From positions 256,001 to 320,000 of the forward strand of contig CAVXGK010000001.1 of assembly GCA_963761305.1 (NCBI GenBank): DNA of 64,000 bases, read 5' to 3'. The DNA is from an uncultured Gemmatimonadaceae bacterium. GTDB lineage: Bacteria; Gemmatimonadota; Gemmatimonadetes; Gemmatimonadales; Gemmatimonadaceae. The notes under the pieces are model-generated. The model was not told the origin of the DNA. It did no database searches and saw nothing but the letters and a program-made list of their open reading frames with translations. Every line of letters begins with the position of its first letter. Within the stretch, counting starts at the first letter, position 1. Of this stretch, positions 1 to 64,000 are shown in pieces. Made by a program: the position numbers and the translations under genes.

Positions 1-151
1 CCCGCAGATACACGCCAAGCAATTTCGAACGATCAATACATTCGCAGCGTCGCCGTTGAAATCTGCGGCATTGCCGGTTCTAATCAGCGGCATCTGTGTT
101 CCGCTTTCTTGAACTACCTCGCGGCCAGTCCCGTTTCTCAGTCCCGCGAAG

Positions 152-3016
152 TCAGCGGCTCGTCGACAGCAGCCGCTCGCTCGCGCGGCGTTCCACGGCC
201 GTATCGCCGAGCTCTTTGGCGAGATCGATCTGCAGTTGGAGCCCCGTCTCACGGTAGCGAGGCCAGCCGCGGCCGAACGATCGCCGCTGCAACGCCGAGA
301 GTGCATAACGCGAATCGCCCAGCGAGCGATACTCGCGCGCCACGACGAGATTCGCGTAGCGCATCGCGTCGCCCACCGCGGGGCCGCTCAACATCAACGA
401 GTCGAGATGCGCGAGCCGATCTCGCGCGTTCGGCGCGCCGGCTTGAATCGCGATGGCCGCGTCGAGCAGCGTCGAACACGCGTTCGGATTGGCGCCCACG
501 GGCACCGGAAACGCCGGCGGCGCGCCCGCGTGCAACAGCGCCAGCGCGTCGCGGGCGCCGCGCACGTCGCCCGTCTTGAGCCGCCATTGCCCCAACACAC
601 ATGCGTCCGCCAGCCGCACCGCGCTGTCGGCGACCGATGGGCTGCGGGGCGCGCGTAGCCGCTCGCTCAGCGCATCGGCGGCCGCTCGCGCCGCCGACGG
701 ATCTTCGCCCGAGTACAACGCGTCGAGCACGCGCAGACGAAGCCCCGGATGCAGTCCGGGCGGAAACGATTCCAGATCTCGCGCGATCGCCACCGCCGTC
801 GCCCGATCGCCTCGATTCAACGCGCGACTGTGGCGCGCCAGCGCGACGTCCACCCGCTCGCCGTCGGTGACGGCACGCCGGCGCAAAATCTCGATCGCCC
901 GATCTCCATCGCCGACACCGACGCCGTCGAACTGCGCCGCCATCGCGATGTTGCGCAACGCGCCGCTCGGCGCGTCGGCGAACCGTGCACGCAAGCGACG
1001 CACCTCCTGCGAATCGCCGAGCGCTTCAGCCACGCGCCACCGCACGAACGCACTCAGCGCGTCGCTGGTGTCGGTGGCGGGCGCCGCGGCGACGAGTCGG
1101 CGCAGCGCGGACGTGTCGCGCTCGCGCGAATACAGCAACGCCAACATTCGCCGCGACGGGCTGAACGTCGGATCGAGTTGCAGCGCGCGGGTGAACGCGT
1201 CGGCCGCGCGGGCCCCCGCGTCGCGCATGCCGAGAATCTCGCCGTCGTTGTAGAAACTCTCGCCGAGCTCGTACCAGCCGTCGGCGCGATCCGGCGCGAG
1301 GCGCACAACTTCTCGCCATGCGTCGACGATCTCCGCCGCCGACGACGGCTGCGGATAGCGCGGGCCCGCGAACGCGCGAAGAAACGCGCGATCCGCCGGC
1401 GGAAGCGCCGCCTGCTGCGCCCACGCGATCGCCACGCCGCGGTCGTGCTGCTCGGCGGAGTTCACCTTGTCGGCCGACAGCGCGAGGCCGAGCGCGGCGA
1501 GCGCGAACTTCGGTTCCTCGGCGACCGCTTGTCCGTACGACCGCAACGCGCGGTTGTAGTCGCTGAGCCGATACGCGGCCCGCGCCGCGAGATAGTCCCG
1601 CAGCGCCGGCGGCGAAATACTCGGCGGCTGCGGCAACGACGACACTCTCTCGCCGGCCTCCGGCAGAATGAGTCCCGCGACGATGCGATCGCAGAGCGCG
1701 ATCAGGCTGTCCGGCAACCCGACGACGCGCACCGATGCGGCAACGTGCGCCGTCGCGACGTCCACGAGCGACGCGCGGATTTCCACCGTTCCCGATGCGG
1801 ACGGCCGGATCGAACCGGAAACGATTTGATCTGCGCCGAGTGATTGCGCGAGGCGCACTGCGTCGCCGACGCTCGGCGTCGCAGCCGCCTCGACCATGAA
1901 TCCCGTCGATCGCGCAGCACGAAGGACGCGCGACGGATCGGCCGGACGTTTGCCGTCGGCCACGGCGAAGCGCGACGCCAAGAGCTCGAGCAGTCCTTCG
2001 CGCACGTACGACGCGGACGCGTCCGACGAATCGATGTGAAACGGAGCGACGGCGATGACCGGCTCGTGTTCGGCGGCTCGCGCCGTCGCGAGACGCCACG
2101 CCGAGGCGGACAACGCGCCGATGGCCACGAGGAGCGACCCCGCGACGCCGAGCCACGCCGCCGACCGATTGATTCTCCGCTTTCGCGCGTGTGGGGCGTC
2201 GCTCGCCGGCGCAGTCGCCACCGCCGGCGCCATGTCTCGCGGCGCAGTGACGTCGGACGAAGCGGCCTCCTCGCTCGCAATCGCCGCGACGCCGCGCGGC
2301 GCCGATGTCCGGCGGAGTTTCGCGAGCAGCTCGGCGACCTCCGGCGTCGGCGGGAGGTCGAGATCGGCGCGCATCCGAGCCTCGTGCCAGCGCCCGCGCT
2401 GCAGCGCGCCGGCGTGATCGCCGTTTTCGGCGAGCGCCGTCATGAGCCCCGCGATCGCGGCGCCGTTCAGCGGATCGTGATCGGCCAGGCGAAGGCGCCA
2501 CGATACTTCGGCGTCGACGTTGCCGCCTTCGCGTGCCGCGCGAGCAAGAGTCTCGAGGGATTGAGCGAACGACCTCGCGAACCGGTCGCGCTCGCCAGCG
2601 GCCCAGAACTCGAAGTCCGGATCGCCGTTGAGGTAGAAGCCGTCGAGAAACGGTCCGCGATAGAGCTCGACGGCGTCGGCAAGACGGCTCTCGGCGATCG
2701 CGCGCTGAAAGTCGGCGACATCCGATGAGAGCACCGATGCATCGACGCGTAAGTCCGTACCGCTAAGAAAGATTCGCTCGACGCCGAGGGCCTTTCTTAT
2801 ATGGTAGAGTGACTGAGTGAGTGCGTGTCGCGACTTATCGGGCTCGCCTTCGGACCACAACAGGCCGAGGAGCTTGTCGCGAGACATTCCTCGCTCGCCG
2901 ACGGACGCGAGGATCGTGAGGATCGCGAGCAGGCGACGTTGCCCTGCGGGACCCGTCAGAATGACCCCGTTCTGCGACAGGTAAACGCTACCGAACGTGC
3001 AAAGGCGTAGGGTCAT
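152..3016 (-). CDS. BTAD/SARP-family transcriptional regulator with TM segment and C-terminal TolB-like/TPR region
   Basis: N-terminal 'LRLCTFG...RRLLAILTIL...SRDKLLGLLW...ALTQSLYHIRKALG' wHTH; BTAD motif 'LYRGPFLDGF'; TM; 'IAVAPF' TolB-like; TPR-like helices. Start is ATG 3016 or 3043. Confidence 0.85.
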   Translation of the reverse strand: MTLRLCTFGSVYLSQNGVILTGPAGQRRLLAILTILASVGERGMSRDKLLGLLWSEGEPDKSRHALTQSLYHIRKALGVERIFLSGTDLRVDASVLSSDVADFQRAIAESRLADAVELYRGPFLDGFYLNGDPDFEFWAAGERDRFARSFAQSLETLARAAREGGNVDAEVSWRLRLADHDPLNGAAIAGLMTALAENGDHAGALQRGRWHEARMRADLDLPPTPEVAELLAKLRRTSAPRGVAAIASEEAASSDVTAPRDMAPAVATAPASDAPHARKRRINRSAAWLGVAGSLLVAIGALSASAWRLATARAAEHEPVIAVAPFHIDSSDASASYVREGLLELLASRFAVADGKRPADPSRVLRAARSTGFMVEAAATPSVGDAVRLAQSLGADQIVSGSIRPSASGTVEIRASLVDVATAHVAASVRVVGLPDSLIALCDRIVAGLILPEAGERVSSLPQPPSISPPALRDYLAARAAYRLSDYNRALRSYGQAVAEEPKFALAALGLALSADKVNSAEQHDRGVAIAWAQQAALPPADRAFLRAFAGPRYPQPSSAAEIVDAWREVVRLAPDRADGWYELGESFYNDGEILGMRDAGARAADAFTRALQLDPTFSPSRRMLALLYSRERDTSALRRLVAAAPATDTSDALSAFVRWRVAEALGDSQEVRRLRARFADAPSGALRNIAMAAQFDGVGVGDGDRAIEILRRRAVTDGERVDVALARHSRALNRGDRATAVAIARDLESFPPGLHPGLRLRVLDALYSGEDPSAARAAADALSERLRAPRSPSVADSAVRLADACVLGQWRLKTGDVRGARDALALLHAGAPPAFPVPVGANPNACSTLLDAAIAIQAGAPNARDRLAHLDSLMLSGPAVGDAMRYANLVVAREYRSLGDSRYALSALQRRSFGRGWPRYRETGLQLQIDLAKELGDTAVERRASERLLSTSR

Positions 3017-3142
3017 CGGGCAGGCGGCGGGACCGTCTGACATCCATCTGAGGGGCGGGCCTTATAGATGTTCCGCCGACCGACGAAACGCAACCTGGGT
3101 TGCGCGCTTGGTGTTCGTTTTTCCCCCACCCCACCGACGCTG

Positions 3143-3973
3143 ATGTCCGCTGCTGTTCCGCTGAACCTTCCCACTCTCCGCGAGAGGACGTCTCGCGCCG
3201 ACGCCGCGACCGAACTTGGCGTCGCGGTCAGCGTCGTGATCCCGACGCTCAACGAGGCGGGACAGATTGCCCAAGCTGTCGGGGACCTTTCGTGGGCCAA
3301 TGAGGTCATCGTCGTCGATGGTGGCTCGATGGATGGCACGGCGTCGATCGCCGAAGCCGCCGGCGCGCGCGTCATTGTCCTGAGTGGCCAAACGATCGCC
3401 GCGCAACGAAACGCCGGCATCGAAGCGGCGCGCAACCGCTGGATTCTCGCGTTGGACGCCGACGAGCGTGCGTCCATGCAGTTGCGGGCCGAGGTCTCAC
3501 AGGTTGTAACCGGCCGGAATCCGACGCACGCCGCCTATCGCATGAAGTTCCGCAACCACTACCTCGGCCGCGAGTTGCGGCACGGGCCGTGGGGTCGCGA
3601 TTGGCACGTTCGTTTGTTCACCAACGACCGGCGATACGTCTGCCACCGCGTCCACGAGCATCTCGAGACGATCGAGGACATCGGTGTGCTCACCGGTCCG
3701 ATCGTGCACCACCCGTATCGCGATCTCGCGCACCACGTGAGCAAGATCGTGAAGTACGCGCGGTGGGGCGCCGAAGACCTTCAGGCGCGGGGCCGCGAGG
3801 CGCACATGCGCGATCTGGTCGGCCGGCCGGCGTGGCGCTTCGTTCGCGACTATTTCGTGTACGCCGGCTGGCGCGACGGCAGCGTGGGGTTCGTCGCGGC
3901 AGCGCTGAGCTCCTTCGCGTCGTTCCTCAAGTACGCCTTCCTCTTCTCGAGGAGCCGAACGTCCGACGGATGA
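3143..3973 (+). CDS. Glycosyltransferase family 2
   Basis: 'VSVVIPTLNE', 'VVDGGSMDGT', 'QRNAG', DxD motif 'LDADE', 'VHE'. Confidence 0.9.
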   Translation: MSAAVPLNLPTLRERTSRADAATELGVAVSVVIPTLNEAGQIAQAVGDLSWANEVIVVDGGSMDGTASIAEAAGARVIVLSGQTIAAQRNAGIEAARNRWILALDADERASMQLRAEVSQVVTGRNPTHAAYRMKFRNHYLGRELRHGPWGRDWHVRLFTNDRRYVCHRVHEHLETIEDIGVLTGPIVHHPYRDLAHHVSKIVKYARWGAEDLQARGREAHMRDLVGRPAWRFVRDYFVYAGWRDGSVGFVAAALSSFASFLKYAFLFSRSRTSDG

Positions 3974-4686
3974 AGCTCACGATCTTGATGTATCACAAGG
4001 TCGATGAGCTCCCCGTCCCGCAGGTGCGCACCCCCGGCAATTTCGTCGAGCCGCGTTTGTTCGCGGAGCAGCTCGACGCACTCGCCGAATGGGGCTACCG
4101 CACGATCGATTTCGGCGATTGGCTCGCCTATCGCGACGGCGGCCGGGCAATTCCCAAGCGGCCGCTCATCTTGACCTTCGACGACGGCTACACGTGCTTC
4201 GACACGCGGGCGTGGCCCGCATTACGCGCGCGCGACATGGGCGCGTGGGTGTTTCTCGTCGCCGGCCAGATCGGCGGCACGAACGCATGGGATCGCGACG
4301 AGCAGCCCTTTCCGCTGCTCGGCCCCGAGCGCATTCACGCTCTTCAACACGAGGGCGTTCGCTTCGGATCACACGGCGATCTCCACGTTCCGCTCGCTCG
4401 CGTTCCCCGCGAGCAGGCCGCCGCCGATCTCCGCCGGTCGCGTGAGGCACTCGGCGATCTGCTCGGCCATGCGGTGGACGTCGTGGCGTACCCGTTCAGC
4501 AATCAGAATGGCGTCGTGCGCCATCTCGCGCACGACGCCGGCTACCGCTGCGCCGTGCGCGGTTCCGGACGCATGAACCGGAGGACCACCGACGCGTTCG
4601 GGCTCCGGCGGATCAAGATGGATTCGACGATGACCGTCGAACGGTTGCGGCGGACACTCTTCATGGAACGCTACTTCGGATTCTGA
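3970..4686 (+). CDS. Polysaccharide deacetylase (CE4/NodB)
   Basis: 'ILMYHKV', 'LTFDDGY', 'GSHGDLH', 'AYPF'; ATGA overlap with the GT2 stop. Confidence 0.9.
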   Translation: MKLTILMYHKVDELPVPQVRTPGNFVEPRLFAEQLDALAEWGYRTIDFGDWLAYRDGGRAIPKRPLILTFDDGYTCFDTRAWPALRARDMGAWVFLVAGQIGGTNAWDRDEQPFPLLGPERIHALQHEGVRFGSHGDLHVPLARVPREQAAADLRRSREALGDLLGHAVDVVAYPFSNQNGVVRHLAHDAGYRCAVRGSGRMNRRTTDAFGLRRIKMDSTMTVERLRRTLFMERYFGF

Positions 4687-4716
4687 CGCGATCGATGGGC
4701 TGAAAGCGCCATGAAT

Positions 4717-7700
4717 CTAGGCCTTCGGCCGTTCCGGACCGAGCACCCGGACGATCGCCGCTTCCGCCGCATCCAACGCTTTGCGGAGCACCTGGAGGCG
4801 CTCCACGGCGTCGCGGCCAACGCGTTGGTCGACGCGCGCCGTCATGCCGGCGAGATAGGCGATCTGCGTCTGGAGGCCGGGACGGCCGTACCGAACGCCC
4901 TCGTCGGGGCCGAAGAGCGTCGTCGCCAGCGAATCCACCTTCGCCAGCGAGTCAGCGCTGCCGCCGGTGCGCAGTCGGGTGCGCGCCTGCCGCACGCGAT
5001 TGGCCGCGCGGCCGACCTCGGCCGCCATCTCCCGCGCGCGTACGTTGTGCTCGTACTGCTCGCGGAGGTCGGCCGTCGTCACGTGATCGGCCACGAGGCG
5101 CGGGTCGGGCAGGAGCGCGAGCGGCTCCGTGTGACTCCACGACCCCGCGCTCATTTTCACGTGATAGGATCCCGGCGGGAGCATCAGGCCGCCGCCGTCG
5201 TTGAAATCCCACACGAGCCGGTTCATTCCCGCGTTGGCCGTTAGGCGAACGGACGGCGCGGCGCGGCGGAATCCTCCGCCCTCTTCGTCGTCCGGTGCGG
5301 GAGCGGGTGCGTCGGCCGACGCCACGGTGATCGTCGCTTCGCTCGAGTAGTGTCGGACTTCGCGATTCGCCGAATCCAGAATCGCGATCGTCACCGGGCC
5401 GGCCTGCGGCCGTGCGAGGTAATAGTCGATGAACGCACCATTGGGCCCGAACTGCGCCTGGCCCGACGCCGGCGCGGCGCCGCCTCCGCCGCCTCCGCCG
5501 CCTCCGCCGCCTCCGCCTCCGCCGAATCCTCGGCCGCCGCCGATGCGCGCACGCACGGCGTCGCGGGGCTTGAACAAGACCGCGGCGGTCGTCGCGGTCT
5601 GCGCGTTCACCTGCCGCAGCGCCGAGATGTCGTCGAGGATCCACATCGAGCGGCCCTGCGTGGCGAGAATCAGGTCGTCGTGGTGGACCTTGATGTCGGT
5701 AATCGGCACGTTCGGCACGTTCAGCTCGAACGGCAGCCAATGCGCGCCGTCGTCGTACGAGATGAAGAGGCCGAACTCGGTCCCGGCGTAGAGCAGATGC
5801 TCGCGCACCGGGTCTTCGCGCACGACGCGGGTCGGCCAATCGGCGGGAATGCCGTTCTTGCCGTCGGTGAGACGCGTCCAGGTCGCGCCGTAGTTTTCGG
5901 TCTTATAAATATACGGCTCGAAATCCCCGAGCAGATAGCGATAGACCGCGTAGTAGGCCGAGCCTTTGCGGTGCGGCGACGTCTCGATGTACTGGACGCG
6001 GCCGCCCGGCGGGAGATCCTTCGGCGTGACGTTCGTCCACGTCTTGCCGTTGTCGCGCGAGATGTAGAACGGCCCGTCGTTCGACCCGGTCCAGATGACG
6101 CCGGGCTCCGTCTTCGACTCGCTGATCGCGTAGATCGTGCTGTAGAACTCCTCGCCGGTGACGTCGCGCGTGATCGGCTCGCCGCTTCCGCCCTGGCAGC
6201 AGGCGGGATGCGCGGTGAGATCGGGCGAGATCTTTTCCCAGTGGACGCCGCCGTCTCGGGACCGGTGCACGAACTGCGAGCCGTAGTACACGACGCTCGA
6301 GTCCCACGGCGACGTCTCCATCGGCGAGACACGCTGAAAGCGGAAGATGAGATCCTTCGCGTCGTTGCCGTACAGCGACTGCGCGCCGACCCAGTAGCTC
6401 TGCTCCTGACGCGTGTTCATGAACATGCGACCGAACTGTCCCTTGCACGCGCCGTAGACGATCTCCGGATTCTTTGGGTGCGGCATGATCGGCCCCGTCT
6501 CGCAACCGGGCCCCGTCGCGAACGGCTCGGTATTTCCCGCGACGGGGTTGCTCGGGACGATCACGGTGTTCGCATCCTGCTGCGCGCCGTAGAGGCGATA
6601 GGGCGTCTGGTCGTCGAGCCACACGCCGTAGATCTCCGCCGTCGGCTGATTCATCTGCGTCGACCACGTGCGGCCGCCGTCCTGCGACACGTTCGCGCCG
6701 CCGTCGTTCGACTGGATCATGATTTTCCCGTCGTGCGGGTTGATCCACATATCATGATTGTCGCCGTGCGGCGTGCGGAGCGTCGCCCACGTGGCGCCGC
6801 CGTCGGTGGACTTGTAGAAGTTCTCGGCGCCCGCGTAGACGACGTCGGCGTTCGTCGGATCGACGGCAAGCGCGACGTAGTAGAAGGGACGCGTGATGAG
6901 CTGCCCGTAATTGCTCACCTGCTTCCACGACGCGCCCGCGTCCTCCGAGCGATAGAGTCCGCCGCCGGGCTTCCCCTCGACGAGCGCGTAGACGCGATTC
7001 GGGTTCGCGGCGCTGACGGCGAGGTTCGCCTTGCCGACGAGTTCCGTCGGCAGGCCGTTCGTGATCTTGGTGAAATGCTCGCCGCCGTCGGTGCTCTTGT
7101 AGAATCCGACGCCCGCCGAATTCTGCGCGCCGCTGATGATCGTCCACGGTCTGCGTTCGCCGCGCCACATCCACGCGTAGACGACGTCCGGGTTCGTTGG
7201 ATTCAGCTCGACGACCGCCGCGCCGACGCTGTCCGAAACGAACAGCACCTTGCGCCACGTCTTGCCGCCGTCGCTGCTCTTGAAGACCCCGCGCTCCGAG
7301 TTCGGCTTGAACGCGTTGCCGATCGCCGCGACCCACACGACGTTGGGGTTCGTCGGGTGAATGCGCACGGCGCCGATCTGTCCCGCGTCGTAGAGCCCGG
7401 CGAACGTCCACGTCGCGCCGCCGTCGGTCGACTTGTACACGCCGCGCCCCGTCGACACGTTGCTGCGAATGTCGTCCGAGCCCGTGCCGAGATAGATCGT
7501 ATTCGGATCCGACTCGGCGACGGCGATCGAACCGGTCGACGCGACGGGAACCTTGCCGTCGGTGATCGGCACCCACGACGCACCAGCGTCGGTCGTGCGA
7601 AACACGCCGCCGCTCGCCACACCCATGTAGAACGTGCGCGGCTGCGACGGCACTCCGGTCACCGTGGTGACTCGCCCGCCGCGCGGCGGGCCCACCATCC

Positions 7701-7848
7701 GAAAATGAAGGCCGTGGAAGAGCATCGTGTCCACCGAGGCGAGCATCGGCTGATGCGGCGACGGCGCCCGCTGGGCGGAGACGGGCGCGGCGAGCGCGAC
7801 TGCGGAAATCGCGGCGACGAAGCGCGAGAGGAACACGTGGCGGGTCAT
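4717..7848 (-). CDS. Secreted BNR/Asp-box repeat (VPS10/sortilin-like) glycosyl hydrolase-like beta-propeller protein
   Basis: Signal peptide; many SxDGGxTW Asp-boxes; 'GPPRGGRV' start motif; poly-Gly insert. Confidence 0.85.
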   Translation of the reverse strand: MTRHVFLSRFVAAISAVALAAPVSAQRAPSPHQPMLASVDTMLFHGLHFRMVGPPRGGRVTTVTGVPSQPRTFYMGVASGGVFRTTDAGASWVPITDGKVPVASTGSIAVAESDPNTIYLGTGSDDIRSNVSTGRGVYKSTDGGATWTFAGLYDAGQIGAVRIHPTNPNVVWVAAIGNAFKPNSERGVFKSSDGGKTWRKVLFVSDSVGAAVVELNPTNPDVVYAWMWRGERRPWTIISGAQNSAGVGFYKSTDGGEHFTKITNGLPTELVGKANLAVSAANPNRVYALVEGKPGGGLYRSEDAGASWKQVSNYGQLITRPFYYVALAVDPTNADVVYAGAENFYKSTDGGATWATLRTPHGDNHDMWINPHDGKIMIQSNDGGANVSQDGGRTWSTQMNQPTAEIYGVWLDDQTPYRLYGAQQDANTVIVPSNPVAGNTEPFATGPGCETGPIMPHPKNPEIVYGACKGQFGRMFMNTRQEQSYWVGAQSLYGNDAKDLIFRFQRVSPMETSPWDSSVVYYGSQFVHRSRDGGVHWEKISPDLTAHPACCQGGSGEPITRDVTGEEFYSTIYAISESKTEPGVIWTGSNDGPFYISRDNGKTWTNVTPKDLPPGGRVQYIETSPHRKGSAYYAVYRYLLGDFEPYIYKTENYGATWTRLTDGKNGIPADWPTRVVREDPVREHLLYAGTEFGLFISYDDGAHWLPFELNVPNVPITDIKVHHDDLILATQGRSMWILDDISALRQVNAQTATTAAVLFKPRDAVRARIGGGRGFGGGGGGGGGGGGGGGAAPASGQAQFGPNGAFIDYYLARPQAGPVTIAILDSANREVRHYSSEATITVASADAPAPAPDDEEGGGFRRAAPSVRLTANAGMNRLVWDFNDGGGLMLPPGSYHVKMSAGSWSHTEPLALLPDPRLVADHVTTADLREQYEHNVRAREMAAEVGRAANRVRQARTRLRTGGSADSLAKVDSLATTLFGPDEGVRYGRPGLQTQIAYLAGMTARVDQRVGRDAVERLQVLRKALDAAEAAIVRVLGPERPKA

Positions 7849-8184
7849 GGCTGTGAGGTCGGAGGATTCGGGATGCGAGAAAAGTGGCGCGTGCGCGGCG
7901 AGTTGCCAGTGGGCACTAACTGCGGCGCGCACGGATAGCCATCCTCTCAAGGCCAGGACTCCAGCGTCAGCGTCAGCGTCAGCCTTCAGAAAGGGCGACC
8001 GTGCGCGGTTGTTCCTGACGCCGGCGCTGTTGCTGCCGCCCAGAGTGCTGGCAGCCACAGCAGACGCAATCAGGCCACGACCCCCAACGAATCGCAACGG
8101 CCCGCCCTCGCTACTCGTAGCTCTCATCGACTCTTACGCCCCGCTTTTCCCCGGCGTATCGTCAACCCGCCTCCACCCCCTTCG

Positions 8185-10530
8185 ATGCGTCTCCGCTCTC
8201 TCGCCACTGCGATTCTCGCCGCCTCGGCCAGCGTCTCGTCGTCCGCGGTCGCCCAGCATGCGATTCCGACCCCGGCGTCCATCCTTGGCTTCGAGCCAGG
8301 CGCCGACCGGCATCTGCCGAGTTGGAAGCAGATCACCGACTACTTCACGGCGCTCAGCAAAGTCAGCCCGCGCGTCAAAATGCGCGTCCTCGGCAAGACC
8401 ACGCTCGGCCGCCCGTTTCTCGCCGTGTTCATCTCCGATTCGGCCACGCTCGCGAACCTCGACCACTACCGGCAGATCCAGCGCCGGCTGATGGATCCGC
8501 GGCTCCAGGCGCGTGGCGAGCGTGAGAATCTCATCGACGAAGGCAAGAACGTCATTCTCGTGACGTCGGCGATTCACTCCAACGAATCGGGCGGCTTCAC
8601 CACGCCGATCGTCCTCGCCGATCGCCTGGCGCGGGCGCAGGACCGCGAGGCGAAGGAGATTCTCGCCAACACGATCATCATCCTCGTGCCGTCGCAGAAT
8701 CCCGACGGCGTCGACATCATCGGCGACTACTACCGATCGACCATCGGCACGCCGCAGGAAGGACGCGACCCGCCGGTGCTCTACCACAAGTACGTCGGCC
8801 ATGACGACAACCGCGACTGGTACGCGTTCACGCAGCCCGAGACGCGCTACACGGTCGACTCGCTCTACACGCCGTGGGATCCGGAGATCGTCAACGACAT
8901 CCACCAGCAGGGATCGAACGCCGGGCGCATCTTCATTCCGCCGTACATGGATCCGATCGAGCCGAACATCGATCCGATTCTCACCGCGGCCACGAATGGG
9001 CTCGGCATGTCGATCGTGTGGCGCATGACGAACGAGGGCTTCACCGGGATCGGCAGCAACGCGTCGTACGACCAATGGTCGCCGGCGCGACAGTACTCGC
9101 TGTATCACCGCGGCGCACGACTCCTCACCGAAACAGCGAGCGCGTACCTCGCATCGCCGATGGACATTCCGTTCGACCAGCTTGGCGCCGGCCGCGGATA
9201 CGAAGCCAAGACCGTGACGTGGAATTTCCCGTCGCTCTGGGTCGGCGGGCATTGGGGCTACGGCGACATCGTTCGCTATCAGGTCGGCGCGAGCTGGGCG
9301 CTCTTCCTCGACGCCGCGCTCAATCGTCGCGCCTGGCTCGAGGGCTACGCGGCGCAGGCCGACCGCGCGCTTGGAGATCTCCCGGCGTGGGGGCGAGACA
9401 AGTGGCCCTCGGCGATCGTGATCTCGAAGACGCAGCCGGACACCCAGGCCTTGCAGCGCATGATCTGGACGCTGCAGCACGGGCAGGTCGAAGTGCGCGA
9501 GTCGACAGCGCCCACGACGATCGACGGCAAGACGTATCCCGCCGGCAGCTACGTGATCCTCACCAAGCAGCCGTTCGGCGCATACGCGAAAGCGTTGCTC
9601 GAGCGACAGCACTACCCCGATCTCTTCGACTATCCTGGGGGACCGCCGAAGCGCCCGTACGATGTCACGGCGCACACCCTGCCGCTGCTCTTCGGCGTCG
9701 ACGTCGCGCACGACACCGCGGCTCCGCCGGCGACCGGCGCGGTCATCAAAGAAGTGGCGGAGCCGAAATACGCCGCGGGCGTCCCGAGCTCCAAGCGTGT
9801 CGCGCTCCTTCGTCCGAGCACCAACGAGCCGATCGATGAAGGGTGGACGCACTGGATCCTCGATCTCTACAAGGTTCCGTTCACGCCGATCACCGAGAAG
9901 GATGTTGAGGCCGGTTCGCTCAACGACCGCTTCGACGTCATCGTGATTCCCGAGGGCGGAATCGGTGGCGGAGGTCGCGGTGGCGGTGGCGGTGGCGGAG
10001 GGCGCGGCGGGATTGTTCCAGCTGGCGGGGCTCGTGAAGGACGCGGCGGGGGAGTGGCCGAGGAATTCGGCGCGCTCGACACGTTCGTCAAGAACGGCGG
10101 ATCGGTGCTGGCGTTCAACACGGCGTCGAGCGCCGTCATCACGGGGCTCAAGCTGCCGGTGAAAAACGTGCTCGCCGGCGTGTCGAGCAACGATTTCTAT
10201 TGCCCCGGGTCGATCCTCGGTGTGGAGATCGACCGGTCGAGCCCGCTCGCCCGGGGCTTCACGGCGACTGTTCCCGCCATTTGGTTTGAAGGCGGTCCGG
10301 CATTCGAGATCACAGATCCGTCGCAAGCGACAGCGGTGGCGACCTATCCCGTTACAGGAAATCCCCTCCTTTCAGGCTGGCTGCTCGGGGGGTCGAAGCT
10401 CAATGGCAAGGCCGCGCTCGTGGACGTCAAAATGGGGCGCGGGCACGTGGTGCTTTACGGGTTCCGGCCGCAGTACCGCGGCCAGTCGATGGCAACGTAC
10501 TCGTTGATCTGGAATGCCATCGGGCAGTGA
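8185..10530 (+). CDS. Secreted M14 zinc carboxypeptidase-family protein
   Basis: Signal peptide; HxxE 'HSNE', 'NPDG', 'DNRD', third ligand 'DIHQ'; C-terminal GATase-like domain. Confidence 0.88.
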   Translation: MRLRSLATAILAASASVSSSAVAQHAIPTPASILGFEPGADRHLPSWKQITDYFTALSKVSPRVKMRVLGKTTLGRPFLAVFISDSATLANLDHYRQIQRRLMDPRLQARGERENLIDEGKNVILVTSAIHSNESGGFTTPIVLADRLARAQDREAKEILANTIIILVPSQNPDGVDIIGDYYRSTIGTPQEGRDPPVLYHKYVGHDDNRDWYAFTQPETRYTVDSLYTPWDPEIVNDIHQQGSNAGRIFIPPYMDPIEPNIDPILTAATNGLGMSIVWRMTNEGFTGIGSNASYDQWSPARQYSLYHRGARLLTETASAYLASPMDIPFDQLGAGRGYEAKTVTWNFPSLWVGGHWGYGDIVRYQVGASWALFLDAALNRRAWLEGYAAQADRALGDLPAWGRDKWPSAIVISKTQPDTQALQRMIWTLQHGQVEVRESTAPTTIDGKTYPAGSYVILTKQPFGAYAKALLERQHYPDLFDYPGGPPKRPYDVTAHTLPLLFGVDVAHDTAAPPATGAVIKEVAEPKYAAGVPSSKRVALLRPSTNEPIDEGWTHWILDLYKVPFTPITEKDVEAGSLNDRFDVIVIPEGGIGGGGRGGGGGGGGRGGIVPAGGAREGRGGGVAEEFGALDTFVKNGGSVLAFNTASSAVITGLKLPVKNVLAGVSSNDFYCPGSILGVEIDRSSPLARGFTATVPAIWFEGGPAFEITDPSQATAVATYPVTGNPLLSGWLLGGSKLNGKAALVDVKMGRGHVVLYGFRPQYRGQSMATYSLIWNAIGQ

Positions 10531-10627
10531 GCCGCGCGTCACCGCGCGGCTGCAATGAGCGGTTGCAGCGAAAAAAAATCGATCGTGCTCGGAAACAGTG
10601 TGGGGGAGCGCGGGTAAGATTGACAAG

Positions 10628-10643
10628 TGTGATTCAAGTCACG
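10628..10643. promoter_or_regulatory. CRP/FNR-type operator-like palindrome
   Basis: TGTGA-TTCAAG-TCACG matches TGTGA-N6-TCACA at 9 of 10 positions; directly after a TTGACA hexamer (10620-10625), about 100 bp upstream of the matrixin gene. Confidence 0.4.
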
Positions 10644-10741
10644 CTCCCGCCTCCACGGCAGTGAGACGCCCGGTCTCTCGCGCCTGTTCGAAGTCAGACC
10701 CTCCTCTCCGGGCTTAGTCGCTCCTTCCTTCCGCAGGTCAA

Positions 10742-11461
10742 ATGCAGCATCGCCGGACTGTTCTCACCCTCGGGCGCGTCGCGGGCACCATGGGCGCCGC
10801 GTTCGTAACGGTCGCCGCGCTCAATTGTGCCGCGTACTCGGCCAACGGCCGTGACGGCACGCTTGCCCCGCTCACGGCGTCGCGCCGCGGGGCCAACGAC
10901 TTCATCTCGTTGAACGCGGTCCTCTCGGCCGCACCCGGCACCTACATCGAACAAGTTCTCGCTGACCGCGACTCGACGATCGAGCGTTGGCCGGCCCACG
11001 TGGCACAGCCGCTCCGCGTCTGGATCGACTCGTCTTCTCTGTGCAGCGGAGAGCAGGCGTCGTTCCCGGCAGCCGTGCGCACCGCGTTCACTACGTGGGG
11101 AACGGCGGGCATCCCGCTCCGGTTCTCGTTTGTCCCGTCGAGCCGAGATGCGGACATTCGCGTGCACTGGATCGGGCATCTCGATCACAAGACCGGTTCC
11201 ACGACGTGGCGCACGGACCGCAACGGCTGGCTGACTGTGGGCGACATCACACTTGCCACGCACATCAGCGACGGCCAGGCGCTCGACACGCGCGGAATGC
11301 GCGCGATCGCCCTTCATGAAGTCGGCCACGCGCTGGGACTCAGCCACAGCTTGGATCCAAAAGACATCATGGCTCCGCTGATTCGTGTGGACGGCTTGAG
11401 CCTGTCCGACCGAAACACGATCAAGCTGTTATACTCCTTTCCAGCAGGTCCCATCCACTAA
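10742..11461 (+). CDS. Matrixin-family (M10) zinc metalloprotease
   Basis: HExxHxxGxxH 'HEVGHALGLSH' plus Met-turn 'DIMAP'; N-terminal hydrophobic segment. Confidence 0.9.
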   Translation: MQHRRTVLTLGRVAGTMGAAFVTVAALNCAAYSANGRDGTLAPLTASRRGANDFISLNAVLSAAPGTYIEQVLADRDSTIERWPAHVAQPLRVWIDSSSLCSGEQASFPAAVRTAFTTWGTAGIPLRFSFVPSSRDADIRVHWIGHLDHKTGSTTWRTDRNGWLTVGDITLATHISDGQALDTRGMRAIALHEVGHALGLSHSLDPKDIMAPLIRVDGLSLSDRNTIKLLYSFPAGPIH

Positions 11462-11496
11462 ATACTCCCCTCTGTTTCACCCCGGCCCCCGGTCCA

Positions 11497-12435
11497 ATGC
11501 GCAAATTCGGTCTGCTCATCCCGTTCGCCGCGGTCTCGATGTTGGCGGCATGTGATCCACAAGCAGGGAGCAAGCTCAAGGCCCTCGCCCACGCAGACTC
11601 GCTGCGCACCGATTCGCTGATCTCCATCAAGAACGATCTCTTGAACGAGGTCATGTCGTCGACACAATTCGTCAACGACCTCAATAGCGAAATCGCCAGG
11701 CTCAAAGCCAAACAAAACGTCGCTCTCGCCACCAAGCTGACGAGCGAATCCGACATGTCCGCGATCAAGGACGAGCGCGCGGCTGTCGTCAAGCGTATCC
11801 AGAACCTGGTCATGCGGCTCGATTCGAGCGAAGCGCGCGTCGGCAACCTCCGCAAGCGCGCCTCGACCCTCGCCACGCACGACTCGACGCTCGTCACCCA
11901 GATCGCCGAATACGAGAAGACGATCGCCGACCTGCGCCACACGGTCGATACGCAGCGCGCCGACTATGAGGCGACGATCGCCAAGCAGACCGCGCAGATC
12001 GCGACGCTGAACTCGAAGGTCGACACAGTCACCACCGAGAACACGCGCCTCATGGGCGAGGCCAAGACCTTGAGCGACACGGTCACGCAGCTCACGACGG
12101 CGGTGAACACGGCGTACTACGTCATCGGCACCAAGGACGACCTGATCAAGCAAGGCATCCTCGTCGAGGAAGGCCGCAAGCGCTTCTATCTCTTCGGCGG
12201 CCGGAGCGTATCAGAAGCGCGCGAGCTCGATCCGTCGAAGTTCACGCGCATCGACCGGGCAAAGGACAAGGTGATCAACTTCCCCGAGGGCGACTACGCG
12301 ATCTTCACGCGGCAGAACCCGGCCTACGCCTCGCCCTTCGCCTCGAAGGACGGCATGATGTCCGGCGGCCTGCGCATCGACCAGCCGGATCGCTTCTGGG
12401 AGTCGTCGAGGTTTCTCATCATTGTGAAGCTGTAG
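11497..12435 (+). CDS. Coiled-coil lipoprotein (resembles Cbp1-like adhesin family)
   Basis: Lipobox 'LAAC'; long heptad region; C-terminal 'NTAYYVIGTKDDL..GIL' and 'PDRFW' domain. Confidence 0.6.
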   Translation: MRKFGLLIPFAAVSMLAACDPQAGSKLKALAHADSLRTDSLISIKNDLLNEVMSSTQFVNDLNSEIARLKAKQNVALATKLTSESDMSAIKDERAAVVKRIQNLVMRLDSSEARVGNLRKRASTLATHDSTLVTQIAEYEKTIADLRHTVDTQRADYEATIAKQTAQIATLNSKVDTVTTENTRLMGEAKTLSDTVTQLTTAVNTAYYVIGTKDDLIKQGILVEEGRKRFYLFGGRSVSEARELDPSKFTRIDRAKDKVINFPEGDYAIFTRQNPAYASPFASKDGMMSGGLRIDQPDRFWESSRFLIIVKL

Positions 12436-12584
12436 ACCGGTGAACAGGTGAACGGGTGGACAGGTGGACGGCTAACAGCCTGATCACTTGACCGCGTAGC
12501 AACGAGGGGACCGCTTCGAGACTGGAAGCGGTCCCTTGTTGTTTCCCGTCCACCTGTCCACCCGTCCACCCGTCCACCCGTCCA
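12432..12584. repeat. Inverted arrays of 8-bp repeat (GGTGRACN / CCNGTCCA) flanking a terminator hairpin
   Basis: ccggtgaa-caggtgaa-cgggtgga-caggtgga (12437-12468) and five CC[CT]GTCCA units (12545-12584) in opposite orientation. Confidence 0.85.
12501..12544 (+). terminator. Intrinsic terminator
   Basis: GGGACCGCTTC / GAAGCGGTCCC 11-bp stem followed by TTGTTGTTT. Confidence 0.7.
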
Positions 12585-12591
12585 TCTCCTC

Positions 12592-15090
12592 GTGCCCCTC
12601 CCCATCGAGCCCATCCTTCCGGCGATTCGCGACGCGCTGGGTGAGCGTGGGTGCGTCGTCGTGCAGGCGCCGCCCGGAGCGGGAAAGACGACGATGGTGC
12701 CGCTCGCGTTGCTCGACGCTCCGTGGCGCGGCGATCAATCGATCGTGATGCTCGAGCCGCGCCGCGTGGCGACGCGTGCGGCGGCGTGGCGACTGGCCGA
12801 GTTGCGCGGCGAGAGCGTCGGTGAGACGATCGGCTACCGAATGCGCGGCGAGCGGCGCGTTGGCCGCGCGACGCGCGTCGAGGTCGTCACCGAAGGCGTG
12901 CTGACACGCCGACTGCAACGCGACCCGACGCTCGACGGCGTGGGCGTGCTGATCTTCGACGAGTTTCACGAACGCAGCCTCGACGCAGACCTGGCGCTCG
13001 CTCTCGCGCTGCGCACCAGGGCGCTCGTGCGCGACGATCTCCGCATCGTCGTCATGTCGGCCACGCTCGACGGCGAATCGGTCGCGCGGCTCCTCGGCGA
13101 TGCGCCGATCGTAACCAGCCACGGGCGCTCGTTCCCGATCGAGACGCGACACGTCGAGCCTCGGCGCAACGTGCGCATCGAGGCGGCGGTGACCAACGCG
13201 ATCGTGGACGCGCTCCGCCGCGACGAGGGCGACCTCCTCGTGTTTCTCCCCGGCGCGGGAGAAATCCGGCGCGTGGAGTCACTGCTCGCCCAGCGCGTGG
13301 AGCCCGGCGTCGTCGTCAGCCCGCTCTACGGAATGCTCGATCGCGACGGCCAGGATCGCGCGCTGTTTCCCGATCGCGGTGGACGCCGAAAGGTCGTGCT
13401 GTCCACGTCAATTGCCGAAACGAGTCTCACGATCGAAGGAATCACGATCGTCGTCGACAGCGGTCTCTCGCGCGCGCCGCGGTTTTCGCCCCGCACCGGG
13501 ATGACGCGCCTCGAGACGGTGCGCGTGTCGAAGTCCTCGGCCGATCAACGCCGCGGCCGAGCCGGACGCACCGCGCCGGGCGTGTGCTACCGGCTTTGGC
13601 CGGAACACGAGACGCTTCACCTGCTCGAGCAATCGCCGCCGGAGATTCTGCACGCCGACCTCGCGTCGGTCGCGCTCGACCTCGCCGCTGCCGGCGTCAC
13701 CGAACCGACCGAGCTCGCGTGGCTCGACGCGCCGCCCCCCGCCGCGTTCGCCCAGGCGCGCGAGCTGCTCGCCGAGCTCGACGCGCTCGACGCTTCGGGC
13801 GACGTCACGCCCCACGGCCGCGCGATGGGTGAGATCGCGGTCCATCCCCGACTCGCGCACATGATGTTGCGCGCCAGGGAAAACGGGGCCGCGCGCGACG
13901 CCTGCGACCTCGCCGCGCTGCTCTCCGAACGAGATGTGCTGCGCTCTCGCGACGGCGCGATCGACGCCGACGTGTCTCGCCGCATCGATGTCCTCCGCGG
14001 CGCCCGCGACGATTCCGCCGACGTCGATCGCGACGCGCTCGGCCGCGCCCGCGCCGAATCCGCTCGCCTTTTCGCGCATCTCGACGCTCTTTCCGTCAGT
14101 TCCCGTCCACCCGTCCACCCGTCCACCCGTCCACCCGCACTACTTGCCCTCGCCTATCCCGACCGCGTCGCGCGCCGCCGCCCGGGAACGCGCGCCCGGT
14201 TTGTTCTTCGCAACGGGCGTGGCGCGGAGCTGCGCGAAACCGATGGGCTTGCGTCGTCGCCGTTCATCGTGGCCGCGCAGCTCGACGATCGCAAACCGGA
14301 AGCGCAGGTCTATCTCGCCGCCGAAATCCACGAGGACGACGTGCGGCGATTGTTCGCCGATCAGATCGTGACCGGCGAGTCCGTCGAATTCGACGACGCA
14401 ACGAACGCCGTCGTGGCGCGGCGCGTCGAGCGACTCGGCGCGATCGTGCTGCGCGAGGCGACGATCGCCGATCCGTCGGAAGACGCGGTGCGCGTCGCGC
14501 TGCTCGACGCGATTCGGCGCCGCGGCGTCGCGTCGCTGCCGTGGACTGACGGCGTGACGCGCCTCAGGCAGCGCATCGCGTTCGTGTCCGCGCACGACGA
14601 CAGCTGGCCCGACGTGTCGGATGCCGCGCTCTCGGCGCGGCTCGACGAATGGCTCGCGCCCGCGCTCAGCGGCGTGCGACGACTGTCGGCGCTCGAGCGG
14701 GCGGATCTATCCGACGCACTCGCGTCGCTGCTTGACTGGCGCCAGCGCCGCGCCCTCGACGACCTCGCCCCGACGCACGTCGTCGTGCCGACGGGTTCAC
14801 GTATTCCGATCGACTACTCGGATCCGAACGCGCCGAGTGTCGCCGTCAGGCTGCAGGAAGTGTTCGGGTTGACCGAATCACCACGCCTGCTCGACGGGCG
14901 GGTCGCCGTGACCATGCAGCTCCTCTCGCCGGCGCACCGGCCCGTGCAGACGACGCGCGATCTCGCCGGGTTCTGGCGAACGAGCTACTTCGACGTGCGA
15001 AAGGAAATGCGCGGGAGGTACCCGAGGCACGAGTGGCCCGAAGATCCGATCGCCGCGGCGCCGACGAAGCGCGCCAAACCGAGACGATGA
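12592..15090 (+). CDS. hrpB: ATP-dependent helicase HrpB
   Basis: 'GAGKTT', 'DEFHER', 'MSAT', 'QRRGRAGR', 'LALAYPDR', C-terminal 'LLSPAHRPVQ...RGRYPRHEWP'. Confidence 0.95.
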   Translation: MPLPIEPILPAIRDALGERGCVVVQAPPGAGKTTMVPLALLDAPWRGDQSIVMLEPRRVATRAAAWRLAELRGESVGETIGYRMRGERRVGRATRVEVVTEGVLTRRLQRDPTLDGVGVLIFDEFHERSLDADLALALALRTRALVRDDLRIVVMSATLDGESVARLLGDAPIVTSHGRSFPIETRHVEPRRNVRIEAAVTNAIVDALRRDEGDLLVFLPGAGEIRRVESLLAQRVEPGVVVSPLYGMLDRDGQDRALFPDRGGRRKVVLSTSIAETSLTIEGITIVVDSGLSRAPRFSPRTGMTRLETVRVSKSSADQRRGRAGRTAPGVCYRLWPEHETLHLLEQSPPEILHADLASVALDLAAAGVTEPTELAWLDAPPPAAFAQARELLAELDALDASGDVTPHGRAMGEIAVHPRLAHMMLRARENGAARDACDLAALLSERDVLRSRDGAIDADVSRRIDVLRGARDDSADVDRDALGRARAESARLFAHLDALSVSSRPPVHPSTRPPALLALAYPDRVARRRPGTRARFVLRNGRGAELRETDGLASSPFIVAAQLDDRKPEAQVYLAAEIHEDDVRRLFADQIVTGESVEFDDATNAVVARRVERLGAIVLREATIADPSEDAVRVALLDAIRRRGVASLPWTDGVTRLRQRIAFVSAHDDSWPDVSDAALSARLDEWLAPALSGVRRLSALERADLSDALASLLDWRQRRALDDLAPTHVVVPTGSRIPIDYSDPNAPSVAVRLQEVFGLTESPRLLDGRVAVTMQLLSPAHRPVQTTRDLAGFWRTSYFDVRKEMRGRYPRHEWPEDPIAAAPTKRAKPRR
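14102..14137 (+). repeat. (CCCGTCCA)x4 tandem repeat inside hrpB
   Basis: Four perfect octamers plus CCCG, encoding 'SRPPVHPSTRPP'. Confidence 0.9.
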
Positions 15091-15109
15091 ACGCGAAACG
15101 CGAGCGGAA

Positions 15110-16597
15110 TCACCAGTAGGGATTGCTGCCGCGCTCCGTCATCCGCTTCGCGAACTCGAGATCTCTCACGCGATTGATCGTCAACGTGAACCCGGTGATC
15201 TCTCCGCGATCGCTGCGCACCACGCGCAACAACATCTGGTCGTTGTTGGTGAACAGGTCGGCCGAGAAGGTGACGAACCGCAAATCGGATTCGTGCGCCC
15301 GCCGAAGCAGCAGCAACCCGTCTCTCGCGACGAGCGACACGCCGAGGTCGAGCTCCGGGCTGTAGTAGTCGCCGGCCAGTTGCGCCAACTGGTCGTTTCG
15401 CTTGCGCGAGATCGTTGAGTCGCCGGCCGCGGGCGCCATGCCGACGCTGAACGGACCGGCCGCGAAGTCGAGGGCGCTCGTCGCCGTCACGCGGCGCTGC
15501 GGAATCAAACCGAGGTGCACCGACGCAACCTGGTCGGCGAGCGTAATCGGCGCGCTCGCGGTGTTGCAGAGCGTGATCACGCTCAGGTGCCGGTCGGGAA
15601 TGCGCAGCACTGAGCTGCGGTAGCCGCCGTACGCGCCGCGATGCGAGTACGTCGTGCTGCCGGCCATCTCGCCGAGGGTGAGCGCGAGCGCGTACGGAAT
15701 CGTCTGGCCGTTGTTCAGGCGGCCCGGTTCCTCGAGCTCGGCCACACCGGCCTTGCCGCCGACGCGGCCGCTCTCGAAGTTCGCGTCCCACTTCGCGAGA
15801 TCCTCGATCGTCGAGAACACGCCGCCGTCGCCGACGACGTCGAACTCCGGTTGGCTGATCCGATAGCTCGATCCACTCGGTTGGTATCCGATCGCCCGGT
15901 GAGGAATGATCTCGGTATGATCGTCTCTGAATTCAGTGCTGTTCATGCCGAGCGGCTTGAAGATGTGCTCGGCGGCGTAGTCGCGGAGCGACTCGCCCGA
16001 TGCGCGTTCGACGACGAGCCCGAGAAGCGCGTAGCCGGTGTTGCTGTAGAGGAACTCGTCGCCCGGCGTGAAGTTGAGATTCTTCTGTCGGCTCACGAGG
16101 TCGATGAACTGCCGCTCGGTGAGCGACCCGTCGCTCGGCCAACCGGAGAGAGCGAGGAGCGTGAAGTAGTCGCGCAGTCCGCTGGTGTGGTGGAGCAGTT
16201 GGCGCAGCGTGATCGGCGGGCCGAACGACGGCACCTGAGGCACCCAGCGGCGAATCCAGTCGTCGAGGGATAGACGCCCTTCCTGCGCCAGCAGCACGAT
16301 GCTCATCGCCGTGAACTGCTTCGACAACGACGAGATGTAGAAGCGGCTCGTCGGTGTGATCGGCGTGTCGTGCTCGAGGTCGGCCATGCCGTACCCCTTG
16401 GCGAACGCGAGCTGACCGTCGCGGACGACGCCCACCGCGCACCCCGGCGACGCCGTCGATCCGTACGGCGCGAAGATGGAGTCGACCCAACGGTTCGCCG
16501 AATCCAACGGAGTCAGACGCGCCTGCGCGCCGGCCGCTCCGGTCCCGAGACCGAGCGCGGCAATCAGTATGGCGATGGCGAGCCCAACCCGACGCAT
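15110..16597 (-). CDS. Secreted serine hydrolase (class C beta-lactamase/D-aminopeptidase-like)
   Basis: SxxK 'SLSK', 'LLHHTSG', YxN 'YSN', 'HRG'; signal peptide. Confidence 0.9.
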   Translation of the reverse strand: MRRVGLAIAILIAALGLGTGAAGAQARLTPLDSANRWVDSIFAPYGSTASPGCAVGVVRDGQLAFAKGYGMADLEHDTPITPTSRFYISSLSKQFTAMSIVLLAQEGRLSLDDWIRRWVPQVPSFGPPITLRQLLHHTSGLRDYFTLLALSGWPSDGSLTERQFIDLVSRQKNLNFTPGDEFLYSNTGYALLGLVVERASGESLRDYAAEHIFKPLGMNSTEFRDDHTEIIPHRAIGYQPSGSSYRISQPEFDVVGDGGVFSTIEDLAKWDANFESGRVGGKAGVAELEEPGRLNNGQTIPYALALTLGEMAGSTTYSHRGAYGGYRSSVLRIPDRHLSVITLCNTASAPITLADQVASVHLGLIPQRRVTATSALDFAAGPFSVGMAPAAGDSTISRKRNDQLAQLAGDYYSPELDLGVSLVARDGLLLLRRAHESDLRFVTFSADLFTNNDQMLLRVVRSDRGEITGFTLTINRVRDLEFAKRMTERGSNPYW

Positions 16598-16714
16598 CGA
16601 GGACTTCCCCCCTCTACCGGCGTTCTCGAATCCTTCCATGGTCCGCACGGGATGTCCAGCAAGAGACTGAAATCCTTGCAAGCCGTAACGGCCGGGCAAG
16701 TGCGACTTAGGGTG

Positions 16715-16757
16715 CCGGTGGACCGGTGGACCGGTAGACCGGTGGACCGGTAGACCG
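16715..16757. repeat. (CCGGT[GA]GA)x5 octamer tandem repeat
   Basis: Same octamer family as at 12437-12584, 14102 and 35272. Confidence 0.85.
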
Positions 16758-16772
16758 CGGCTCTCGGCTGCT

Positions 16773-16835
16773 GGCTCTCGCTCTTTGCTCGAGGCTCTCG
16801 CTCTTTGCTCGAGGCTCTGGCTATTTGCTCGAGGC
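16773..16835. repeat. 20-bp tandem repeat x3 (GGCTCTCGCTCTTTGCTCGA)
   Basis: Two identical copies and one with 2 mismatches; shares the GCTC-TTGCTCRA core with 52525-52641. Confidence 0.85.
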
Positions 16836-16879
16836 CGGGCTCGCTTCCACTTACGAGATCGCGGTGCCGTCGTGACGGC

Positions 16880-17998
16880 TCACCGTGAAAACAAATCGAG
16901 CGTCGTCGAATCAGACGAGCACGCCGCTCGCGCGGCCGCCCTGCCGAGCATCGCCCCGATCACGTTCCCCGTCCCTGAGTACGCCCCGATCGCCCACACG
17001 TCAGGCCGCACCTGCTCGGCGATCGGCAGGCCGCCGTCGGCGTACGAGACGCTCGCCGCCCACCGATGAGTCACGCGTGCATTCACGCCGAGCTTGTCGC
17101 GCAAAATTCGCTCGATCGCGTTCTGCACGACGTCGGTCGGTTCGGAGCTCGTCGTCCATTCGCTCTCGCCGCCAACGTCGCGACAACCGCCGAGCACGAG
17201 CCGGCGGTCCATGCGCTGCTGCCAGTAGTCGAGTCCCCAGCGCGTGTAGACGGGCCGGGTCCATCGCACGGCGTCGAGCGGTTCGGTGGCGAGAATCTGA
17301 AGTCGTGCGGTGCGCACTCGCGGCGCCAACTCGGGCAAGAGACGCTCGAGCTTTCCATCGACGGCGACGATGATGCGCGACGCGCGCACGTCGCCATTCG
17401 GCGTGCGCACGCAACCCGACTCGATCTCAGTCGCCGGCGTTCCGCCGAAGAGCTTCGCACCGCGCTCTGTCGCCGACGAAGCGAGCGCGCGACACCGAGC
17501 CGCGGGATCGAACGTCGCGTTGCGCGGTGAGAGCAGGCCGCGCCCTTCGGGACCGTCGTAGCGCTCGACGGGGAGTCCGTCCAACTGCATGGCGCGCAGC
17601 TGGCGCTCGCAGTCGGCCTCCTCTTCAGTAGAGGCAGCGATGCGTAGCGAACCGGTTCGTCGAACCGAGGCCGGCGTTTCGGCGGCGATTCGCTCCAGCT
17701 CGTCGAGCGTCGCGCGATAGATGACGGTCGCGCGCTCACGGCCGAAGCGCTCGACGGCGACGTGGTGGAACACCGACATGCCGCCCATGAGAAACCCGCC
17801 GTTCCGTCCCGCCGCGCCGGCGGCGATGCCGACGGCGTCGACTCCCACGACGCTCGTCCCGAGTCGCAACAACTCGCTGACACATGCGAGCCCGGCGCCG
17901 CCGAGTCCGATGACGCACACGTCGGCAGACACGTCGCCGTGGAGCACGGGGAGCGAGATCCCCGGCGCTTCGTCGCCCCAGATCGGAGTGTTGCGCAT
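16880..17998 (-). CDS. FAD-dependent oxidoreductase (DAO/PuuB-like)
   Basis: 'DVCVIGLGGAG', 'GAAGRNGGF', 'GAYSGTG'. Confidence 0.88.
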   Translation of the reverse strand: MRNTPIWGDEAPGISLPVLHGDVSADVCVIGLGGAGLACVSELLRLGTSVVGVDAVGIAAGAAGRNGGFLMGGMSVFHHVAVERFGRERATVIYRATLDELERIAAETPASVRRTGSLRIAASTEEEADCERQLRAMQLDGLPVERYDGPEGRGLLSPRNATFDPAARCRALASSATERGAKLFGGTPATEIESGCVRTPNGDVRASRIIVAVDGKLERLLPELAPRVRTARLQILATEPLDAVRWTRPVYTRWGLDYWQQRMDRRLVLGGCRDVGGESEWTTSSEPTDVVQNAIERILRDKLGVNARVTHRWAASVSYADGGLPIAEQVRPDVWAIGAYSGTGNVIGAMLGRAAARAACSSDSTTLDLFSR

Positions 17999-18110
17999 CG
18001 TCGAGGAATCTAGGCTCGACGGCGGATCGAAACGACACACCTGAAACCCGATCGAATCCGCTCCGTACTGCCGCGAGAGGCAGGTCGCGCTCACTCTCAC
18101 CGGGACCGAC

Positions 18111-20531
18111 ATGCAATCGCTGCTTCGCGACGTTCGCTACGGCCTTCGATCCCTATTGAAGGCGCCTGGTCTCACGGCCGTCGCGGTTCTCGCGCTGACG
18201 CTCGGGATCGGACTCACGACGACGATGTTCAGCATCGTGTACGGGGCGCTCCTCAAAGGGCTGCCCTTTCCCGACAGCGACCGCATCGTGGCCGTCTTCC
18301 GCTCCAATCCGTCGCGCAACATTCAGCAGTCGTCGATCTCCATCCTCGACTATTTCGACTACAGCGCGCAGCAGAAGTCCTTCGCCGAGCTGGCGGGGTT
18401 CACGTCGGGGACGATCTTCGTGAGCGGCGACGAGAAAGCCGAGCGATTCGACGGCTCGTGGATCACGGCGAACGCGCTGTCGATGCTCGGCGTGAAGCCC
18501 ATCCTCGGCCGGAACTTCACCCCGGGCGAGGACACGCCGCAGGGCGCCAAGGTCGCGATTCTATCATATACGATGTGGCACGACCGGTACGCGTCGGACG
18601 CGAACATCGTCGGCCGCGTGATCCGCGTGAACGGCGTGCCGACGGCGGTCGTCGGCGTGATGCCGGAGCGTTTCGAGTTTCCTCAGAACGACAAGATCTG
18701 GCTGCCGCTCCAGACGGATCCCAGCGCGACGAAGCGCGCCGACAGCCCGCAGATTCAAGTCGTGGGCAAGCTCAAGCCCGGCGCGTCATTCGACCAGGCG
18801 AACGTCGAGCTGGCGACGATCGCCAAGCGGCTGGCCGCCGCGTATCCCGACGCCGACGAAGGATTCACCACCAACGCGCGTCCCTTCGTCGACACGTACA
18901 TCGGCCCGCAGCCGCGGCAACTCCTGTTCACGATGCTCGGCGCTGTGTTCTTCGTGCTGCTCATCGCCTGCGCCAACGTCGCCAACCTGCTGCTCGATCG
19001 CGCGGCGCATCGCACCAAGGAAGTCGGCGTCCGCGTCGCGCTCGGCGCATCGCGCGGAGCCGTGGTGCGACAATTCCTGGCCGAGTCGCTGGTGTTGTCG
19101 CTGGCGGCGACGGTGCTCGGGATCGTGGTGGCGCATTTTGGGGTGGAGGCGTTCAACCGCGCGCTCGCGATCACACAGGTCCCGTTCTTCATCGACATTC
19201 GGCTGCATCCGCAGGTGCTGTTGTTCACGATCGCCGTCGCCGGCGTCACGACGCTCGTCGCCGGGGCGATCCCGGCGTATCAGTCGTCGCGCGCCGACAT
19301 CAACGAGATTCTCAAGGACGACTCGCGCGGCGCGTCGAGCTTCCGCATCGGCCGCATCACCAAGGGGCTCGTGATCTTCGAGATCGCCCTCTCGTGCGGG
19401 CTGCTCGTGGCGGCGGGCCTCATGATCAAGAGCGTCGCGAAGCTGCGCAATCTCGACCCGGGCTTCACGACGAAAGACGTGTTCACGGCGCGCATCGGCT
19501 TCCCCGTCGCGTACACGGACACGATCGCCCAATGGCGCTTCTTCGACGACGCGCTCCTCAAGGTGAGCGGGATTCCCGGCGTCGTGTCGGCGTCGGTCAG
19601 CTCGGGCATCCCCGCCACGCGCCAAGGGTTCGGCAGCAACACCTTCGGCGTCGAAGGCCAGAGCTATCTCAAGGACAAGGACTACCCGAACGCGCGCTGG
19701 CTCTCGGTGACGCCGGATTTCTTCACCACGCTCAAGACGCCGGTGGTGAACGGACGCGCGTTCACGCTCGGCGACCGTGCCGGCGAGCTGCCGGTGGCGA
19801 TCGTCAATCGCGAATTCGTCGCCAAATTCCTCGAGCACCAGAATCCGATCGGCAAGCGCATTCGGATTGGTGACTCGCGGAGCAAGCAGCCGTACCTCAC
19901 GATCGTCGGGGTCGTCGGCGACATGTTCTCGGGTGACAACGAGCACCCGATCGTGCCGGCGATCTTCCAGCCGTTCGCGCAGTCACGCGTCAACTTCGCG
20001 TGGATCTCGGCGCGCACCTCGGGTCCGCCGACGTCGATCACCGCGTCGGTGCGTCAGGCCGTGTCGTCGGTGAACGCCGACATCCCCCTCTACTGGGTGG
20101 ACTCGCTCGACAACCAGATCGCGCAGCAGACATGGTTCGTGCGCGTGTTCGGCACGATGTTCATGATCTTCGGCTTCGTCGCGCTGTTCCTGGCGTCGGT
20201 CGGGCTGTACGCGGTGATGTCGTTCTCGGTGAGCCGGCGCATCCGCGAAGTCGGGATTCGCATGGCGCTCGGCGCGCGCGCGGCCGACGTCGTCCGCATG
20301 ATCTTTGGCCAGGGGCTCGTCCAGCTCGGCGTCGGCATGACGCTCGGTCTGCTGCTGGCGGCCGGCATCGGTCAGACGCTCAAGATCATCCTCTTCCAGG
20401 TTCAGCCGCGCGATCCGACGATCTTCGTCGGCGTGGTGGTCGTCCTGACGCTGGTAGGTCTGGTCGCCTGCCTGGTTCCAGCGCGTCGAGCGACGCGGGT
20501 GGACCCGCTCGTGGCGCTGCGGGCCCAGTGA
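18111..20531 (+). CDS. ABC transporter permease (duplicated MacB-PCD/FtsX, ADOP type)
   Basis: 'DVRYGLRSL', 'LLIACANVANLL', 'RIREVGIRMALGA', 'PARRATRVDPLVALR'. Confidence 0.92.
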   Translation: MQSLLRDVRYGLRSLLKAPGLTAVAVLALTLGIGLTTTMFSIVYGALLKGLPFPDSDRIVAVFRSNPSRNIQQSSISILDYFDYSAQQKSFAELAGFTSGTIFVSGDEKAERFDGSWITANALSMLGVKPILGRNFTPGEDTPQGAKVAILSYTMWHDRYASDANIVGRVIRVNGVPTAVVGVMPERFEFPQNDKIWLPLQTDPSATKRADSPQIQVVGKLKPGASFDQANVELATIAKRLAAAYPDADEGFTTNARPFVDTYIGPQPRQLLFTMLGAVFFVLLIACANVANLLLDRAAHRTKEVGVRVALGASRGAVVRQFLAESLVLSLAATVLGIVVAHFGVEAFNRALAITQVPFFIDIRLHPQVLLFTIAVAGVTTLVAGAIPAYQSSRADINEILKDDSRGASSFRIGRITKGLVIFEIALSCGLLVAAGLMIKSVAKLRNLDPGFTTKDVFTARIGFPVAYTDTIAQWRFFDDALLKVSGIPGVVSASVSSGIPATRQGFGSNTFGVEGQSYLKDKDYPNARWLSVTPDFFTTLKTPVVNGRAFTLGDRAGELPVAIVNREFVAKFLEHQNPIGKRIRIGDSRSKQPYLTIVGVVGDMFSGDNEHPIVPAIFQPFAQSRVNFAWISARTSGPPTSITASVRQAVSSVNADIPLYWVDSLDNQIAQQTWFVRVFGTMFMIFGFVALFLASVGLYAVMSFSVSRRIREVGIRMALGARAADVVRMIFGQGLVQLGVGMTLGLLLAAGIGQTLKIILFQVQPRDPTIFVGVVVVLTLVGLVACLVPARRATRVDPLVALRAQ

Positions 20532-20548
20532 ACCCCGGTGAAGCGGCG

Positions 20549-20577
20549 TTGACGGTGCGTGTGACGGTATCTAGCTT
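20549..20577 (+). promoter_or_regulatory. Sigma70-type promoter
   Basis: TTGACG (20549-54), 17-bp spacer, TAGCTT (20572-77); predicted +1 at or next to the A of ATG 20585. Confidence 0.7.
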
Positions 20578-20584
20578 GCTTCCC

Positions 20585-20650
20585 ATGACGAACTGCGTGC
20601 TCAACCGAAATTGCGGGAATAATCGGAGCTCCTCGCGGAAAGCTGGCTAG
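20585..20650 (+). CDS. Putative leaderless Asn-rich leader peptide MTNCVLNRNCGNNRSSSRKAG
   Basis: 5 of 21 codons are Asn (AAC, AAC, AAT, AAT, AAT); lies at the predicted TSS, upstream of a terminator and tRNA-Asn. Confidence 0.65.
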   Translation: MTNCVLNRNCGNNRSSSRKAG

Positions 20651-20714
20651 GGCGCACTCGGCAGTTTGTCAGGGACGAGGCCCGCCAGAAGTCATACGGT
20701 GGGCCTTTTGTTTT
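20643..20714 (+). promoter_or_regulatory. Attenuator: antiterminator versus intrinsic terminator
   Basis: Terminator AGGCCCGCC (20678-86) / GGTGGGCCT (20698-706) plus TTTGTTTT; alternative pairing CTGGC-TA-GGGC (20643-53) with GCCC-GCCAG (20680-88). Confidence 0.65.
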
Positions 20715-20737
20715 GGCAGGTTGGTCGAGGGAAGCAT

Positions 20738-20810
20738 TGGGGCGTAGGTCAATTGGCAGACCGCCTGACTGTTAATCAGGAAGTTGGTGGTTCGAGTCCA
20801 CCCGCCCCAG
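20738..20810 (+). tRNA. tRNA-Asn (GTT)
   Basis: Cloverleaf: acceptor TGGGGCG/CGCCCCA with U1-A72, D-arm GGTC/GACC, anticodon stem CCTGA/TCAGG with loop CTGTTAA, T-arm GGTGG-TTCGAGT-CCACC, discriminator G; CCA not encoded. Confidence 0.97.
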
Positions 20811-20847
20811 TATCAGCAAGACCAACAATCTGAGAACGTTACGGACT

Positions 20848-20878
20848 AGCCCCGGCGCGCTTCAGCGCCGGGGCTTTG
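20848..20878 (+). terminator. Intrinsic terminator after tRNA
   Basis: AGCCCCGGCGC / GCGCCGGGGCT perfect 11-bp stem plus TTG. Confidence 0.75.
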
Positions 20879-21134
20879 TCGTTGAATCCCGTTGCGGAGG
20901 TCAGCCTCGATGAAGCCACCTCGAGTGCGTGTTACCCAACGCGTAACAATTGTGAAGCAAACCACGAGTCGGTGCGATTCACCAGTAGAGGGGCTCGTCT
21001 CACCAATTCCCGCGCCCTGATTCAGCCGGTCAAATCGTCCACCTCAGACCGTTGCCGTTCTATCCAATCGCCGAAACGTCGAATCAATCATCCTGAACGT
21101 CGCATTCACACGCCGCACTGTGGAATCTCTCGCT

Positions 21135-21372
21135 CTTCCCACGCCATCTATGCGTGTTCCCGCGACACCAACCATTGCTCCGCTCGTACCTCGCACCTCG
21201 CCCCCGAGATCTCTCGCTGTTCCCGTCACGCCACACGTCGTTCCCGTGGCATTACACATCGTTCCCGCAGCATTACACATCGTTCCCGCCGCATTACCCG
21301 TCGTTCCCGTCGAAGCTCACGCCGCGGACATGGCGCCTCACCGCGTTCCCCTCGCTTCTCATGACGTTTCCA
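21135..21372. repeat. Degenerate 21-bp-period tandem repeat
   Basis: GTTCCC-like hexamer recurs at 21135, 21156, 21219, 21240, 21261, 21282, 21303, 21345 and 21366 (multiples of 21); core units such as GTTCCCGCAGCATTACACATC. Confidence 0.8.
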
Positions 21373-21629
21373 CGCCATCACAAGGAGATACCACACCATT
21401 TCCACATGATTCGCTCGCATTGCAGCTCGTGACGCTCGCTTCAACCAAGGCGAACGTCGCTGCAACAAGTCCGACGATCACCCCACGCGATGCGCCGCGC
21501 ATCGCTACGGACTCGAACGGGACTTCTCACCTTCGAACCCTCATTCCAACAGGTTTAGACGCGGCGTCAACAACACTTTTCCACGGGATCAACGCTGTTC
21601 ACCCATTCATTTCATTCCAAGGAGCACAT

Positions 21630-22421
21630 TTGAAAAACACGCAGGAGCAGGTTTACAACACGGGTCGTCGCGTCCAGGCTTTCCTCGACGCCAACGACTC
21701 GCTCTTCGGTAGCATCAACAAATCCAGCATACGGTCTGAGCTCGACACCGTCGTGACCGAGCTGGGTGCCGCCGCCGGCGATCAGGCCGGCGGGTTGGTC
21801 AACGCGCGTGGCGAGACGGCCAAACAACGGACTCTTCGTCTCGCGCTGCGGCTCAACCACATGCAGCCAATCGCTTCCGTCGCCAAGCTCAAGTTGCGGA
21901 CCGTCCCCAACTTCGAGTCTCTGACGATGCCTAGCGTCAACGTCCGCGTCGCCGGTTTGATCGCGCACGCGCTGGGTATGGCCGACGCTGCGCAGCCCTA
22001 TGTACAGGTATTCATCGACGCTGGTCTGCCGTCGGACTTCATGACGGCGCTGACCGCCGCGGCGGCGGCCGTCCAAGCGTCCGTCGACACCCGCGCAAAG
22101 TCACTCGGCAAAAGGGCCAACGCCACCGGTTCGCTCAAGGAGCTCGATCGCCGAGCGCGAACGGTCTACAAAGCGCTCAACGACTTCGTCGTCCCGATTC
22201 TCTCGGCCGACGTCGCGCACAGCGGATTGCTGGCCGAGTGGAAGACGACGCGCCGCGTCACGCTGCGCCCGGGCCCGACGATCGGAGTTGAACAGCTGGT
22301 GCGGGCGCTCGGTGGGGTGCCCATGCCATCGACATCCACATCGCCGACCACGCGGTCAGCGCCGGCTGTCGTTCCGCCGCCGGTTGCTCACCCGGTCGCG
22401 CCCCAGCTGACGACGCCGTAG
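21630..22421 (+). CDS. Hypothetical alpha-helical protein with Pro-rich tail
   Basis: AGGAG RBS then TTG at 21630; normal codon usage from here on; upstream part of ORF 21120 is repeat-derived. Confidence 0.7.
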   Translation: MKNTQEQVYNTGRRVQAFLDANDSLFGSINKSSIRSELDTVVTELGAAAGDQAGGLVNARGETAKQRTLRLALRLNHMQPIASVAKLKLRTVPNFESLTMPSVNVRVAGLIAHALGMADAAQPYVQVFIDAGLPSDFMTALTAAAAAVQASVDTRAKSLGKRANATGSLKELDRRARTVYKALNDFVVPILSADVAHSGLLAEWKTTRRVTLRPGPTIGVEQLVRALGGVPMPSTSTSPTTRSAPAVVPPPVAHPVAPQLTTP

Positions 22422-22444
22422 GGTCGGCAAGACGTAGCACCTGA

Positions 22445-22486
22445 TTCCGTGCGAGCGGTACGCGCGCTACCGCTCGCACGACGGAA
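22445..22486. terminator. Long perfect hairpin after the 21630-22421 gene
   Basis: CGTGCGAGCGGTA (22448-60) / TACCGCTCGCACG (22468-80). Confidence 0.55.
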
Positions 22487-22489
22487 GGA

Positions 22490-22532
22490 CCAGCAGTCGT
22501 ACGGTGGGCCTTTTGTTTAGGTCGGTTGTTCG
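22490..22532 (+). repeat. Degenerate copy of the tRNA-Asn upstream/attenuator segment 20685-20727
   Basis: 37 of 43 positions identical by manual alignment. Confidence 0.8.
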
Positions 22533-22607
22533 GAGCGGCAACATCGGTCGGCCAGAGACTCTCTGTCGGCCCTTCTTGTCCTTTGCGCAGACTACATAAA
22601 GTGTGAT

Positions 22608-23084
22608 ATGTTCTCGATCATGCGAACCCTGTCGCCGCTCTTCGTCCTGGCCGGTCTCGCCGGCTGCGGGCAGCACGGTGCCTCGGCCCCCACTCCCCAA
22701 GCGTCGCGAGTGGGGATCTATCACTTCACCGAGCATCCTCTTCAATCGAACCAGTCGTTTGAGGGCCGCGTCGGCGTGACGAAGGACACGATTGTCATTG
22801 AATCCGACTTGGCTCCTTGCATCTACGATTCGCGAAGCGCCGCCGGCTCCGCGGTCATCTATCAATGTGGACCGGTGACCGTGTCGTTCAGGCGATCAGA
22901 CCCTATCGCTACCGCCAGGTACACCGTCACTACGACGGTCGTGGACCACCAGATGACGTGCGTGCGATACACGACCGATGCGTCGGGACACCAGACCTGC
23001 GCCCAGCAGCGGAGCGAAGCGATCGAGCGACAGGTTCCAGTGTCGGGAACGTTGCATCTCGAGCTCACGGTCAAGCCCGACTGA
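22608..23084 (+). CDS. Hypothetical Cys-containing lipoprotein (paralog 1)
   Basis: Lipobox 'LAGC'; 4 further Cys; clearly homologous to 24927-25397. Confidence 0.8.
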   Translation: MFSIMRTLSPLFVLAGLAGCGQHGASAPTPQASRVGIYHFTEHPLQSNQSFEGRVGVTKDTIVIESDLAPCIYDSRSAAGSAVIYQCGPVTVSFRRSDPIATARYTVTTTVVDHQMTCVRYTTDASGHQTCAQQRSEAIERQVPVSGTLHLELTVKPD

Positions 23085-23186
23085 CGACGAGGCGCCGTCG
23101 GCGCGCGATGGCGCGTAGATTCGCGCGCGGGGATTGCCGGACTCGAATTCAGCCACGGATAGGCTGGTCCAGCGCGGGGGAGCGGC

Positions 23187-23711
23187 GTGCCCGATTCGAG
23201 AAACACGAAACTGCTCGTGGTCAGCCTCCTCGCGGTTCTGTGCGTCCAATTCGGTGTCGCGTACTACTGGAGCGAGCCCTACCCGGCGGTGATCATGCCG
23301 GGCTTCGTCGGGAGTCTCACGACCACCGGCATGACGACCATTCGCGGCTATCGCGTGGTTGCATCACGATCGTCCGGTTCCGACGTAGTTCTGGACGCCG
23401 ACAAGTTCTTCAAAGGCGTTCCGCATTGGTATCTGCTGACTGACATGCCGTTCGTGCTCGACACGACCCCTCCCGCGCCTTCGGGATGGCCTCGTCTTCG
23501 CGCGCGATTCGGGCGTCGCTCGAAGCTTCGGTCGGACGCCGGCACGCCGGCGTTCGTAGCCTACGCGCAGCGGCGCCTGGCGGAGCTGACCGATCGCTCT
23601 GACTGGGAGAGCCTCCGCATCGAGGAGACGAGCCGCGATCTCGACATCGACCAGATGAGCTACGTCGGGCCCGCCCGCGTCGATCGCAGCCGGGAGTTTC
23701 GTCTCCGGTGA
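23187..23711 (+). CDS. Hypothetical membrane-anchored protein coupled to the HTTM-like gene
   Basis: N-terminal TM then 'EPYPAVIMPGF'; stop overlaps the next start. Confidence 0.65.
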   Translation: MPDSRNTKLLVVSLLAVLCVQFGVAYYWSEPYPAVIMPGFVGSLTTTGMTTIRGYRVVASRSSGSDVVLDADKFFKGVPHWYLLTDMPFVLDTTPPAPSGWPRLRARFGRRSKLRSDAGTPAFVAYAQRRLAELTDRSDWESLRIEETSRDLDIDQMSYVGPARVDRSREFRLR

Positions 23712-24856
23712 TGACTGGTGCTCCCTCCGTTCCATTGGATCGACCCCAATCCTGGTTGGACCGCGAGTACCGCGTCGGCGACGAACAACTTGGATTCATC
23801 CGCGTCCTGTACTGCGCGTTCGTGCTGTTCGTGATCGGCCTTCCCTCCGTCACATGGACCGCCGACAGCCCGCAGCTCTTGTTCGATCCGCCGTTCCTCA
23901 GCGCCGCCAACCTCCTCTCGGGTTGGCCCTCGTCCGGAACGCTGTGGATCCTGAGCCTGGTGCTGGTGATTCTTTTCCTGCTGTTGTTGTTCGGGTTCTT
24001 CGTGCCGACGGTGTCCGTGTTGGCGTCACTGTTGATGATCGCCGGCTCGAATCTTCAGTTCTCATACGGGAAGATCGATCACAACAACATCCTTCTCGTC
24101 CTGACGCCGTTGATCATGGCTCGTTCGGGATGGGGCAACCGGTACACGCTCGGTCAGTCGCCGCCGACGCCAAATCGGTCGGGCGCTTGTATCGGCGTGC
24201 TATCCATCGTCGTCGGTTTTGCGATGTTTACGGCTGGATTCCAGAAGCTGGCCACCGGTTGGCTCGACATCCGGACCCAGGCGAGTTACGGCCATTTCAT
24301 TCACGATTTCTATTCGGATTCGCGTCAGGCGCTTCTCGCTCCGATCGCGATACACGTCCGGTCCAAAGCGTTCTGGGAGGGCCTCGACTATTCGACGGTC
24401 GGCTTCGAGCTGTTGTTCATCGTCGCCGTGATTCGACGGTGGTTGTTTCGAGCCTGGATTGGGCTCGCGGTCCTCTTTCACGCCGGCGTTCTCCTGATAC
24501 TCAACATCGGATTTTCCGTAAACTTTGCCGTGTATCTGTTCTTCGTCGACTGGCCGTTGCCGCGCCAATTCGCGCTGTCGGGGAGAATGGCGCGGCTTCT
24601 CGCGGCCGGCATTTCGGCGCTCGTGCTGACGGTTTGGTGGATGAGCGTTGGACCGGACCAGCCGCTGTTCTTGCGGATGTCGCCATCGCTTGCGAAGTAC
24701 GTCGTCTCGCGCCTTGTCGCGCCAGCCAACATAAACGACACGACGCTGGAGATCTTGCCGACCTTCCTCGCCATTGTGGCCGGGGTGGCGCTGATCGTTC
24801 GGCGTACAACAGCGTCCTCGAAACTGGGCGCGTTGGAGACTGTCGACACCGCGTGA
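23708..24856 (+). CDS. Polytopic membrane protein, HTTM / vitamin K-dependent carboxylase-like
   Basis: 'LGFIRVLY', 'YGKIDH', 'AGFQKL..GW', 'FELLF', 'FHAGV...LNIGF' pattern; about 9 TM segments. Confidence 0.65.
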   Translation: MMTGAPSVPLDRPQSWLDREYRVGDEQLGFIRVLYCAFVLFVIGLPSVTWTADSPQLLFDPPFLSAANLLSGWPSSGTLWILSLVLVILFLLLLFGFFVPTVSVLASLLMIAGSNLQFSYGKIDHNNILLVLTPLIMARSGWGNRYTLGQSPPTPNRSGACIGVLSIVVGFAMFTAGFQKLATGWLDIRTQASYGHFIHDFYSDSRQALLAPIAIHVRSKAFWEGLDYSTVGFELLFIVAVIRRWLFRAWIGLAVLFHAGVLLILNIGFSVNFAVYLFFVDWPLPRQFALSGRMARLLAAGISALVLTVWWMSVGPDQPLFLRMSPSLAKYVVSRLVAPANINDTTLEILPTFLAIVAGVALIVRRTTASSKLGALETVDTA

Positions 24857-24880
24857 TGGCGATCACGTGGGAGTCCCGGA

Positions 24881-24928
24881 GACTCTGACCGTTAGGCGGT
24901 GCTGGTTCGAGTCCACCCATTCCAGTAT
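24881..24928 (+). pseudogene. Degenerate 3' fragment of tRNA-Asn (att-like direct repeat)
   Basis: TGGTTCGAGTCCACCC-att-CCAGTAT (24903-28) versus tRNA 20788-20813, 23 of 26 identical; preceded by CTGACCGTTA versus tRNA CTGACTGTTA. Confidence 0.75.
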
Positions 24929-25397
24929 GTTCTCGGCCATGCGAACCCTGCTGTCGCTGGTCTCGCTGGCCGGTCTCGCTGCGTGCGCACACCGTGGCGC
25001 GCCGGATCCCGCTCCCCAGACGTCGCGGGTAGGGATCTATCGCTTCACCGAGCATCCACCACAATCGAAACAGCCGTTTCAGGGCCGCGTTGGCGTGACG
25101 AACGACACAGTGGTCGTTGAAACCGAATCGGGTCCGTGCCTGTACGATCCCCACAGCCCCGCCGGTACCACGGTCATTTATCATTGCGGCGACATCACCG
25201 TGTCGTTCAACCGAACCAACCCCGTCCTCACTGCCAGGTACACCGTCAATACAACGGTGACTGACCAGCAGGCGACGTGCGCGCGACGCACGAGCGATTC
25301 ACGACAGACGTGCATCCAGCAGCGGAACGATCCGATCGAGCGGCAGGTTCCGGTCACGGGAACGCTTCACCTCGAGCTCGTCATAAAGCCGGACTGA
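24927..25397 (+). CDS. Hypothetical Cys-containing lipoprotein (paralog 2)
   Basis: Lipobox 'LAAC'; same 4 Cys; shared ends 'MFS.MRTL' and 'GTLHLEL..KPD'. Confidence 0.8.
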   Translation: MFSAMRTLLSLVSLAGLAACAHRGAPDPAPQTSRVGIYRFTEHPPQSKQPFQGRVGVTNDTVVVETESGPCLYDPHSPAGTTVIYHCGDITVSFNRTNPVLTARYTVNTTVTDQQATCARRTSDSRQTCIQQRNDPIERQVPVTGTLHLELVIKPD

Positions 25398-25538
25398 GGC
25401 CGCTCCGCGACCCGCCGGCGCCCTTTCCGGCCGCCGAGCCAGCCACCGGGCTCATCCTCGAGCACGGTGGCGCACGCCTTGCCGACCAAGCTTGTCCGTC
25501 AGGCGTGCCCGCCTCACCAATCTCGCCGGAGAACTCAC

Positions 25539-25961
25539 ATGCGTCGATTGATGCTGCTCGCGCTTCCGTTCGCGCTCCTCGCGTGCGGAAGCGACAACGA
25601 CACCTCCACCTCAGTGACCCTCGCGTCGCTCGCCGGCGTGTGGAATCTGCAAACCGCGAACGGCGCGGCGCTGCCGTTCACGATCTCGAACAGCGGAGGC
25701 GTCAAAACCGAACTGCTCAGCATCAGCGAGACCGTCCTGGCGACCGGTGCCTTCTCCGGGACCGAGGTGACTCGGATAACGGCGGGCACCACCGTGACCG
25801 TGGATACCCTTCCGTCGGCCGGGACGATTTCGCTGAGCGGCACCCTCGTGAGCGTGAGCCTCACCGGCTCCGCGACCGCCAGCGGGACGTTGGTCAGCAG
25901 CACGTCGTTCTCCTTTACCGATCCGGTGACCCTCGCGTTATTCGTATTTGTAAAGCAATAA
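25539..25961 (+). CDS. Lipoprotein, lipocalin-like beta-rich
   Basis: 'LLAC' lipobox; 'LAGVWNLQTANGAALP' GxW motif; GGAG RBS. Confidence 0.75.
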   Translation: MRRLMLLALPFALLACGSDNDTSTSVTLASLAGVWNLQTANGAALPFTISNSGGVKTELLSISETVLATGAFSGTEVTRITAGTTVTVDTLPSAGTISLSGTLVSVSLTGSATASGTLVSSTSFSFTDPVTLALFVFVKQ

Positions 25962-25973
25962 CGTCTCAGGCGC

Positions 25974-26005
25974 GCGCACGCCCTTGCGAGGGCGTGCGCC
26001 GTTTT
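25974..26005 (+). terminator. Intrinsic terminator
   Basis: GCGCACGCCCT-TGCG-AGGGCGTGCGC plus CGTTTT. Confidence 0.75.
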
Positions 26006-26038
26006 ATAACGTGCGACGTCGTGACGCCGCCCCGTCGC

Positions 26039-26746
26039 ATGTTCCCATCGATTCGAGAAGTGGTGAGCGCCATCGGCTTGAGCCTCGCGCTCGCGGCGGC
26101 TGTCCCCGCGCAGTCGCTCAACGCGCCGGCGGACCCGCATCGGAATTCGGTCGCCCTTTCGCTCGACGCCGGCGGATTTCCAGACGCCTTTTCCACGCGC
26201 TGCGGCGATCTCACGGGCGCGGGCGGCGGTGGCTTCGGCGCCGGACTCTCGGTGATCCATCGGCCGCGACCGACGTTCTTCGTCGAGGGCGAGCTTCGCG
26301 GGAGCTGGGAGCCTGACGTGTTCGGCTGCGACTTGGTGCTGCCCATCGAGCAGGTCTCGCCCGGCGTGTACGAGACGCGCCCTGGCTACGCTCCCGTCGG
26401 CGGCACGCCAGGCTTGCCGTTGTTTCGCACGCTGTTTCGCGCCGGTCTGGAAACGCCGCCCAACATCGCCCCGATCCTGCGCGCGACGCTGGGCGGAGGA
26501 ATGATCTGGAGCGGCCGTCCGACACCGCTCGGCTCTCTCGCGCTCGCGGTGAGCAGCAGCAATCGTGGGACGCGCGTCTACGCCGAATTCGAGGAGAACG
26601 TCGCGCGCGTCCGCGGCTACGAGACCCGCGATCGCTTTCGCGCCGACTCCACCGGCGAAACGCCGCTCGGCGCCGTCGTCGTGGGCAAGACGGCGGCAGC
26701 GACCTGGGGAACCCTCCACATCGGCATCGAGATGCCGGTCCGCTAG
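26039..26746 (+). CDS. Hypothetical secreted / outer-membrane beta-rich protein
   Basis: Signal peptide ending AVPA; amphipathic beta strands. Confidence 0.6.
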   Translation: MFPSIREVVSAIGLSLALAAAVPAQSLNAPADPHRNSVALSLDAGGFPDAFSTRCGDLTGAGGGGFGAGLSVIHRPRPTFFVEGELRGSWEPDVFGCDLVLPIEQVSPGVYETRPGYAPVGGTPGLPLFRTLFRAGLETPPNIAPILRATLGGGMIWSGRPTPLGSLALAVSSSNRGTRVYAEFEENVARVRGYETRDRFRADSTGETPLGAVVVGKTAAATWGTLHIGIEMPVR

Positions 26747-26756
26747 GCCACGCGCG

Positions 26757-26966
26757 TCACACGGCCTTGAGACGCCCCTCCAGGTACCCGAGCACCGTCA
26801 TCCCGAACAGCACTCCCGCGAGCGCCGCGCCGCCGAGCGCCAGCGCCCATCTCGGGTAGCCCCGGCCCACCGTAAACAACAACGCGACCCCAACGAGGGT
26901 CGCGTCGATGAAAATCCCGAGTACTGCTCCCGAGAACGCGCTCCACCAGATGACGGATGCGCGCAT
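26757..26966 (-). CDS. Small two-TM membrane protein
   Basis: 69-aa hydrophobic ORF directly downstream of the LDT gene. Confidence 0.55.
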   Translation of the reverse strand: MRASVIWWSAFSGAVLGIFIDATLVGVALLFTVGRGYPRWALALGGAALAGVLFGMTVLGYLEGRLKAV

Positions 26967-26980
26967 GGTGTCGTGCGCGA

Positions 26981-27538
26981 TCAGGGCTTGATCAGAATCG
27001 GCGCGCCGCGTGGGACCGCGGTGAAGATCTCGTCGATCTCCACGTCCGTCACCGCGATGCAGCCTTCCGTCCAGTCCTGATCCGCCTGCGCCGCGCCGAC
27101 GGTCTTGTAGCCCGGCGGCAGCCCGTGGATCATGATGTCGCCGCCCGGCGACACGCCGAGTTTCCTCGCCTGCTGCGCATGCGGCGCGTCCGGATAGGAG
27201 ATGTGCAGCGCAAGATGATACTTGCTCTGGTCGTTCTTGTAGTCCACGCGATACAGCCCTTCGGGCGTGCGGCCGTCGCCACGCTTGACCTTGTCGCCGA
27301 CGGGCTGGGCACCGAGTGCGACCCGGTACATGCGAACTGGAATGCCTGTTTGGTAAAGCGTGAGCGTCCGCTTGGTCTTGTCGACGACGATGCTGTCGGC
27401 AATGATGTGGCTACGGACGCCAGTGACCGGCGTACGGGTCACCGTGGGCGTGCCCGACCGGACGATCACGAGCGCCGAGTCCGCCCTTCCGGACGGGATC
27501 ACGAGAGCAGCGGCGAGACCGATCAGTGGAAAGAACAT
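26981..27538 (-). CDS. L,D-transpeptidase (YkuD family)
   Basis: 'GDGRTPEGLY', 'ISYP', 'IMIHG', 'WTEGCIA'. Confidence 0.92.
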   Translation of the reverse strand: MFFPLIGLAAALVIPSGRADSALVIVRSGTPTVTRTPVTGVRSHIIADSIVVDKTKRTLTLYQTGIPVRMYRVALGAQPVGDKVKRGDGRTPEGLYRVDYKNDQSKYHLALHISYPDAPHAQQARKLGVSPGGDIMIHGLPPGYKTVGAAQADQDWTEGCIAVTDVEIDEIFTAVPRGAPILIKP

Positions 27539-27666
27539 GCGACCGATACCAGCAACAGGTGGGACGCGCCCAGCCTCTGACGCGTGAGATCACGAATGAT
27601 GCCGGAATATACGGTTGCGCGCGCCGAGTGTTCCAGGGACGGCTCGTCGTGGCGGGCCCAGGCGCC

Positions 27667-28218
27667 TCACGCCCCTTTCTTGAGCCTCTGCAGGTACGCC
27701 TTCCTCACCTTCGCGACTTTCGGCGCGATCACGATCTGGCAGTAGGGCTGATTCGCGTTGTTCGCGTAGTAGTCCTGATGGTATTTCTCCGCCGAATAGA
27801 ATGCCGACGCCGGCACGAGCTGCGTCACGATCGGTTCGCTCCACACGCCTTGCTTGCTCAACTCCGCCATCACTGCCTCGGCCGTTTCCTTCTGTTGGCG
27901 CGAGTGATATAGGATGATCGACCGATATTGCGTGCCCACGTCCCCACCCTGCCGATTGGGCGTCGTCGGGTCGTGGATGGTGAAGAAAACGCCGAGCAGA
28001 TCCTTGTACGAGATCTCCTTGGGGTCGAACGTCACCTGAATCACCTCGGCGTGTCCGGTGAGCCCGGAGCAGACGTCGCGGTACGACGGATTGAGATAGT
28101 CGCCGCCCGCGTAGCCCGACTCGACGCGCTCGACACCCCGCAGCTCACGGAAGACGGCGTCCAGACACCAGAAGCAGCCGCCGCCCAGCGTTGCGATTTC
28201 GCTTGTGTGTTCGCTCAT
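27667..28218 (-). CDS. msrA: Peptide-methionine (S)-S-oxide reductase
   Basis: 'GGGCFWC', 'GHAEV', 'QGGDVGTQYRS', 'AEKYHQDY'. Confidence 0.95.
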   Translation of the reverse strand: MSEHTSEIATLGGGCFWCLDAVFRELRGVERVESGYAGGDYLNPSYRDVCSGLTGHAEVIQVTFDPKEISYKDLLGVFFTIHDPTTPNRQGGDVGTQYRSIILYHSRQQKETAEAVMAELSKQGVWSEPIVTQLVPASAFYSAEKYHQDYYANNANQPYCQIVIAPKVAKVRKAYLQRLKKGA

Positions 28219-28302
28219 GATTCCTGTTCCTCGCCTCCGCAAGTTAGCCTCTGGGGGAATCCCGGCCTTGCCGGCGACCCGGGACGCGTGCATGCTCCGC
28301 GC

Positions 28303-30159
28303 ATGGCCGAACGCCTCGCGCAAACCGTCGACATCGAGACGCCGGAGCTCGTTGTCGTCAGCTACACCGTGGCCGGCGTCGGGTCGCGCATTGCGGCGGG
28401 ACTGATCGACCTTGTTCTCTGCGTCGCGCTGCTCGTGGCCGTGTTCGCGCTCGCGGTCCTGGTCGGATCGCCCGTGAGTCCGGAAGAGATGGGGCGCGAC
28501 GGGCCCTCGACCGCGTGGGCGGCGGCCGTCGTCGTCATCATGCAGTTCGCCATCCTCTGGGGCTACTACCTGCTCTGCGAAGGGCTGTTCGACGGACGCA
28601 CGCTCGGCAAACGACTGCTCGGGCTGCGCGCGGTGCGCGATGGCGGCTACTCGGTCGGATTCGCCGCGTCGGCCGTCCGCAACCTCATGCGCATCGTCGA
28701 CCTCCAGCCGCTCTTCACCTATCTCGTCGGCATCGCCGGAATCGCCATCTCGAAATCCGGGAAACGACTCGGCGACGTCGTGGCGGGAACGATCGTCGTG
28801 CGCGAAGCGATGGTGCGCCAGCCCGTGGCGCGCCCCGAGCCGGCGACGGAAGGCGGTCCGCCATTGCCCGCGACGACGCTGCTCAGCGACACCGAGTACC
28901 AGCTGCTCGACCGGTGGGCCGCGCGGCGCGGCAGTCTCGACGCCGAGCGTCGCGCCGTGCTCATGAAGCAGGTGGCGGCGCGTCTCCAACACGTGATCGG
29001 CGACGTGGAGCCGAGCGCGCTGAGCGGCACGTTGTCGCGCCTGCTGGCCAGTGAGCGGTTGGCGCGACAGCGCGGCGTGGCGTCGCGCGGCGCGACAGGC
29101 GCCAGCCGCGAGCGCTACGCGATCGTCACCACGCGCTCGCCGCGTTGGATCGCGTTCTCTGCGCGACTGTCCGACGCGCAACGCCGCGGACTCCGCTCGT
29201 TCGACGAGACGCAAGTCCGCGAATTCGTCGAGGAGTATCGCGCGCTCTCGGCCGACCTGGCGCGTTTGCGCACGGCGACGCGCGGCTCGTCGAGCGACGA
29301 GCTGTTCTACCTCGGCCGACTCGTGACGGGCGCTCACAATCTCCTGTATCGCGACCGAAACAACACGTTCCGCGAAGTGCTGCGCTTCATCGCGATCGAC
29401 GTGCCCACCGAGGTGCGTCGCTCCGTCGTGCCGATCGCGCTCAGCGCGGCGTTCCTGTTCGGTCCGGCCGCGATTGCGTGGACCGCCGTCGCGCGCAACC
29501 CCAGCGTCGCCGACGCGTTCATCCCGACGTCGATGCTCGACCGCGCCGAAGACGGCGTGCAGCGCGCGAAGCACAAGACGGGCTACATCGAGGACCCCGA
29601 AGTATTTCGTCCGTTGATGGCGAGCCGCATCGTCGCCAACAACGTGCAAGTGACGTTCGCCGTGTTCGCATTCGGGGTCACGGCCGGCATCGGCACGTTG
29701 CTCATGCTCGTGCTCAACGGCGTGTCGCTCGGCGGCGTGATGGGCCTCTACCAGTCGAAGGGAATTCTGAAGTTGATCGTGGCCTTCGTCGCCCCACACG
29801 GCGTGCTCGAGCTCTCCGCGATCTGCATCGCCGCCGGCGGCGGTTTTCTCATTGCGGCCGCGATGCTCGTCCCGGGCGATCGCACACGCCGTCGCGCGCT
29901 CGTCGAGAACGGCCGCCGCGCCATGCGTCTCATCGCCGCGTCGACGCTGTTCCTGCTCGTGGCCGGCTCGCTCGAGGGCATGGTGTCGCCGATCCCGACG
30001 TGGCCGCTCTGGGCCAAACTCGCCGTCTCGGCAACGACGCTCGTGTTGATGGTCGCCTACCTCACCGGCGGCGCACGTTTGCGGAGCACGACGCCCGCTC
30101 CAGCTCTCCCCGCCGTCCCCGACGCCCCGGCCCTACTGTCTCTCACGAAGGCCAGCTAG
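28303..30159 (+). CDS. RDD domain fused to SpoIIM/DUF95 membrane domain
   Basis: RDD: 'SRIAAGLID', 'GRTLGKR', 'RLGDVVAGT'; C-terminal 'NNVQV', 'NG', 'PHGVLEL'. Confidence 0.85.
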   Translation: MAERLAQTVDIETPELVVVSYTVAGVGSRIAAGLIDLVLCVALLVAVFALAVLVGSPVSPEEMGRDGPSTAWAAAVVVIMQFAILWGYYLLCEGLFDGRTLGKRLLGLRAVRDGGYSVGFAASAVRNLMRIVDLQPLFTYLVGIAGIAISKSGKRLGDVVAGTIVVREAMVRQPVARPEPATEGGPPLPATTLLSDTEYQLLDRWAARRGSLDAERRAVLMKQVAARLQHVIGDVEPSALSGTLSRLLASERLARQRGVASRGATGASRERYAIVTTRSPRWIAFSARLSDAQRRGLRSFDETQVREFVEEYRALSADLARLRTATRGSSSDELFYLGRLVTGAHNLLYRDRNNTFREVLRFIAIDVPTEVRRSVVPIALSAAFLFGPAAIAWTAVARNPSVADAFIPTSMLDRAEDGVQRAKHKTGYIEDPEVFRPLMASRIVANNVQVTFAVFAFGVTAGIGTLLMLVLNGVSLGGVMGLYQSKGILKLIVAFVAPHGVLELSAICIAAGGGFLIAAAMLVPGDRTRRRALVENGRRAMRLIAASTLFLLVAGSLEGMVSPIPTWPLWAKLAVSATTLVLMVAYLTGGARLRSTTPAPALPAVPDAPALLSLTKAS

Positions 30160-30261
30160 ATCCCAACCGTCGTTCGCAGTTGCTGATAGCTGCTGCTGAT
30201 GCTGCCGCCTAGAGTCCCGCCCCGTTCAGCGATCCCAATCAAGCCATACCAAGGCCGCCTT

Positions 30262-31622
30262 TCACAGCTGGCCGCGAGCCTTGATCTCGAGGTATCTGTT
30301 GACCACCGCCGCCGCCATCCTGGACGGCGCCACGTCCAGCACGACGAGCCCGGCCCCGCGCATCCGCGCCAGCGCCTCGTCGCGCTCGTGCACCAGCTCC
30401 TCGGCCGCCGCACTCTGGTACAGTGCCGTCGCGCCGTCGGTGCTCGGCCGAGCGGCGGCCATCAGCGCCTCGTTTTGAATCGCCACGACGACGAGCAGGT
30501 GCCGCTGCGCCGCCCGACCCGCGTAGGCGATGAAGCTCTTCGCCGATCGCACGTCGACCACGTCGGTGAAGAACACGATGAGCGCGCGGCGTCGCTGCGA
30601 GATCGCCAGCACGCGGAACGCCGACGCATAGTCGGGCTCCGTGAGCGTCGGCTCGAGTCCGCTCAACGCGCGGTGTAATCCGCGCAGCGCACGGTCGCCG
30701 CGTTGCGGCGGCATGGACGCGCGGATCTGATCGTCGAACGCGAGGAGCCCGACGCGGTCTCCGCTCGTCGCCGCCACGTCGCTCAACACCAGCGCCGCCG
30801 ACAGCACGTGCTCGAACCGAGAGTAGTGTCCCGCGAGCTGCGTCATCGCCCGGCCGCAGTCGATCAGCGAGATCACCGTCTGCGATCGCTCGATCGTCTG
30901 CTCGCGACTGATCAGCTTTCCGTGCCGCGCGGTGGCTTTCCAGTCGAGCAGGCGCGGGTCGTCGCCGGGCACGTAGTCGCGAAGGCCAGCGAACGCCGTT
31001 CCCTCGCCGCGCAGCTTGAGTGCGCGCACACCCGCCTCGCTCAGCCGGTTCTGCAGCGCGAGCAGCCGGAACCGCCGCACGTTGGTGAGTGACGGCACGA
31101 CGGCGATCGCTTCGTTTTCCTTCGGTGGCGTGACGACGATTCGCGCCAGCAATCCGAGCGGCGTGGTGATCCGCATCGCGACCGGGCCGAGCGCGTAGCG
31201 TCCGCGCGTCTCGCCGGCGAGCGTCATCGCGAACACGCGTTCATCGAGCGGCGGAACAGCATGTTCGTCGGCGCCCATCTCGCCCGACGTTCCCTCCGGC
31301 ACCCTATCGTAGAGTGTCGCGCGTGCCGGCCACGCCCACGCGGATCGGATGGTGTAGGTGACGTCCGCCGAATCGCCGAGTCCGAGCATCTCCGGCGCCG
31401 CGCGCTCGACCGTGATCGCCTCGCGCCTCGGCAGACGCAAATAATCGACGATCACCGCGGCCACGAGACCGACGATCAACGCGAGCGCGAGCGGCCCGCC
31501 GATCCCGGGGATGATCCACGCCACGCCGGCAGCGAGCACCGCGGCCGCGAGGCGTCGCGTCGGGTAGACGCGCCACCACGGGCGCTTCGCCTCGAGCCGC
31601 GACCACCAGCTCTCGGTGGCCA

Positions 31623-31623
<1 letters not shown>
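30262..31623 (-). CDS. DUF58 domain (vWA-like) protein
   Basis: 'LRDYVPGDDPRLLDWKATAR', 'DCGRAM', 'FFTD'. Confidence 0.9.
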
Positions 31624-32584
<961 letters not shown>

Positions 32585-32588
<4 letters not shown>

Positions 32589-33853
32589 GATCGAGTTGAG
32601 GGTGTCGATTGCAACTGCTCTTCGATCGCCGCCAGTGCGTGCCCGACCGAGGCGAAGTCGCGCTTGGCGGTGTCGCTGGTGCGCGCGCGCTTCACGACGT
32701 CGACGCGGGGCCCGAGACTCGGAATCCGCTTCACGACCGCCGCGAGGAAGTCGTCGTCGCCGGCCGACGCCGGGACGGCGACGATGCCGCGCGTTCGCCG
32801 CCGAAGTCCGCCGATCAGATTCGACGTCGCCGTGCGCGTCGCGCCCACGTCTTCGTACGCCCGCCCCAGCGCCGCCGCGTGCTCGAGCGGCGAGCGACGC
32901 GTGATGTGCATGTCGTCGCGCGGGACGAGCGGGCGCGGTGCGAGCGCCAGCAGCAGAAGTAGCCCCGCGGCCAATGCCTGCAACAACAGATTTCCGGAGC
33001 GCGCCCGCCACAGATACAACGCCGACGCCTTGAGACTTCCGCCGTGTACCCCAAATCCGTGGTGATACTCGTCGAAGGCCAGCACGGGCTTGGGGTCGTT
33101 CCCCGGACGCGTGTATTCGATGAGACGCATCGCCGCGACGTCGGCGCCGAAGCGGCACACTCGCACCGCCGCGTTGCTGAACACGTTCGCTCCGCCGACG
33201 ACGGCGACGCGCCCTTTGCCGATCGGAAATCCGAGACCGGCCACGATCGTGGAACTCTCTTCGCGTCCCGCGTTCACCAGCGGCTCCACGCGCCCCGGGG
33301 CGTGTCGCGTCCACGTGACCTCACGGACCTCGGGCGGCAACGTGAGCGCGTCGCTCGCGATGCGCGACGTACGAGGGCGCGGACAGGAGTCCGTGGTGAA
33401 TGCCGAACCCGTTTCGGCGACGGCGTTCAGCGACAGAAACTGCTGGCGAAGGCCGCCTCTCAGCCCGAGCGAATCCGTCAAGCCGTCGTCGCCGTCGACG
33501 GAAAGCACCAACCCTCCGCCGTGCCGAACATTCTCGAGCAAACTGTGAATCTCGTGCGCCCCGAGCGGTTCTCGCGGCGCGAGGACGACCTGCACCGTCG
33601 GCCCGGAGTCGCCTTGGGCGCGCAGCGCCGCCAACGTTTCGATGCGACGCTGGGTGCGCCAACCGAAACGCGCGGCGACTTCGTAGATCATCGCCGCGCC
33701 GCCTGGGGCCGTCGAGAAACTGCTCAGCCCACCTTCCGAGCTGCCGGGCGCTTCGGGCGTGAGCAGCGCGATGATCAACGTCAGGACGCCGAGCGCGAGC
33801 GCGATCGTCGTGGCGCTGAACCGTCCCATGCTGGCGTTCGGAGTGGGTGTCAC
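32585..33853 (-). CDS. DUF4350 domain membrane protein
   Basis: N-terminal TM, 'GGGLVL', 'GKGRVAV', 'FDEYHHG', second TM; position in the MoxR operon. Confidence 0.75.
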
Positions 33854-34476
33854 GCGGCGGCGCGCCGTGGCGCGATCGACTCAGCCGCCTGCGCGAGGCG
33901 AAGATAGTCGTCGTGCGTCGGCGCACTCCAACTGTACACGCTGCGATCGAACTGGCGCGCGAACGACGCGAACTCGCCGGCGACGGCAGGGCGGCGTTGC
34001 CTGAGATCGCGCGCGTAGTCGCCGCTCGTCTTCGACGCGTGGAACTTCACCCCGCCGGAACGGGCGAGCGCGTCGAGGACGCCGATGTAGATCGCGTGAC
34101 ACGCGCCGACGTAGTTCCCCGCCGCGTCGAGTTCGGCGGCCAGCGCCCAGTAGTCGCGACGCTCCCCGTCGATCGCCCGCAGGCCCGCGCCGGCCAGCCG
34201 TCGCGCTTCCATCTGCTGCCCGATCACGATGCGGCCGGCAATGACGATCACGATGAGCGCGACGGCGGCGATCAACAGGTAGCGCGCGCCCGGCAGCCCG
34301 CCCAGCTGTTCCAGCAGATCGCGAACCCATCGGAACACGGTCTCGAAGATGCGGCCGAGGATCGACTGGCGAAGCGGCGTGGTATACGCGGCTTGTCGCG
34401 CGATGGCCGCGACGGTGTCGTGGATCTGCTTCGCCGTCCACGGACCGGCGACCGCCTGTGGCGGAGGAGCGATCAT
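33850..34476 (-). CDS. DUF4129 domain protein
   Basis: TM plus 'SKTSGDY...FDRSVY'; typical MoxR-operon member. Confidence 0.7.
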   Translation of the reverse strand: MIAPPPQAVAGPWTAKQIHDTVAAIARQAAYTTPLRQSILGRIFETVFRWVRDLLEQLGGLPGARYLLIAAVALIVIVIAGRIVIGQQMEARRLAGAGLRAIDGERRDYWALAAELDAAGNYVGACHAIYIGVLDALARSGGVKFHASKTSGDYARDLRQRRPAVAGEFASFARQFDRSVYSWSAPTHDDYLRLAQAAESIAPRRAAA

Positions 34477-34486
34477 TCGTGCGGGC

Positions 34487-35263
34487 CTACGCCACCGGCC
34501 CGTGCGCCGGCGTCGTGTCGGTCACCGCCGACGCGAGATACTCGACGTCGAATCCCTCGTTGCGAACGCGCGTGTCGAAGTAGAGCACCGTCTCGGTGAT
34601 CCCGAAGATCGGATAGATGACAATCGTCACCGCGGTGACGAGGACGTAGCCGATGACTTTGCTCGGCTGCAGGTTAATCAACATGGCGGCGCCGACATTC
34701 ACCACCGTCGTGAGAATCGCGACGAGGATCAGCGTGCCGAGGATGCGCCACTTGTTGTGCGCCGCCAGATCGCCGGAGCGCCCGAGCGCGGTGAACGCGC
34801 CTTTGTCCTCGAGCACCACCGCCTGGCGCACCGCGAAGAAGCGCGCGATGAAGTAAATGCCGGGTATCACGAAGAACACGAGCCCAATGCCGATCACCAC
34901 GAACGTGACCACCGTGGCGATCACCAGCGGCAGAATGCGGGATGCGGTATGCCGCAGCGCCGACGACACGTCGATCGGCTCGTCGAGGTACACGGCGCGC
35001 GCCAGCATCGACACCACGCCGCCCGCCAGACCGTAAATCACGATCCCGGCCGCGGTGAAGATCACGCTATCGCGAATGAGCGTGGGCGTGAGCTGATCCG
35101 GTGTCGTCGGAATCTGAATCTGGAAAATCAGGCGAATGGCGAGCCACGGCACGTACACGAGCGCCATCGCGACCATGAACGGCACCGGCGCACGACGATA
35201 CACCTGAAACGCCGCGTCGATCAGTTCGGTGACCGAGCGGGGACGCAGGACGAGGTCGGACAT
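34487..35263 (-). CDS. Integral membrane protein (GDPD membrane-anchor-like)
   Basis: 'LRPRSVTELIDAAF', 'ALGRS', 'LYFDTRVRNEGFD'. Confidence 0.75.
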   Translation of the reverse strand: MSDLVLRPRSVTELIDAAFQVYRRAPVPFMVAMALVYVPWLAIRLIFQIQIPTTPDQLTPTLIRDSVIFTAAGIVIYGLAGGVVSMLARAVYLDEPIDVSSALRHTASRILPLVIATVVTFVVIGIGLVFFVIPGIYFIARFFAVRQAVVLEDKGAFTALGRSGDLAAHNKWRILGTLILVAILTTVVNVGAAMLINLQPSKVIGYVLVTAVTIVIYPIFGITETVLYFDTRVRNEGFDVEYLASAVTDTTPAHGPVA

Positions 35264-35264
35264 G

Positions 35265-35296
35265 GTGGGGACCGGTGGACAGGTGGACCGGCGGAC
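35265..35296. repeat. Octamer repeat x3 (CCGGTGGA-like) abutting a start codon
   Basis: ccggtgga-caggtgga-ccggcgga. Confidence 0.7.
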
Positions 35297-35355
35297 GCCT
35301 GGCGAGACTTCTAAAATGCCAGCGCCCTGAGTAGACGGCTAGTCACGGTGCGACG

Positions 35356-35384
35356 TGGACTGCCGCGCCGTCGCATGGTATCAT
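35356..35384 (+). promoter_or_regulatory. Sigma70-type promoter
   Basis: TGGACT, 17-bp spacer, TATCAT with extended -10 TG. Confidence 0.5.
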
Positions 35385-35455
35385 CGAGCGGCTGGTGGCG
35401 ACGCCGCCCCAACGAGACGCCTCACGCTCCGCCGTAGCAGGCATTGAGAGGCTCC

Positions 35456-36211
35456 ATGAACACGCCGCTTCAAGCCGCTGTCCCGGCGCCGCATCGCAGC
35501 CCACTGCGAACGGCCGCGCTCAAGATCCTGGTGCACGGCGCATTTCTGGTCGTCGCCGTAGGCTGCCTGGCGGCGTACGAGCACTTCAAGGCCCAGGGGC
35601 AGTCTTCCGCCTCGCTCGTGAGCGTGGCCGGAGCGGCGCTGTTCGGTTTCGCGCCGCTGCGCGACTTGATGCGCGTGTTTTTTCGCGTCGAGGGCGGCGC
35701 GCTGCACCTCGTGCACGGTCTGGGTGGATTGGCGCTGGTCTCGTTGCCCGTGACCGGCGTGGTTGCCGGGCCGCCGGTGCTCACCCACGCCGCGATGGCG
35801 CCGTTCGCGCTCATGGGCGCCGCACAGGCGGTGATGCACCAGAACCATCCGCGCAACGCGGCGCAGGCGGCCGCCCTGCAAACGTTCGCGTCGAGCTTGC
35901 CGCAAGTCGCTCAGTTCGCGGGATCGAAGGACCTTACGTCGCCGGAGAACGCGCGGCGGGCGGTGGCGGTCCTGTCCGACATCATCGGCAAGGCGCAAAA
36001 GCTCGGCGAGACGGAGCTGGCCGCCGATCCCAACTTTCAGAGCGCCCTGAGTCAGGTGACGTCACGCTTCGGCACGACCTTGGGGCTCGACGCGGTGCAA
36101 CTCGCGCTCGGCCAGTTGGCGTCGAATCCAGCCACGGCCGGAAGCGTTCCGGACCTGCGCTCCCGACTCGCCAAGGCGCGGAGCACGATCGCGCGCGGCG
36201 AAACGCGCTGA
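35456..36211 (+). CDS. Hypothetical membrane protein
   Basis: GAGAGG RBS; 4 hydrophobic segments plus helical C-terminus. Confidence 0.7.
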   Translation: MNTPLQAAVPAPHRSPLRTAALKILVHGAFLVVAVGCLAAYEHFKAQGQSSASLVSVAGAALFGFAPLRDLMRVFFRVEGGALHLVHGLGGLALVSLPVTGVVAGPPVLTHAAMAPFALMGAAQAVMHQNHPRNAAQAAALQTFASSLPQVAQFAGSKDLTSPENARRAVAVLSDIIGKAQKLGETELAADPNFQSALSQVTSRFGTTLGLDAVQLALGQLASNPATAGSVPDLRSRLAKARSTIARGETR

Positions 36212-36315
36212 CGCCGGCGCGACCAAGGCCGTACACACGTAAGCTCAGAATTGCTTTGACCGGCAACGCGCATCGCGCCAATAGTTCGCGGTCTCCATTC
36301 GCGGACTTGGCATCG

Positions 36316-37005
36316 ATGCGCCTACCCCTTTCGCACGCTCTGATCGTCGCGTCGCTCGTGAGTCTTCCACCACTCGACGCGCGGGCGCAGACGCTCGATT
36401 CGACGACGAAGCTCGAGGCCATCAACTCACGCGTGCTGTGGGTCGACTATCGCGGCCGGCGCGCCCTCAAGCTGGCGCCGCTCGAGGGGCACGAACACGA
36501 CACCGATCAGGAAATGGCGGCCGTGCTCACCGGCTCCGATTTTCGAGACGGCGTCATCGAGTTGGACGTCTCCGGCGCGCGACGACAAGGCTACTCGACC
36601 GCCGAGGACGTGAGCGGCTACAAAGGAATCGTCGGACTCACGTTTCGACTGCGCGGCGATTCAGCGGAACGATTCTACATTCGCCCCGAGAATGCGCGGC
36701 TGAACAATCAGTTGTTTCGGAATCGATCGACGCAGTACGAGTCGAGCCCCGACTTCCCGTGGCAGCGACTGCGTGAGGAGAATCCCGGCGTCTACGAGTC
36801 GTACGCGGACATCGAGTCCGGGGGCTGGACGCACCTCAGGATCGAGGTGTCGGGCGAGTCGGCGCGGCTCTACGTGAACGGCGCAAGCCAGCCGTGTCTC
36901 GTCGTAAACGACCTCAAACACGGCGTGAGCCACGGCGCAATCGCGCTCTGGGCGAGAATCAGCAGCGACGCGTACTTCGCCAATCTGCGCGTTCGGCCGC
37001 GATAG
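36316..37005 (+). CDS. Secreted concanavalin-like (DUF1080-like) protein
   Basis: Signal peptide; 'DFRDGVIELDV', 'WTHLRIEV', 'LYVNG', 'GAIALW'. Confidence 0.7.
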   Translation: MRLPLSHALIVASLVSLPPLDARAQTLDSTTKLEAINSRVLWVDYRGRRALKLAPLEGHEHDTDQEMAAVLTGSDFRDGVIELDVSGARRQGYSTAEDVSGYKGIVGLTFRLRGDSAERFYIRPENARLNNQLFRNRSTQYESSPDFPWQRLREENPGVYESYADIESGGWTHLRIEVSGESARLYVNGASQPCLVVNDLKHGVSHGAIALWARISSDAYFANLRVRPR

Positions 37006-37062
37006 CCGCGCGCGCCTCAGAGCCGCAGCCGTTTTCAAGGTGCAGCAGCTATTCTTCGGGTT

Positions 37063-38319
37063 GTGGCGAAGGGTGCACAAGATCCAGCATCACTGTCTGA
37101 CCTGTCGGGTCATCGTCGGCCTTTTCTTCGCGTCGATGGGCGTGGTACGCTAGGCCGCGCATTCATCATGTTCTTGGTCGCGAGCGCCGGCACTGTGTCT
37201 CTCGGAGTGAGCTGCCGGTTCACCGATGGGTTGGCCGGCGGGAACTCATCGAGTGGCCTTTCGGACAAATGGTTCATGCCGGTCGACGGCTCGTTCGGGT
37301 GGCGGGGACTTCCGGAAACCGCCGACGGCGTCGTAGTCACGGGCATGGCCGGTGGGATTGCCGCCTTTGATACGGCCATGGGCGACCGGGTCTGGCGCGC
37401 GCCGGTTTTTGGTTCGGCAAGAGCACGACCGGTCGCAATGAACAACCCAGTGCGCGACCATAGGGTCTGCATCGCCGACTACGATGGTATCGGCTGTGCC
37501 GACACGCGCACGGGCGCTCTTCAATGGAACGTCACCCCGCCAACGGATTCGGCGACGGACGGGGGATCGAGCGCGATTGACGGGGCCGCGCTCTACTACG
37601 GCACGCGCGCCCATCGGCTGAACGCGAGATCGCTCGTCGACGGTCGCCTCCTCTGGTCGACCGATTTGTCGCCGACCGCGCCGTTCCTTACGCGAGTCTA
37701 CAGCGCCACCGTGCGAAACGACACGGTGTATGCCACGACCGTGCGCTGGCTAAACTGGAATGGTTTCCTATCCGCCGGCGACCTGGTCGCGGTCGATGCG
37801 AGGACGGGAAGAGTCTTCTGGAGCTTTACCTCACCTGACTCTGAAAAGAGCGGCTTTCAGTCGCCTGCCGTCCTGGCCGGCAACGTCGCCGTCGTGTCCG
37901 ACGTCTATCGCCACGCGCTCCGCGGCATCGACCTGACGACGCATTTGGAGCTGTGGCAGAGTGAGCAGAACGCGAGCGGGTACATCAACGCCGAGACGCC
38001 GCCGATCGTTTTGGGCGACACGGTGTTCGCAGGGTCGACAGACAGCCAGGTCTACGCGCTCGACCTCGCGACCGGCAAACGACTCTGGCGCTCGCCGCCA
38101 ATCGGCGGTTCGTTGGCGGGGGTCGCCATCTGTGGCCGGTGGATCGTGTCGATTCCGTTCGCGGGCGGCGATCCGTATACCGTCGATCGCGTCACACACG
38201 TCGTGACCCGATTCAGGCTTCCGGCTCCCGGCGACTACCTCTACTCACAGCCGGCCGTCAGTGGCCACACCCTGTACGCCACGGGCGAGCACGGCGTTCA
38301 TGCTCTCGTGTGCAACTAA
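37063..38319 (+). CDS. PQQ-like beta-propeller repeat protein (BamB-like)
   Basis: Repeated 'A.D..TG...W' docking motifs; start uncertain (may be 37168). Confidence 0.8.
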   Translation: MAKGAQDPASLSDLSGHRRPFLRVDGRGTLGRAFIMFLVASAGTVSLGVSCRFTDGLAGGNSSSGLSDKWFMPVDGSFGWRGLPETADGVVVTGMAGGIAAFDTAMGDRVWRAPVFGSARARPVAMNNPVRDHRVCIADYDGIGCADTRTGALQWNVTPPTDSATDGGSSAIDGAALYYGTRAHRLNARSLVDGRLLWSTDLSPTAPFLTRVYSATVRNDTVYATTVRWLNWNGFLSAGDLVAVDARTGRVFWSFTSPDSEKSGFQSPAVLAGNVAVVSDVYRHALRGIDLTTHLELWQSEQNASGYINAETPPIVLGDTVFAGSTDSQVYALDLATGKRLWRSPPIGGSLAGVAICGRWIVSIPFAGGDPYTVDRVTHVVTRFRLPAPGDYLYSQPAVSGHTLYATGEHGVHALVCN

Positions 38320-38368
38320 GGCACAGGGCCTGATCGATCGGCGCCGCGCTATTCCTCACTGAAACGAG

Positions 38369-38408
38369 AAGCGCCACGAAGGAGCCGGGAGGCTTCTTCG
38401 TGGCGCTT
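38369..38408. terminator. Bidirectional terminator between convergent genes
   Basis: AAGCGCCACGAAGGAGCC / GGCTTCTTCGTGGCGCTT 18-bp stem. Confidence 0.8.
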
Positions 38409-38431
38409 GGTTCGTTCGTCGCGTGCGCGGC

Positions 38432-39304
38432 TTACGCCGCCATGCCGTCCTTCAACACGCCCGCGGTGTCGCTCTCGCGCAGGCGCTTGAGCGCGCGGTC
38501 GCGCAACTGACGCACACGCTCGCGCGTGACGCCCAACTCGCGCGCGATCTCCTGCAACGTCATTGGGCGGTTGCCCTCGAGACCGAAGTACAGGATCAGC
38601 ACGCGCCGGTCGCGCGGCGGCAGGACGTCGAGCGCGCGGGCGATCGCTTCGCGACGCGAGTCGCTCTCGATGCCACCCGGCAACACGTCTTCATCCTCGC
38701 CACGGTCGAGCACCAGCGTTTCGCCGAGGGTGCGACCCGGCTCGCCGGAGATGGCCGGCTCGTCGAGCGACCGCGTCGGCTGGAGCAGCGCGACCAATCC
38801 TCGCGTGACGTCGAGCGAGAGATCGGCAACGCTCGCGATCTCTTCCTCGTACGGCTCGCGCGACAGGCGCTGCCGGAGCAGCTCCTGCGCACGCGACACG
38901 CGCGACAGATCCGCCGCGCGGTTGAGCGGCACCTGAACGGTGCGACTCTGCCGCTGCACGGCCGAATGGAGCGCCTGACGGATCCACCAGACCGCGTAGC
39001 TGATGAAGTTCACGCCGACGTCCGGGTCGTACTTGTCGGCCGCGCGCACGAGCCCGGCGTTCGCCTCGCTGACCAGGTCGCCGAGCGGAACGCCGCGATT
39101 CTGGTACTGCTTGGCAACCGAGAAAGCGAACCGAAGATTGGCGCGGATGAGCTCGGATCGGGCCGCATCGCGCTCTTCGTCCGAGGTGGCGCGGCGCATC
39201 TGGCGGGCGAGCTCTTTCTGCTCGGGCGCCTTGAGCACCGGCTCGCCCCGGAGCTCTTCTATATAGAGATCAAGGAGGTCGCGGTCGTTCGTGGTCGGGT
39301 ACAT
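38432..39304 (-). CDS. RNA polymerase sigma-70 factor (RpoD/RpoS-like, short alternative form)
   Basis: Regions 1.2, 2 ('ANLRFAFSVAKQY', 'FISYAVWWIRQ'), 3 and 4 ('TLQEIA..LGVTRERVRQ'). Confidence 0.93.
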   Translation of the reverse strand: MYPTTNDRDLLDLYIEELRGEPVLKAPEQKELARQMRRATSDEERDAARSELIRANLRFAFSVAKQYQNRGVPLGDLVSEANAGLVRAADKYDPDVGVNFISYAVWWIRQALHSAVQRQSRTVQVPLNRAADLSRVSRAQELLRQRLSREPYEEEIASVADLSLDVTRGLVALLQPTRSLDEPAISGEPGRTLGETLVLDRGEDEDVLPGGIESDSRREAIARALDVLPPRDRRVLILYFGLEGNRPMTLQEIARELGVTRERVRQLRDRALKRLRESDTAGVLKDGMAA

Positions 39305-39445
39305 CGATCAATCACCCCCGGCGCCAAGGGGCGCCGTGCCTGAAAGTCCATGCAGTAGTACAACTTTGCGCGTCGCAGGTTCGCACGCGTGGGCCACTTT
39401 TTTCCGTCTTTTTCGCATGAATCCGGACTTCGTCGACCCCGCCGC

Positions 39446-39787
39446 TCATTCCCGCACTTGTGCAGCCACTCGCCTTCGCCCCGCCTTGGAACTCGCGGCG
39501 GGCGACGGCGGTTCCACGCCCATCCGCTTGCGCAGCTCGGCCATGTAGGACTCGAAGACCTGAGGCCGAGTCCGGTAGTAAACGAACTGCCCATCGCGCC
39601 GCGAGTCGACAAGTCCTGCGCTGGCTAACTCTTTGAGATGGTGCGAGATAGTCGCCTGTCGAACCGGAAAGCACCCGCACAGCCGCTGGCAGCCGACCTC
39701 GGCTTGCTGCGCGATGTGCTGGAGGATTTCGAACCGTCTGGGATCGGCCAACGCCTTCGCGATCCGCTGGAACTGCTGGGACTCCAC
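39446..39787 (-). CDS. ArsR/SmtB-family transcriptional regulator
   Basis: 'KALADPRRFEIL', 'QATISHHLKEL..AGLV..RRDGQFVYY'; Cys cluster CQRLCGC. Confidence 0.9.
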   Translation of the reverse strand: MESQQFQRIAKALADPRRFEILQHIAQQAEVGCQRLCGCFPVRQATISHHLKELASAGLVDSRRDGQFVYYRTRPQVFESYMAELRKRMGVEPPSPAASSKAGRRRVAAQVRE

Positions 39788-39815
39788 TGGCTGCTCATGC
39801 TCCGGAAACCGTACG

Positions 39816-39834
39816 ATCTATAGATAAGCATCTA
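39816..39834. promoter_or_regulatory. Putative ArsR operator palindrome
   Basis: TAGAT-AAGC-ATCTA (39821-34) overlapping ATCTATAGAT, AT-rich, about 30 bp upstream of the ArsR gene. Confidence 0.5.
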
Positions 39835-39872
39835 AGTGTCTGGCGCAAGAGGCAGGGGCTGAGTCGCTCACA

Positions 39873-40529
39873 TTACTCGTCGGATCCCCCCCAGGCGAGC
39901 TGCGCCGCAAGCGCATCGCTCAGCCCGCGCATCCGTTGTTCCCGACTTCGCGCGTGGCGGTTCCAAATGGCGCGGGCTCCGGCAAACGAGGCCCAAAAGG
40001 CCCCGACTCCAACCGCAACTCCCGGCCCATGCAGCGTGGCGACGCTGACGACCCCGGCGATCAACCCGACCGTCCCCGCGGCGATGTAGGTGCCCGCTTT
40101 GGGGCCATGCTGCCGCATGTCGATGCGCAGCGTTGCCCCGTTCGGGCTCGGGGTGATGGCGACGACCGTCTTGTTGTCCGCCGGACCGGAGTGCCACTCG
40201 ATGCCGTCCCCCACGTCGCGCTTCTCGCCGGCGAGCGGCAAGTGCTCCCGAATGGCCGCGAGAATGGCCGCATGGTCGATCGTCGACGCGTGCGACACGA
40301 TCCGCCGCGAGCTGCGGTAGGCCGACGACGCTCCGAAGAGCGTGGCCTGAGCGCGAGATACGTCGAGGGTTGCGGCGACTTCGGCTACCACGCCGGGATC
40401 GATCCCGACTTCGCGCGCGATCTCCTGGATCGACTCGAGCGAATGCGAGGCGTCGCCGTCGTCGGCCTGCCGATCGGCGGCTCGCTTGAGGATCAGCGCC
40501 ATTTGTTGATCGGTGAACTTGCGCTCCAT
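39873..40529 (-). CDS. Hypothetical protein with C-terminal TM hairpin
   Basis: GGAG RBS; 'ILKRAA..Q', 'IAREVGIDP'; two TM segments. Confidence 0.75.
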   Translation of the reverse strand: MERKFTDQQMALILKRAADRQADDGDASHSLESIQEIAREVGIDPGVVAEVAATLDVSRAQATLFGASSAYRSSRRIVSHASTIDHAAILAAIREHLPLAGEKRDVGDGIEWHSGPADNKTVVAITPSPNGATLRIDMRQHGPKAGTYIAAGTVGLIAGVVSVATLHGPGVAVGVGAFWASFAGARAIWNRHARSREQRMRGLSDALAAQLAWGGSDE

Positions 40530-40725
40530 GTCCGCTCCGCGCGCGCCGTTCTTGAATCTATCGCGTCCGCATCGCTGTGCCGCGCGTCACCGACCGTTGA
40601 CTCTGCGCCGCAGTTCTGCGCGCGTCTCGTCGAGAGATGCGCGGGCCTCGACGAATTGGATTCAAATCGGCGCTCCGGCCAGGAATTAGAGCGCTCTAAT
40701 TTTCTCGGCGCACTGGCGGGGCGGC

Positions 40726-41475
40726 GTGCGTCTCGTCAGCTTTCCGGGCGTGAGCGAGCGTCCCCTCCACGTCCTGCTGGTCGAAGACGAACCCGCCGTA
40801 CGGCGCGCGTTTGCCCGCGCTCTGACCGCCGACGGTTTTTCCGTCGATGAGACCGAGACGGCCGAATCCGCGCTCAGCCTCGCCAACGCGGGACGCTACG
40901 ACATCATCGTGCTGGACATGAGCCTCCCGTCGCACGACGGCGTCTGGTTCATCGAGTCGCTGCGAGCGCAGGGACTCGAGACGCCGATCATGGTGAGCTC
41001 GGGACGCGGCGCCGACTCCGACGTCGAAGGAGCGCTCGACGCCGGCGCGGACGAATACGTCATCAAGCCCGTCTCGGCCACCACGCTCTCGGCGCGTGTG
41101 CGCGCGTTGGCGCGCCGCACCGCGCGTTCGTCGCGCCGAATCGCCGTGGGCGACTTGCAGCTGCACGCTGAATCGCACACCGCGTCCGGCGCGCTCGGAT
41201 CGACGAGCCTCACGGCCAAGGAGTTCGCGCTACTGAGCCTCTTCGTCGAACAGCCGCGCCGACTGCTCTCGCGCGACGACCTGTTGCAAGCCGTGTGGGG
41301 CTATTCGTTCGACCCGGAGACGAGCGTGGTGGACGTCGCCATGCACCGGCTGCGACAGAAGCTCGCCAAGGTGACCGACCAGATCGCGATCGAGTCGCGG
41401 CGCGGTGCCGGGTTCCTGCTCGTTCCGTGTTCGCCGACTGACGCCCCCCCCCCGCCGGCCCGCCCGGTCGCCTGA
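40726..41475 (+). CDS. OmpR-family response regulator
   Basis: Receiver 'LLVEDE...IVLD...KP' plus wHTH 'LTAKEF..L', 'VWG', 'VDVAMHRLRQKL'; start may be GTG 40750. Confidence 0.9.
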   Translation: MRLVSFPGVSERPLHVLLVEDEPAVRRAFARALTADGFSVDETETAESALSLANAGRYDIIVLDMSLPSHDGVWFIESLRAQGLETPIMVSSGRGADSDVEGALDAGADEYVIKPVSATTLSARVRALARRTARSSRRIAVGDLQLHAESHTASGALGSTSLTAKEFALLSLFVEQPRRLLSRDDLLQAVWGYSFDPETSVVDVAMHRLRQKLAKVTDQIAIESRRGAGFLLVPCSPTDAPPPPARPVA

Positions 41476-41502
41476 CCGTCACGCGCGGCGCCGCGCCGCG
41501 CG

Positions 41503-42597
41503 TCAGATCAGCTTCTCGGCCACGCGTCGAATCAGCTCGTCGAACGGAAGCTTGGTGAGCGCCAGGGGAAGAAACGGCGCCGCGAGCAACAGCGCGTGCG
41601 CGAGCAACACCGTCAGGCTCACCGGTATGAGCCGAATGCTCGTGACGACCTGAAAGGAATTCGACAGGTCGGCCAGCGACTGGATGTCCGACGTGCCGAG
41701 CAATCCGTTGTCGTGCGCTTTGGGGTCGAGCATCCATCGCCGCCGGAAGTCGTCGACGTATTCGCTGGCGAGTCCGCCGTAGTCCACCGAGCCCTTGAGC
41801 CGCGTGTTGATGATGGCGACGGTGAAGAACAGGAGCGGCACCACGCACACAACCGTCAACAGGACGGGCGTGACCGACATCTCCGGTACGAATTGGTCGA
41901 GGCTGGCGCCGTCGTGCAGAATGCGCCCGCCAATTCGACCCGCCAGCGCGATCGTTTGCGCGAAGAACCCCAGGCCGAACGCGGGAATGCTCAACGCGAG
42001 AAAGCCCAGTCCCCCGGCGCGGTCGGGATGGAGCGGGTTCAGGTTCAACGGAAGGCGCGACACCCGCCACAGAAAGTTGTACCAGATGGCGACGGTGTAA
42101 TACCATCGAAGGAGCGCGAACCGGAAAATGTTGAGGCTGACGAAGACGTACCACCACCCGCCGACGGTGAGCGCCGGTTCGCCCATCGCGTTGGTCGAGA
42201 GATACCACACACCGCCGCGCATCGACCACGCCTGGTGCCAGATCCAGCCGGCCAGCGCCGTCGACGCGACTGCGAGCGCGATGCGCATGAGCCACGACGA
42301 GCGCTGGCGTTCCGCGTGCTCGACGCTCTCGGCGAACCGCGCCGCGTCCGCCGGTGCGACGAGGCCCCGATCGATGAACGGCTGGACGATGTAGCGAGAC
42401 CGACAATGCAGCAGCGGCTCGGCGGCGATGAGCAGGGGCAGCGCGACGAGCAACCGGATCTGCGCGTTGAGGTCGTCGAGAAACGGCTCGCGCACGCCAC
42501 TGTACGCTCGTCCCTCGACGAGCGTGATGACGAACAACGGCACCCACGTGAGCGCGACCGCGGCGATCAGGTCTCGCGCGAGTCCTGGCCGACCCAC
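41503..42597 (-). CDS. Hypothetical polytopic membrane protein
   Basis: Multiple TM segments; 'LHPDRAGGLGFL' and 'DIQSLADL.NSF' motifs. Confidence 0.75.
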   Translation of the reverse strand: MGRPGLARDLIAAVALTWVPLFVITLVEGRAYSGVREPFLDDLNAQIRLLVALPLLIAAEPLLHCRSRYIVQPFIDRGLVAPADAARFAESVEHAERQRSSWLMRIALAVASTALAGWIWHQAWSMRGGVWYLSTNAMGEPALTVGGWWYVFVSLNIFRFALLRWYYTVAIWYNFLWRVSRLPLNLNPLHPDRAGGLGFLALSIPAFGLGFFAQTIALAGRIGGRILHDGASLDQFVPEMSVTPVLLTVVCVVPLLFFTVAIINTRLKGSVDYGGLASEYVDDFRRRWMLDPKAHDNGLLGTSDIQSLADLSNSFQVVTSIRLIPVSLTVLLAHALLLAAPFLPLALTKLPFDELIRRVAEKLI

Positions 42598-42694
42598 TGC
42601 ATCACGCAGGTGGCGAAGCGACCGGTCGATGGCTCTTCCCTCCTCACGGACTCATCGCCGCGAACGCGACGCCGCCGGCGCCCTTCGCCGACCG

Positions 42695-44143
42695 TCAATC
42701 GGGCACGATGTCGTCGGGCTTCCAGGTTTGGTCGAAGAACGGTTCGAGCGGACCATAGAATCGGAACAGCACGAACCATCCCTTGCCCGGCTTGGTCTGA
42801 ATCCAGTTCTTCTCCTTTCCCTTGGGCGCGCCGGGTCCGAAGAACACGTCGATCGAGTCGTCGTCGTTGGATTTCGGGCCGGTGTATGTGCTCACCGAAG
42901 GGAACGGCTGATCGCTCCGCAACAGCGAACGACTGTCGGCGTCGTAGGCCACGACCGACCAAAAATTCTTGACCGGGATGTCCGCCGGCAAATGAAGTCG
43001 ATACGTCTTGCCGCCGTCGAGAAATGCGCCGCTCGCGTCGCGCGGCGTGAAGAGGTACTGTGAGCCCGACCCGACGTGTTTCTCGACCATCGCGGGCGAC
43101 ATGCCGATGGCGATGTACGCGAATCCGGCGCGGCGATCGGTGTTGGTGTAGCCCTCGCTGTCGAACTTCGCGCTGCCGCCGACGAACGCCCACTCCCATT
43201 TGCGGTCGGCGTAGACGAGACGCGCATCGTCTTGCGAGGCGAAGCTGTTCGTGCGCGCGATGCCCTCGGCGAACTGCGCCGCTTCGTCGAGCAGCTTTTT
43301 GCGCTCGGCGTCGGGCTGGAACGGCTTGCCCCGTTCGATGCCGATCGCCGCAAGCTGGAATCGTTCCTGGTCGGAGAATCGGTCGTCCGGTTCTCGATCG
43401 ACGATCCAGGCCAGGTCCTCGAAGAAGCGCGAGTCGTCGCTGAACAGCGTGTCCACCGGTTGATGCGACGCGTCGACGAATGCCGTCGGCGGCGGATCGG
43501 CGGCCTTGCTGAGCGGATAGATCTTCGTCCGTTTGACCAGATCGACGGCAGGCGCCGTCTCGCCGTCGACCTGAAAGCCGCGCACGCCGAGCGTGGCGCA
43601 GTAGGTCGGCGATTTCACCGCCGTGTAGCCGCCGGGGATGTCCCCGTTGTGCTGAGGCGGCACCACGAGGAGCTTGCCGCCCTTCCCTTTTTCCACGCCG
43701 GTGGCGCCGATGTCGGCGATCGAGTTCTGCCACAAGTCGCTGACGGCGCCGAGCATCGACGGCGGCACTTCGATCACCACCGGGCCATCGCGCTTCAGGT
43801 CGAGCGACGCCAGGCCGTAGATGGTCTCGGTGTTACCCGTGAGAACGAGCGACGCCGAATCCATCAACGACTCCCAGATCACCACCTGGTTCGGCTTGGC
43901 CGCCCCGGCTTCGATCATGCCCCGCCACACGTGCAGCCAGGACACCGGCGGCATGTGCACCAGATACGCCTCCACCGCTCGAATGAACACGAGCGAGTTG
44001 CGCAGCTGGCTGGCCGCCGGGCCAGCCGGGAAACTGTTCTTGAATTCGAACGCTCCAAAGCGCGTCTTGACCGTCTCGGTGCCGAACCAGCCGTGGTCCC
44101 TGCTGGCGGCCTTGCCGGGCGGCTCTTTCAGCTGCGTCGCCAT
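42695..44143 (-). CDS. DUF1254/DUF1214 domain protein
   Basis: 'TGNTETIY', 'LDLKRDGPVVIEVP', 'G.GGK', 'FWSVVAYD', 'FRFYGP'. Confidence 0.88.
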   Translation of the reverse strand: MATQLKEPPGKAASRDHGWFGTETVKTRFGAFEFKNSFPAGPAASQLRNSLVFIRAVEAYLVHMPPVSWLHVWRGMIEAGAAKPNQVVIWESLMDSASLVLTGNTETIYGLASLDLKRDGPVVIEVPPSMLGAVSDLWQNSIADIGATGVEKGKGGKLLVVPPQHNGDIPGGYTAVKSPTYCATLGVRGFQVDGETAPAVDLVKRTKIYPLSKAADPPPTAFVDASHQPVDTLFSDDSRFFEDLAWIVDREPDDRFSDQERFQLAAIGIERGKPFQPDAERKKLLDEAAQFAEGIARTNSFASQDDARLVYADRKWEWAFVGGSAKFDSEGYTNTDRRAGFAYIAIGMSPAMVEKHVGSGSQYLFTPRDASGAFLDGGKTYRLHLPADIPVKNFWSVVAYDADSRSLLRSDQPFPSVSTYTGPKSNDDDSIDVFFGPGAPKGKEKNWIQTKPGKGWFVLFRFYGPLEPFFDQTWKPDDIVPD

Positions 44144-44163
44144 CGATCCTCCGCGCGTTGGTG

Positions 44164-46536
44164 TTACTGAATGGCCATCGCCAGATTCAGGCGCTCTTCC
44201 GGCGTGATGTAGTGGTCGGCGTCTTTCGCGTCGTCGCCGAACGCGAGCTCCACCCAGTTCACCGCGCCGGTGAACTCGCGCCGGCTGTAGTCGGTCGTCA
44301 CGGCCGATCCGTTCTCCGTGCCCACGTCACACGTCTCGTCGGCGGAAAAGAGCGCAGGTTCGGTCTGCTCGATCCGACCGTCCCCCACCGGCTTGCCATC
44401 GATGTAGAGGGACACATTGCCGCCCCTTGCGGGGCCGCCGCCGTCGTACTCGAACTCCAGGCGAACTTGATGACGGCCCTCGGGCAGCTTGCTCTTGCTC
44501 TCGGCGTAGTACTGCTGCAACCCGAAGAAGTTGTAGCAGTGTTTGAGCGTGCCGGCCTTCGTGTAGAGACTCCAGCCGCCGGTGAGACCGCCGAGGGCGA
44601 TGATGACGCCGTCCACGTCTCCTTTCGGCACGACGATGTCGGCGGTGACCGCGTAGGATTTGTTGTGAAGGTTGAGAATCGAGCTCTCGGTGAGGCGGCC
44701 CATCCCGCCGAAGAGCAATTGCCGGTCACCTTTCACGAGTTGTGGACGACCGGAGATCTCCGGATTCAGTCGCTCGACCATCCGGTCGTCGAGCGGCAGC
44801 ACGTTGTACTTCGCCGCTTCGATCAACCACAACCGCTGCAGATCGTGCAGTTTGTCCGGTTGTTCCTTGGCGAGGTCGCGAGCCTGCGACCAGTCCTTCG
44901 TCGTGTCATACAACTCCCACACGTCGTCGTCGAACGGAACCAACTTCGTAGTGCTGGGTTCCCACGGCGTGCGGTGCTTCGTCACCGCCGTCCACCCGTT
45001 GTGGTAGATCCCGCGGTTGCCGAACATCTCGAAGTACTGCGTCTCGTGACGCTCGGCGGCCTTCGGATCGTCGAATGAATAGACCATGCTCACGCCCTCG
45101 ATGGGCCGCTGCAGCACGCCGTTCACGATCGTCGGCTGGGGCAGGTGCGCCACCTCGAGCACCGTCGGCGCGACGTCGATCACGTGATGGAACTGCGATC
45201 GGGCCTCACCCTTCGCTCTGATCCCGTGCGGCCAGTGAACGATCGTACCGTTGCGCGTGCCCCCCCAGTGGGACGCGACCTGCTTCGTCCACTGGTACGG
45301 CGTGTCCATCGCGTGCGCCCAGCCGACGGCGTAGTGATTGTACGCCTCCGGGCCGCCGAACTTGTCGAGACGCGCCGTGAGGAACTCCGGCGTTTCCAGG
45401 GCACCGAAGCCGGTCAGCGGGATCATCTCGTTGAACGTGCCCTGCAACGAGCCTTCGGCCGATGCGCCGTTGTCGCCGATGATCACGTAGACCAGCGTGT
45501 CGTCGAGGACGTCGAGATCGGCGAGCGCGTCCAGCAATAGCCCGACGTGATGATCGGTATGCTCGAGGAACCCGGCGTAGATCTCCATCTCTCGAGCGAG
45601 CACCGGCTTCATGTCGGCCGCCACGTCGTCCCACGCCGGAATGCCCTGGCTTCGCTGCGTGAGCTGACAGTCGTTCGGGATCACGCCGAGCTTTTTCTGT
45701 CGAGCGAACGTTTCCTCGCGCAGCTTGTCCCAGCCCTGATCGAACTTGCCCTTGTACTTGTCGGCCCATTCCTTCGGCACATGGTGGGGCGCGTGCGTCG
45801 CGCCGGGTGCGAAGTAGACGAAGAATGGCTTGTCGGAAGCGAGCGATTTCTGTTGTCGAATCCACTTCACCGCTTTGTCCGTCATGTCGGCGGTGAAGTG
45901 GTAGCCTTGTTCCGGCGTCTTGGGCGGCTCGACCGGCGTCGTCCCTTCGAAAATCGCCGGATAGTACTGGTTCGTCTCCCCGCCGATGAATCCATAGAAG
46001 TACTCGAAACCGCCGCCGCCGCTCGGCCATTGATCAAACGGCCCGATCGGGCTCGTCTGCCACACTGGCACCTCGTGGCATTTGCCGAACTGCGCCGTCG
46101 AATAGCCGTTCAGCTTGAGCGTCTCGGCGAGCGGGGCGCACGTATTTGGACGAATCGAGTTTTGTCCTGGCGCCGAGGTCGCGAGCTCGGTGATCGAACC
46201 CATGCCGACCGTGTGGTGATTGCGGCCCGAGAGCAGGGCGGCGCGTGTCGGCGAACACAGCGCCGTCGTGTGAAAGCGCGTGTACCTGAGACCGTTCGCG
46301 GCGAGCTTCTCGAAGTTCGGCGTCGCACACGGTCCTCCGAACGCGCTCGATGCACCAAAGCCGACGTCGTCGATCAAGACGACGAGAACGTTTGGAGCGC
46401 GGGACGGCGGTCGGAGCGGAGTGATGGGCGGAAATTTCGTGTCCGGATCCTTCGCGTCGTACGTCGTCGTCGAGACCGGCGTGACGTCCGGGATGGGAAG
46501 AACCTCGCGCTGGAGCGTGTCGTTGGGCGTGCTCAT
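44164..46536 (-). CDS. Arylsulfatase (Cys-type, formylglycine-dependent)
   Basis: 'PNVLVVLIDDVG', CxPxR 'CSPTRAALLSGR', 'GKCH', 'HAPH', 'DNGAS'; C-terminal LamG-like extension; no signal peptide. Confidence 0.95.
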   Translation of the reverse strand: MSTPNDTLQREVLPIPDVTPVSTTTYDAKDPDTKFPPITPLRPPSRAPNVLVVLIDDVGFGASSAFGGPCATPNFEKLAANGLRYTRFHTTALCSPTRAALLSGRNHHTVGMGSITELATSAPGQNSIRPNTCAPLAETLKLNGYSTAQFGKCHEVPVWQTSPIGPFDQWPSGGGGFEYFYGFIGGETNQYYPAIFEGTTPVEPPKTPEQGYHFTADMTDKAVKWIRQQKSLASDKPFFVYFAPGATHAPHHVPKEWADKYKGKFDQGWDKLREETFARQKKLGVIPNDCQLTQRSQGIPAWDDVAADMKPVLAREMEIYAGFLEHTDHHVGLLLDALADLDVLDDTLVYVIIGDNGASAEGSLQGTFNEMIPLTGFGALETPEFLTARLDKFGGPEAYNHYAVGWAHAMDTPYQWTKQVASHWGGTRNGTIVHWPHGIRAKGEARSQFHHVIDVAPTVLEVAHLPQPTIVNGVLQRPIEGVSMVYSFDDPKAAERHETQYFEMFGNRGIYHNGWTAVTKHRTPWEPSTTKLVPFDDDVWELYDTTKDWSQARDLAKEQPDKLHDLQRLWLIEAAKYNVLPLDDRMVERLNPEISGRPQLVKGDRQLLFGGMGRLTESSILNLHNKSYAVTADIVVPKGDVDGVIIALGGLTGGWSLYTKAGTLKHCYNFFGLQQYYAESKSKLPEGRHQVRLEFEYDGGGPARGGNVSLYIDGKPVGDGRIEQTEPALFSADETCDVGTENGSAVTTDYSRREFTGAVNWVELAFGDDAKDADHYITPEERLNLAMAIQ

Positions 46537-46690
46537 GTTGCTGCATCCTCCGCTGGTGCAGTCGGCGCGCTTCCTGTCGAACGCGCTCGCGCAGTCTCGT
46601 CGCGAAGGTTCCTTTGGTCCATCGGACCTTGGCCCAACCGATTCTCGGCGACGCGTCAAACGGCGCGTCGCCACTCGTGTCACGACCGAA

Positions 46691-48019
46691 TCAACCGACG
46701 CGTTCGATGTCGGGCAGGCGCCAGCTCTTGTCGAAGAGCGCCGGTTTCGGCCCGTACAGCCGGAAGAACGTGAACCACGGGCGGCCGGGAGTGAGCGCGA
46801 CCCAATTCGCCGCGCCCGCCGCCGGCGCACTGCGGCCCAGATACAAATCGATCGAGCCGCCGGAGTTCGTCGCGATTCCTTCGTGATACGAATTCACTTC
46901 GGTCTTCGGCGAATTGCGGATGAACGCGCACGTCTCCGCGTCGTACACGGTCAACGCCCAGAACTGCTCCGCGGGAACGTTCGGCGGAACGCGCAGTCGA
47001 TAGGATCCATCGCCGGACAGCGGCTCGCCCGCGCTGTCGACGTAGGCCGCGAGATACATCGACGCTTTGCCGATCGTCTTCGGCGGCGCACAGGCCAAGA
47101 AGAACGTCGTCGCTCGCGCGTCGATGTCCAAGCCGTCGCTGGTGACGTACGTGAAGCCGGTTTTGACGCCGACGGGACTCGCCGACTGCCACGCACCGTT
47201 CGGCCAGAACGGCTCGCCCTCGCGCGGTTCTGACGCGATGAGTTGCTGCTGCGCGTCTCGGGCCGCTGCCTCGAGCTCGGCGCGAATCGATTCATCGGGA
47301 GCGAACGGCTTGCCCTTCTCGATGCCGAGCTGCTTGAGGCTCTCCACGATGTCGGCGTCGCGCGGAAGCATGGGTTCTTCGCTCACCATCTTCGCGAGCG
47401 CGGCGAAGAACGTGTCATCGTAGTGCATGATGGCGTCGAACAGCTTGCCGGCGACGTCGATCGCGCGCGTGGCCGGCGGATTGGCGGCTTTGGCGAACGG
47501 GTAGATCCTGATCTGCTTGACGAGGCTCAGCGCGCGATCGACGGCGCCTTGCGACGCGTCCTCGGTGATCGCGCGAAACGCGGCGTAGCCATTGTACGTG
47601 TTCGACTCCACCGCGATGTATCCGGCCGGCGCCGAGCCGGCGAGGTTCGGCGGCATCACCAGGTACTTCCCGCCTTTGCCCTCGTCCGAGCCCTTGGGTC
47701 CGACGTCGGCCAGCGGCACTTGCCACGCGTCGAGAATCGACCCGAACAGTCCCGCGCCCGCGGCCGGCGGGATCTCGAGCACGATCGGCCCGTTTGTCGT
47801 ATTGAAATTCAAATAGACATAGCGCGTCGACGCGTTGGGCGTCGTGATCTGGAATCGCCAATCGGCGAACCGCGAGAGATACGCGAGGTCGCCGTACTGC
47901 GCCCCGGCGTCACGAAAGAACGCCTGGCGCATCGCGTCGAAGCTGACGATCGGTGTGCCCCACTTCGCCGCGTGGACCGCGAGGTCGTGCAGAGCCTGGG
48001 TGTCGAGCGTCGTGGCCAC
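46691..48019 (-). CDS. DUF1254/DUF1214 domain protein
   Basis: GGAG RBS plus GTG; 'TPNASTRY', 'GPIVLEIP', 'GKGGKYL', 'FWALTVYD', 'FRLYGP'. Confidence 0.88.
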   Translation of the reverse strand: MATTLDTQALHDLAVHAAKWGTPIVSFDAMRQAFFRDAGAQYGDLAYLSRFADWRFQITTPNASTRYVYLNFNTTNGPIVLEIPPAAGAGLFGSILDAWQVPLADVGPKGSDEGKGGKYLVMPPNLAGSAPAGYIAVESNTYNGYAAFRAITEDASQGAVDRALSLVKQIRIYPFAKAANPPATRAIDVAGKLFDAIMHYDDTFFAALAKMVSEEPMLPRDADIVESLKQLGIEKGKPFAPDESIRAELEAAARDAQQQLIASEPREGEPFWPNGAWQSASPVGVKTGFTYVTSDGLDIDARATTFFLACAPPKTIGKASMYLAAYVDSAGEPLSGDGSYRLRVPPNVPAEQFWALTVYDAETCAFIRNSPKTEVNSYHEGIATNSGGSIDLYLGRSAPAAGAANWVALTPGRPWFTFFRLYGPKPALFDKSWRLPDIERVG

Positions 48020-48035
48020 GGAGTCTCCGTTTTTC

Positions 48036-48989
48036 TCAGCCAGCGGGCTGCGCCTGCGGGAATGTCCACGTGCCGTGCAGAATTTCCGGGCGCGGCCGAT
48101 ACAGACGCACGGTGTAGTTCCACCCGGGCATGATCGGTAGACAATTGTCGAGCGCCCCATCGCACGTGCCGAAGTGCACGGTGACCGACTGGTCGGCGTT
48201 CTTCTTGGCCGTGAGGTTGTTGATCGTGTACGCCTCGAAGGGGTTCGGCTCGAAGTAACCCTGCGCGTTGTAGACGCTGATCGACCAGAAGCCGTCGACG
48301 GGCACGTCACGCACGGTGACCCGGTACGGCGTGACGCCGTCGTTCTTTTCCGGCGTGACGTTGAGATACGTCGCGTCGCGCTCGGGGTTGCCACCCCACG
48401 CCATGGCGCTCCCGATGAGATGGCGTACCGGATCGACCTCGTTCCGCGCGCCGAACATCTTTCGCGAATCGGTGACGGTCGTGCCGAGCGCGAGGAGCGC
48501 CTCGCGCACCCGTCTCTCGCTCGCCGTGTCCCACTCCGGCAACTCGAGGCTGCCGTGTCCGCTCTGCCCGACGAGGATGGCGTCCTGGAGTGCGCGCGCC
48601 TTGCGGAGATCCTCGGGGTCGGTCGGATTCACGAGGGTCCGGACGGCAATCATTATATAGCGCGTGCTCAGGCGATCCTTCGTGTAGGTGTAGCGACCCT
48701 TCCCGTACACGACGCCCGCGGCGTACTGATCTTCGTCGATCACCATCATCGACATGAACCGGTCGCCCGGGTCCGGCAGCGTGACCGTCACCGGTCCCGC
48801 GTCGAGGTCGAACACGGCGGACGAGTAGAGCGTGTCGCGGTTCGCTCGCACGACGGTCTGCTTGTCCACCGGCATCACGTGGCGGCGATGGAGGAACTTG
48901 CCGACGCCGCCGGCCTCGTTCGCCGCCGACGCGAAATAGAGATCCGTCTCGGCGCGGCTGAAGTTGTCGGCGGTCACCAGGCTGATCAT
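48036..48989 (-). CDS. DUF1254/DUF1214 domain protein (short type)
   Basis: 'RANRDTLYS..VFDL', 'WGGNP', 'FWSISVYN', 'VRLYRPR'. Confidence 0.88.
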   Translation of the reverse strand: MISLVTADNFSRAETDLYFASAANEAGGVGKFLHRRHVMPVDKQTVVRANRDTLYSSAVFDLDAGPVTVTLPDPGDRFMSMMVIDEDQYAAGVVYGKGRYTYTKDRLSTRYIMIAVRTLVNPTDPEDLRKARALQDAILVGQSGHGSLELPEWDTASERRVREALLALGTTVTDSRKMFGARNEVDPVRHLIGSAMAWGGNPERDATYLNVTPEKNDGVTPYRVTVRDVPVDGFWSISVYNAQGYFEPNPFEAYTINNLTAKKNADQSVTVHFGTCDGALDNCLPIMPGWNYTVRLYRPRPEILHGTWTFPQAQPAG

Positions 48990-49009
48990 CGCGAAGGCTC
49001 CTCCGATGC

Positions 49010-49213
49010 TCAGCCGGCTTTCGGCATGAAGGCCGCGGCCACCTCGTCGATCCGATCGATGTTCGGCGTGCGGTACCCCGTGATGCCCAGATTAAGGGCG
49101 CTCACGTTGAACCAGCCGATGTCGTCGGCCATGATGAACAGGACGTTGGGTTTGTTGCCGCCGGTTGATCCCGTCGTCGCCTGCGTGGCTCTCGTGGTTT
49201 GCGTGCCCATCAT
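49010..49213 (-). pseudogene. Internally deleted arylsulfatase remnant
   Basis: 'KPNVLFIMADDIGWFNVSA.N.G..GYRTPNIDRI' sulfatase N-terminus ends after 67 aa, before the CxxxR motif. Confidence 0.8.
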
Positions 49214-49272
49214 GATTCTCCTACTCTGGGATCGCTGGAATCACCGGGATCACTCGACACCGCGCGCGCTTC

Positions 49273-49776
49273 TCAGCCGAACGGTCCGACGTGGAAGGCA
49301 AGACTCATGACAGCGAGCGCGCCGATCACGAGAAGCAGGAACGCGACAACCAAGGTGTACGACCGGGGAAACTGGGTTTCGGCGTGGATCAGCCCTTCCG
49401 CGGCCATGTTCGCGCGCAGAGAGCGGAGTCCCGACATGAACGCGATGTCGTAGCCGATCCCGACGACCAGCATCACCAGCCCGAGCGCGACCAGCGAAAG
49501 GCCGAACCGCCGCGCTTGGCCGCTGCCGGCGGCGATCGCGCTCGTCTGCGACATGCGCTCGAAGAATTGGTAGATCGTGAAACCGAAACTGATGAGCGAG
49601 AGCGACGTCCGGATCACCGACATCAACGTGCGATCGGCGCTCAGTCGCGTGCGCTGAAATGACATGCCCGTGCGGCGCGACGACAGTTCGACCGACGGAT
49701 CGTCGAACGGGCTCGGGGTCCGTGCGGGTGAGTCGCTCGGCTGAGGGCTTGGCGAAGACGCTTCTCCCTGCGCCAT
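49273..49776 (-). CDS. DUF202 (YidH-like) membrane protein
   Basis: 'RTRLSADRTLMSVIRTSLSLISFGF'; 3 TM segments. Confidence 0.85.
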   Translation of the reverse strand: MAQGEASSPSPQPSDSPARTPSPFDDPSVELSSRRTGMSFQRTRLSADRTLMSVIRTSLSLISFGFTIYQFFERMSQTSAIAAGSGQARRFGLSLVALGLVMLVVGIGYDIAFMSGLRSLRANMAAEGLIHAETQFPRSYTLVVAFLLLVIGALAVMSLAFHVGPFG

Positions 49777-49921
49777 ACGGCTATTCTCGCGTCGAGAACC
49801 GGTTCGGAACGTGGCGCCCCGCGCGCGACGAGCCCAGTTGGACTTTCGGCGCACGCGGCGCACAGCAGTCGGCCCTTTGTGCCAATGGGTTCGCCGCCGC
49901 GTAGCGGATTACGCTCGAGGC

Positions 49922-50809
49922 ATGTCCTCGGCGGTCGTCATTCAGCTCGTCGTCAAGCTGAGCCTCGCGCTCGCCGTGCTCTCCATTGGCCTGCGCTCGA
50001 GCGAGGGCGATGCGCTCTGGCTGCTCCGTCGCCCCGGCTTGCTCGCGCGATCGATGCTCTCAATGAACGTGATCGTGCCGCTCGTGGCGCTCGCCGTCAC
50101 GCAAGCGCTCGATCTGAACCCGGCGGTTCGCGTCGCACTCGTCGCGCTCTCGATCTCGCCGGTACCGCCGATCCTTCCGCATCAGACGGGGAAGGCCGGA
50201 GGCGAGGCCGCCTACGCGATCGGCTTGCTGACCATCGCGTCGCTCTTCGCCGTCGTGCTCGTCCCCGTCAGTCTCGAGATCCTGGCCGCTCTGTCGGGAA
50301 GGACGATGCACCTGGCCCCGATGGCGGTGGCAGTGTTGATGGTCGAAACGGTCTTGGCACCACTGGGGCTCGGTCTGCTGATGCGCCACCTCGCACCCGG
50401 CTTCGCCGCCCGCGCGTCCAAGCCGGTGAACGTCGTCGGGATGTTGGTGCTCGTCGCCGGCTTCGTGATCATTCTCGTCAGCGCGTGGCCTTCGATGCGG
50501 ACGCTGCTCGGCAACGGGACCGTGCTCGCCGCGGTCGTCATCACCGCGCTCGCATTGTTCGTCGGCCACGAGCTCGGCGGACCGCTCGACCTCGATCGCC
50601 CCGTGCTCGCGCTCGCGTCGGCGATGCGGCATCCGGCCGTCGCGATCGCCGTGTCGAAAGCCGCGTTTCCGGAGAGCAAGCTCGTGGCGCCGGCGGTGCT
50701 TCTCCAGTTCGTGGTGGCCGCGATCGCCGTGTTGCCGTACGTCAAGCGAAGGCAGCGCACCGCCGCGCGGCGCGCTCGTCCCGCCGCAACGCTTCAGTAT
50801 CGCCGTTGA
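49922..50809 (+). CDS. Bile acid:sodium symporter (BASS/SBF) family transporter
   Basis: About 9 TM segments; 'MNVIVP', 'ISPVPP', 'RHPAVAIA'. Confidence 0.8.
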   Translation: MSSAVVIQLVVKLSLALAVLSIGLRSSEGDALWLLRRPGLLARSMLSMNVIVPLVALAVTQALDLNPAVRVALVALSISPVPPILPHQTGKAGGEAAYAIGLLTIASLFAVVLVPVSLEILAALSGRTMHLAPMAVAVLMVETVLAPLGLGLLMRHLAPGFAARASKPVNVVGMLVLVAGFVIILVSAWPSMRTLLGNGTVLAAVVITALALFVGHELGGPLDLDRPVLALASAMRHPAVAIAVSKAAFPESKLVAPAVLLQFVVAAIAVLPYVKRRQRTAARRARPAATLQYRR

Positions 50810-50928
50810 CCGCGACACGCCATTCGCGCGTGATCACACGGACCGGACTCGGGGCAGCAGAAGGTCCAATTTGGGCGGCCATGGCGGGCGAGCGAGCTTG
50901 CCTTCGTCACTGTTGGTAGGAGATCCTC

Positions 50929-51765
50929 ATGAAGTTTTCCAGAAACGCTCTGCGAGGGGCCGCCGGAATGGCGGCGCTCGCGGCGGCGGCGGCGACCCCG
51001 CATCGGTCCGCCGCGCAAGACACCACGAGAACCCGCGACACCACGCGAACCGAGGCGTCGGACACAAGCGCCATCGATCCCGACGCGATGGCCGCACTCG
51101 AGAAGATGGGCGCGTATCTGCGCACGCTGAAATCCTTCGGCGTGCATGCGGTCGTCACGACAGAAGACGTGGCGGACGACGGAGAGAAGGTCCAACTGTC
51201 GAGCACCGCTGACCTCGTCACCGAGCGGCCCAACCACCTGCGGGTCGAGGTCGTCGACCAGCGTCAGCCGCGTACGATGTACTACGACGGGAAGACGTTC
51301 ACGATGTGGGCGCCGCGCGTGAAGTTCTACGCGTCAGTCGCCGCACCGCCGACGATCCTCGACCTCGTCGACACGCTGAACGACAAGTACGACATCGAGC
51401 TGCCGTTCGTCGACCTCTTCCGCTGGGGCACGCCCGAATCGGACGCCGCCGACATCACGCAAGCGACCGACGTCGGCCCCGTCGCCATCAACGGCGTGAC
51501 ATGCGAACAGTACGCGTTCCGCCAGAAGGGCGTCGACTGGCAGGTGTGGATTCAAAACGGCAATTTCCCGCTCCCGCTCAAGCTCGTCCTGACGACGACG
51601 ACCGACGACGCGCGTCCGCAGCACACCTCGCTGTACACGTGGAACCTCGCCCCGTCGTTCAACGACAAGGCGTTCGTCTTCGAACCGCCGAGCGACGCGA
51701 AGAAGATTACGTTCGCCGAAGTGGCGACCGCTCGCGCGGCCGAGAAATCCGGGGGGAACAAGTGA
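50929..51765 (+). CDS. DUF2092 domain periplasmic protein (LolA-like)
   Basis: Signal peptide; 'MGAYLRTL', 'RPNHLRV', 'YDGKTFT', 'DWQVWI..G..PLPLK'. Confidence 0.85.
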   Translation: MKFSRNALRGAAGMAALAAAAATPHRSAAQDTTRTRDTTRTEASDTSAIDPDAMAALEKMGAYLRTLKSFGVHAVVTTEDVADDGEKVQLSSTADLVTERPNHLRVEVVDQRQPRTMYYDGKTFTMWAPRVKFYASVAAPPTILDLVDTLNDKYDIELPFVDLFRWGTPESDAADITQATDVGPVAINGVTCEQYAFRQKGVDWQVWIQNGNFPLPLKLVLTTTTDDARPQHTSLYTWNLAPSFNDKAFVFEPPSDAKKITFAEVATARAAEKSGGNK

Positions 51766-52355
51766 AGCACATCATTGGACGACTCGTGCTCGCCCTGCTC
51801 GCGCTGGTGCTGATCGTCGGCCACGCCGACGCCCAGCGTCGTGGAGGTGGCGGCCGGCGTGGCGGCGGCGGCGGATTCCGCGGCGGCGGTGGCGGCGGAT
51901 TCCGTGGATCGGCTCGGGCGAGCGTCACACGCCCGAACTTCAGCCGTCCCGCAACCCGACCGGCGTTCAACCGCGGCCCCGTCACTACTACGCGCCCGGG
52001 GAACGTGATCGCGAATCGTCCCGGGAACATCGTGAACAATCGCCCGGGCAACATCGTCAACAACCGCCCGATCTACAACCGCGACGTCGCCGTGATCGGC
52101 GGCGGCGGCTACTACGGCAACAACTGGGACGGGTGTTGCTACTACGGTTCAGGCGCTCGCTTGGGCGCAGCGGCAGTCGGCTACGCAGCCGGCGCCGTCG
52201 CCGCCTCGAACGCCGGTAGCGTCGTGTACGACCTGCCGTCGTCCTGCACGACGACCATCGTCAATGGCATCACGTACCAACAGTGCGGCAACATCTGGTA
52301 CAAACCCGAGTTCGAGGGAACGACGACCAGCTACGTGGTCGTGAATCGCCCCTGA
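51762..52355 (+). CDS. Secreted Gly/Arg-rich repeat protein with small Cys-containing C-terminal domain
   Basis: GTGA overlap; signal peptide; RGGGG repeats; 'RPGN[IV]' x3 (24-bp repeats); 'LPSSC...NGITYQQCG..WY'. Confidence 0.75.
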   Translation: MKHIIGRLVLALLALVLIVGHADAQRRGGGGRRGGGGGFRGGGGGGFRGSARASVTRPNFSRPATRPAFNRGPVTTTRPGNVIANRPGNIVNNRPGNIVNNRPIYNRDVAVIGGGGYYGNNWDGCCYYGSGARLGAAAVGYAAGAVAASNAGSVVYDLPSSCTTTIVNGITYQQCGNIWYKPEFEGTTTSYVVVNRP

Positions 52356-52524
52356 TCGACCGCACCACCCACAACTAGCGAACGCACCGGTTTCACCCGA
52401 CGCGCACGAGGTCCTCCGCCCGTGCCGTCGGGGCTCGAGCGAAACCGGTGCGTTCGTCTTTTTGCGCGTATTGGAGCTCGGCTCCAAGTCGCCCATGCGC
52501 ATCGCGTGGGAACTCCCGGACAAA

Positions 52525-52641
52525 GCTCGAAGCTCTTGCTCAAGGCTCTTGCTCAAGGCTCTTGCTCAAAGCTCCGGCTCGCAGCTCTGGCTGGCAGCTC
52601 CTGCTCGAAGCCTCTTGCTCGAAGCTTCTTCCTCGAGGCTC
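52525..52641. repeat. 13-bp tandem repeat (GCTCTTGCTCAAG), about 8 progressively degenerate copies
   Basis: Visible between convergent genes. Confidence 0.85.
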
Positions 52642-52743
52642 CCCACTCGACGCTCGATACTGCGAAGTGGCCGAGCCGCGGAACCAGTTGGTCCCGCGAC
52701 TCGGCCACCGCTCGCTCATCGACGGTTCGAGACTCTCAGCGAA

Positions 52744-54336
52744 TCAATGGATCGGCGGCTTCGCCGCTTGCCTAAAGTCGATGGGCGGCAGGAATGCCGG
52801 CGTCACCCGGCCGATGCACGACGTCGGCACCGGATCGCGCGGCGCGCGCAAGAACGAGTCGATGAGCAATGCCGAACAGGCCATGGCGAGCGGACGCGCG
52901 AACGCGACGTGACCGGCGGTGGCGAAATGCGCACGCTGCGCGGCCGAGAGTGTCTTCGCCGCGTCGTCGGCCAACGACGACGGCGTCTGTGCATCGTACC
53001 CCGACGAGATGAGCAATGTCGGAATGGAGCTCGTCACCGGGTCGACCGCTTCCCGACCCGAGAACGGAACGCCGAGCGCGTCGCACAGCATGCGATTGCC
53101 GGCTTTCGGTTCACCTTGCGGACGATCGCCGCAGAGCGCGATGTAATAGATGAGCGGTGCGGTCTGGCGCGACGCGGTCTGGAGCGAAGGGTCGATCGCC
53201 GCGGCGAGAAAGACGCGCAACGCGAATTCGTCGTGCAGCGTGTCTTCGGACGCGAGCTCGGTGATAATCCGCGGCACGCTGGCGCGCATGCCTTCATCGC
53301 TCGACGCGACGCCGAGCACGCTCAGAATTCCCGCGCCCGCGACCTCGATCGTACGCCACGGGTCGCTCGTCGCGAACTGCGCCGTGCGGCGAAGATGTCC
53401 GCCGGCGCTGTCGGCGAGCTTCGAGATCGACTGCGCGAGATCGCCGTACTGGGCCACGCAGAGCGAATCGGTGCGGCATTCGTTGACCACCTGCGCGACG
53501 ATCTTGCGCCCCGCGTTGGCGACGTACGTCGAATCGAGAATTTGCGTCGCCTGCGGCGGGGCGACGCCGTCGAGGATCGACGCCTCGACCATGTCCGGAT
53601 GGCGCCGCATGAAATGCAACGACTCGCGGCTGCCGTACGATGCCCCGAACAGGATGAGCTTCTGGTAGCCGAGCGCGTGAGTGACATCGGCGATGTCTTC
53701 CACGGCCGGCAGCGTCGTGAAGTTGGCCGGGTTCACGCCGCGCGCCCGAAGATCCTTGGCTCGCTGCGCCAGCGAATCCCTGAGCGGTTTGACGGCCAGG
53801 TCACGCCGTGCACGCGGTTCGAACAGAATGGTGCCGAGGTCGGGCGACGCACGCTCCGGCACCGGCGAAAAGCCGCGACGGTCGAACGCGATGATCGGAT
53901 GGTCGCGCAACAGCGACTGGCCCGTCGGCGTCTCGAGCAACACGCGCTGCGCCGCGTCGATCGACGATTCGCCGGGGCCGCCCGGCAGAAACATCACCGG
54001 ATTGCCGTGAGCGCTGGGCGACGCGTACACGACCACGGGCAGCACGACCGCCATCAACCGCGAGTCCTTCGGGTGGGCGCGATCCTGCGGAACCGTCACC
54101 GTCCCGCATTTCATCGTGGCGTCGACGCCGGCCGGCGTGGTTCCGAAGGTCGAGTTGCACGTCAGCTCGGTGAACCGAGGCATGACGTCGAATGCCTTCG
54201 ACGTCTGTCCTTGCGCGCTCAGCACGTTCGTTCCGGCGCCGGCGAGCACCACCGCGACCAGCGCCACTGCGGCGGGCACGGCACTGCGCTTCGCCTCGCC
54301 TCCAAACGTTCGGACCTGCGTCCTTCCCCGCGACAT
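52744..54336 (-). CDS. Secreted alpha/beta hydrolase (TAP-like peptidase)
   Basis: 'GGPG', 'FDRRG', nucleophile elbow 'GASYG', 'GYDAQTP', 'GH'. Confidence 0.88.
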   Translation of the reverse strand: MSRGRTQVRTFGGEAKRSAVPAAVALVAVVLAGAGTNVLSAQGQTSKAFDVMPRFTELTCNSTFGTTPAGVDATMKCGTVTVPQDRAHPKDSRLMAVVLPVVVYASPSAHGNPVMFLPGGPGESSIDAAQRVLLETPTGQSLLRDHPIIAFDRRGFSPVPERASPDLGTILFEPRARRDLAVKPLRDSLAQRAKDLRARGVNPANFTTLPAVEDIADVTHALGYQKLILFGASYGSRESLHFMRRHPDMVEASILDGVAPPQATQILDSTYVANAGRKIVAQVVNECRTDSLCVAQYGDLAQSISKLADSAGGHLRRTAQFATSDPWRTIEVAGAGILSVLGVASSDEGMRASVPRIITELASEDTLHDEFALRVFLAAAIDPSLQTASRQTAPLIYYIALCGDRPQGEPKAGNRMLCDALGVPFSGREAVDPVTSSIPTLLISSGYDAQTPSSLADDAAKTLSAAQRAHFATAGHVAFARPLAMACSALLIDSFLRAPRDPVPTSCIGRVTPAFLPPIDFRQAAKPPIH

Positions 54337-54637
54337 CGTCCACCTCGGCTGCGTATTCGATTGCGCGCGCCGGTGGAGACTGGTGTGTTTCCACCTGCGC
54401 TGCGCACGATGCGCAACGTCGATTGCGACCTGCATTCCCTGCATTGGCCGATGTGCCAAAGACCGGGGGCGGACCACGTGGACTGTTGGTCCAATGCGAA
54501 TGATCGGCGCACCGAGCCGCCGCGCCGCGGCATCGTTCGTGAGATTCAGGCGGTTACCCGGAGCGCGCCACCTCGGTGAGCCGCTCGGGGCCTGTCAGTT
54601 TACCTCACGCGGATACGTGAGATCAGGAGTGATTGCT

Positions 54638-55612
54638 ATGCCAAGAACCATGATGCTCGACATGCAGGACCTGACACGACCGGCGCGCACCACGGCCGGT
54701 CTGTTGGCCCTGCTGTGTGCGCTCGCGGCCGTCCCGCGCCTCTCGGCGCAGAACGTGTCGTCATCCAGGCCGCAGCCGACGCTGAGCTACGTGCAGGGTG
54801 CGGAAGTCAAGATCACCGGCTACATCATCAGCCGAAGCGGCGACAGCGTGCTCGTTCGTGACGAGACGACCGACGCGATCAGCCTGGTGATGTTGAACGA
54901 TGAGACCAAAATCTCGACCCCGTCGGGCACGCTGAACCTCGGTCGTGACCGCCGCGATGCGGAAACACTCATCCCCGGCCTCCGCGTTCGCTTGAAGGCG
55001 ACCGGCGGAATGAGTGGTGAAGCCGTCGCGAGCTCGATCCTCTTCCACACGAGCGCGGAGCGCGTGGCGGAAGGCGTCGCTGCCGGTACGGTGGACCTGA
55101 AGGCGTTTACTGACTCGGCCATTACGGCGACGTCGGACACCATCACGGCCATCACCAACCGCGCCAAGGATACGCTCAACGCGATCGTCGGCAGCGCACG
55201 CAGCCAGGTCGCGTCGTTGAACCGCCGCATCGCGGACGTGAACAAGTTCGACCTGTCGCAATCGCGCACGGTCTTCTTCGCCACAGGCCGCTGGGAGATT
55301 CTCCCCGACGGACAGCGAACCCTCGATGACATGATCGCCGCCAGCAAGAACCAGACGTGCGGTTGCGTCTTCGAAGTCACCGGTTTCACGGATTCCCAAG
55401 GCCACCCGGTGATGAACGACGTTCTCAGCTATCGTCGCACCATGAGCGTGATCAAGTACCTCACGCAGAACGGCGTCGACCTTCGCAGCATTGCGACTCC
55501 GCTCGGCTACGGCGAAATGAAGCCGATCGCCTCGAACGAGTCTGCCTCGGGCCGGGCGATGAATCGTCGCGCCGAGGTTCGGTTGCTCGTCAGCCGCGCG
55601 TCGCTGTACTAG
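54638..55612 (+). CDS. OmpA-family protein with N-terminal OB-like domain
   Basis: AGGAG RBS; 'VFFATG', 'GFTDSQG', 'LSYRR', 'GYGE.KPIASN', 'NRRAEV'. Confidence 0.88.
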   Translation: MPRTMMLDMQDLTRPARTTAGLLALLCALAAVPRLSAQNVSSSRPQPTLSYVQGAEVKITGYIISRSGDSVLVRDETTDAISLVMLNDETKISTPSGTLNLGRDRRDAETLIPGLRVRLKATGGMSGEAVASSILFHTSAERVAEGVAAGTVDLKAFTDSAITATSDTITAITNRAKDTLNAIVGSARSQVASLNRRIADVNKFDLSQSRTVFFATGRWEILPDGQRTLDDMIAASKNQTCGCVFEVTGFTDSQGHPVMNDVLSYRRTMSVIKYLTQNGVDLRSIATPLGYGEMKPIASNESASGRAMNRRAEVRLLVSRASLY

Positions 55613-55723
55613 TGACGACTCGGCAACTCGATCGACGTCCCCACGCGAGTTCGTCTCACGGCGGGATCGTACGTCTGACGTTGGCGGGTTCGGCTCGCCT
55701 CCCGGCTCAACAGCCGGGAGGCG

Positions 55724-56425
55724 ATGCCTCGTCATGGGGGCAACGCCTCGCTCCCCTTTCCGAAGGCGACACCACGTGAGGCGCTCATCGCCGTGAGAGT
55801 CGTCGCGGCAGTCGCGTGCATCCTCGCCGCTGCGTGCTACCACTGGGCCGAGCTCACCACGACCTACGGGGGCGAGCAGGAGCGCGGCGCTCCGCTCCGC
55901 CACGCCGTCACCATTTTCGCGTCGCGCAACGAGGCGCTCCGCCGTGCGACGGAGAACCGTCTCGCACGGCACTTCGAGAATGCCGCCCCCTCGTATCACG
56001 TGCTGGCCGCCACCGACGTCGCCGACTCGGCCGCGGTCCGTCGCGTGCTCGACGATGGCGCGTTCGATTCGGCGATCATCATGAGCGTCGTGCAAACGGA
56101 CGGGGGTCGGTCCTTCACGCCCGGCGCGGCGATTCATGCGGCACCGGCCCCGACCTTCGGACAACAGTGGACCCGAACGTGGGCCTTTCCCTTCGATCCA
56201 TCACAGGTCGGTCCCAAGCGGCCAGTTGCAATCGAAGTGTACGTCTACTCGTTGGCTGACAACCGCTTGCTCTGGGCGGGACGCGGCGACCCGGGCGACG
56301 CCCGAACGGTCACGCAGCTCGCCGACGCCGCGATGAAGCACGTGCCCGCGGAGTTGGAGCGCGAGGGTTTGCTCGCCGAGGACGGGATCGCACCGCAGGT
56401 TGGACCAAGACCCTATCGCCCCTGA
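55724..56425 (+). CDS. Hypothetical lipoprotein
   Basis: 'LAAAC' lipobox-like; 'VYSLADNRLLWAG'; start uncertain. Confidence 0.6.
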   Translation: MPRHGGNASLPFPKATPREALIAVRVVAAVACILAAACYHWAELTTTYGGEQERGAPLRHAVTIFASRNEALRRATENRLARHFENAAPSYHVLAATDVADSAAVRRVLDDGAFDSAIIMSVVQTDGGRSFTPGAAIHAAPAPTFGQQWTRTWAFPFDPSQVGPKRPVAIEVYVYSLADNRLLWAGRGDPGDARTVTQLADAAMKHVPAELEREGLLAEDGIAPQVGPRPYRP

Positions 56426-56450
56426 CGGAAAGACGGTCCACACTGCTCGG

Positions 56451-57092
56451 ATGCCCGGGCTCCGCACCTCGTCGCGCGGCGCAGCGTTCGGCGTCGTGAG
56501 CGGCGTCGTGATCGGCGTCGCCACCGCGCGGGGGCAGACGACCCAATATCGGCCTGAGCTCGACGTCTATTGGACGTCGTCACGTCACGCGCGGACGTTC
56601 TTTCAGCTCGCCGGCCAGGCCGAGAATGGGGAGATCGCTCGCGATCCGTTGATCGGGCTGTTCGAGGACTTTCTCTTCGCCCCCGATGGATACGTACGCG
56701 GCGGTTACCGCTACAGTCTCCGCAGCTACGAGTCGCGACCGCTGATCGAGGCCGCATTTCGCGTGTTCAAGGCCGGTCCGGTTCGTTTGCTCAGCCGAAG
56801 CCGCGCTGAGTGGCGATGGGTGGATGGCGCGTGCTCGTATCGCCTTCGCGAGCGGCTGCAACTCGAGCGTGTGCCGCCGTCACAAGGGCTCGGGCTCGCG
56901 CCATACGCCATGCTCGAGGCGTACTACGACTCGCGCTTCCGAACGATCGCGCGGCTGGCGCCGCGTCTTGGGACCCGGGCACGCCTGGGCGGTCCGGCGT
57001 CCTTGGATCTCTACTACATGCGACAGGACAACCTGCGCGGGAAGCCGGCCTACGCGAACATCGGCGGACTCATCATACAACTGTCATACTGA
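56451..57092 (+). CDS. DUF2490-like outer-membrane beta-barrel protein (paralog 1)
   Basis: 'PELDVYW', 'RSRAEWRW', 'YRLRERL', 'PY...EAYYDSRF'; terminal aromatic residue. Confidence 0.7.
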   Translation: MPGLRTSSRGAAFGVVSGVVIGVATARGQTTQYRPELDVYWTSSRHARTFFQLAGQAENGEIARDPLIGLFEDFLFAPDGYVRGGYRYSLRSYESRPLIEAAFRVFKAGPVRLLSRSRAEWRWVDGACSYRLRERLQLERVPPSQGLGLAPYAMLEAYYDSRFRTIARLAPRLGTRARLGGPASLDLYYMRQDNLRGKPAYANIGGLIIQLSY

Positions 57093-57107
57093 CGGTTCGC
57101 TCCCCGC

Positions 57108-57893
57108 ATGGTCGATCTGAAGTTCATCCTCCTCAGCGCCGGCCTGGCTGCTTGCCTTTTCCTCTCCATGCTGTTGTTCCTCGAGCTGGGAAGACGCATT
57201 GCCGTCGAGCACATACGAACGCGAGGGGACGAGGCGCGCGCCGGTGTCGGGATCGTGGACGGTGCCGTCTACGGGCTGCTCGCGCTGCTGATCGGCTTCA
57301 CGTTCTCGGGCGCGGCCGAGCGGTTCAACAACCGGCGCGTCCTCATCGGGGACATCGACAACACGGCGAGCACCGTCTGGCGGCGCATCGACCTGTTGCC
57401 GCCCGAACAACAGCCGGCCATTCGCGCGGGATTGCGACGCTACGTGGACGAGCTCATCGCGTACTACACGAACACCGCGACCGTGCGCCAGTCGCTTCAG
57501 ACGCCGGCTGCTCTGGCCAGCGCCGAGGACGATCTTTGGTCTCGGACCGTCACGGCGTGCAAAGCGCCCGGAGGCGACGCAGCGCGCCTGCTGCTTCTCC
57601 CGGCCCTGAACCTGACGTTCGACGCCGTTCAGCGCGAGTACACCGCGCGGCGCATTCATCCGCCCATGGTGATCTACGTGATGCTGGGGATTGCCGCGTT
57701 GGCGACCGCCTTGTTCGCCGGATATGGGATGGCGAACAGAACGAGCCGGAATTGGCTGTTCACGATCGGGATCGCGGCCTGCGTTTCCGCCGCGACGTAT
57801 GTCATCGTCGAGCTCGAGTATCCACGGGTCGGGTTGTTCCGCGTGAACGACATGGATCAGGTGATCGTCGACCTCAGAGCGAGAATGCAGTGA
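57108..57893 (+). CDS. DUF4239-like (bestrophin-like) membrane protein
   Basis: 'GLLALLIGFTFS.A..RF..RR', 'IVELEYPR.G'. Confidence 0.75.
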   Translation: MVDLKFILLSAGLAACLFLSMLLFLELGRRIAVEHIRTRGDEARAGVGIVDGAVYGLLALLIGFTFSGAAERFNNRRVLIGDIDNTASTVWRRIDLLPPEQQPAIRAGLRRYVDELIAYYTNTATVRQSLQTPAALASAEDDLWSRTVTACKAPGGDAARLLLLPALNLTFDAVQREYTARRIHPPMVIYVMLGIAALATALFAGYGMANRTSRNWLFTIGIAACVSAATYVIVELEYPRVGLFRVNDMDQVIVDLRARMQ

Positions 57894-58537
57894 CACGGAG
57901 CGGCTCCGCCACGCTGGTCGCGATCGCCACGCTGCTGGCGGCTTGCGCCACGGCAAGCGCCCAGTCGACGGAGGTGTGGCCGGAGCTGGACGTCTCCTGG
58001 CAACCTGGCGCGCATCAACGGACGCTGTTGGAGTTGGCGGGCGCGAACGACCGCGACAGTCCCAAACGTGAAGCGACGGCGGGACTCTACCAGGACTACG
58101 TCTTCCTGCCGAACGGGTACCTGCGCGGCGGCTACCGTTTCTCGTTCAGCACGCGCAACGCGAGCTACCGCGAATCGCGTCTGGTCGCGGACGCGACGCT
58201 CAGGGTCGCCTCGTGGCGCAGGCTGCGCCTCGTCGAACGCACTCGAGGGGAATGGCGCTGGGTGAATGGGGAGCCGTCATACCGCGTTCGAGAACGCTTG
58301 CATCTGCAACGCGTGGCGACGCAACCGCAGGGGATCGCACTGGCGCCGTACGGAACCTTCGAAGCGTACTACGACTCGCGCTTCCGCAGCATCGCCCGCC
58401 TGGCCGGCCGAGTGGGCTCGGAGGCGCGGCTCGGTGGACCGGCATCGATCGACGTCTACGTGGCACGGCAGGACAACGCCCGAGAGGCGCCCGCCTACGT
58501 GAATGCGCTCGGGCTTGTCCTCAAGCTGGCTTACTGA
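57890..58537 (+). CDS. DUF2490-like outer-membrane beta-barrel protein (paralog 2)
   Basis: GTGA overlap; signal peptide; homologous to 56451-57092. Confidence 0.72.
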   Translation: MTRSGSATLVAIATLLAACATASAQSTEVWPELDVSWQPGAHQRTLLELAGANDRDSPKREATAGLYQDYVFLPNGYLRGGYRFSFSTRNASYRESRLVADATLRVASWRRLRLVERTRGEWRWVNGEPSYRVRERLHLQRVATQPQGIALAPYGTFEAYYDSRFRSIARLAGRVGSEARLGGPASIDVYVARQDNAREAPAYVNALGLVLKLAY

Positions 58538-58559
58538 CCCAGCGCTCGCTCTCTTTCCA

Positions 58560-58925
58560 ATGGACGTTTTCGAGACGCTCGTTCACGTCGTGATGAGCTT
58601 CGCCGAGTGGACACGGCTCGTGCTCGAGGCGCTGGGCATCGTCACCATCGCGTGGGGCGCGCTCGCTGTGTTGCATCGCATCTGGCAGCGAGCGCGCGCG
58701 CACCAGCACGTGCGTTTCACCGAAACGCGGTTCATCCTCGCGCGCTACCTGGCGCTCGCCCTCGAGTTCCAGCTCGCCGCGGACGTGATCGAGACCGCCA
58801 TCCTGCCGGAGTGGACCAAGATCGGCCAGCTCGCGGCGATCGCGGCCATTCGAACAGGGCTCAACTACTTCCTGTCGAAGGAAATCACCGAGGAAAAAGC
58901 GGAACTCGCGTCGCCTGCATCGTAG
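58560..58925 (+). CDS. DUF1622 membrane protein
   Basis: 'LALALEFQLAADVIET', 'IAAIRTGLNYFL'. Confidence 0.88.
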   Translation: MDVFETLVHVVMSFAEWTRLVLEALGIVTIAWGALAVLHRIWQRARAHQHVRFTETRFILARYLALALEFQLAADVIETAILPEWTKIGQLAAIAAIRTGLNYFLSKEITEEKAELASPAS

Positions 58926-58958
58926 CGGGGACGACGCGTATCCGACCCAAACCGGCCA

Positions 58959-59990
58959 TCAGCGTGACGGCCGTACGATGCAGCGGAATCCGACGTGCGT
59001 GGTGGACGTGTCGATCGGCTCGGGGAACCGCGCCGCCGGCCGATAGCGTTGGCAGTAGTTCGGTGAACACAGGTGCGAGCCGCCCTTCAACACCTTGCGC
59101 GGAATCCACGTGCCCGGTTGCGAGCGATCCATGCTGTCGAGCATCGTGCCGCCGCGGGGGTTGTGCGGCGAGCAACACTCTTTCTTGCCCTGCTCCGCGT
59201 GCGACGGACGATACCAGTCGTTCGTCCACTCCCAGACGTTGCCGATCATGTCGTACAGCCCGTAGCCGTTCGGCGGGAACGCGCCGATCGGCGACGTGCC
59301 CTCGTAGCCGTCGATTAGAGTATTCTCATGCGGGAATCGTCCCTGCCACGTGTTCGCCATGGGGCGGCCGCGGGGCATGAGCTCGTCGCCCCAGGCGTAC
59401 GTCGCGCCCTCGAGTCCGCCGCGCGCCGCGAACTCCCACTCGGCTTCGGTCGGCAGGGCCTTCCCGTCCCACCTCGCGAAGGCCTCGGCGTCGCTGAAGG
59501 CGACTTGCACCACCGGATGGTCGTCGAGCCCGGCGTTGTCGCTGTTCGGTCCGCGCGGATGTCGCCAGTCGGCGCCGTGCACGAACTGCCACCAGTTGCT
59601 GATGTCGTGCAGGCTCACCGGCTGCAGCGGACGCACGAACACCAGCGATCCCGCCTTCAACTGCTCCGGCGATGCGCCGGGATAGTCCTTGGCATTCGGC
59701 GGCAGCTCGGCGAACGTCGTGTGGCGCGTCGCGCCCACGAACTCCGCGAACCGCGCGTTCGTGACCGGCGCGCGATCCATCCAGAACCCGTCGACGCTCA
59801 CGCGTCGAACCGGCCGTTCCTCGGGGTAGTGTCGGTCCGAACCCATGTCGAACGTGCCGCCCGGAATCCAGACCATGTCCGGCGCCGGCGCGTCGCCCGG
59901 CGGCGGCCGATACGTTCGGCCCGGTTCCTCGGTGTGCGTGCGCGGGACGGCCGAGTGCGGCGCGCCGGCGTGTACGTTCGGCATCGACAT
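58959..59990 (-). CDS. Formylglycine-generating enzyme (sulfatase-modifying factor)
   Basis: 'FDMGS', 'LPTEAEWEFAARGG', 'GNVWEW', 'KGGSHLCSPNYCQRYRPAAR', 'GFRC'. Confidence 0.95.
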   Translation of the reverse strand: MSMPNVHAGAPHSAVPRTHTEEPGRTYRPPPGDAPAPDMVWIPGGTFDMGSDRHYPEERPVRRVSVDGFWMDRAPVTNARFAEFVGATRHTTFAELPPNAKDYPGASPEQLKAGSLVFVRPLQPVSLHDISNWWQFVHGADWRHPRGPNSDNAGLDDHPVVQVAFSDAEAFARWDGKALPTEAEWEFAARGGLEGATYAWGDELMPRGRPMANTWQGRFPHENTLIDGYEGTSPIGAFPPNGYGLYDMIGNVWEWTNDWYRPSHAEQGKKECCSPHNPRGGTMLDSMDRSQPGTWIPRKVLKGGSHLCSPNYCQRYRPAARFPEPIDTSTTHVGFRCIVRPSR

Positions 59991-60001
59991 GGTCCGCCTC
60001 C

Positions 60002-60457
60002 TTAGTCGAGAGAGACCGCTCCTCCCGCGCCGCCTGCGCGGGCCGCGGACAGCACGGCCAGCATGGCGTCGAGCGAGAGCGGCTTGACGATGTGACGGTC
60101 GAAGCCGGCGGCACGCGCGCGCGCCACGACGTCGTCCGAGTCCCATCCGGTGAGGGCAATCAGGAACGCGCTCTTGGTCGCGGGCATGGCCCGCAGTTCT
60201 TGCGCGACGGCGTAGCCGTCGAGCACGGGGAGAGACAAATCGATGAGCGCCACGTCGGGATGAAACGCGGCCGCCGACGACACCGCTTCGGCGCCGCTCA
60301 ACGCCGCCTGCACGTGATGGCCTTGCGAGCGCAGCAGGCGGCCGACGCTAATTACGGATTCCACATGGTCGTCCGCCAGCAGGATGCGGAGGCCGCCGGC
60401 CTGGGTCTGCGCCATCACGTGGAGGCCGTGTTCGGGGGATCGGGCGTCGTCGGTCAC
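60002..60457 (-). CDS. Single-domain response regulator (receiver)
   Basis: 'ILLADDH', 'ALIDLSLP.LDG', 'ALTGW', 'KP'. Confidence 0.88.
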   Translation of the reverse strand: MTDDARSPEHGLHVMAQTQAGGLRILLADDHVESVISVGRLLRSQGHHVQAALSGAEAVSSAAAFHPDVALIDLSLPVLDGYAVAQELRAMPATKSAFLIALTGWDSDDVVARARAAGFDRHIVKPLSLDAMLAVLSAARAGGAGGAVSLD

Positions 60458-61485
60458 GCGACATCTCCTTCGTCAGCACGCAGGACGTCGTCGACTCCCT
60501 GAACGCGAGCCGATCGCCGCGAAGCACCCGCGGCGGGCGCGCTGCCGACGCCGGCGAGTAAGAGGCGCGTCGTCGGCGCCTCGTCGCCCCAGAGCGGCCC
60601 GCGGTCCAACCGCCAGCGCCGTCCGAGGAAATGAAAGAAGTAGCGATGCTGCGGCTCGTCCTTCAGAAACACGGTGCCGTGTCCGCTGAGAATTCTCGAC
60701 GCCAAGCGGTGCGCCCATCCTCGGAACTCCCGGGCGTCGATGGGTCCCTCGGCCACGAGACACCACGCGCAATGGCTTTCACAGGTCTTCGATTTGACGA
60801 TGCGCGAGGGCAACGGGAGGTAGTCGGCGCGCCACTCGGCGAGCACGGCGCGCGCGTCGAGCGCCGAGGGCCCGGACGGCAGCCCGAGGAGCAACGGCGG
60901 CGCGATTCGCCCGTGGTCCGCCCAGACGACGTACGTCGTGGGCGCCAGGCGCTCCAGCGTTCGCTGCAGCTCCGCCGCCTGCTCCGGGCTGACGAGATCG
61001 ACCTTGTTGAGGACGACGACGTTCGCGATCGTCGCTTGCTCCTGCAGGTGCGACTCGGCCGAGCCGTCGGAGTCGTGCGGCAACGCCTTCGCGGCGTCGA
61101 CGACGAGCACGGAGCCGTTGAACGTGTACCCCGGCATGTAGCCGTAGCCCGTCATGCGGCGGAGGTCGGCGAGCCCCGGACGATCGAGCACCACGTGATC
61201 CGGGCGATCGCGCGCCGCGGACAGCGCGGAGAGCGCCGCCGTGCCGTCGTCATCCGACCGTACGTATGCGCATCCGTTGTTGAGCACGATCTGCGGTCCA
61301 TCGAGCTGCGCGATGAGCGACGTGTCGATCTCGACGTCGTCGCTCACGATCGCGGCCGCGCGACGGCCCGCAGCGTGCTCGAGGAGATGACGGACAAGCC
61401 GAGTCTTCCCGGTGCCCGGGGCCCCGCCGATGACCGTCAATGGAATGTTCTCGCGGTAACCGAAAGACGAACGCCCGCTCTGCAC
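60454..61485 (-). CDS. CobW/COG0523-family GTPase-like protein (degenerate)
   Basis: 'IPLTVIGGAPGTGKT', 'LNNGC', 'VVDA', 'LNKVD', CobW C-terminal; GAGG plus GTG at 61485 taken as start. Confidence 0.75.
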   Translation of the reverse strand: MQSGRSSFGYRENIPLTVIGGAPGTGKTRLVRHLLEHAAGRRAAAIVSDDVEIDTSLIAQLDGPQIVLNNGCAYVRSDDDGTAALSALSAARDRPDHVVLDRPGLADLRRMTGYGYMPGYTFNGSVLVVDAAKALPHDSDGSAESHLQEQATIANVVVLNKVDLVSPEQAAELQRTLERLAPTTYVVWADHGRIAPPLLLGLPSGPSALDARAVLAEWRADYLPLPSRIVKSKTCESHCAWCLVAEGPIDAREFRGWAHRLASRILSGHGTVFLKDEPQHRYFFHFLGRRWRLDRGPLWGDEAPTTRLLLAGVGSAPAAGASRRSARVQGVDDVLRADEGDVA

Positions 61486-61605
61486 CAGCGCCTCGGCGAA
61501 ATCGGTGACTTCGAGTGCGGCACATGTTGTTCCGCCGCCGATGCCGTCTCTATTGGCCAAAGAGCCAATGCCTGTGTGATCGCGGATACAAGAAACTCGT
61601 TCGTC

Positions 61606-62313
61606 ATGACGCTCGAAGAGAATCTCCCGAGCAACACGCAAGGCGCCGGGCACGAGCGCGCGAGCCGGTTCGTCCTCTCAGGCGACCTGGTCGCGGCCGT
61701 GACACACGACCTTCGCCAACCGCTCACCGCGATCGAGATGAATGTCTCGGCGGCGATGCAACTCCTTCGCCGCCCCGACGCGGCGATCAACGACGTGCTC
61801 GACGCCCTCGGCGGCGCCCTCGATCAAGAACATCGAATGCGCGACGCCGTCCAGGTGTTGCAGGATCTCGCGACCCGGCGTGAGCCGCGACGCGAAGCCT
61901 GCGATCTCGTCGCCGCCGTGCGCGAGACGTTGGCGCTCGTATTGAGCGACGCCCTCGTGCGACACGTGGCGGTGGAGCTGGACATCGAGCCCGACTTGCC
62001 CGCGGTCGCCGGCGACGGATTGTTCATCCGCCAGGCGTTGCTCAACGTCCTCGTCGGCGCGCTCGAGACGATGCCCGCCGTCGGCACCGCTCATGGCGGC
62101 GGGACGATCCTCATCGGCGTGCGCCGCGTCGGCAACGCCGCCGAAGTGGTGATGAAGTCGCCGGCGTTGCCCGCCGCGAGCGACGACGTCGCCGATTGGG
62201 AACTCTCGCTGGCGCGGTCCGTCGTGGCGATTCACGGCGGCGCGCTCTCCGTGCAACCTCTGGCCGACGGCGGCGCAGTCGTCATCACGACGTGGCCGCT
62301 CCATGCAACGTGA
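61606..62313 (+). CDS. HisKA/HATPase-like protein with degenerate ATPase boxes
   Basis: H-box 'THDLRQPLTAI', N-box remnant 'QALLNVL'; G-boxes missing. Confidence 0.75.
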   Translation: MTLEENLPSNTQGAGHERASRFVLSGDLVAAVTHDLRQPLTAIEMNVSAAMQLLRRPDAAINDVLDALGGALDQEHRMRDAVQVLQDLATRREPRREACDLVAAVRETLALVLSDALVRHVAVELDIEPDLPAVAGDGLFIRQALLNVLVGALETMPAVGTAHGGGTILIGVRRVGNAAEVVMKSPALPAASDDVADWELSLARSVVAIHGGALSVQPLADGGAVVITTWPLHAT

Positions 62314-63088
62314 CCCGATGCTCGTCGCCGTCATCGACGACGACGAGGCGACCTGTCAGGCGGTGGCGCGACTCCTCGTCGCGACCGGACATCGCGTGCG
62401 GACGTTTACCAACGCGCGCGAATACCTCGAGGATCTCGACGCCGCCGCGCCGGCCTGCATCCTCGTCGATATCCGCATGCCCGACGTGGACGGACTCACG
62501 CTCGTCCGCTCGCTGCGCGACGGCGGCATCGAAGCGCCGACCATCTTCATGACGGCGAGCGGGCATGTCCCGACGGCCGTCGAAGCGATGAAGGAAGGCG
62601 CGATCGATCTGCTCGCGAAACCGTTCTCGGCCGAGGAGCTCGCCGGCGCCATGACGCGCGCGGCCGCGTCGTCGGAGCGCGTGCTCGAGGACCGGCGTGC
62701 GCTGGCCTCGCGCTGGCGGCTGCTCGAGCGCGTGACGCCGCGCGAAGCCGAAGTGTGCGCGTTCGTCTCCGGCGGCCTGCCGAACAAGTCGGTGGCGGTG
62801 CGCATCGGGACGACTGAGAAGACTGTGAAGGTGCATCGCAGCCGCGTGATGCAGAAGCTGCACGCCACGTCGCTCGCGGCGCTGGTGCGATTCGTCGACG
62901 CGCTGCTCGCCGATCGCGATCGCCATATTCTGCGGCTCGACGGGCTGGAGATCGCTCGCCCTCGCGCCGCCGACATCATCATCGCCGTCACGACCCGCGA
63001 GCGAGCCAGCGCCGCAGCGGCGAACGTCCCGTTGGTCCTAGAAGCACCGGACGAGCCCGTAGACCATCGGACAATGCCTCGCGTGTAG
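62303..63088 (+). CDS. FixJ/LuxR-family response regulator
   Basis: 'VIDDD', 'LVDIRMPDVDG', 'AVEAMKEGA', 'TPREAEV', 'EKTVKVHRSRVMQKL'. Confidence 0.92.
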   Translation: MQRDPMLVAVIDDDEATCQAVARLLVATGHRVRTFTNAREYLEDLDAAAPACILVDIRMPDVDGLTLVRSLRDGGIEAPTIFMTASGHVPTAVEAMKEGAIDLLAKPFSAEELAGAMTRAAASSERVLEDRRALASRWRLLERVTPREAEVCAFVSGGLPNKSVAVRIGTTEKTVKVHRSRVMQKLHATSLAALVRFVDALLADRDRHILRLDGLEIARPRAADIIIAVTTRERASAAAANVPLVLEAPDEPVDHRTMPRV

Positions 63089-63131
63089 TAAGAAGTCGTA
63101 GGATGGCAGAGGACCCACTCGGAAGGGACGG

Positions 63132-64000
63132 ATGCAGCTCGATACGCACGCCTCATGGCCGCTTCCCGCCGCGGAGCTACGTCCCGCGCTCGAGCTGGCG
63201 TTGGCGCTCGCGCACGCGGACATGACCGTACTCCTGCTCCACGACGAATCGGTCGGAGCGCTGGTTCCCGCCGCCGCCTTCGGCCTCGACGATGAACACG
63301 CCGCGTTGATCGGCGCGCACCGGTTCGGCGCCGACGACTTCAGCGCCGCGCTCTCAGAGCATCGCCGCATCGTCGTGCGCGACGCATGGCAGAACGACGG
63401 CTCATTCGCCCCCCTCGCGCACGCCCTCGGCTTCCGCGCGATCGAGATCGTCCCGCTCTTCGGCGGCGACGGCCAGATGATCGGCGAGCTCGTGATGATG
63501 TTCCGCCGCGCGCGGAGCACGAGCAAGCGCATGGTGAAATTGGTCGAGCACTGCGCCAGCCTGGTCGTCGTCGCGGTGAGTCAAGCGCGCCGCCGAGCCG
63601 AGGCCGAACGCGCGCGCGAGACCACCGAACAGGCCGGGCGCGCCAAGATCCAGTTCTTCGCCCGCATGAGCCACGAGCTGCGCACGCCGCTGCAGTCCAT
63701 CGCCGGCTACATCGACCTGCTGCGCGTCGGCGTGGCCGATCCGCCGACGCCCGAACAGGCGCGACTGCTCGCCCGCGTCCACGACAGCGAAGAAGTCCTG
63801 GTGCACGTCATCGACGACTTGATCACGTTCTCGCGGCTCGAGGCGGGACACGTGTCGTACCAGATCGCTCCCGTGCCGGCCGGCGAGGCGATTCGCATCG
63901 CCCACTCCGTCGTCGCCCCGCTCGCCGCCAGCCACGGCGTCACACTGGAGATGACCAGCAGTCCGGGCCTCTTCGTCGCCGCCGACGGCGACAAGCTGAA
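63132..64000 (+). CDS. GAF-domain sensor histidine kinase (partial, runs off window)
   Basis: Open frame from ATG 63132; GAF-like region then H-box 'FARMSHELRTPLQSIAGY'. Confidence 0.88.
   Translation, partial: MQLDTHASWPLPAAELRPALELALALAHADMTVLLLHDESVGALVPAAAFGLDDEHAALIGAHRFGADDFSAALSEHRRIVVRDAWQNDGSFAPLAHALGFRAIEIVPLFGGDGQMIGELVMMFRRARSTSKRMVKLVEHCASLVVVAVSQARRRAEAERARETTEQAGRAKIQFFARMSHELRTPLQSIAGYIDLLRVGVADPPTPEQARLLARVHDSEEVLVHVIDDLITFSRLEAGHVSYQIAPVPAGEAIRIAHSVVAPLAASHGVTLEMTSSPGLFVAADGDKL

Follow-up and report, generated by a model that had tools for sequence, protein, structure and literature searches.

The window, a stretch of 64,000 nucleotides of contig CAVXGK010000001.1 (assembly GCA_963761305.1) from an uncultured Gemmatimonadaceae bacterium, contains a tRNA-Asn gene preceded by a short Asn-rich open reading frame (ORF) and by RNA segments that can pair in alternative ways. 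The source genome is labelled G000; other genomes, loci and families are designated G###, L### and f##. The tRNA-Asn of the attenuated kind is called type A and the ordinary tRNA-Asn type B, the types being defined by their first bases. The element and its neighbours are the following, in window coordinates:

18111..20531, plus strand: ADOP-family duplicated permease gene (NCBIfam TIGR03434, over cut-off), a neighbour outside the element
20549..20577, plus strand: putative sigma-70-type promoter, −35 TTGACG and −10 TAGCTT, with conserved −35- and −10-like words
20585..20650, plus strand: leaderless leader-peptide ORF, 21 codons, stop TAG (conservation, AAY frame bias, few Shine-Dalgarno-like words)
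20586..20671, plus strand: protector (anti-antiterminator) helix, 20586-20602 with 20650-20671 (minimum free energy and centroid folds; cognate pairing favoured)
20643..20688, plus strand: antiterminator helix, 20643-53 with 20680-88 (covariation, swapped-partner permutation)
20677..20714, plus strand: attenuator intrinsic terminator (fold, covariation)
20738..20810, plus strand: type A tRNA-Asn(GTT), with U1-A72, G2-C71 to G5-C68, A15:U48 and G73; CCA not encoded
20848..20880, plus strand: strong terminator-like hairpin past the tRNA, which makes the unit monocistronic in the source genome

The promoter reported in the preliminary description is present, with TTGACG at 20549-54, a 17-nt spacer and TAGCTT at 20572-77, the ATG at 20585 standing seven nt past the −10 hexamer. 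It matches 8 of 12 consensus positions and was not called by a consensus scanner. The ORF has Asn at codons 3, 7, 9, 12 and 13 (20591, 20603, 20609, 20618 and 20621). With Asn at 2.6% of the long-ORF codons of the source genome, the probability of at least five Asn in 20 codons is 1.3e-4, in agreement with the excess over background that had been described. The terminator announced between the ORF and the tRNA is a GC hairpin with its stem at 20677-20707, followed by a U-tract to 20714; a generic scanner missed it because its loop is 11 nt long. The core pairing of the protector helix is 20586-96:20661-71. The next gene is tRNA-Asn(GTT), as had been stated. Upstream of the element, a similar gene end is found in many relatives and unrelated DNA in others.

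Single-sequence folding gave modest z-scores (−1.78 and −1.88, and +0.20 for the antiterminator segment). Throughout G000, a terminator follows 3 of 19 short ORFs that are leaderless and preceded by a promoter, and all three have a composition biased towards one or two residues; among 16 Asn-rich short ORFs, only the leader of the window is followed by a terminator. Of 24 RNA runs, each containing at most 0.13 of the words, four gave contigs that span the tRNA and the permease end and skip 20547-20735, which tells nothing either way. The case for an attenuator stands on conservation and not on the single sequence.

Further along the window, a degenerate copy of the attenuator loop, 3' arm, U-tract and next bases (20685-20737) lies at 22486-22535, 1.8 kb downstream. 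A 433-aa ORF without NCBIfam match (21120-22421) sits between the attenuator and this copy. Two alike small lipoprotein-like genes are found on the minus strand at 22608-23084 and 24867-25397, about 2.3 kb apart, and related sequence is present 3' of the tRNA in L002 and L004.

The type A tRNA pattern occurs on at least 120 GTDB contigs, and among the matches listed Gemmatimonadota appears in 75 of 80 titles. A leader test was applied, which asks for an ORF of 12-45 codons with at least three Asn and a terminator 5-60 nt past the stop; the set omits L225, from an unpublished genome. The test was passed by 59 of 200 type A loci versus 0 of 62 type B loci, so that the Asn-rich upstream ORF proposed for relatives is conserved. 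The proportion was 24/30 for the top-ranking loci of 61 related genomes, a set selected for similarity to the query and including the window's own, and 26/120 for loci chosen by the tRNA pattern alone among the matches listed. Evident leaders are overlooked by the test at L234, L241, L257, L133 and L045, and leaders have apparently decayed or been deleted at L016, L062, L253, L030, L017 and L029. As about two thirds of the type A loci have no leader, and apparent deletions occur in close kin, the control is dispensable. In L030 (G018), L017 (G034) and L029 (G023), the leader is deleted and the promoter and part of the hairpin remain before the tRNA; these are apparently independent switches to unattenuated expression. 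A tie between the loss of the leader and the loss of type B was ruled out, as G018, G023 and G034 lack the leader yet keep type B.

The coding signature was examined in 63 leaders with at least two Asn. Asn makes up 23.7% of their codons versus 2.6% in the genome, and AAY triplets are distributed 320:4:6 over the three frames. Since the ORFs had been picked for Asn, the leaders were shuffled as a control, and the best frame then had 1.3 AAY per ORF versus about 5 observed. The rarer codon AAT is used 206 times versus 114 on the AAC side. The Asn codons cluster at positions −16 to −7 relative to the stop. Leader length varies by whole codons, and the position of the stop is kept while TAG (54 leaders), TGA (6) and TAA (3) interchange; the distance from stop to terminator is 20-32 nt in 61 of the 63. 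Asn content is also kept in leaders of unrelated sequence or from other families (L055, L124, L157, L159 and L160). From one family to another, only the Asn of the peptide is conserved. A −35-like word is found 34-38 nt upstream of the start in 48 of 63 leaders and a −10-like hexamer ends 6-9 nt upstream in 45 of the 47 scored. An SD-like word precedes only 4 of 62 leaders, in line with the absence of such a site reported for the window. This pattern fits leaderless translation, with transcription presumed to start at or next to the AUG.

The helices were aligned in 38 of the 62 leaders, which form the commonest sequence family. For the antiterminator, 82.5% of the cells are paired and 25 show two-sided changes, a level reached by 0/500 shuffles, slid controls giving 3-12 cells; the number of pairs with two-sided changes did not exceed that of shuffles (268 of 500). 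The corresponding values for the terminator are 90.4% and 33, again reached by 0/500 shuffles. Because shuffled and slid controls ignore kinship, partners were swapped among 26 sequence clusters, after removal of L255, whose terminator was misassigned. Cognate antiterminator duplexes had a mean energy of −16.6 kcal/mol versus −13.7 kcal/mol for swapped ones (0/20000 permutations), and in the protector helix cognate pairing was favoured over swapped partners with p 5e-5 (26 cluster representatives). Compensatory changes, which the preliminary description had suggested looking for, are present in both the antiterminator and the terminator. These two helices are mutually exclusive.

Folding was then modelled with the ribosome as a mask, under the assumption that the RNA behind the ribosome is masked too; an earlier proxy that left this RNA free gave a muted switch. 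Averaged over the loci, the terminator has a probability of 0.15-0.28 when the ribosome stands at codons −20 to −6, rising to 0.73-0.77 from −4 to the stop. A switch is predicted in 46 of 62 loci, with its boundary just 3' of the Asn codons, so in the model the Asn codons at −16 to −7 fall on the read-through side. A ribosome on the Asn codons would free the antiterminator strand, and a ribosome at the stop would mask it. For the window leader, the terminator probability is 0.24 with the ribosome at Asn13, 0.82 at Asn12, 0.77 at Asn9, 0.93 at the stop and 0.99 without ribosome. The model thus predicts read-through at Asn13, the last Asn codon, and not at Asn12 or Asn9. The protector helix had been proposed to cause termination when the leader is untranslated; its cognate pairing is favoured, and termination in the untranslated state was predicted in only 24 of 62 loci, the window among them.

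The element is conserved and is a real feature. Computation and sequence make it likely that a leaderless transcript here carries a ribosome-mediated transcription attenuator, with the tRNA as the controlled gene. When the Asn codons are read fast, the ribosome would reach the last codons and cover 20643-53, and the terminator would form. With Asn-tRNA in short supply, the ribosome would stall on the Asn codons, most of which lie 7-16 codons ahead of the stop; in that state 20643-53 is predicted to pair with the 5' arm of the terminator, and the polymerase would read into the tRNA. Conservation, frame bias, covariation and folding support this stalling mechanism, which had been put forward from the window sequence.

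Across loci, the one target that stays constant is the tRNA, which is a tRNA-Asn at all 59 loci because of how these were chosen. The genes past it are unrelated between loci save for three pairs of loci, which makes it very improbable that the attenuator targets downstream protein genes and that the tRNA is a passenger or an integration site. In favour of this idea, just 12 of 50 attenuated loci have a terminator-like hairpin 3' of the tRNA, and 25 of 39 have a same-strand ORF within 300 nt; in the window, however, a strong hairpin lies at 20848-75, and asnS and aspS of G000 are on another contig, where no such leader was found. An independent promoter past the terminator, with the short ORF as a separate small-protein gene, would be easiest to accommodate where the gap between terminator and tRNA is widest, up to 152 nt. 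The gap is at most 40 nt in 39 of 62 loci, though, and as short as 6 nt, a promoter-like match is found in it in 3 of 62, and a peptide conserved across families in nothing but Asn hardly suits a small protein; we give this alternative very little weight. It also seems very improbable that the ORF is incidental and that the leader acts as a non-coding RNA or as a switch that binds a ligand or tRNA. A long 5'-3' helix does close the leader, and AAY-rich stretches could be specifier-like. The restriction of AAY to one frame, the length changes by whole codons and the interchange of stop codons at a fixed place nevertheless speak for translation. The leader matches no Rfam family, either at the gathering cut-off or at E-values up to 10; a T-box riboswitch, with its stem I, specifier loop and T-box antiterminator bulge, was ruled out on the same grounds.

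No codon-matched leaderless upstream ORF was found at any other of the 51 tRNA genes of G000, so the analogous leaders that might have been expected before other tRNAs did not appear. The architecture of a leaderless leader plus terminator recurs twice in G000 at other genes. One case is a Tyr-rich leader (L355, G000:C1:600060, minus strand, about 5850-6070; 5 Tyr in 25 codons) before a DAHP synthase gene and a prephenate-dehydrogenase-like gene, which is likely a tyrosine attenuator. The other is a Cys/Met-rich leader (L356, G000:C2:2970837, minus strand, about 5590-5840; 27 codons, of which 6 are Cys and 5 Met) before a gene of 335 aa without NCBIfam match.

Elsewhere in G000, at C2:1616429, lies a second tRNA-Asn; it has a promoter-like site of its own and lacks an Asn leader. 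The preliminary description saw in the loop a means of tuning the cell's tRNA-Asn supply. The mechanism is supported; the purpose has to be revised in view of this second tRNA, so the earlier interpretation is partly supported. Every one of the 96 distinct type A sequences of 73 nt carries U1 G2 G3 G4 G5, C68-C71, A72 and G73, and 91 carry A15:U48, whereas all 20 type B sequences have U1 C2 C3 and G15:C48. The type A acceptor is that of the G000 tRNA-Asp at positions 2-7. Both types carry G34, U35, U36 and G73, and type B too has U1-A72. U1-A72 is described as an amidotransferase determinant and G2-C71 as a minor aspartate determinant for AspRS in the available text of PMC9976931 and PMC6523644; the former gives U1-A72 and the absence of D-loop base 20a as the GatCAB determinants of tRNA-Asn. 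Both of these GatCAB-substrate features are present in type A. Type-A-like tRNA-Asn bodies were also found in 76 of 91 hits on viral contigs, so this acceptor need not be an adaptation of Gemmatimonadota; none of 73 phage tRNA-Asn genes was preceded by a leader. Many of the IMG/VR loci L360-L450 have the UGGGG acceptor, and in several the anticodon is followed by A-C in place of A-A, that is, the Asp-type C38. A third form of tRNA-Asn, of 72 nt with a short D-loop, is found at L244 (G156), L259 (G150) and L281 (G033). A selenocysteine tRNA lies at G000:C2:942665 on the minus strand.

The gene set of G000 includes asnS, glnS, gatB and a single aspS; asnA is missing, and no AsnB match rises above the canonical cut-off. 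The available sections of PMC4206432 attribute the retention of GatCAB alongside such a set to tRNA-dependent Asn synthesis. A housekeeping AsnB was sought among seven Pfam matches, none of which reached the PRK09431 cut-off; of those that could be assigned, two belong to an NRPS/glycosyltransferase region, one is partial and nearby, one at C2:225 kb is just over TIGR01536, and MnmA was also recognized. One AsnB-like match could still make Asn. A second, archaeal-type AspRS was rejected, the five extra full-length matches to the asnS model all being LysRS. A frameshift seemingly splits gatA (G000:C2:961852-964776, L034), which continues into the frame of gatB; a sequencing error in the assembly may be the cause.

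Co-occurrence was tabulated for 106 genomes of the class, with the tRNA types read from the variable loop and the acceptor checked on the retrieved loci; left out of the table are G000, families f10-f12, the unpublished genomes G096 and G135, and G124, in which no tRNA-Asn turned up. Nothing concluded here depends on unpublished genomes. Type A was found in 59 of 84 gatB-positive versus 1 of 22 gatB-negative genomes, a contrast that Fisher p values overstate because the genomes are metagenome-assembled and mutually related. Among glnS holders, the proportions are 16/20 with gatB versus 0/17 without, and type A is absent from all ten holders of asnA or canonical asnB. The exceptional gatB-negative genome with type A (G055) has no glnS either, which points to a gap in its assembly. 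No type A was found in 25 of the 84 gatB-positive genomes. An AspRS tree of 31 sequences picked by hand, which is not an unbiased test, has genomes positive for type A and gatB beside genomes negative for both in five clades; this points to repeated joint loss of the two. Two AspRS columns weakly separate type A holders among these 31 sequences, neither convincingly. At the RD[L/H]GG motif, the AspRS of this class carries Leu, with His confined to family f10. Type A is thus a distinct isodecoder, whose presence tracks gatB and the absence of asparagine synthetase. Three near-complete genomes of family f6 in 1-3 contigs (G097, G120 and G138) had no glnS or gatB match at the thresholds used, and have no evident Gln-tRNA route.

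Given the attenuator, co-occurrence and the features of the tRNA make it on balance likely that type A serves as the scaffold for Asn synthesis by AspRS and GatCAB. Low Asn-tRNA would raise type A and thereby the flux through Asp-tRNA(Asn) and GatCAB; the feedback would be negative, as in trp and his, with a tRNA replacing the enzyme genes. Type A as a scaffold would then take the place of the biosynthetic gene in operons of the trp and his type, and the cells would probably raise Asn synthesis through more tRNA and not through more enzyme. More tentatively, it can be proposed that a dedicated biosynthetic tRNA-Asn with a tRNA-Asp-like acceptor lets a near-discriminating AspRS load Asp for GatCAB, and that attenuation of the tRNA keeps Asp-tRNA(Asn) low when Asn is plentiful. 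If true, a tRNA gene would be the regulated step of an amino-acid pathway.

Type A might instead be a plain reserve decoder charged by AsnRS, behind an attenuator that is just as real, the loop adding tRNA when AAY codons are read slowly. The presence of asnS in 120 of 121 genomes, the anticodon and discriminator bases common to both types and the preference of the leaders for AAT are compatible with this. We consider it rather unlikely, and slightly less so once the attenuator is granted. On the reserve-decoder reading, the absence of type A from 21 of 22 gatB-negative genomes and from all ten holders of asnA or asnB has no explanation, nor has the lack of matched leaders before the other tRNA genes of G000. 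Moreover, extra tRNA under amino-acid shortage would presumably help only if the tRNA were part of the supply route, as it would be as a scaffold for Asn synthesis.

Known leader-peptide attenuators control genes for enzymes, transporters and synthetases. The classical transcription attenuators are trpL, hisL, pheL and thrL of Escherichia coli, together with pheM before pheST. The element described here would work like the trp, his and phe attenuators and is not a T-box. It shares with the classical E. coli systems an ORF rich in one amino acid, an antiterminator and a terminator that exclude each other, a stop codon within the antiterminator strand and predicted read-through on stalling. It differs from them in that the target is a tRNA, that Asn is sensed and that there is no Shine-Dalgarno site. 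The classical attenuators are described in general terms in the available text of PMC1183508. In the full-text literature searched (PMC2494555 included, most subscription journals lying outside), the available text yielded no tRNA gene under a leader-peptide attenuator, with Asn as the sensed amino acid or otherwise, and no such attenuator in Gemmatimonadota. Leaderless short ORFs acting as polycysteine attenuators are reported from mycobacteria in the accessible part of bioRxiv 10.1101/834739. There too, as far as that part goes, the sensor ORF is leaderless, rich in one amino acid and in control of a downstream gene; the mycobacterial system, however, is translational and frees the ribosome-binding site of protein genes, whereas here a terminator would switch before a tRNA.

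For the asparagine route, the closest likeness is to Bdellovibrio, Legionella, Deinococcus and Thermus, which according to the available sections of PMC4206432 combine tRNA-dependent Asn synthesis with AsnRS, GlnRS and GatCAB. Like them, G000 has these enzymes, one AspRS, no housekeeping asparagine synthetase and a tRNA-Asn with U1-A72. The same sections attribute to these bacteria a relaxed or a second AspRS, whereas no archaeal-type second AspRS was found in G000, and they describe no dedicated or regulated tRNA-Asn isodecoder. They also ask what makes many bacteria retain two routes to Asn-tRNA, and how the work is shared between these. An attenuated second tRNA-Asn bears on this question, and can be tested with two tRNA transcripts and three enzymes. 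The element also indicates that leaderless transcription attenuators are in use in Gemmatimonadota, a little-studied soil phylum. Charging of Asn-tRNA reportedly controls the transamidation route in Clostridium acetobutylicum as well, where an Asn T-box is said to precede aspS-gatCAB. There, the T-box RNA senses and the enzymes are controlled; here, the ribosome would sense and the tRNA would be controlled.
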